From: Thraustochytrium aureum
Lineage: Eukaryota
DNA: 34,974 nucleotides
Assembly: GCA_012862495.1 (NCBI GenBank)
Contig: BLSG01000120.1
Coordinates: 43,984-78,957 of the forward strand
Direction: 5' to 3'
Every line of letters begins with the position of its first letter. Position 1 is the first letter of the stretch. Under the pieces are notes generated by a model that was not told the DNA's origin, searched no databases, and saw only the letters and a list, made by a program, of their open reading frames with translations. Position numbers and translations under genes: made by a program. Of the stretch, positions 1 to 34,974 are shown piece after piece.

Positions 1-2512
1 GGTTGACCTCAAGCAGCCAAGGGTGGAGCCTGTCGTCCAGCAGGAGGTCGATCCCGTAGAGCTCGAAGGAGCGCTCGCGGTGGACTACTTTGTTGAGTCC
101 TGCGCGGAGCGCGTTCAGGCACGCGCCGTCGATGCGGCGTCCAAGCTCTGCCGCATCAATCGGGTTGCTCCCGCCCAAGACGCCCTCGCCAAGCAGGAAA
201 TTCGCCAGCTCCGTCTCAGTTAGGTACTCAACCTGACTCTGACCGCTAAAATTGCACAGGTGCACGGCCCGCTCACGCAGCTTGCCTGGCTTGAGCGAGA
301 AGGCTTCGCGCGACATCCGGCAGTAGAATGGGTGGTACACCCAGGCGCAGAGGGGCGCCCAGCTCGTCACGAGGGCCCACACGCGCAGGTCAAACTTGCG
401 CCGCCCCGGCCCCAGGAGCGGGTTCTCCACGTACTTTTGCACGATGCGCGCGCCGCTCATCCGCTGCGCGTCGCGAATCACCTTGTCAAGCGACGCGTTG
501 ATCGCGACTCCAGCGCCCCTGCTCTTGTCGCCCGGCTTGACGATCCAGACGTTCGAAACCCGTTGATGCGCCACTGCGGGTCCCGGCGTTCCAGCGCCAT
601 TGCCACCTGGCGCGCTTTCTCGCCGAGCTCGGTCCATGGCCCCGAGCTGCCCGCGCGGCACCTTCCGACCTCGTCCACAAGCTCCTCGGCGAGGCGGCGG
701 CTCCCTTCGAGGACGAGTTCCCACTCGCTCTGCGATAGCGCGCCGGTCGCGCTTCCGACTTGGCCGCCGAGGCGTAGCAGCCGCCTTTCGCACGCAGCGA
801 GCGAAAGCCGCACGATCTGCTCGCCGACATGCCTGGCGCATTCGCTAGCGCCGCGCGCTGCGACCAGGCGGACGACGCTTGCTGCCGCTGTCCGGCGATA
901 GTCTGAGACAAACGAGCCGATGTCGGCGTCCGAGCTAAGCGTGTAGCAACGCGGCATGACAGTCTCCGGGTCGACCCCGCTCGTCCAAACGAGCTCGGGC
1001 ATGTTTGCGACTAGCCCGCGCTTGGTGGTGATCTCGTCGTTCTTGGCAAAGTGATTGAAGTGCACATGAGTTGCGCGCCCCAGCGTGTCGTACTCGTCAA
1101 GGTCATCTGTGCTGATTAATAAGTCGACCGGCCCGAGCCGATTTGGCGTGCGCCCGCGCTGAGACGCGGCGCCGAGGTGGGCACTTTCGCGCTTTTCCCA
1201 GTTGCGCTCCTCAAGAGCCGCTTGTAGCCACCCGAGCCCAGAACCTCCTGCTCCTCGGACAGCGAAGGTGCGGTGCTCGATATGGCTCGTCCCGGGGGGC
1301 TCGCCTCCTTCACCCGCATTGCGCCGCGCCGCCTCCCCCTCCGCTTTGGTCCTGCTCCGTCGCGAAAACCCCTCTTTGCGCAGCAGGCTTGGGACCCCAG
1401 GAGCGGCAGGATGACGGTTCGTTGTCTGGGACTCGGCCGTCTGCGGCTCGGCCGTCCGCAGATCGGCCCTCTGCGGCATGAGCATCTGCAGCTNNNNNNN
1501 NNNNNNNNNNNNNNNNNNNNNNNNNNNNNNNNNNNNNNNNNNNNNNNNNNNNNNNNNNNNNNNNNNNNNNNNNNNNNNNNNNNNNNNNNNNNNNNNNNNN
1601 NNNNNNNNNNNNNNNNNNNNNNNNNNNNNNNNNNNNNNNNNNNNNNNNNNNNNNNNNNNNNNNNNNNNNNNNNNNNNNNNNNNNNNNNNNNNNNNNNNNN
1701 NNNNNNNNNNNNNNNNNNNNNNNNNNNNNNNNNNNNNNNNNNNNNNNNNNNNNNNNNNNNNNNNNNNNNNNNNNNNNNNNNNNNNNNNNNNNNNNNNNNN
1801 NNNNNNNNNNNNNNNNNNNNNNNNNNNNNNNNNNNNNNNNNGGCGCGACCGAGGCGGCGCGTTGCGCTCGGTGCGTTCGGTTCTTGCGACGGTGCACCTT
1901 TGCGCCCAACTCTTCAAGAGTCTGGCCACACTGCACGGTGACCGCCCCGCCAGCAGCGACGCTCTCACTGCTGGGCGTCTCTGCAACTGAAAAGGGCGCC
2001 TTCTCCTCCAAGGCCCTCCCGTGCCTCGGCCGCCCATAGCTGGACTGCACACGTTTCCGCCTAGAGGCTGCCGTGGCGCTTGGCGGTCGCTCGCGGCGCG
2101 GAATTCCGTCCCTCGGCGTAAACGAGCGCGCCGCTACGCGCGGCTCGTACGTAGCACGCCCTTCCTCGAGGCCGAGCGTGGGCACGTTGTTCCAATACGT
2201 TGGATTTGCGGTCTCCATTTCAGACTCGCTCCCCGCGAGTCTCGCCACTTCCTCGTCGGCATCGGCTGCCCTCGCTTCCCATCTCACGCTCTCGTTTCGC
2301 CATTCCTTCCTTCCAGGAGGCCCGTGGTCGGCCTGCCCAAGGTCGTCCAGCGTTGGCAACGGCATACGGCTCCCCCCTGGGACGCCATCCTCCTCCACTC
2401 GCGCGTCAGCTTCCACATCGTCAGAAACCCACTTGGCCCGCGCACCAGTAGCACTGCTCTTCGCCCGAGGCCTTGTCGCCGCAGCGCTCGAGGGCCTGAC
2501 CAAGCGCGACAT
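1..2512 (-). CDS. TTLL3: Tubulin-tyrosine-ligase-like protein, TTLL3/TTLL8 (tubulin glycylase) type; 3' end runs off the window, interrupted by an N-gap and one frameshift near 555
   Basis: The 478..2052 frame gives NHFAKNDEITTKRGL...PRCYTL...FVSDYRRTAAASVVR, typical of TTLL3/8. After a 1-nt shift near 555, my manual translation of 556->1 (absent from the ORF track) gives NVWIVKPGDKSRGAG...IVQKYVENPLL...RKFDLRVWALVTSW...HLCNFS...SFELYGIDLLLDDRLHPWLLEVN, the TTL catalytic core. The start ATG at 2512 (MSRLVRPSS) is tentative. Confidence 0.85.
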
Positions 2513-2916
2513 GGTCGGGGCGCCCGGCGCCGTCGAAGCCGTCCTTCTCGGCCTTGTTTGGAAGGACCAGGTCGGCCCGGACCGACGCCAGCCTGGACAG
2601 ACGCCAGCCCCGCAGGGACCACGGGCAGACGGACGTCGAGCCGCTCGCAGCCGNNNNNNNNNNNNNNNNNNNNNNNNNNNNNNNNNNNNNNNNNNNNNNN
2701 NNNNNNNNNNNNNNNNNNNNNNNNNNNNNNNNNNNNNNNNNNNNNNNNNNNNNNNNNNNNNNNNNNNCGTTAAAAGTCGCCGCATGCACGATTCCGACGT
2801 GGACCATGCTTGGGCTCGCGACCGCCTTGGACGGTCTTGCTGCGCTTGGTGCGCGCGCTCGCAGGCGGCGGCGTGGAGGATGGATGGCGGGGCCTTGGCT
2901 GGCTTTGGATGGGGAC

Positions 2917-4581
2917 TTAGGCTGGACTGTGGCCTGCGTTGGCGGGCGCGCTTGGGGCGAGGGGGAAAGGGTCCGTGGTCTCAAGGTTGACGTCGCTCAA
3001 TCCTTGTGGCATGAAGGATGCGTGCGAGCGCTTCTGCGGAGGGCCAGGTGGCCGGCTGGGTGAGTCGGCGTCCGCTTTGGCAATGCGCGGATCGAGCCGT
3101 CTGGCGAGCGAGAAGGGGCAAGACACTTACGATTTTCATCCCGCTGGACTCGAACGGGAGCTCGAGCCGCAGCGCGTGTAGGTACATTCGCTGCTGGTCC
3201 TGAAAGAATGCGTCAGATGGAGTGTCGGCGAGACGCTGAAACACTGGTCCGTATGTCGCGTCACCAAGGATGGGGAAGCCAAGGTGCAGGAGGTGCAAGC
3301 GGAGCTGATGCCGCCTGCCCTGGACGGGCCGAAGAAGAACCTTGGTGACTTGCTCTCCCCCGAGCCAGCCATATTCTACCGGCACGACCTCCGTTCGCGC
3401 CTCTCGACCGTTTTCCGGGTCGATTACCATGCGAAAGTCGTCCGGGACCGTTGCAATGGGCCCCGAAACCTCGAAGCAAGGCAACGAGCCCGTTGCCGCT
3501 GCGCAGTCTCCATACANNNNNNNNNNNNNNNNNNNNNNNNNNNNNNNNNNNNNNNNNNNNNNNNNNNNNNNNNNNNNNNNNNNNNNNNNNNNNNNNNNNN
3601 NNNNNNNNNNNNNNNNNNNNNNNNNNNNNNNNNNNNNNNNNNNNNNNNNNNNNNNNNNNNNNNNNNNNNNNNNNNNNNNNNNNNNNNNNNNNNNNNNNNN
3701 NNNNNNNNNNNNNNNNNNNNNNNNNNNNNNNNNNNNNNNNNNNNNNNNNNNNNNNNNNNNNNNNNNNNNNNNNNNNNNNNNNNNNNNNNNNNNNNNNNNN
3801 NNNNNNNNNNNNNNNNNNNNNNNNNNNNNNNNNNNNNNNNNNNNNNNNNNNNNNNNNNNNNNNNNNNNNNNNNNNNNNNNNNNNNNNNNNNNNNNNNNNN
3901 NNNNNNNNNNNNNNNNNNNNNNNNNNNNNNNNNNNNNNNNNNNNNNNNNNNNNNNNNNNNNNNNNNNNNNNNNNNNNNNNNNNNNNNNNNNNNNNNNNNN
4001 NNNNNNNNNNNNNNNNNNNNNNNNNNNNNNNNNNNNNNNNNNNNNNNNNNNNNNNNNNNNNNNNNNNNNNNNNNNNNNNNNNNNNNNNNNNNNNNNNNNN
4101 NNNNNNNNNNNNNNNNNNNNNNNNNNNNNNNNNNNNNNNNNNNNNNNNNNNNNNNNNNNNNNNNNNNNNNNNNNNNNNNNNNNNNNNNNNNNNNNNNNNN
4201 NNNNNNNNNNNNNNNNNNNNNNNNNNNNNNNNNNNNNNNNNNNNNNNNNNNNNNNNNNNNNNNNNNNNNNNNNNNNNNNNNNNNNNNNNNNNNNNNNNNN
4301 NNNNNNNNNNNNNNNNNNNNNNNNNNNNNNNNNNNNNNNNNNNNNNNNNNNNNNNNNNNNNNNNNNNNNNNNNNNNNNNNNNNNNNNNNNNNNNNNNNNN
4401 NNNNNNNNNNNNNNNNNNNNNNNNNNNNNNNNNNNNNNNNNNNNNNNNNNNNNNNNNNNCAACGCTGCTCGCTTTCAACCACGCTCTCTTGCTCGGGGCC
4501 GCGTAGGCCGTTGGCAGAGACGCTCGCTGCGTTCTGCTCGAGCCCGTCGCGCTCCTGGGGCGTCTGGCGCGAAAGTGGCAT
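2917..4581 (-). CDS. RluA-family (RPUSD-like) pseudouridine synthase, middle hidden in a gap
   Basis: C-terminal motifs GREARTEV, LLRPVQGRRHQLRLHLLHLGFPILGDATYG and RMYLHALRLELPF. The catalytic HRLD motif would lie in gap 3517-4459. Both ends are uncertain: the stop is at 2981 as read, or at 2917 if there is a frameshift near 3120, and the start ATG at 4581 is tentative. Confidence 0.75.
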
Positions 4582-4826
4582 CCTCGGCGTGCGGCGCACC
4601 AACCAAAGTCACACAAGTAACAGCTTGCGCTCTCTGCAAATGCAGAGTACCAACCAATCTCGGACAATGCATAGTCGAGCAACCCACCCTACCTTGCGGG
4701 CGCAGGCATGACGCCTGAGGCCGAGTCGAACGCCGCGGGTGCGGCCAGAGAGCGCGACACGGGGCTGACTGACTGACGGATGATTGAATTTAAAAGTAAT
4801 GGCTTATGGTCTTCCCGAGCGACGCG

Positions 4827-6284
4827 TCAGGCGGCCTTCGGCGCAGCTGAAGGTGCTGGATACGGCGGCGTCGTGGGCGTTGGAGGCGCCGAGATCGGTT
4901 TGTCAAAGCTGTCGCTGCGCAGCTTGGCCATCTCGTTCGCCTTTGGCTCGGGGACGTACTTGGGCCAGTTCTTGATGCAGCCGATGCCGTTGGAAACCAC
5001 GCCGAGCAATCCAATTATCCAGAGCGGAAGTCGCTTGAAGAACGGAAAGTTTAGCCTGTTGAGCAGGATGCCCAGGTTGGTCGCACACGCCAGGATCTCT
5101 TGCTTTTGCTCGTATGCTGCATGGTCGATCTCCTCGACGCGGGTGTCGCGTTCATTCTCCAGGTGCGGGACATCCACCTCGCAAAACGTGCACAACGTGC
5201 TGCCGAGCGAGTCATATCGCTCCAAGCGCCCCGGACGACGGTCGTTGGGCTTAGCGGCCCCGACTGGCGAGGGCGAATGGCTAAAGCTCGGGTGCTCCCC
5301 GCGAGCGATCGCGATGCGCTCCGCGTACCTGGCGATGATTCTACGCTGTTCCTGGCGAAGAATGTGCACTTGCATGGTGCAGTGCACGAGGGCGAAGATG
5401 AGGCGGGCCAGGGAGGAGTAGTTCTTGCAGTCCTTCCACACCGCTACGCGGCGGTCCGCCGCCGCGCGCACCTTGGTCGCCTCCTTGTGCCGAGCCTGCA
5501 GCGCGATGTAGGCCTCGTACGTCGACGAGGAAGACAGCAGCTTGCGCAGCTCCTCGGTCTCCTCCGACGGGGCGCGGTTGATCAGGTTGTTCTGCGCCGC
5601 CCAGATCATGTTGTCAAATACGTAGTACAGGAAGGAGAACGAGTCCATCGCCACCGCGAGGCAGCGCGTCACGAGCGCCTGGGCGCGCGAGCGCGTCAGG
5701 TTGATCATCTCGTCTGGCGCCGTGAGCGCCACGCGCGCCTTCTCGTACTCCTTGATCCATTTGCCGAGCCGGAAAACTTTGCGGGCGCTCGACATCGAGT
5801 CCTCGATTTTCTTCCACGGCGCCTCGGGGCCGTCCTTGATGCCAAGCAGGTTCACAAACGGCTGCGCCTGCCAGAACATGCACGCGTACTGGATCGTCCC
5901 CGCCACCTTGTCCCGCCCGCTCGACCTTGCCAGAAGCACCGACGAGCGCGCGACCAGCCGCGCCATCGCGCGCTCTGTCTCGTGAACGCGCGACCACATG
6001 TCGCGCACGTGGTCCTGGCGCTCGTGTTTGTCAATCGGCATCTGGAACTGGTTGAAAGCGTAGACCGCCGTGTCCTGGCCCATCGGGTCCGAGCTCTGAA
6101 TCACAAACCGAATGTCCTCATTCTTCTTGAGCGCGGACCGCGCTGGGGGCTCCAGCTCGCTGGACGGCCGTGGAAACGCGCGTCCCCCATCCGACCCTTC
6201 CGCGGCCTCGCGGCCCTGCCCCGCCAGCTCGGTGTGCACGGCCTGCGGCTTCTCCTTAATCGTCACGCTCTTCCTCCTCGCCAT
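4827..6284 (-). CDS. PEX11: PEX11-family peroxisomal membrane protein, about 485 aa, with N-terminal extension and insertions
   Basis: Uninterrupted ORF with the PEX11 hallmarks SSGRDKVAGTIQY, SMSSARKVFRLGKW and YYVFDNMIWA, and C-terminal IIGLLGVVSNGIGCIKNWP. The first ATG is at 6284. Confidence 0.8.
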   Translation of the reverse strand: MARRKSVTIKEKPQAVHTELAGQGREAAEGSDGGRAFPRPSSELEPPARSALKKNEDIRFVIQSSDPMGQDTAVYAFNQFQMPIDKHERQDHVRDMWSRVHETERAMARLVARSSVLLARSSGRDKVAGTIQYACMFWQAQPFVNLLGIKDGPEAPWKKIEDSMSSARKVFRLGKWIKEYEKARVALTAPDEMINLTRSRAQALVTRCLAVAMDSFSFLYYVFDNMIWAAQNNLINRAPSEETEELRKLLSSSSTYEAYIALQARHKEATKVRAAADRRVAVWKDCKNYSSLARLIFALVHCTMQVHILRQEQRRIIARYAERIAIARGEHPSFSHSPSPVGAAKPNDRRPGRLERYDSLGSTLCTFCEVDVPHLENERDTRVEEIDHAAYEQKQEILACATNLGILLNRLNFPFFKRLPLWIIGLLGVVSNGIGCIKNWPKYVPEPKANEMAKLRSDSFDKPISAPPTPTTPPYPAPSAAPKAA

Positions 6285-6435
6285 CCTCCTTCCGCGAGCC
6301 GTCCCGCCCAGCGAGCCGCGCAGCCTTGGGCACTTGATGCGAGTCCACAGCCCGTCCAACCCTCGTCACATCCACTTTTGCGCGCTCGCGACCCACAGCG
6401 GCGCAGCCAAGCTCCTGTCCCGCGCCCGCCGGCCC

Positions 6436-6456
6436 GCACGCACGCACGCACGCACG
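6436..6456 (+). repeat. (GCAC)n microsatellite
   Basis: gcacgcacgcacgcacgcacg upstream of the PEX11 start. Confidence 0.75.
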
Positions 6457-7483
6457 AGGAGGCCACCGCGGCCGCGCTACTGCCCAGTGAGTGCCGCAGA
6501 GCCCCAGCGCGATTGCCTCCGACAGCGCCCTGGGCCCCACGCGCATGCATCGACAGGCGCCGTGCTCGCCGCCGCGCACACCCCACGAGCNNNNNNNNNN
6601 NNNNNNNNNNNNNNNNNNNNNNNNNNNNNNNNNNNNNNNNNNNNNNNNNNNNNNNNNNNNNNNNNNNNNNNNNNNNNNNNNNNNNNNNNNNNNNNNNNNN
6701 NNNNNNNNNNNNNNNNNNNNNNNNNNNNNNNNNNNNNNNNNNNNNNNNNNNNNNNNNNNNNNNNNNNNNNNNNNNNNNNNNNNNNNNNNNNNNNNNNNNN
6801 NNNNNNNNNNNNNNNNNNNNNNNNNNNNNNNNNNNNNNNNNNNNNNNNNNNNNNNNNNNCTCGAGGAAGCCATCATCAGTCGTCGTCGCAGCGGAGGCGA
6901 ACAGGGAGCTGCTCCAGGTCCGGTGGTGCCGTTGCTGGACGGTGCTGGCGGGCGGACCTGACCCGCGTGGACGCCGCCGCCCGTCCATCTTTCTGCCTGC
7001 CGTGGAGGCGCGGCCATGACAGCGGCGGCCAGGCAGACCGCCATGCTTGTGCGCGACGCTGAAGACCGCGCGGCGTCGCTCGGACCTCGCTGCGGGCTCC
7101 GCAGGCTGCTCGGCGCGGGCTCGACGATGACGGCTTCGTTTGTCCGATCGTTTTGCGAGCAGCACGGGGCGCTGCGCGCTTGGGACGGATGGACCTGGCG
7201 GAGGCCGCAACGAGCAGCGTGGCGATTTGCAAGGAAGGGGTGCGGTGGTCGACGCGAGCGTTCTGCCCGCGTATACTCTACTCTACTCTGCACTGCACTG
7301 CTGCGGCGCTGCCCTGGGATTGTGTTGGTTCAATTTGTCCTGCCATACGCGGCGAATGTTTCCAGGAGGTTGCCTTGCTCGGCTTTGCTGGTTGGCGCGG
7401 CGGCCACGGCGTCTGCGTAGTTGAGGTGCTGCGTAGGCCGTGTGCGCGGGCCCCCACGTGCTCGCCGCTCGGGGGTTGGATGG

Positions 7484-10400
7484 CTAGGGCGAATCCGAGC
7501 GCGGAAAGAGAAACGTCTTGTACGTAGTGATGTCAATCTCGCCGTGCGCAGCTTCCTGCACGAGATTGAGCACGGTGTTCTCCAGGACTCTCTCCACGGC
7601 TTGCTGGCACGCAGGCTGCCGAAGCGTCTCGAGGCGCGCTCGAGCCTTGAGACCATTCTCCAAGGCGCGCCCAGAATCGCGCTCAGGTTTGTTGACAAGC
7701 GCCAAAAAGTCGGCGAATGCTGGGGGCTCTTCAGCGCCACTCGCTGCGCGGATGCGCTCCAATTCGCGCTTGACGCTCGGATCAAGGATAGCGCGGCGGA
7801 CCACGGAGTCGAGGCACGGGTCCTCGTCCTCGTGGCACTTTGCCTCGACACCATCAAAGCCCGCGTCCCCGCCGACGTCTACCAGCGCCAACTGAGGTGA
7901 CATCCGGCCATCCTGATCGCGGCCGGTCGGCCCCACGAAGGTGACCTTGGCGGAGCTGCGCGAGTCGTCAATGTGGACGAGCGCACCTTGCAAATGCGCG
8001 GTCACAGTCTGCTCGCTTGGCAGTTGGGACTCCGCGCCCTCGGCGCCTTGTCCGGGCGAGCGCAAAGATCTCGTCGGCGAGCGGCGCGAGCTGCGCATCG
8101 ACGACGAGCGCGACACCGCGCGACGCGGCTTACTGCGCACGCTAGCCTCGCTGACGGTCGTGCCAGTCAGCGCGTCAAGAGCCAACTCGGCCGGTTCGAC
8201 TCTGCAGGAAAGGTCGCAGTCAACAACGAGGCGATGGCAGGCGAGGTTTCGAAGAGTGATCTTGCACAGCGCAAACGCTCCTGGCTCAAGCGTGCCAGAC
8301 GCTGGCACCACCGCAAGCGCACCTTTGACGATCAAGGGATGCGCTTCGTCCCACGAAAACGCGAGCCTCCCGGCAGTTTGATTGCGCACGAACGCAAGCC
8401 TGTGCACCGAAGCGCCGTCCACGACGTCGCCGAAATCAACGACATCGGCTGACAGGGACGCCAGCTGTCCTCGGACGGGGAGAACTTGCTGCCTCGGCGG
8501 CACGCTCCCGGGAACCGCCTTGAATCTGTCCCAAAAACCGTCTCTGGGTGCAACCACGCCTTCCCCTTCGAGGCGAATGCGCACGACGTGGCCGCGGGCC
8601 TCTTTGCTGGCCCCTGCAGGCCTTGCCGCCACCAGGAGATCGCAAGCGTACTGCTTTGCCTCGACCGGGTTGAAAACGAACTCGAGCAAGAGCCGGCCCC
8701 CCTCGGGGACGACGCCCTCCGGGTTGAGACATGTCAGGACCGGGAAATCGTAGTTGTCCCTGTTGAGCTGGTCGATTGCCTCGAGATCAACCCAGTATTG
8801 CGCGGGCTCGCTCGCCGCGTTGATCAAGGCTACGTGCTGCGACAAGGGCTGGTGCTGCCCCAGCCGCGTCGTGGTGAGGACGCGCGTCTCTGCAACAGGA
8901 AACAAGCATGGTGAGCTGGTGTCGCTCGGATTCAGAGTTCGCCCTTGGAGCAAAACACGCAACTGCTTGCCGTCCTTCAGGCAAAGCTTGACCTCCAGGG
9001 CGTGCTCGCCGTCAAAGTCGAGCAATTTGTGCTGGTACGTAAACCGGACGATCGCAGCTTCGCCAGGGCCGAGCACGCCCGAGCGCGGGGTAACCTCAAA
9101 GACACGTTCATCAAGCATGTACGCCTCGCGCACCTCCGCCTCGCAGGGCTCCTTGGACTCTGCCCAGGGCTCGATGTCAATGTCCGACTCGTTCGGGAAC
9201 TTGAAGCAAAAGTCGACCTGAAGCTTGCCAATGTTCTTCACCTGCAGCGCCACCTCCTGCGACGAAGCATTCAAAGGGCGTGGCTCAAATCGAAAGCAGA
9301 CGCGCTCCAGCTGCTCCTCTGCCTTGTGCTGCTTGGCGCCGGTGCAGCGCACAAAGTCGAGCTCGGCGTCCGTGACTTGCTCCAAGAGGAGCTTGTTGAG
9401 CCGTGCGAGTTCGAACTGATCCCAAATACTGGCGGTGCTGGCGCTCGCCGACCGCGCGTCTTCAATTTGCATAGCCGGGTTTGCTGCTGTTCCGCGCACG
9501 GCGCAGAACAGCTCGAGGCTGTTCGCACCAGTTTCGGCCTCTGGCTGCGCGCACGAGCAGACGACCTGAAACGTGTAGGTCCCGCAAACTGTGGGTTGGA
9601 AGGTTGCAGTCACGACCAGTGTCGACCGGGCTCCAACCACAGTCTTCTCGTGGGAGAGGGAGAGGGTGGCCCCCGGCGCGTCCCCAAGAACTTTCAAGCA
9701 GATCGAGACGTCCCCGGCTGAATGGTTGGTCACAGAAAAGCTGCGCTGGGACGCCCCGTTTGCGAGGGTGGTGCCCATGTCGAGCTCCTCGCACTCGAGA
9801 TCCACAAACGCAGACGAACCTTGGCCCACAACGTTGAGCACCTTGCGAACTTGAACGGCGTGCCCCGCCCGCGTCGAAGGAGCAACGCTTCTTGCGAACA
9901 CGACTGCATCGATCTCGTACCTCCGGGTCGCGCTCGGAGTGAATGTCCAGGTCACGCTGGCGGACTCGTTTCCTCGGAGCCGCCCGCGCGCAGGACTCAC
10001 CGCGAGGACGGTCTTGAAGCGCTTTGGGATCCGCCACTCAAAGTCAAGCGGAACGCGCGAGGCGTTGCGAATTACGTACGTGCGCGACGTCGAGAGCCCC
10101 ACGCAAGTCGGGCGGAGAAACATGGTAGGGGCATCGTTGGAAGCCGCTGTCGACCCGCTCTCGCCGATGGCTACATCCGGGGTGCTGCAAAAGCTCGAGA
10201 AGCTGAACACGTGCGTATTCTCGCCCGAGTTGTTGAGCATGCACTTGAGCTTGGCGGAATGGGCGCCAGGGGCGTTGGGCGAGCTGCGAAGGCTGAGGAT
10301 CTGAAACTGGCCCGGCAAAACTAGTCCGGAACGGGGTGTCACGTCAAAGCGGCCCGAAGCATCCCTGGAGAACGAGAACCGAACCGGTGTGTCGCCCGTA

Positions 10401-12618
10401 TTCTCCAGCACAGCAGTGCTAAATACCGCTTCGCCAAGGTGACAGACGGGAAACTCCACAGCGTGTACGTTTGCAGAAGCTGGAGCCGGGGCGTCCCCGT
10501 GCTGGTCGCCGACGTTGCAAGAGTGTACGTGAAAGCGCACTTTCGGTAGAAACTGCTCCGCCCCCGGCTGGAACGTGTGCCCGCTCAGACGAACCGTCAG
10601 GTGCACTGGCGGCACGAAGGCGTCATCGTTGACTAGACGAAACGTCCGGTTGGACTTTAGCTGGACGTATGCCGACGCACTTGCTTGGTAGTAGATGTTG
10701 TCCACGGACGGGCAGAACATTACGCGAAACTCCGCGGTCTGGCCTGGCGCGATGTCTTGCGCCCGTGGAAAGATCTCAAACGGCGCATTGCCGGCGCTGG
10801 CTCCGTTTACAGTCCACGCGCAGACCATCTTGGAGTGGTGGCGGTTGGTCACCAGCAGCGTTCGCTTCTCGGCAGACGCCCGCAAGCGGGAGCCCGCACC
10901 AAAGTCAACCTCGTCCTCGCTCACGCTCACGCTTAACGAGGTGTCCGAGGAGCGAGCAAAAACCTGGCTACAGACAGCGAGCTTGCCGAAGGGCACCGCC
11001 CCTGTGCACGACACGACCGTGTCGTCCTCCGGAAACGGAATCGCGGCAATTCGAGCCGCCGAGGCCGGGTCTGCTGCCAGCTCGCCGAGCCGGGTCGGGG
11101 TCTCCCGGTCCAGGCCAAGCGCCTGCCGCTTTCTGTGGAGGAGGACGTGGCGGTACAAGAGTGGCTGGGGCCGCCTGTCTGCTTGGTTTGGGTCGAAAGC
11201 GGTTCCCACGAGGTCAAAGTAAAGCGGAAACTGGTCCTGCAGCGCGCAAAACACGCGGCGATAGTAATTGCCCACCAAGCGGGGCCGGAATCGCACTGTA
11301 ACTGACTTGCCAAGCAANNNNNNNNNNNNNNNNNNNNNNNNNNNNNNNNNNNNNNNNNNNNNNNNNNNNNNNNNNNNNNNNNNNNNNNNNNNNNNNNNNN
11401 NNNNNNNNNNNNNNNNNNNNNNNNNNNNNNNNNNNNNNCTCTGCGGCTGGGGTCGAGCAGGAACTGGTAGCGGACGGGGGCGTTCGAGGCGTTTGAGATG
11501 TGCAGCACTCGCGTCGGACAGCCGCCACCCTCGCTGATCGCCTCAATGTTGGCCTCCCCGAATTGAACTCCGCAGGTGCTTGGTGATGCTTCATCGATGG
11601 CGCTGGCCCCCACGCCAGCGCCAACGAGAGGTCCAACGCACTGGCCCACGCACTCCACTTCCAGGGCGTTTCCGCCCGGCGTGGCAATCCCAAAGTGGTC
11701 GCAAGAAAATTGCCCGAGGGACCGCGGGTAGAAACGAACCCGGAGAGGGAAAGACTCGCCGGGCGGCACGATCCCTTGTCTCGGCTCCACGAAATGCACA
11801 GGGAGCACGTCTGATTCGACGCGCTTGATTGTGAAGCTCGCTGGAACGAAGGATTGGTTGCGCAGCACAATCTCTCGCTCAACAACAGAGCCGGGGGTCA
11901 CCTCTCCAAAGTCGACGCGGGCGTCGCTGATCGAGATGAACGGGTACTTGCCGATGCCGCTCAATTTGAAAACCACGGGACTCTCGGGCAAGTCTTTGAC
12001 GTGGAGCAGCGCCTTGCTCACGAACACGGAGGCATCTTCAGGGAAAAATCGTGCCGTGAACGTTTGTGACGTGGTGATTTCGCCCCGGGAAGGCTCAACC
12101 GCAAAAGGGCGACGCACCTCCCACCTGTACTGCACGGGAATCGTCCCAGTGTTAACCACCTGGAATGTCCGCTCGGACAGCTCCTTGATTGGCGTAAACC
12201 CAAAGTCCTCGTGCGAGGGCGCTTGCACGGACACCCGAGAGAGTCTCGCCCGAATGGGGATGAAAAACGTCCATGTCAGCTTCTTGTTCTTGATGACAAA
12301 CTCGACGTGGTCGTCGTATGGCTCCAGCCGCGTCGGCCGGAACACGACCTGCACTGGCATGGACATGCCAGGGCTCAGAGTCTTGACTTCGGGGAAGTCC
12401 ATGCTGAAGAACTGCGTCGCCGGCGGCTTGTACTTGAGCTTGATCGTCTCGCTTCCCACATTCTTAACGACCAGCACCTTGGAAAACTCTCCGCCGGGCT
12501 GCCAGGTCCCGCTGCGCCACAACAGCTCGTCCCCGCAGTCGATCCCGAACCTCCTGACCCGTTCATCCCTTTCGTAGTACACCACCTCGCGCGCCGCACC
12601 TTGCGCGGCGGTGTCCAT
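7484..12618 (-). CDS. CFAP65: Cilia- and flagella-associated protein 65 (CCDC108), multiple ASH/MSP Ig-like domains; split by gap 11318-11438
   Basis: The N-terminus FGIDCGDELLW...WQPGGEFSKVLVVKNV...IKLKYKPPATQFFSMDFPEVKTLSPGMSMPVQVVFRP matches CFAP65. There are repeated ASH-like units (VDFG...LRN.S..P..F.W; F.V.P..G.L.PG), plus GNYYRRVFC, FKFPNESDIDIEPWAE and NYDFPVLTCLNPEG. ORFs 10933..12885 and 7484..11317 join across the gap. Confidence 0.88.
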
Positions 12619-12924
12619 CGTCCTCACGGCGCCTCGCTCGCAAAATTCTCGCGCCAAACGTCGCCTCCGCCGCTGCCGCCGCCGCCGCAGCTGCTGCCGC
12701 TCGCGATGTACTGCGACACCAGGTACCGCCGGCGTAACTGCAGGTTGCTGCGCCGGAGATCTAGCTCCTGCGCCCTCCGCAGCTCTGCCGCCGATGCACA
12801 ACCGGGTCTGCCAAGGCAATGTCCTGCTCGGCCTCCGTAGTCGCCAACTCCAACATGCTATACAATGTATGGAGGGCGGACGCATCTGGCCGTTGAACGG
12901 TCACGTGGAGCTCGAGGCACTCAG

Positions 12925-12962
12925 GGATGGGTGGATTGGATGGATGGATGGATGGATGGATG
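12925..12962 (+). repeat. (TGGA)n microsatellite
   Basis: ggatgggtggattggatggatggatggatggatggatg between the WDR35 stop and the CFAP65 start. Confidence 0.85.
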
Positions 12963-13019
12963 CGTGATGCGTGCAACATGCAGCGTGCGCGCTTGGAGAT
13001 GAGGTGGGTTGGTTGTTGG

Positions 13020-16000
13020 CTAAACGAGCATCATGTGGCAGAGCGGGCAGTGGTTGATGCCGCGGAGGTGCTCTTCGAGCATCTTGCGCGAGCAGCGGCG
13101 GCACTTGTAGACGCTGCCGGCCTGCCTGTCGTCGATGGACTTGCCTGACATCATGCAGACGGCAAAGCCGCTCGCGCGGCCCTTGTTGATCGTCTCGACG
13201 AGCTCGGTCACCTCCGGCGGGTCTTGCGGCCGGTTGGCGGGTGAATATTTGGAGCGCTAGCTTGGCGAAGCGCTCGCGGTCTGAAGCCGAGCAAGACGAG
13301 CCGCGCAGGGACTCGAGCTCGATAAATGCCTTGGAGCACTGGCCCCAGGCCCCGTTGTAGTACGCCGTCAGGGCAATGAGCGAGTACACATCGCGGCGCT
13401 CGAGGACGTCGTCGTAGGCGCGGAGCTGAAGTGCGCTGGCCAAGGCGTCCTCCATCCGTCCAGCATACAGCTGTCGCTGCGCCAGCATGAAGATGTGAAA
13501 GCCTTCCGCCCCGTGCCAGGCGTTGTCAAGCGAGCGATTTTCTCCAGTCGCCGCATCGTGCTGCACGAGGCTCTCGAGCGTCGCGGCGGTGGCTTGCGCC
13601 GCAGTCATGGCAGCGCGCGTCTTTGGCTTGCGACTCATCGTGCCGAGCTCAAACTCCTCGTCCAGGTCGCGCTTTTCGTCTTGATCGCCTTGCAGGCCCA
13701 TGCCCTTGAGCTGCGAGTCGAGCACGCGAGTCCGGAGCTCCTCCATCTCCATGGCAGCAAGCACGTGGAGCTTTTTTGCCCCGAGCGGGTCGACCTTGGA
13801 GCGACCCGCGTCCTGGGCGAGGCTTGCAAGCAGGGTGGCGGCCTGGGTCGACTTGCCCGCCTTGCGGTACAGCTCAATCGCCTGGAGCTTGTCGCCCTTC
13901 TCCAGGAGGTGCGAGGCATACTTGGCGAGCAGTCCTTCGATCTGGGGGAACTCGTGCTCTTCAGCGAGCTGCACAGCCTTCTCCCAGTTGTTGAGCAGGA
14001 CGCACGAGTCGATCGCAGCCTTGACGTCGCCCGCCTTGAGGTAGGCCATCGAAGCGCTCTCGGCCATTCCGACGCTCTGAAACTTCTTGCCGATGTTGTG
14101 CAAAAGGGGGGCCCCCTCGGGAATGATCCGCACGAGCTTTTCCAAGCAAGCGTACTCCTCGAGGATGTAGTAGCATTCAACCAGCGCCTCCGGGTCCTTG
14201 GCGGACGCAAAGTACTGCACCGCCTTGTTCCACTTTTGGCGGGAAGCGTAGTACTCGCCAATATTGCGCCACGCCTCGCGAAGGAGCTCGTCGTCACCCG
14301 CGCCGCCGCCGGTCTGCGCGAGCTGGACGACGCGGAACCAGTCGCCGAGCATCGTGCGCAGGTCGATGGCGAGGTCCTTGCGGTCGATATCGCGGTACAA
14401 CGACTCGGCCTCGTCGAAGCGCTCAAAGTAAGCGGCCACGTGCGCCTTTTGCTTGGTCTTGTCGTTGAGGTTCTTGAGCCGCTTGACGAGCTGGATCCCG
14501 GGGTAGTCGGCACAGTGCACGAAGGCCTTGTCGGCGACAGCAAACTCGAGACGCTCAAGCGAGGCCTCCGCGAGGAGGCGCCACAGGCGCGGGTGCTGGT
14601 GGCTTTCGATGTAGTCGTACGCGTCCTGCACCCCTACGTTCTTGAGCATCTCGCGCACGTCCCGGAGAGACTTGGTGGGAAAGTCGACCAGCATGTCAGT
14701 TGCGGGAGCAGCGGGCTGCTGCAGGATTTCGTCAAGCATGCCAGCTTTGATCTGAAGATCGGCGTGCTTGCACAAGTAGCCAGAAGACAGAACGGGCTCC
14801 TCGGATTCGAGGTTGCGGAACACGTAGAGCCGCGTCTTCTCCATGACGGCAATCAGGTCCGGGTTGTCGTCTGCCCACATCATGTCCCAGGCGTCCTTGC
14901 GCTCAAAGGCCAGCTGCTCGCCGAGCTGGCTTGACCCATTGCGCTCTACGCGCTTGTCCAGCTCGAGGAAGGTGAGCACGCCGTTGATGTCGATGATCGA
15001 GATTTTGCTGCTCGTGCAGTTGAGCGCAATCTGCTGTGGCCGGCAGCGGACCACGTACTTTGCCTCCAGAGAGAGGTGCGGGAGCGAGTAGCGCTGAATG
15101 GTGCCCGACTCGCGCCCGACGACCAGGCAGCGGTCGCTCGCCGCGACGCAGGTGATCGCGNNNNNNNNNNNNNNNNNNNNNNNNNNNNNNNNNNNNNNNN
15201 NNNNNNNNNNNNNNNNNNNNNNNNNNNNNNNNNNNNNNNNNNNNNNNNNNNNNNNNNNNNNNNNNNNNNNNNNNNNNNNNNNNNNNNNNNNNNNNNNNNN
15301 NNNNNNNNNNNNNNNNNNNNNNNNNNNNNNNNNNNNNNNNNNNNNNNNNNNNNNNNNNNNNNNNNNNNNNNNNNNNNNNNNNNNNNNNNNNNNNNNNNNN
15401 NNNNNNNNNNNNNNNNNNNNNNNNNNNNNNNNNNNNNNNNNNNNNNNNNNNNNNNNNNNNNNNNNNNNNNNNNNNNNNNNNNNNNNNNNNNNNNNNNNNN
15501 NNNNNNNNNNNNNNNNNNNNNNNNNNNNNNNNNNNNNNNNNNGTTGCAAAGGACAAGCGAGTGCTGGCGCAGCAAGACGGGACGATTCTTGGCGTCCTTC
15601 ACCGTGACGCTGCCTTCGGCGCGCGTGGCAAGCACCGCGCTGTCGCCGGCGGCACGGATTGCCGTGAGTCGCTTGACGTACTTTGTGTGGCGCTCGTCAG
15701 AGTGGGTGTCCCAGAAGACGACGGAAGCGTCGGCGCGGTCGGCGCGGTTGTAGGCGTAGCAAAGAGTATTGGCAAAATACCCCCAGCGATAGTCGAGGCG
15801 CAGGTTGGCAAAGTAGATGAACGAGTCCACGGCAAGCGCAATTCGCAGGCCAGACCCTTCCCAGGTAATCGCCGAGATTCGGTTGCCTGGCACCTTGAGC
15901 GAGCGCAAGTGCTGCCCAAACGGCGAGTAGAACTGAACCATGCACATGCGACGCCGATCCCCGTTGAGAAGGATTGTGTCCTGCGTCCCAGCGATCGCCA

Positions 16001-16913
16001 GAATGGACCCATTTGCATTCCACGACAGCTTGGAGAGCCGCATGCCCGTGTCGATGAGGACTGGCGGGCGGGCCTCGAGCGCCTCGGCGCTTTCGCCGGA
16101 CTCGCCGTCAGACTTGCCCTCGCCGGCCGCGGGCGTCTTGGCCAGGCCCCCGAGGCTCACGCCCTTGGTAATCTGCACGCGGCCGTTTCCAAGCGCGATG
16201 GCGAGGTCCGGGGCCTCGGTGTCTAGATAGCCTCTCGAACCGTCGTACCAGTCGATGCCGACAATGTCGTTGAGGCCAGCGGCTTCCGGGTCGTCGTCGT
16301 CCACTTCTGCCTCAAAGGTGGGCGCCGTGATGTGCAACGCGACGCGCGCGATTTTGTTGCCCTTGTTGTCAAACAGGAAGACGCGGTTTTGCGCGTTCGC
16401 AAACAGGATGTTGCGACCGTCGGGGGACCATTCGACAAAGGTTAGGTCCATGTTGAGCTCTTTGGCCCAGATCCGGTTGCCGTCGACTCCGCCCACAATT
16501 ACAGCGCCGTCCGCGTAGCCGATGCAGATGCGCTGGCCGTCGGCGCTCCACTTCATCGACTTGACGACGGATTTGTTGCGGTTGTTGATCATCTCTTCGT
16601 ACCACTCGGAGCGATGCAGCATCCACACGATGATGAGGCCGTTCTGATCGCTCGTCGTAAGCTTTCGGTACGTCGAGTTCCAGGTGCAGCACACCACCGC
16701 GCCTTGGTGTCCTTCGCAGGTCTGATTCATGGAGAGGTTGCTCGGCGCCGCGACGCCGCGCGCCTTCGAGTCGGCGCTCGTCTCGAGTTTCAGCACCTTG
16801 AGCAAGCCATTCTCCCCTCCGCACGCGATCCACCCCTGCGCCGAGTTCCAGGCCAAGCTATGAATCTTGGCCCCATTCGGAATAGCAATCTTCTTGCTCA
16901 GAAACACAAACAT
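13020..16913 (-). CDS. WDR35: WD repeat protein 35 / intraflagellar transport protein IFT121 (IFT-A); gap 15161-15542 and a +1 frameshift near 13235
   Basis: Diagnostic N-terminus MFVFLSKKIAIPN...GWIACGGENGLLKVLKLE...NLSMNQT...KLTTSDQNGLIIVW...WYEEMINNRNKSVV. The TPR region has HPRLWRLLAE and LGDWFRVVQL. The C-terminal zinc-finger CMMSG..CRRC..HCPLCH is in the shifted frame 13020..13211. Confidence 0.96.
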
Positions 16914-17024
16914 GGCGGCGTCCGCCTCCCGCGCCTCTGCTCCGCCGTCGCAGCCCGGGTCGTTTCGCGCGGCCTTCTAAATACCTCCTCTGGAGCAGCC
17001 GTATTGCCCGGGTCCCAGCAGCCG

Positions 17025-17103
17025 CTGCCGCCCAGAGCGCGTGAATGTGCCTTGGGGCTCTGCCGCCCAGAGCGCGCGAATGTGCCTTGGGGCTCTGCCG
17101 CCC
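17025..17103 (+). repeat. 35-bp tandem repeat, about 2.3 copies
   Basis: The unit ctgccgcccagagcgcgYgaatgtgccttggggct occurs at 17025-17059 and 17060-17094 (1 mismatch), with a partial copy at 17095-17103. Confidence 0.9.
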
Positions 17104-18074
17104 TGGCGCTCGAGTGCCACCTGCTCCGCCTGATGCTGGTCTGGCGCATTGTGACCGTTACAACGCCCATGTGTTGTGAAATAGCAGTCAACCTTCAGAG
17201 TAGTACCGGTCGCACCATCGCTGGAGCTACCTGACGTGGGAACAACCTACGGCTCGCGCCTGTTCGCGGGCGGCCGTGCTGCCGCCCTCCGTCGCTCGCT
17301 GGGCTGAGTTGGCGTGCGATGGCGCGGCGCGAACTGGCGCGTTNNNNNNNNNNNNNNNNNNNNNNNNNNNNNNNNNNNNNNNNNNNNNNNNNNNNNNNNN
17401 NNNNNNNNNNNNNNNNNNNNNNNNNNNNNNNNNNNNNNNNNNNNNNNNNNNNNNNNNNNNNNNNNNNNNNNNNNNNNNNNNNNNNNNNNNNNNNNNNNNN
17501 NNNNNNNNNNNNNNNNNNNNNNNNNNNNNNNNNNNNNNNNNNNNNNNNNNNNNNNNNNNNNNNNNNNNNNNNNNNNNNNNNNNNNNNNNNNNNNNNNNNN
17601 NNNNNNNNNNNNNNNNNNNNNNNNNNNNNNNNNNNNNNNNNNNNNNNNNNNNNNNNNNNNNNNNNNNNNNNNNNNNNNNNNNNNNNNNNNNNNNNNNNNN
17701 NNNNNNNNNNNNNNNNNNNNNNNNNNNNNNNNNNNNNNNNNNNNNNNNNNNNNNNNNNNNNNNNNNNNNNNNNNNNNNNNNNNNNNNNNNNNNNNNNNNN
17801 NNNNNNNNNNNNNNNNNNNNNNNNNNNNNNNNNNNNNNNNNNNNNNNNNNNNNNNNNNNNNNNNNNNNNNNNNNNNNNNNNNNNNNNNNNNNNNNNNNNN
17901 NNNNNNNNNNNNNNNNNNNNNNNNNNNNNNNNNNNNNNNNNNNNNNNNNNNNNNNNNNNNNNNNNNNNNNNNNNNNNNNNNNNNNNNNNNNNNNNNNNNN
18001 NNNNNNNNNNNNNNNNNNNNNNNNNNNNNNNNNNNNNNNNNNNNNNNNNNNNNNNNNNNNNNNNNNNNNNNNNN

Positions 18075-19006
18075 CATGCAGTCGGGATTCTTGGGCGCTC
18101 AGCGGGGCCAAGGCGGCGGAGGCGGTCCTTGACGCGCTCTGGCTAAGGCGCGCGATGGCCGCTGCGCCGGGTCCGGGCGTCCTTGAAGCAGACGCGGGAC
18201 GGCGAATTGCCCGGGCAGCCCGCTTCAAATTCTGCAAAATCGTCGTCCGCGCATCCCAGGAGGCCGCACACACCCGCTCGTGTATGGGAGCCCGGGATCG
18301 AACTCTCGACAAGCACGACGTGCTCATGCAAGAGCTCGGTGGGCGTAGCGCCTTGCGCAGCGCAGCCAACGCGCGAATACGAGCAATGAGGGTCTCCAAG
18401 AAGCTCGAACAGCGCTATTGCAGCGGACAAGTCGTGGTAGGCAACGAATACGATGTCCTCCCCCACGTGCAGGAACTCAACATCGCCTTGAGAATCGACA
18501 ACGAGTTCGACGTCGTCCCTCTCGACCGTCGCGTTGCCGCCATCCTCCAGGGTGTCCTCATCCAGAAACGCCGCAGGCTTGATCAGGAGGAATCTTGTTG
18601 GAGAAGCGGACCGAAGAGTCTTGAGAAGAAGGCTACTGCTCTTCCTGGCCTTGGGCGTCGCGCTTGTGGCCGGCAGCGGCGCGCCGCCCCCATGTGCTGT
18701 CGTATTGTGCGAAGGAGCAGGGCCATGTTGCGGCCGATCGCTGGGGAACCGAGCTTCAACGCGCTCTCGAACCAGCTGCGCTTGCCAAGTTGGCAGGGAC
18801 CCTCGCGGGTAACGCGGGAGCACGCGGGGGACGCTCTGGTCGTCTTTGACCCACAGGCTCTCGCCAGAGAAACCCTCGGCAATGACCATGGCTTCGTCGG
18901 ACCAATCGAACATTTGGTCATGATTGATGAGCTCCCATCCGTTCCAGCTCTTCAGCCTCCCGCGCAGGAAAGCGCCCCCTTCCTGCTGCCTGCGGCTGCC
19001 GCTCAT
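18075..19006 (-). CDS. Putative divergent Mei2-like RRM RNA-binding protein (5' part; continues into gap 17344-18074)
   Basis: PTRFLLIK...QGDVEFLHVGEDIVFVAYHDLSAAIALFELL resembles Mei2-like RRM1 (PSRTLFVR...YGDI...FVMISYYDIRAA). After removing one base near 18170, HVVLVESSIP...RVCFKDARTGAAAIARL resembles RRM2 (FYDVRAAEAAL). The similarity is weak and judged by eye. Confidence 0.45.
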
Positions 19007-20588
19007 CACGTGCTGCAGGGCGTGTCAGAGAGAAAGCTCGTTGGAGGGCTCGTCGGAGGAAGGACGCCTCAGCCGAGACCGGGCTGCTTCGTCTCGCTCT
19101 CACCGTCTCTGATGCCTCGCTCTCCNNNNNNNNNNNNNNNNNNNNNNNNNNNNNNNNNNNNNNNNNNNNNNNNNNNNNNNNNNNNNNNNNNNNNNNNNNN
19201 NNNNNNNNNNNNNNNNNNNNNNNNNNNNNNNNNNNNNNNNNNNNNNNNNNNNNNNNNNNNNNNNNNNNNNNNNNNNNNNNNNNNNNNNNNNNNNNNNNNN
19301 NNGGGTTTGGCCGGGCCGGGCCGTACCGCGCTTGCAATCGTTTCACACCCCGTGAATATTTCGCCTTGTCGCGGCCAAGACGCTCACCCGCGCTGCGCTG
19401 CTGCGCTCACGGGCGCCACAACGCGCCCCGCACTCTCACGGCCAACGCGTTTTCGGCCGTGGCGACGGCGTGCTCCAGGCCAAACCCGAACGTGGTCTGC
19501 CGAGCTCCAAGGTGTTCATGAACGCCACAGTGCATTCTTCGATCGATGAACAATTCTATGCTCGTGAACAAGCGACCGATCGCGGTGCACGCTCGCGAGG
19601 CCCTTGCCGTCAGTCATGTGGGGCGCTTGCGCCCTGGGCGAGTCGGCCGGGTTGAGCTCCGAGTCAATCGAGAGTGATGCCTGCGCCAGGGCCGAGCAGC
19701 TCGAGGGAGCGCAAAGAGATCGACTGGCCGCACGTGAACGAACACCGCTTTCCACGTCCACCAGCACCCCGTGTGCTCTACGGCATGCACAAGTGCGTGC
19801 TTGGGATGGACGACTCTTTGCGGCGACCAGTTTCAACGAGCAAGCCCTTGGGTGGGTCGAGCGCTCGGAAACTTGAGAGCTGCGCAGCGACACATCCAAC
19901 GCAGCTCCATCGCTTCGCGCGAGGCTGCATGCCGTCCGCCCTTGCCGGACCTAACGGAACTTGGGAGCATGCTGCGTGTCTCGCCCATGCTCGGCCAAAA
20001 TAGCGCCGTCTTGGACGTGATGCGGCAAGCCCGTGTAGCAGCGGTACGCGGCGCATTTTGCCCACGGCGCGGCGCGGAGGGCATCAAGCATATGATTATG
20101 TCGCTCCCGAGCCGGCCTGCCTGCTCTGCGCGAGCTCGATAGAGAGAGAGGAGGGAGAGCCAACGCCAACGCGCCCGCCAATCGGCGTCAAGCTATCCAC
20201 TGCATGTGTGTTCAGAGGGAAAAGCACGAAGCGAAACTGTGGCGCTCCGCGTCCATGCCCTGCGCTTTGCCCGGTGGCAGCAGCTCGCGTGCTTTGTGAG
20301 TAGTAGAGTCCTCTAGCTTGAGCTAGAGCTGTACCTGCAAACACCCCCACCCCGTCCTCTCGCTTGGCCATCGGCCTGCATTGTCGGAAGCGCGTGCAGA
20401 GTCGCTCTCGGCAGCAGCGCTGTGGCGAGCGCGGCAAGAGCACCCTTTTGCCGCCTCGCTTCGCGCGCTTCGAACGCCAGGCGCCGGACGAGGCATACCA
20501 CGGCGACCCGCGTCGCGCAACGCCAGCTAGGCAGCGGAAGGCGCGCCAAAGCCAACCGGAAGGCAGGCGGCGGCGACAGTAGAGCAGG

Positions 20589-21892
20589 ATGGGGGGCGGC
20601 GCCTCCAAGCAAGAAGGGGCGCCGAGTATCGCCAAGCTGTACCAGTTTCGAGAGGCCATCGGGAAAGGCTCATTCGCGACAGTGTACGAGGCAGAGTTGC
20701 TCGAAGAGGGGCGGCAAGACCTCGCGTGGCGAGCTCATTCCAAAAGAATGTCGCTATCAAGGCCATCGACAAGTCCAAGATCCCGCAAGAGGAGATCCCT
20801 CTGCTCCAGGAGGAGTGCAGGATTATGGAGAAGCTCTCGCACCCCAACTGCGTCGGGCTCCTCGAATTCTTCGACGAAGCGGACTTTCTGTACTTGGTCC
20901 TGGAGCTCGTGAGTGGCGGCGAGCTCTTCGACCAGATCGTCGCCAAGGGCTACTTTAACGAGGTCGAGGCCGCGCACGCGACCCAGAAAATCGCCATGGC
21001 GCTCGCATACATGGAAGACAAACGCATTGTGCACCGAGACGTCAAGCCAGAGAACCTCATCTTCGAGTCCAACGACGTCGACGCCAACATCAAGCTCACC
21101 GACTTTGGGCTCGCCAAAGACATCTCAGGGTGCGCCGACGATTGCCCACTGACGGACCCGTGCGGAACGCCAGGCTACGTCGCCCCCGAAATCCTTCGCG
21201 GCCTTCCATACGGCGGCAAGGTTGATTCATGGGCCCTCGGCGTCATCCTGTACATTCTGTTATGCGGCTACCCGCCTTTCTACGCAGAGGACCAGCAAGA
21301 CCTTTTCTCGCTGATCAAGCGTGGCGAGTACAAGTTTGATTCGCCGTACTGGGACGACGTTTCTGACGCTGCCAAGAGCGTTGTGGTCAAACTGTTGCAG
21401 GTGGATCCGGCCAAGCGGCTCACAGCAAAGCAGACGTTACTGGAGCCGTGGGTCGCTGATCCGGAGGCCCAGAACTCGAAGAACTTTGGCAACCACGTCA
21501 TCGAGGGCTTTGAGAAGATTCGCAAAGAAAAGGTCAAGCGCGCCATCCTCAAGATTAGGGCAATGACCCGATTTGGTGCTCTTTCAGAGGCTGCTCGCAG
21601 CTTTACGACAGCTCCAGCCGCAGCGGAGAGTCATGCAACAGCAGCAGCAACAGCAGCAGCAGCAGCAGCAGGAGATGATGCAGCCGGACCAGCTGCCCCG
21701 CAAGACGCAGCTGGCGATGCCTCCGGCGCCGAAGCGTCAGAAGTCGGTGGAGGCGACGACGATGCGGTCGCTCAAATTTCGCAGGGCGGGGTGGCAGTGG
21801 GGACCAACGGTGACGAAGGAGCTGCTCGGGATGCTCCAGGCGGAAAAGAGGCGCAGGCCGAGTCCACACCAGAGGCAAGCAGCTCGAGCTAG
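20589..21892 (+). CDS. Ca2+/calmodulin-dependent protein kinase (CaMK1-like) with N-myristoylation motif; frameshift(s) at 20708-20745
   Basis: Frame 20589 gives MGGGASKQ...IGKGSFATVY (Gly loop). Frame 20726 gives VAIKAID, HRDVKPEN, DFG, CGTPGYVAPE, DSWALGVILYILLCGYPPF and FDSPYWDDVSDAAK. A basic amphipathic CaM-binding-like helix KVKRAILKIRAMTRF follows, then an Ala-rich acidic tail. Confidence 0.93.
21634..21670 (+). repeat. (GCA)n trinucleotide repeat encoding poly-Ala in the kinase tail
   Basis: gcaacagcagcagcaacagcagcagcagcagcagca, read as ATAAATAAAAAA in the kinase frame. Confidence 0.8.
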
Positions 21893-22006
21893 CCTGGACG
21901 CGCTTTGCTCTCTCTAGAGATCTCCGAGCTCTAGCTAGCTAGTAGAGAGAGTGATCAAGTTAGTAGATGATGAATGCTGGGGTTTTCGTTGTGTTTGCGC
22001 TGCAGT

Positions 22007-24356
22007 TCAGTCCTCAATAGGAAGTACCTTTTCGCCTTCAAGCTCCAGCTCAGGCATCGCCGTAGCGAGCAAATCTTCGTCGCCGGACCCACCGACATCG
22101 GCTACTTGCTGCTCAAGCTTTCCTTGCCCGACCTGCGAGTCTGAATTGGCCCTTTGTTCCAGCACAACTGTGGGGTCGATTGGGCTTAAAAAAGACTCCT
22201 CGTCGGCGTCCTCGTCGTCGCTGTACATGAGGCCGACGAGATCTGCGTGCGTCGGGATGCCCGTTGGACGACGCTGCTTGGCTGGAGAAGCTGCCGTGGC
22301 CCTCTTGCTTGTTGTCTTGCTAAGTTCGGCGTTGACTGCAAACGCCACCTCCTCCTCCAATTTCCCTTCCATAACTGGGACGGCCTTGCCGCGCTCTGTG
22401 TCCGCGGTTTTCGCAGCCAGGCCGACAGCGTGCTGCTTTGGAATGCTGCTGTCGACCGCGAAGGGCTGAATCTCGGCCTCCTGTGCCAAACCGTCATGCG
22501 CGCCGTAGTCAACAACGACGCCGAGGTCCTCTTCGCCCTTCACGCGGTCGATCGGGTCGAGGACGGGCTCCGTCTCATCCGAGTCACTTGCAAAGTACGT
22601 CGAGACAGACTTGGCTCGCGGGCGCGTCCCAACCAAACCGTCCAAGTAGAGGTTCCCAGAAGAGGTGCGCCTTTCAAGAAAGGGCGGCGGGGCTTGCCCA
22701 TGGAGGTGCTCGTTGGTTGCCAATTGATGGTTCTCAGCACGAGCTCGAAGGTTCTCAACTGGGACGCATCGGAGCTCTTGGCCATCATCATCAAGTCGGA
22801 CGTTAATCGTATCGTCCACGTTGACGAAGGTGACGCTCCCTGGAAACCAGAGCCTGCTGTCGCCGTATCTGATCTCAACTTTGTCCCCGCGCCCAAACGA
22901 GTTCGGTTTCGAGCGCTCCTGAGGTGCGCTGCGCCTGCCGGAGTCTGCCTCTGAATTCGCATGGTGGGAGTGCTCGACCCCTGCCACGGTGTCAAATCTC
23001 AAGCCACCCCGAACACCCTCAACCTCCGCTACGACATGGCCGGGCGCATCTGAACCTGCTTGGGTGCGGCCCGCTTGACGTCGCGCAACCTGGCCGCGCC
23101 GCAGCGCCTGGAGCTTGACAGCGGCGTCCTCCACCTCGGCCTGGGTGTTGTCTTGAACGTTTTTGGGACCACCACTTGGTTGACTCTTGCCGGCAGCGCG
23201 GCGCGCGACCTGCCCTCTGCGGAGCGCCTGCAGTTTTGTCGCGGCAGATTCAAGCTCGTGCGCATCCAGCGCTGCTACGACCCCAGACCTGGCAAACCCA
23301 GTTTGGCGCCTACCCCTTGCTCGCGTGGAAGCCGTCGTCTCCTGTGGCACAGTTCGGTTTGCGATCTGCTTGCGCCGCGCCTTTTGGATCCTCACTGCGG
23401 CGTCCGTCTCGGAGACCGAACAATCATACGCGACAGGAAGGTCGAGGAGCTCGACGCCCCCACCGACGTGCGCGGCTGCGATGTGCTCCCCCTCCGGGAA
23501 ATCGCACACCTGGTCAACTGGAATCACGTAGTTGCTTGGGAAGAAGCCCAGCGTGCCGCGATGGATGTTGCGCCCATACCACCAGCCGTCGTCGTTTTCG
23601 CGCACCAACTCGACGAGGTCGCCCTTGCAGAGCGAAATGTCGAGCGCGCGCTGCGCGTCATAGTCAAACTGGGCAACCAAATACGCGGGCTCCTCCGCGG
23701 ACACCTCTTCTGCAGCTGGGGCAGCAGCTTGGGCCGCAAGGCGGAGTTCTAGCTGTTTGCTACGGACCTTTGCGGCCTCGAGACGCGATCTCGACTTGCT
23801 TTGGGGCTTGGATGCGCAGCGGCCAAAGCTCGCTAAGCTTTCTCGCCCTTCGGCGCTCCGCTTTCGATTTGCGTTCAAATTGAAGCCACTCGGGGAAGGG
23901 ACGACGGCTTTGGCCACGGGTTGGTCTGAGGTTTCAATTGCTGACAGCCGGCCAGCCGGCTTGGCCTTGGCGGTGGCTCTCCTCCGGTCCAGCGGCTCGC
24001 GGAGGTACTGCGTGCCGCTTCGGGGCACGGCGACGTAGAATGCGTTCCTCTTGCTCCCGCCGGAGCTCCTCATTCCGCAAGCGCAGGCGAAGGGTTGCGG
24101 CGCTGCATTGGTCCGCATCTGGGCCCAAGTCTACAGTGCGACGAGGGATCGAGGACTCGCTGGCATCCTGCTCGAGATAGCGTTCAATTCGTTGCTTGAA
24201 ATCTTTGTCGCGCTCGGCCTGCAGGCGCCTTGCTTCTGCGTCCTGCTCCCTGCGGGCCCGCGCTTTGCGCTCCGCCTTGTCAACGAGATTGGCGAGGCTG
24301 ATCTTGAACGGATCAACCGCCTTTGGCCGAGGCAGCTGCTTGCGCTGCAAAGGCAT
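22007..24356 (-). CDS. Coiled-coil + SH3 + 3x IQ + Tudor-like domain protein; frameshift near 23985
   Basis: SH3: YLVAQFDYDAQRALDISLCKGDLVELVRENDDGWWYG...GFFPSNYV. IQ motifs: AAVRIQKARRKQIANR, AATKLQALRRGQVARR and AAVKLQALRRGQVARR. Tudor-like: FGRGDKVEIRYGDSRLWFPGSVTFVNVDDTINVRLDDDGQE. The N-terminal coiled-coil frame (MPLQRKQ..., ATG 24356) lies in ORF 23934..24545. Confidence 0.75.
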
Positions 24357-24398
24357 CGCTGGCCACCCCCCTCCCTTTCGCGTACCTCCACCGGGCGA

Positions 24399-24432
24399 TG
24401 GCGGCAGCGGCAGCGGCGGCGGCGGCGGCGGC
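24399..24432 (+). repeat. (GGC)n low-complexity repeat upstream of the SH3-IQ gene
   Basis: ggcggcagcggcagcggcggcggcggcggcggc. Confidence 0.7.
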
Positions 24433-24654
24433 TGCAACCGCGCTGGAGGTCCGTCCACCTCTTGCTGCACGAGCGCACAATGTCCTGGGTCCAGCAAGCA
24501 CGATTGTTGCAGCTGGGGCCTCTCAGCGGTGCGCCGACGTGGCACTGCGCGGCGAGCGTCGGGACACTGGCGCCCGCAGCACGGTCAACGCGCAGGTCAA
24601 TGCGGTCGAAGGGCGTTGCAATGCAAGAAAGAGCCGTTGACATTCATGAAAATC

Positions 24655-25913
24655 TTACAACTTGGCGCCGGCCGTGGGCCTGGCGTGGATGTCGATGATG
24701 AGGCGGCCCTTGTTGCCGCCGTCCTCGCCGAAGAGCTTGAGCAGGGCCCTCGGGGCGTTTTCGAGGCCCGGAATGACGTGCTCGGCGTACTTGATCTTGC
24801 CCTTCTCGAGCCAGGACGCAATGTCGGCGTAGGCCTTTTCGTATTGGTCGGCGTAGTTGAGAAGGATAAAGCCTTCCATGCGCGACGACGTGCTGATAAG
24901 GTTGAGGTACGACGCGGGCCCCGGGGGTAGCGAGGTTGCGTTGTAGCCCGAGATGGCCCCGCAGCTGAGCGCGGAGATGGTCAGCTGCTGCGCAATCCAG
25001 TAGGTCGGACGAGCAAGCAGCCCCGAGGTCTGGCGCGAGCAATGCCACAGCCCAAAACGGGGCGCAGCGCAGCAAGAAGCGAGCAAACACACACGCAAGG
25101 CAGCCAGGCAAGCAGGCGCCGAAGAGCAAGCCGGAAACGCACAGCACAACGCGCGCCTTAAAGTTGATGTGCTTGAGAACGCTGTCCAAGATCCAGCCGC
25201 CGACGTTGTCAAAGTAGACGTCGACGCCGGCAGGGCACGCAGCGCGGAGGTCCTTGCGGAATGCGCGCCCGTCCTCCTTTTTGTAGTCGATCGCCGCGTC
25301 GACGCCGAGCTCTTCAACGAGCCAGGCGCACTTTTCTGCGCCGCCGGCGATCCCGACGACCCGGCAGCCCAGCACGTGCTTGGCGATCTGGCAAACCACC
25401 GAGCCCGTGGCGCCGGCAGCCGCGCTCACCAGCACGGTGTCGCCTTTCTTGGGGCGGCCAACGTCGAGCAAGCCAGAGTATGCAGTGAGACCTGTCCCGC
25501 CGAGGACGCCGAGGTGGACGCGCGGCGAGAACCCGGGGATGGGGCGCAATCTTGCGCAGCGCGGAAGCTTCCGCGATCCCGAACTCGCACCAGCCGAGCT
25601 CGATGCCGCAATTCACCAAGTCGCCTGGGGCCAACTGCGGCGCTTTGGAGGCCAGGACAGTCCCGATCGACGACCCGCGCATGACCGCGCCGAGCGCGAC
25701 CGGCGGTAAGTAGCTTTTCTGGTCGCGCATCCACCCTCGCATCGCGGGGTCCAGGCTCAGAAACTCGTTCCTGACGAGCACCTGCCCAACGGCGAGGTCT
25801 GCCGGGGTTGGCTTTGGCGCCCGCTCGTCCAGCACGAGGTCCTTGCCAGGGACGGGCTTCGCCTCGGGCCGCCTCGCGAGCCGCACGACGCGCATGGAGC
25901 TCGCCTCGTCCAT
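24655..25913 (-). CDS. NADP-dependent oxidoreductase, MDR superfamily (prostaglandin reductase / CurA-YfmJ-like); one intron and a frameshift at 25541-25544
   Basis: Motifs VRLARRP, QVLVRNEFLSLDPAMRGWM...SYLPPV.LGAVMRG, LGVLGGTGLTAYSGL, VLVSAAAGATGSVVCQIAK, GVDVYFDNVGG and, after splicing, RVVLCGAISGYN...RMEGFIL...GLENAPRALLKLF...NKGRL. Confidence 0.93.
24965..25142 (-). other. Spliceosomal GT-AG intron (178 nt) in the oxidoreductase
   Basis: Minus strand: ...gtt gtg ct|GTGCGT...GCTGACcatctccgcgctCAG|c tgc ggg gcc atc. Removal restores the conserved RVVLCGAISGYN. There is a branch-point-like GCTGAC just upstream of the AG. Confidence 0.9.
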
Positions 25914-26201
25914 CTTTGGTTGGGCGGCCGGCTCGGCGCTGCGAGCTCGAGCAGGGACGCANNNNNNNNNNNNNNNNNNNNNNNNNNNNNNNNNNNNNNN
26001 NNNNNNNNNNNNNNNNNNNNNNNNNNNNNNNNNNNNNNNNNNNNNNNNNNNNNNNNNNNNNNNNNNNNNNNNNNNNNNNNNNNNNNNNNNNNNNNNNNNN
26101 NNNNNNNNNNNNNNNNNNNNNNNNNNNNNNNNNNNNNNNNNNNNNNNNNNNNNNNNNNNNNNNNNNNNNNNNNNNNNNNNNNNNNNNNNNNNNNNNNNNN
26201 N

Positions 26202-27645
26202 GCTGCCTGCCAGTGTGCCTGACCGTCAGGCGTGGTCGCGGCGACAGACGCGGGTTCGGGGCGGAGGTTGCCCCACCGAGCCGTCGTTGGCGTGCTTGGC
26301 AGGATGGCTCTGGTTGGCGAGGCGGGCGCCTGCTGACCCGAGCGGGTCCGACGTGCTGTATGGCAGCGCGTTGGGCGTCAAGGCCGTCGGTCTTCGCCGG
26401 CCAGCCGGGCCCTGGTGGAGGCCGAGCACCGAGGCGGTGACGACGTTCAAGAGCGTTGTGGGGAGCGGGTTTTTCGCGCTGCCTTTCGCCTTTCAGCAAG
26501 CGGGCCTGGCGGGCGGCCTGGTCGTCGTCGCGGTGGTCTACTTGTTCACGGTGTGGACCACAAAGCAGCTCGTTTACTCGGCAGCGACGTACAAGCGCGA
26601 GCGGCCGGGGCTGGCTGCTGACGCCGAAGTGGGCTTTGTCGAGCTGAGCGACGCCGCGTTCGGGACGGCCCGGGCCACGTATGTGGTCTCGCTGACCCTC
26701 TTTGCCAGCCAGTTCATCGCGGTCTGCACGTACCTCGTGTTCGTCGAGTCCACGCTCACGCCGGTGCTCTCGGAGCTCGTATACGGCTCGGTAGTGCCGC
26801 CCTCGCCAGCGCTTCGCCGCTCTCTGCTGGCGGCGTGCGTGTGCGTCGAGCTCGCATTCGCGCTGGCCCCCACGCCGGCCTTCATGTCGCGCCTCTCGAC
26901 GGCGGGGAACGCCGCGTTCTTGGCGAGCATTGTCTTTATGGTTGGGCAGGGAATCGCGTATTCTCCGCCGGACTTTGTAGCCAACACGCGCGCGTTCGAG
27001 TCTGTCAAGGGCGTCTACTTGTGCTTTGGGGTGGCGAGCTTCACCCTCTCTGCGCACGCCGAGTGCTTGTCGATCTACTCGACTGCGCCGCCGGAGGGCC
27101 AGCCCGGCTACGATCGGGTCGTGGAGCGCGTTACGGCGCTCGCGACGGCAGCGTATGTCCTGATCGCGGTGTTCGGGTATGCGTGCTTTGGTCCGTTGAC
27201 ACAGCAGAGCATTTTCGTAAACTACACAGCCCGCGAGGGCCCGATGGGCGACCTGCTGCAACTGGCCGTCTGCTGCATGATCCTCTGCAACTACCCGCTT
27301 ACCCTCTACCCGGTGCACCAAATGGTGGAGCGGACGCTGGCCCTAGGCGAGGTCCCGCGGCGCCTTTCGCTCAACCAGGTCGCGAGCCGCTCCTTCTTCA
27401 TCGTGCTCTCTGGCGTTGTCGCTTTGGGCGCCGGGACCCGATTCGGAGATATTTCCACCATTGGGGGCGCATTCATCGGTCTTGTCGCCTACGTGCTTCC
27501 GCCAGCGATCTATGTAATGTTGCACGGGGGATGGGGCGCCTTGCCCGCGTCGGAGCGCTTGATCAACATCGTGGTGGTCCTCTTCGGCTGCTTTGGTAGT
27601 CTGCAGTCTCTCGCGCAGGGGATTGAGGCTCTCGCCGAGCCTTAG
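26202..27645 (+). CDS. Amino acid/auxin permease (AAAP, Aa_trans; SLC36/AVT3-like) transporter; 5' end uncertain (in or near gap 25962-26201)
   Basis: TTFKSVVGSGFFALPFAFQQAGLAGG, LSDAAFG, FGVASFTLSAH, FGYACFGPLTQQSIFVN, YPLTLYPV and YVLPPAIY, with about 11 hydrophobic segments. The stop is at 27643-27645. Confidence 0.88.
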
Positions 27646-28877
27646 CGGCTGGGTGAGGGGAGGGTAGCAAGTGCGTTGTGCGTTGAAAGGAGCGGCCGTC
27701 GAGTACCTCCGAGCAGCAAGCGCTTGGAAGGAAAACTCAATCGAAGGGAGCCAAGGAGAACAAGAGCATAAAGACAGCACATACAAAGACAGAGAAATGC
27801 CTGGCCACTCGTCCGATCGTAGGCTCCTCTCTCTATCCTCACTCTACAACACCGCACTCTGCCCGGTGCCTTCCTGCACAGGAGGGCGTAAGGTCGCAGA
27901 TTGGCTTCAGCGCACGGGCTCCCATCCCGCCGCTCAAACAAACTGCGGCTGCAATTGCTGNNNNNNNNNNNNNNNNNNNNNNNNNNNNNNNNNNNNNNNN
28001 NNNNNNNNNNNNNNNNNNNNNNNNNNNNNNNNNNNNNNNNNNNNNNNNNNNNNNNNNNNNNNNNNNNNNNNNNNNNNNNNNNNNNNNNNNNNNNNNNNNN
28101 NNNNNNNNNNNNNNNNNNNNNNNNNNNNNNNNNNNNNNNNNNNNNNNNNNNNNNNNNNNNNNNNNNNNNNNNNNNNNNNNNNNNNNNNNNNNNNNNNNNN
28201 NNNNNNNNNNNNNNNNNNNNNNNNNNNNNNNNNNNNNNNNNNNNNNNNNNNNNNNNNNNNNNNNNNNNNNNNNNNNNNNNNNNNNNNNNNNNNNNNNNNN
28301 NNNNNNNNNNNNNNNNNNNNNNNNNNNNNNNNNNNNNNNNNNNNNNNNNNNNNNNNNNNNNNNNNNNNNNNNNNNNNNNNNNNNNNNNNNNNNNNNNNNN
28401 NNNNNNNNNNNNNNNNNNNNNNNNNNNNNNNNNNNNNNNNNNNNNNNNNNNNNNNNNNNNNNNNNNNNNNNNNNNNNNNNNNNNNNNNNNNNNNNNNNNN
28501 NNNNNNNNNNNNNNNNNNNNNNNNNNNNNNNNNNNNNNNNNNNNNNNNNNNNNNNNNNNNNNNNNNNNNNNNNNNNNNNNNNNNNNNNNNNNNNNNNNNN
28601 NNNNNNNNNNNNNNNNNNNCAGCACGATGGGGGTCTGCGTGCCCTCGCGCTCCAGCCCCGCCGCCGATCACTCGGGGACCCTCCGTGACGACACCTTGGC
28701 CGCCCGCGTGCGGTCGCGCGCCGCCCGAGGGCCTGCGCCAGGTCGCGTAGGAGAGAGCGAAGCGGGAGAATGTGGGGCGGCGGGGCGGGACTACGCGCAT
28801 GGAGGCCGCGAGGCCGTCGGGGGGAACGGACGGGCCCGGGGTTATGGGGAACGCATGGTTTTTTCCCCTGGCGCGAT

Positions 28878-28911
28878 GGGTTAGGGTTGGGGTTAGGTTT
28901 GGTTTGGGTTT
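28878..28911 (+). repeat. Degenerate telomere-like (TTAGGG-related) G/T repeat
   Basis: gggttagggttggggttaggtttggtttgggttt. Confidence 0.5.
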
Positions 28912-29213
28912 CGACTTGCTGTGATGCTGGAGGACTGCATCATGTTCGGGCTCTTCGCGGCGCGCAACGCGGCTGAACTGGCTGGTCCCGCGAAGCCGAG
29001 CATCAGCTGCACGGCACCGAAAGCTCCGCCGCAAGACGCGACGCTCCCGGGCGCCGCAGCCTGGCGATCGCATGTGGCCGGAGTCCTCCGTGCAACGCTC
29101 CAGGAGACCGACCTCCCGCACGAAGCTAGTAGGTTACGTACGCGGAGCGGGCGTTGCTTCTTTGGATCTAGGTGTACATGTCTACCGCCTTGCCCTTGAG
29201 GCAAGCAGCGGCC

Positions 29214-30047
29214 TCACTGCGTGAGCGGCGACTGGATGCTGGGCGCGCCATCCATAAGCGAGTTGCGCTGCCCGCTGCTGCCTGAAAGCATGGCCCGCCC
29301 CAGGCCCTTGAAGATAACCTTGCTGTCAGAGAGCACGATGCCCCGAAGGAGCACAAAATTGAGGCAGTTGATGACAAGCATGCCCAGAAAGGCGATGACA
29401 AACATCCACGGCGCCTGGAAACGGCCGCGGTCGTTGTAGATGTTGTTGAGCAGCCACAGGTGCGGCAAGACGCGCTGGCACGGGAAGCCCAGCAACAGCG
29501 CCGCGAGGTTGACACGGTAGACCAGCGTCTCGCGGCGCACGCCAGCAAGCAGCATGAGCTTGCGGGCGTGCAAAAAGATCGTGTTGGTTTCTGCGATCAG
29601 CGTCGCAGCCAAGTAGCAGGCGTACTTGTCCTTGAATATTGAGGCGCCGTACGCGACGAGGATGACGCCGTGGTGGAACTGCATGTCGACTGTCAGGTGG
29701 CCGCCGCGCTTCATGTCCACGGTGTCCGCAGCAAAGTACCCCGTCGCGAACACGATCAGAGCCCTGCAAAGACCAGATTCGGCCGCCAGCAAGTCGTTCA
29801 GGATGACGCCACCCTCGCTGTAGAGAATGTATACGATCGAGACCGAGGAGAGCCAGATGAAGACGTAGGACACCGTGTAGTTGCGCCACTCGAGCTCCTT
29901 TCCTCTTTTGCGCAGGCCCGCCATCAGGACGGGCGCGACGGCTTCTGTAACTGGCAAGCTGGCACTCTGCAAGCACAAGAACGCCGCCGTGCTCAGCCCG
30001 GCCGTGGCGATCCCGGGCCAGCCGCTCAGTCCAAGCACCCCGCCCAT
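29214..30047 (-). CDS. TLC (TRAM/LAG1/CLN8) domain membrane protein, TLCD1/2-like
   Basis: EWRNYTVS, FATGYFAADTVDM, MQFHHG, LIAETNTIFLHARKL and GMLVINCLNFVLL, with multiple TM segments. ATG at 30047 (MGGVLG). Confidence 0.85.
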   Translation of the reverse strand: MGGVLGLSGWPGIATAGLSTAAFLCLQSASLPVTEAVAPVLMAGLRKRGKELEWRNYTVSYVFIWLSSVSIVYILYSEGGVILNDLLAAESGLCRALIVFATGYFAADTVDMKRGGHLTVDMQFHHGVILVAYGASIFKDKYACYLAATLIAETNTIFLHARKLMLLAGVRRETLVYRVNLAALLLGFPCQRVLPHLWLLNNIYNDRGRFQAPWMFVIAFLGMLVINCLNFVLLRGIVLSDSKVIFKGLGRAMLSGSSGQRNSLMDGAPSIQSPLTQ

Positions 30048-30999
30048 CGCTCCAGCCCCGGCCGCGGTCTGCTCTCGCTCTCGCTCGCTGCGTTCGACCG
30101 CTTGCGCGCTGATACAGTTGAAAGACGCAACGTTCCTTTCCGGTTGGAAAGCGTCAACGCGCAAAGCGCCTCTTGTGCTCCGACCAGCCTCCTGGATGGC
30201 CCCCAGCCCCAAGCGCGCGAATCCCAGCGCTCGCACGCTGCGCAGCGGCACCGAGTCGAGACTGCGAGCTCCGAGGCTGCCTGCGTTTGTTCGTTCGGTG
30301 CGGCTGCGGTTATCAGCGATCGATCGCTGAATTGTGAGATGAGGGCGCAGAGATCAACGAGTCGTACCTCCGCCAGGCTCACACCAACCCGCGTGTGGAC
30401 CTGCCAGTGTTGTTGTCACAGGCTGGCTCGACGCGACCACGAGCGCGCTCGTGGTCGATGCAGTCCGGCACCCACCGCGGTCCCTCAAAGTCGTGTTTAC
30501 AAACCAGAACGACCCAGCTTCATACCGCGGCACAAAGCGATCGCCTGAAAAGTGAAAAGGACTGCGCCGCGTGCTTGTTTGGCGCCAGTGCCCAGACCAG
30601 AAAGGACCGGCCAACAGCCGCACTGTTGCTCGGGCGGGCGCGCCGTGGGCTCCGCGTGATCGACTCACGCTACCGTAGCTCGCCACTTGACACGTCTTGA
30701 CATGTCTTTCTTGATCTTGAAAGAATTCGCGATGCATGTCCAACGGCCCTCTGGCGGTCCGAAAGCTTCGAGTGCGCGCGCTCATCATCACAGCAGCAGC
30801 GCTGCAGACTCGCAGATAGAAGCACAGGGCCATCGCGGTCCCTCGTGAGCTTTGTGCCTCTTGCGAGCCGTGACGAAAGGCTCGGACCCGAGCGCCGCCT
30901 TGGGCCGCCTTGCACCGCCTTGGACCAGCACGACGCGGTCGGTCCACTCGGACGCTCTCCGGAGACCGCTTCGGCACTCGTTGGCGTCGAACGCTGACG

Positions 31000-31879
31000 A
31001 TGAGTCTGTCGCGCGAGACCCAAGCGCTGGTGGCGCGGCTCCAGCAACGCAATTACAATCAGAGCGGCGTGGAGCGGGTGCTCGCGCAGGCGCGGGAAGC
31101 GCGACTGCGGTCGCTTCCAAGGGATCATGCGGAGCGAAACTTGCTCGGGCGCGCGGCAACCGAGGACAACCCTGACAGGAGACCGTGGGGCGCGCGGCCG
31201 ACTGACGAGCTTGAAGATGCCAAGCAAGCCAGAGCGCGAACACAGCGCGTGCGAGCACCGACTGTGAAGCCCAAGGCNNNNNNNNNNNNNNNNNNNNNNN
31301 NNNNNNNNNNNNNNNNNNNNNNNNNNNNNNNNNNNNNNNNNNNNNNNNNNNNNNNNNNNNNNNNNNNNNNNNNNNNNNAGGACGGCGGCACGCCAGCGAG
31401 ATCGTCGCAAAGGCGCAAGCCGAGACGGCGCAAGAGAGAGCTCGAGGTCCCCCGCTGACCCGGGGCTCGCAAGGTCGAAACCAGGAGATGGAGAAGACGA
31501 AGCTGCAGCTCAACTTTCAATTCAGGGGCGGCAAAGCCCTGCCCGAGGCCGGGTTGCCCGGCGCGTCTTGCGGGCAGGTCCCTCTCAGTTTAATAACGCG
31601 GCAGTCGGGGGCGCACCCCCGTGGGCTTGATGAAAACGGGCAGCCCGGGGACGCTCGGCGCGAGGCCCTCAAGCGGCGCGAGCGGCGCGCGCGAATCAAA
31701 GAACTGGAGAGTTCGTTTGACGAGGTGATGCGGCTTATTGAAGGTACCCGCGCGCAGCTTGGCGCTGCGCGGGGCGCCAAGCCGATCGCGGACCTCCGTG
31801 CCGAGCTGGCCTTGCTGCTTGAAGAGTCCAAAACGTAGACCAGCTCATCCAGGCCGAGCAGGCGGACGGGGCGCGCTAG
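31000..31879 (+). CDS. UPF0193 / EVG1 (C22orf23)-like protein; gap 31278-31378 and a probable frameshift at 31830-31833
   Basis: MSLSRETQALV...SLP, RNQEMEKTKLQLNFQFRG and SFDEVMRLIE...RAELALLLEE resemble the three conserved UPF0193 blocks (ETQELL..LP; R.LEKEK.RLQN.F..G; RFEEL..EI.ER...EI...LREME.ID). The stop is at 31838 as read. Adding one A gives ...SKNVDQLIQAEQADGAR* ending at 31879. Confidence 0.6.
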
Positions 31880-32233
31880 GTGTGGCAGCCGCGTGGTGGC
31901 AGGGAAGTCGACGGCCTACGCGCAGATGGCGCACGGAATGCAACTTTCTTGGCCCAGTAACACCAAGGAGGATCGACCCGTAGTAGCCAACCCAGTAACA
32001 ACATGGATGGAGTTTATCCAGAAAAGAAGAAGATAGAACACAACAGATATTGCGCGCACCGCACCAGCGCAAGGTCCCCTGCACCACACAAGTAGCTAGT
32101 AGAGGTTGATGATGAGCAGCTCCCCACGTGAGTACTCCACATAGGCAGGTAGGCCTGTTGGAGAAAGTGAAAAAAACACACCCAATTGTTCCCGCAGCGC
32201 TCAGTCACAGCGCCCCGTTTCCCCGACAGCCCG

Positions 32234-34841
32234 TCAGCGGACCGAGCACCGCTCGATCAAGGCCATCTCGGCAGTGTCAACCGCGGTGCCGTTCAGGTCC
32301 ATGCCAGTCTCAACCCAGTGGCGGCGCAGGTCGGTGAGCGACCAAATGGCTCCACCAAGAGCAACCGGGTCTGCCACGGGATTACCAAGCATGTCGGTCA
32401 GGTCGGCATCTGCGAGACGCGAGCCCTTTCGCAAACGCGACCAGGACGCGAGGTGCTCTTCCGCAAACTCGAGGCGCAGTTGACGCTGCCACTCTGGCCA
32501 GGCGAGGAGCCACTTTTCGAAGGCCTGGTCGGAGATGCCCAGCGCCTCCTTCCTGCACCGCGAGATCTCGCTGTCTGTGACGTTGATGTAGGTGGGAAAG
32601 TTCATGGCGAGCGCCGAGCAAGGCAGGCCAAGCTCCTCGCGAAGCGCAATCTCAAATCGCAGGTACACGCAGACGTCGTCGACAAACTTGAGCGAGGAAA
32701 TCTTCTTCTCGACGTGGCGGTGCACGACGTCGAGACGCATCACGCCGAGACCAAGTTTGCGGAGCTTGGCTCGGTCGCCGCGCGCTCGCGCGGCCTCCAC
32801 CACCACGTTCATCTGGTTGATGGCCCAGATCGGCTTGTCGCTGCAAGCGTCGACAGAGTCGACCATCCGCGTCACGAGCTCGCCGCGCGCAAACTCGTCA
32901 TGGCAAACGAGCTCGATGACCTCGAACACGCGNNNNNNNNNNNNNNNNNNNNNNNNNNNNNNNNNNNNNNNNNNNNNNNNNNNNNNNNNNNNNNNNNNNN
33001 NNNNNNNNNNNNNNNNNNNNNNNNNNNNNNNNNNNNNNNNNNNNNNNNNNNNNNNNNNNNNNNNNNNNNNNNNNNNNNNNNGCCGAGCGAGGCCCTCCTG
33101 CGTCTCTGCGCGCTGAAAGTCCTTGGCGCGGATCAGCTTGTCAGAAACAAGAGCACGCCACGCTCAGACGAGCGGTCCACGGCCGCCGCGAGGTCGTTGG
33201 CGGCAGCGGCCTCCTTGCCGAGTCCGCTCTTGATCGCCCAAAACTCTGTGGCCTCCCCGAGCGTCTCAAACTCGATCTCGCCCTCCCCACGGGGCAGCTG
33301 GCTGTCGTGGCGCACGCGGGACAGGACAAACCGCAGGTTTGCCGGCTGCTCGTCGCGCAGCCACTCGAGCTCGGTCTCCGAGATGCCCGATCCGCCCAAG
33401 TAAATGGTGTGCGGCGGCCCGCCTGCGCGCGCAGCGGGCCACTCGAGGATGCGGGAGCCCAGCGTCCGAAGCGACGTGCACCCTTCCAGGTACAAGTCGC
33501 CGCCAACGAAGAACTCGGTGGACTCGGGCAGCGCGGTGAGCCGCACGCAGCCGGTCAGATTCAGGTACTTGCCGACGGAGAGGTTCGCTGGGAGCGCTAC
33601 CAGCGCCTCGCAGCCTTTGAGCTCAACCGACCCTTTGACCTTGATATGCTCGGGGAGCCGCACGAGAGCGGTGCACCCAAAGCAGTTCAGGCCCTGCCCG
33701 AGCCGCTCCCATTGGCCGATCATCTCGAGCGCGGCGCACCGCCTCGCGCGAGCGTGCCCGTGATCCGCCAGCCGGCCGGAATGTGCGTCAGCGCGGGGCA
33801 GCCGTCCAGCGTGACGTTGCCGCCGCAATTCAGCTTGGGCGGAGCTCGTGCAGCATGGAGCAGTCGCTTGCGAGGAGCGAGCCGCCAACGTGCAACTCGC
33901 CGCCGAGCGACTCGAGCGAGACGCTCCCTCGCACGTCCAGGCTTCCATTGCACTTGAAGCGCGACGGCAGCGCCGTGAGGCGCGGGCATTCGCGCGCAAG
34001 CAGCGACCCGCCGACCTTCAGGTCCTCCCCGAGCGACTCGAGCCGCGCGCAGCCTGTTACGTCGAGGCTTCCATGGCACTGGAATTGCGCAGGGAGCTCT
34101 ACAATCGGGGCCCCGCTGAGGTCGACGTCGCCTTCAAACTCGACCTGCTCGGGGACGTCTCGAGGCCTGCCGCAACCTTTCGAAGCTCACCAGAGGCTCG
34201 GCGATGATAAGGCGCGGGTTCGTGTCCATGTCGCGCACCACAAACCTGCAGTACCGAAGCAAGAGCGAGCCGACCGCGGCGCGCGCGTTGCGCGCAATGC
34301 CGAGCTCGCCGCGGTTCGCGGTCGCCGAGGCCACGCCAGGCCGGAGTTGGCTTCCGCTCGTCCATCGGACGATAATGTCGCGCGCCGCGCGCCGCTCGCT
34401 CGCGGTGGTGTTGCGCAGCTGAAAGGCCTGCGCGCGCAGCCGTGTCGAGGCGTCCCGCTTGACGCGGTTGCGCATCCGGGTCGGGTCGTTGGCCGTCTGC
34501 CGCTTGTTCTCGTCGTACTTTTCGCCGAGCGAGGTCATCATCATCGGGATCTTGCTTGGGGACGGAAGCATCGCTCGGGACGGCATAGTCGAGGGCAGCG
34601 TGGCTGCCAGCGCGCTGCGCGCCTGTCTCGCTTGCGGACCCAGGCGGTTCGATATTGCGGAAGCTGGGTTTACGGCTCGAAGGCCATCCAGCGACAAATT
34701 GGGCGCCCATCTGGCCACCGCGCGAGAGCTCGCACTGCGCCCGAGCCCAGGTCGCGTTGCTTGGCCGGCCGCGGCTGGTTCTTCGTCCGTGGCTTCAGAA
34801 AGCGCGCGGCTCGCGCGAGGCATCGTCTGCTGGCGCTCCAT
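32234..34841 (-). CDS. LRR + NEL (IpaH/SspH-type novel E3 ubiquitin ligase) protein with a C-terminal U-box-like segment; at least 4 frameshifts and one gap
   Basis: Reconstructed from ORFs 34134..34841, 33720..34079, 33133..33999 and 32234..32929 plus manual frames. It has about 12 21-aa LRRs (consensus L.VGG.L.L.GC..L..LP). These are followed by FLTKLIRAKDF...LAR/RVFEVIEL...DACSDKPIWAINQM...LRKLGLGVMRLDVV...SLKFVDDVCVYLRFEIALREELGLP...MNFP...VTDSEI...FEKWLLAWPEWQRQLR, collinear with the NEL domain. Confidence 0.82.
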
Positions 34842-34974
34842 CGCGCTGGTCTGACTCGCACTTTCCCCGCGTCGGGTCTCTCTCGAACAGGCAGCTCGCT
34901 CGCTAGCTAGCTACTACCGCGGTCCAGAACAGGCCGCCGCCCCCTCGGCGCACGGGGCCACGAAACGCGTCGCC

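Follow-up and report, generated by a model that had tools for sequence, protein, structure and literature searches.

The window, by which we mean the whole stretch of 34,974 nucleotides from Thraustochytrium aureum analysed here, carries near its end a minus-strand gene for a protein made of LRRs, a NEL catalytic domain and a C-terminal domain with a predicted U-box fold (Table 1). A preliminary description of this DNA had claimed one gene with LRRs followed by NEL, and the Pfam NEL match and the matches to solved NEL chains, which lie downstream of the repeats, agree with this order.

Table 1. Features of the LRR-NEL-U-box gene (positions in the window)
Feature	Position	Strand	Remark
Whole LRR-NEL-U-box gene	32234..34841	-	frame arithmetic gives about 820 codons; breaks confined to this assembly
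N-terminal ~220 residues	34179..34841	-	low-complexity region and then, by eye, a probable helical cap ahead of the LRRs
LRRs, ~11 of ~21 residues (VxGxLxLxxCxxLxxLP type), and capping repeat	33350..34156	-	read in three pieces
NEL catalytic domain	32447..33270	-	first helices upstream of the N run
Run of 149 N within the NEL domain	32933..33081		false scaffold gap; contigs of 4/4 runs join directly across
Catalytic Cys-x-Asp	32837..32845	-	aligns to the catalytic Cys of solved NELs
Second catalytic Asp (IpaH9.8 Asp397 equivalent)	32678..32680	-	by alignment, piece residue 85
U-box-fold C-terminal domain, predicted	32237..32410	-	would replace the bacterial E2~Ub-binding thumb
Probable 3' UTR	32093..32233	-	two haplotypes among RNA-run contigs

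Integrity and surroundings of the gene

In the window the reading frame is broken five times, near positions 33140, 33750, 33840, 34155, and 34177. The preliminary description was right that frames must be joined, but it was silent on the N run within the gene. In Logan contigs of other runs these breaks are missing in 4, 4, 3, 3, and 2 of 4 runs, respectively, most of the uncounted runs having no coverage at the break. As contigs from other runs do not contain them, the frame breaks and the N run are assembly errors; the neighbouring kinase gene shows the same type of error. Introns behind the breaks could be ruled out, as the RNA-run contigs skip nothing in the gene except the N run.

Contigs of RNA runs cover the gene. 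All of these RNA contigs come from a single study with three runs, and the DNA run may be the source of the window assembly. Of the variant sites listed, 13 of 17 are synonymous compared with an expected fraction of 0.255 (p = 1.6e-5), and in the N-terminal frame five synonymous sites stand against two non-synonymous ones. These data support a real, nuclear and transcribed gene under purifying selection. A dead pseudogene, which had been named as a possible outcome, is not what we find, given the breaks missing from other runs, the RNA contigs and the synonymous excess.

The neighbouring open reading frame ends at position 31838, which leaves 396 bp without any N up to the NEL stop codon, as expected from the claimed distance of 350–400 bp to a eukaryotic gene. 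The genes WDR35, CFAP65, PEX11 and TTL mark the window as plainly eukaryotic, but the label "EVG1-like" given to this neighbour has no Pfam match at E ≤ 1; the RNA-run contigs have no coverage of positions 30200–31800. The codon style was said to resemble that of the neighbours, and indeed GC3 is 0.79–0.86 in the four pieces of the gene and 0.74–0.84 in four neighbours. Among the contigs of other runs, none joins the gene and its neighbour on a single contig. The eukaryotic neighbours, a spliced neighbour transcript and the thraustochytrid relatives argue against a bacterial gene with a type III-secreted product.

Domains of the encoded protein

The NEL searches were carried out with the NEL half of the gene (32237–32932, minus strand). 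This query matches the Pfam NEL profile PF14496 with E = 1.2e-21 and 77.5 bits (cut-off 24) over profile positions 52–222 of 223, and 12 solved chains of IpaH, SspH, and SlrP with E values from 2e-10 to 2e-8. The cysteine codon is found at 32843–32845 as claimed; the residue aligns with the catalytic cysteine and the aspartate at +2 is retained. Another aspartate, at piece residue 85, aligns with the IpaH9.8 aspartate 60 residues past the cysteine, which is the spacing between the cysteine and Asp397 (for the roles of the NEL catalytic residues we follow PMC9320238). The cysteine and Asp+2 are present in 81/81 rows of the protist clade and 67/67 rows of clade 2 (see below) that cover them, and the second aspartate is found in 22 of 22 members in one alignment and in at least 90% of 92 in another. 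A predicted model of the NEL half (pLDDT 96.9, pTM 0.90) gave a superposition of the kind proposed in the preliminary description: residues 1–162 align with SspH1 463–629 (Z 10.8, rmsd 4.5, 161 residues), the four best structural matches are all NEL chains (Z 9.9–10.8, rmsd 4.4–4.7, 152–161 residues) and the top nine Foldseek rows are all NELs.

Of the approximately 12 LRRs reported before, we count by eye about 11 and a capping repeat. The repeats are 20–23 residues long by eye, with a computed spacing of 20–21, and are not of the LPX type. In fact the best PDB matches of the LRR piece are the LRRs of plant NLRs, not of IpaH. The motif VxGxLxL occurs at least twice in none of 26 thumb-bearing NELs, in 24 of 34 clade-2 proteins and in 19 of 39 protist proteins. 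For the N-terminal piece there is no match in Pfam or among the relatives searched, and no hydrophobic signal peptide is seen in it by eye. Its probable helical cap resembles that of YopM and IpaH by eye only.

The preliminary description overlooked the C-terminus, whose last ~58 residues are modelled as a U-box fold, a U-box/RING fold with no zinc ligands. Model residues 175–232 (pLDDT >90) superpose on U-box and RING domains, with Prp19 (Z 5.5, rmsd 2.2, 52 residues aligned) and Ufd2 (Z 5.1) as examples, and most rows down to rank 50 belong to these folds; a Z of about 5 is expected for a domain of 55 residues and is below the tool's caution level of 8. Foldseek finds the U-boxes of E4B, LubX, and Prp19 with probabilities of 0.80–0.97 but with E values of 0.35–1.7. 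The model was built from an alignment with canonical U-box tails, which may bias it toward this fold. Profiles of the family point in the same direction, as the clade-2 profile matches the U-box of LubX (E = 6.5e-6) and Prp19 (E = 1.3e-3) and a mixed-family profile matches Prp19 (E = 7e-4) and E4A (E = 4.9e-3). The structural match to NEL ends at SspH1 residue 629, and no helical E2~Ub thumb but the U-box fold comes next. According to PMC12506513 the SspH1 thumb comprises residues 623–697, therefore the U-box starts where the thumb would. Thus, the helical E2-binding thumb of IpaH and SspH is predicted to be replaced by a U-box fold.

In the protist clade this U-box is degenerate. Neither the window protein nor 22 members of family A1 match the Pfam U-box profiles, and the U-box start Cx[IF]T is missing in 83 of 83 protist rows. 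Among the tails that could be pattern-matched (61 of the 83 protist rows and 57 of the 67 clade-2 rows), the loop-2 proline is present in 2/61 protist versus 46/57 clade-2 tails and the linchpin Arg/Lys in 0/61 versus 26/57, at positions which we assigned by motif. The ability to bind an E2 may therewith have been lost. The tail itself is retained in nearly all full-length members with invariant positions of its own, and what we take by eye to be the loop-1 E2-contact position keeps a hydrophobic residue.

Relatives and phylogeny

The gene is one of an expanded family in labyrinthulomycetes that includes at least ten Hondaea-named proteins and has an invariant CxD. In our profile search, with 150 of 1970 matches listed, the named eukaryotes among the matches listed are thraustochytrids and records labelled Durusdinium. 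Across the family the N-terminal part may be LRR, SPRY, ARM, or SAM. Relatives are found on contigs from Hondaea that reach 939 kb, Pfam NEL is precomputed on Hondaea records, and an independent homologue (L079) is flanked by ALG6/8 and SPO11/TOP6A genes. The 25 pattern matches in viral contigs contain no relative. Phage records gave a single weak match, in an unannotated record of 1.9 kb, with 28% over 56% of the query. In the ESM Atlas neither the window piece nor P0133 has an entry at ≥0.9, a result that says nothing either way.

The nearest kin are LRR-NEL-U-box proteins. Those with a named organism are bacterial (Rhabdochlamydia and a Verrucomicrobiae MAG), an organism being named for one of the 12 clade-2 clusters looked up. 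In trees of the NEL core only, all NELs that carry a U-box group together (100/96), and the protist clade within them has full support (100/100). The protist and bacterial U-box groups are sisters in one tree, and in the other the protists are nested (86/76), with the sister arrangement not rejected (AU p = 0.535); the root was placed on the enterobacterial NELs and not inferred. The phylogeny that had been suggested thus has a sister group which is bacterial where named, but grouping of the protists with IpaH and SspH is rejected (AU p = 0.0009). As to the proposed horizontally acquired, domesticated effector, bacterial origin is the simplest reading, not however as a one-off acquisition of an IpaH-type gene but as an old and expanded labyrinthulomycete family.

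The closest counterparts in architecture are the bacterial LRR-NEL-U-box proteins (Candidatus Rhabdochlamydia MGR3912428.1 and loci L001–L007 from Rhabdochlamydiaceae, Verrucomicrobiae and bacterial MAGs), which have the same three parts and the same LRR type but a canonical U-box, and are 21–32% identical to the window's piece. With the effectors IpaH of Shigella, SspH1, SspH2 and SlrP of Salmonella and NopM of rhizobia, the protist protein shares the NEL fold, Cys-x-Asp with the second aspartate and the order LRR-linker-NEL, whereas it is encoded by a nuclear eukaryotic gene, has 21-residue VxGxLxLxxC repeats instead of LPX repeats and a predicted U-box in place of the helical thumb. The chlamydial expansion of RING/U-box-LRR proteins represented by Neochlamydia NEX1b is different in that the U-box is N-terminal, and NEL or IpaH does not occur in the main text of that report (PMC4209131).

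In the literature NEL ligases are confined to bacteria that are pathogens or symbionts. Our literature search of open main texts, beyond which domain tables of genome papers and subscription journals may list the family, found no description of eukaryotic NELs of the labyrinthulomycete kind or of a NEL-U-box fusion, nor of the bacterial LRR-NEL-U-box proteins; the sole eukaryotic mention found concerns algal NLR-like genes reportedly labelled NEL-like (PMC7145615). A conserved and expressed eukaryotic NEL family would mean that a host has kept and multiplied an effector enzyme within its own ubiquitin system.

Proposed mechanism and competing explanations

We suggest, with a probability of roughly 70%, that the LRR-NEL-U-box protein works as a hybrid ubiquitin ligase derived from a bacterial effector, in which an E2 docked at the U-box feeds the NEL cysteine. 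An E2~ubiquitin of the cell itself would bind to the predicted U-box and hand its ubiquitin to the NEL cysteine, where it would form a thioester. With the aid of the two aspartates the ubiquitin would then pass to a lysine on a protein that the LRRs hold and presumably choose, all of this probably in the cytosol. The family would go back to a single old transfer from a host-associated bacterium with an LRR-NEL-U-box effector, after which the gene would have been duplicated and its N-terminal binding domain exchanged (LRR, SPRY, ARM, SAM).

Ordinary U-box ligases have no thioester step. The likeness to the U-box E3s (Prp19, Ufd2/E4B, CHIP and Legionella LubX) lies in the predicted fold of the last 58 residues and in the family-profile matches, whereas the protist clade is without the zinc-free CPIT-like start, the loop-2 proline and the linchpin and is fused to a domain with a catalytic cysteine. 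In the RBR ligases (HHARI, Parkin) and the RING-Cys-relay ligase MYCBP2, too, an E2 docked on a RING fold supplies a catalytic cysteine, which is the logic proposed here. Their catalytic domain is not homologous, and the protist protein, in which no RING1-IBR-RING2 domains are found with Pfam, has no IBR and RING2 and carries the predicted dock C-terminal to the cysteine. The loss of the linchpin in the protist tails fits a docked E2 that feeds the NEL cysteine; RBR RING1, which feeds a catalytic cysteine, is also without it (PMC5462532). We are slightly inclined to go further and regard these proteins as an E3 class of the labyrinthulomycetes, a U-box/NEL-Cys hybrid from the effector of a bacterial symbiont that expanded into substrate sensors, the eukaryotic E2 dock having replaced the thumb and then been retuned by linchpin loss to feed the cysteine, in parallel to the RBR ligases but with unrelated parts. 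It would be a further, independent case in which a RING-fold dock supplies a catalytic cysteine. The presentation of E2~Ub to the NEL cysteine has not been structurally captured according to PMC12506513, and a natural swap of thumb for U-box bears on this step. With an E2 dock whose interface is well known, as proposed here, this step would lend itself to direct testing. The protein is also a candidate modular ligase scaffold, thraustochytrids being industrially used and genetically tractable.

The role of the U-box could be different. The Prp19 U-box dimerises, and the protist domain might likewise be a structural cap or a dimerisation module of a Cys-dependent NEL ligase that binds E2~Ub elsewhere. 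The loss of the loop-2 proline in 59/61 tails and of the Cx[IF]T start in all rows, the missing Pfam match and a Prp19 dimer entry as the best U-box structural match are what one would expect from this. We nevertheless consider it unlikely, because the thumb as the known E2~Ub site is gone and a replacement is therefore needed, and because of the retained tail with its own invariant positions and the hydrophobic residue presumably facing the E2. Conversely, the U-box could be an active RING-type ligase that passes ubiquitin from the E2 straight to the substrate, with NEL as a scaffold and a vestigial cysteine. U-box domains are normally sufficient as E3 modules and many clade-2 tails keep the proline and the linchpin; the invariance of the cysteine and Asp+2 in 148/148 rows, together with the linchpin gone from 61/61 protist tails, makes this very unlikely.

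Other explanations concern the origin and the use of the gene. NEL could have been joined to the U-box in a eukaryote, or be of eukaryotic origin and have survived in labyrinthulomycetes, from which bacteria took it. In its favour, the U-box is a module of eukaryotes, and a sister topology is the best in one tree and is not rejected; the root, moreover, was imposed. This direction appears to us improbable, slightly more so than the structural cap, in view of the restriction of named eukaryotes among the matches listed to thraustochytrids and Durusdinium-labelled records, the wide NEL diversity in bacteria, the more canonical U-boxes of the bacterial tails, and the 21-residue LRR type common to protist and clade-2 proteins and found in 0/26 thumb-bearing NELs. 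That the gene is dead, or that assembly fused it chimerically with bacterial DNA, as the five frame breaks, the N run and the lack of a single contig over gene and neighbour could indicate, has next to no probability left, being already contradicted by the contigs of the other runs; the like error in the kinase gene, the RNA contigs, the synonymous excess, the relatives on long Hondaea contigs and those among eukaryotic genes also speak against it. Effector ancestry, and reports that some labyrinthulomycetes eat living diatoms or infect seagrass and clams, might suggest that the protist delivers the ligases into prey or host cells via the ectoplasmic net. We give this offensive role little credence, as the N-terminus is without a visible hydrophobic signal peptide, the long SPRY, SAM, and ARM fusions look cytosolic and a route of delivery is not known. 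The conserved orthologue pairs across genomes suit stable cellular roles equally well as defence.

NEL domain and C-terminal tail

The NEL piece of the minus-strand gene matches the Pfam NEL profile (E 1.2e-21), as the preliminary description had proposed, and 12 solved IpaH, SspH and SlrP chains (E 2e-10 to 2e-8). The cysteine which it had singled out aligns with the catalytic cysteine, and the aspartate at Cys+2 and a second aspartate align with two aspartates of IpaH9.8, both named as important in the accessible part of a review (PMC9320238). About 12 LRRs are indeed found upstream, spread over three frames. The observation of an LRR-NEL gene in this protist window is therefore real.

Beyond the WxxW motif the family has a conserved tail of ∼60 residues, which the preliminary description had overlooked. 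A structure model of the NEL piece from a 92-row alignment (pLDDT 96.9, pTM 0.90) comprises two parts. Upon superposition, a check which had been proposed, residues 1–162 match NEL domains (SspH1 463–629, Z 10.8, rmsd 4.5) and residues 175–232 match the U-box/RING domains of Prp19 (Z 5.5, rmsd 2.2), Ufd2 (Z 5.1), and E4B, LubX and CHIP (Z 4.5–4.8); Foldseek agrees at weak E-values. The E2~Ub-binding thumb of SspH1 comprises residues 623–697, according to the accessible part of PMC12506513, and the NEL match ends at 629. Thus, the predicted U-box occupies the place of the thumb. In group 2, the nearest LRR-NEL-U-box proteins, the U-box is canonical and the profile matches LubX (E 6.5e-6) and Prp19 (1.3e-3); the window's own tail gave no Pfam U-box match. 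The U-box fold of this tail is a prediction with middling Z scores, made from an alignment that contained canonical tails.

Integrity, expression and surroundings of the gene

The gene is interrupted by five frame breaks (near 33140, 33750, 33840, 34155 and 34177) and by a run of 149 N, absent from the preliminary description, across which contigs join directly in 4/4 runs. These are Logan contigs from a DNA run, X1, which may be the source of the assembly, and from three runs of one other study, X2–X4. At the five breaks they differ from the window in 4, 4, 3, 3 and 2 of the four runs, most of the uncounted runs being without cover at the place and one contig stopping at the last break. As the contig comparison reveals the same error type in the neighbouring kinase gene, we regard the breaks as a property of the assembly, and frame breaks of this assembly should not be taken for pseudogenes. 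Other faults are a 101-N run at 31278–31378, where the DNA run has 33 bases, and short erroneous indels at 20713, 20742 and 24647 in neighbouring genes.

By frame arithmetic only, the gene fits a single reading frame of some 820 codons. Runs X2 and X4 lack the intron of the dehydrogenase-like gene (see table) and therefore represent spliced RNA of the same organism; contigs of X2–X4 extend over the NEL gene and what is probably its 3′ UTR. Among the 17 variant sites listed in coding pieces (the variant table holds 12 further rows), 13 are synonymous, where 25.5% would be expected (p 1.6e-5). The window gene is intact and expressed. At 32463–32500 and 32811–32839, contigs from the RNA runs match short conserved NEL stretches and then diverge from the window; judged by eye, they derive from a second expressed gene of the family, which has a CxD motif of its own.

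The 35-kb scaffold contains 12 N runs (4234 bases) and has 64% GC outside them. Its eukaryotic genes encode TTL, PEX11, CFAP65, a protein kinase, an SH3 protein, an amino-acid transporter, a TLC-domain protein and WDR35. For the WDR35 piece, the top named relative among 7990 candidates scored comes from Mucochytrium quahogii (70% identity; next named 44–56%), which makes a labyrinthulomycete other than this species the most likely source of the window. The preliminary description had placed a eukaryotic neighbour 350–400 bp away, and the distance is 396 bp with no N between. The noted likeness in codon style also holds, with GC3 of 0.79–0.86 for the gene and 0.74–0.84 for four neighbours, while Pfam gave no support to the EVG1-like label. 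None of the run contigs was found to carry both gene and neighbour; X1 depth is continuous between them. Just beyond the transporter stop, higher-depth RNA-run contigs (27672–27960) extend into an N gap and represent a long UTR or an additional gene.

Features of the window
Feature	Position	Strand	Remarks
LRR-NEL-U-box gene	32234-34841	-	
NEL piece	32237-32932	-	
Catalytic Cys codon	32843-32845	-	
Second Asp codon	32678-32680	-	
Neighbour ORF called EVG1-like	30874-31838	+	two pieces, no Pfam match at E<=1; no RNA contig cover
Intron, 178 bases, GT-AG	24965-25142	-	zinc-binding-dehydrogenase-like gene; spliced in two RNA runs (X2, X4)
Open frame, 293 codons	18143-19024	+	no Pfam match

Proposed ubiquitin transfer and classification

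The catalytic cysteine and Asp+2 are kept in all rows with cover at these positions, both in the protist group (81/81) and in group 2 (67/67). The U-box activation residues have fared differently in the two groups: the loop-2 proline is present in 2/61 protist versus 46/57 group-2 tails and the linchpin Arg/Lys in 0/61 versus 26/57, counting pattern-matched tails only (22 protist and 10 group-2 tails fall outside the pattern). We suggest that the predicted U-box would take up E2~Ub and that ubiquitin would then move to the NEL cysteine and onto a substrate held by the LRRs. By analogy to RBR RING1 domains, for which the accessible part of PMC5462532 provides the linchpin comparison, a U-box devoid of the linchpin would not lock the closed conformation for direct lysine transfer. 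The main rival to this relay is that the degenerate U-box has lost E2 binding. Alternatively, the protein could be a plain U-box ligase, but the invariance of the cysteine while the RING-type activation residues have decayed argues against this.

The preliminary description had assigned the protein to the bacterial effector type. In contrast to the IpaH-type family the window protein has neither thumb nor LPX repeats nor bacterial secretion, and inspection by eye showed no signal peptide. Since these three defining features fail, we file this predicted NEL-type ligase as a variant of the NEL superfamily and not as an IpaH-type member. Reviews of 2022 and 2026 present NELs as bacterial in their accessible parts (PMC9320238, PMC13720258), and those of PMC12591485, PMC4209131, PMC6387759 and PMC3482391 make no mention of a NEL-U-box fusion. 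Some algal NLR-like genes carry a NEL-like label (PMC7145615, accessible part). In openly accessible main texts we found no published account of this NEL-U-box family.

Protist family and bacterial relatives

Searching with the NEL piece yielded 26 longer proteins with 38–56% identity, and a profile search 1970 representatives at E<=1e-3 (212 at 1e-30). The 150 matches listed of these 1970 fall into two domain groups, 83 rows including the window (group 1) and 67 others (group 2). Named members of group 1 are 10 Hondaea fermentalgiana proteins, one from Thraustochytrium sp. LLF1b and further MMETSP transcripts, one with a fungal taxid that is probably a transposed Aurantiochytrium limacinum taxid. 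Group 1 also holds records filed under the dinoflagellate Durusdinium trenchii (P0004, P0062; same accession series P0019, P0029, P0073, P0090) on contigs of 6–28 kb; these records could stem from thraustochytrid DNA contaminating that assembly or represent another lineage of eukaryotes. A metagenomic homologue is flanked by ALG6/8 and SPO11/TOP6A genes.

The N-terminal parts of the group-1 proteins scanned contain LRRs in most cases, SPRY in 9, ARM in at least 3 and SAM in 2. Such varied sensor domains would be consistent with a defence role, and the closely paired proteins of Hondaea and other genomes (P0006/P0012, P0005/P0027, P0007/P0028, P0024/P0035) with stable housekeeping roles. Some members have C-terminal extras (tubulin, LSM, PCI) that look like the result of merged gene models. 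One member, P0150, has by eye a duplicated U-box-like tail at its end, and P0154 an AAA ATPase domain N-terminal to NEL and tail.

Group 2 is, for part of the group, bacterial: the organism is named for 1/12 clusters looked up, P0125 being a Ca. Rhabdochlamydia protein. The 152 confirmed matches of a genome scan were reduced to 78 loci. Seven of these loci (L001–L007; Rhabdochlamydiaceae, Verrucomicrobiae and other bacterial MAGs) carry the U-box tail, and the helical thumb is found in IpaH-, NopM- and Burkholderiales-type loci. The bacterial LRR-NEL-U-box architecture seems to be undescribed in its own right.

Trees were computed from the NEL core, leaving out tail and thumb, with an imposed root. 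In a 107-row tree (40/83 of group 1, 34/67 of group 2, 33 locus ORFs; bootstraps not settled) 39/40 protist rows form one clade (100/100), sister to 40 U-box rows (96/89). A second tree, of 47 rows and without four long branches, places all NELs that bear a U-box in a single group (100/96) within the thumb-bearing NELs, and the protists are weakly nested (86/76). The AU test gave p 0.535 for protists as sister to versus nested in the U-box rows; a grouping with IpaH/SspH/Yersinia-type NELs was rejected (p 0.0009). A 21-residue LRR motif is common to protist and group-2 proteins and absent in 26/26 thumb NELs. The simplest reading would be a single ancient transfer to protists from a host-associated bacterium.

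A Verrucomicrobiae MAG carries three tandem LRR-NEL-U-box genes (L004:431-6200), all with canonical U-box tails. The NEL of L008:514-3760 trees within the U-box group and has a different C-terminal region of ∼350 residues. Chlamydial-type NELs with a short helical C-terminus (L011, L013, L033, L035, L038, L076) are sister to all U-box-bearing NELs. A 199-residue ‘LRR’ chain, PDB 8z5u, ranks first among non-NEL matches of the 21-residue repeat in one profile search (E 1e-22) and second in another (8e-24).
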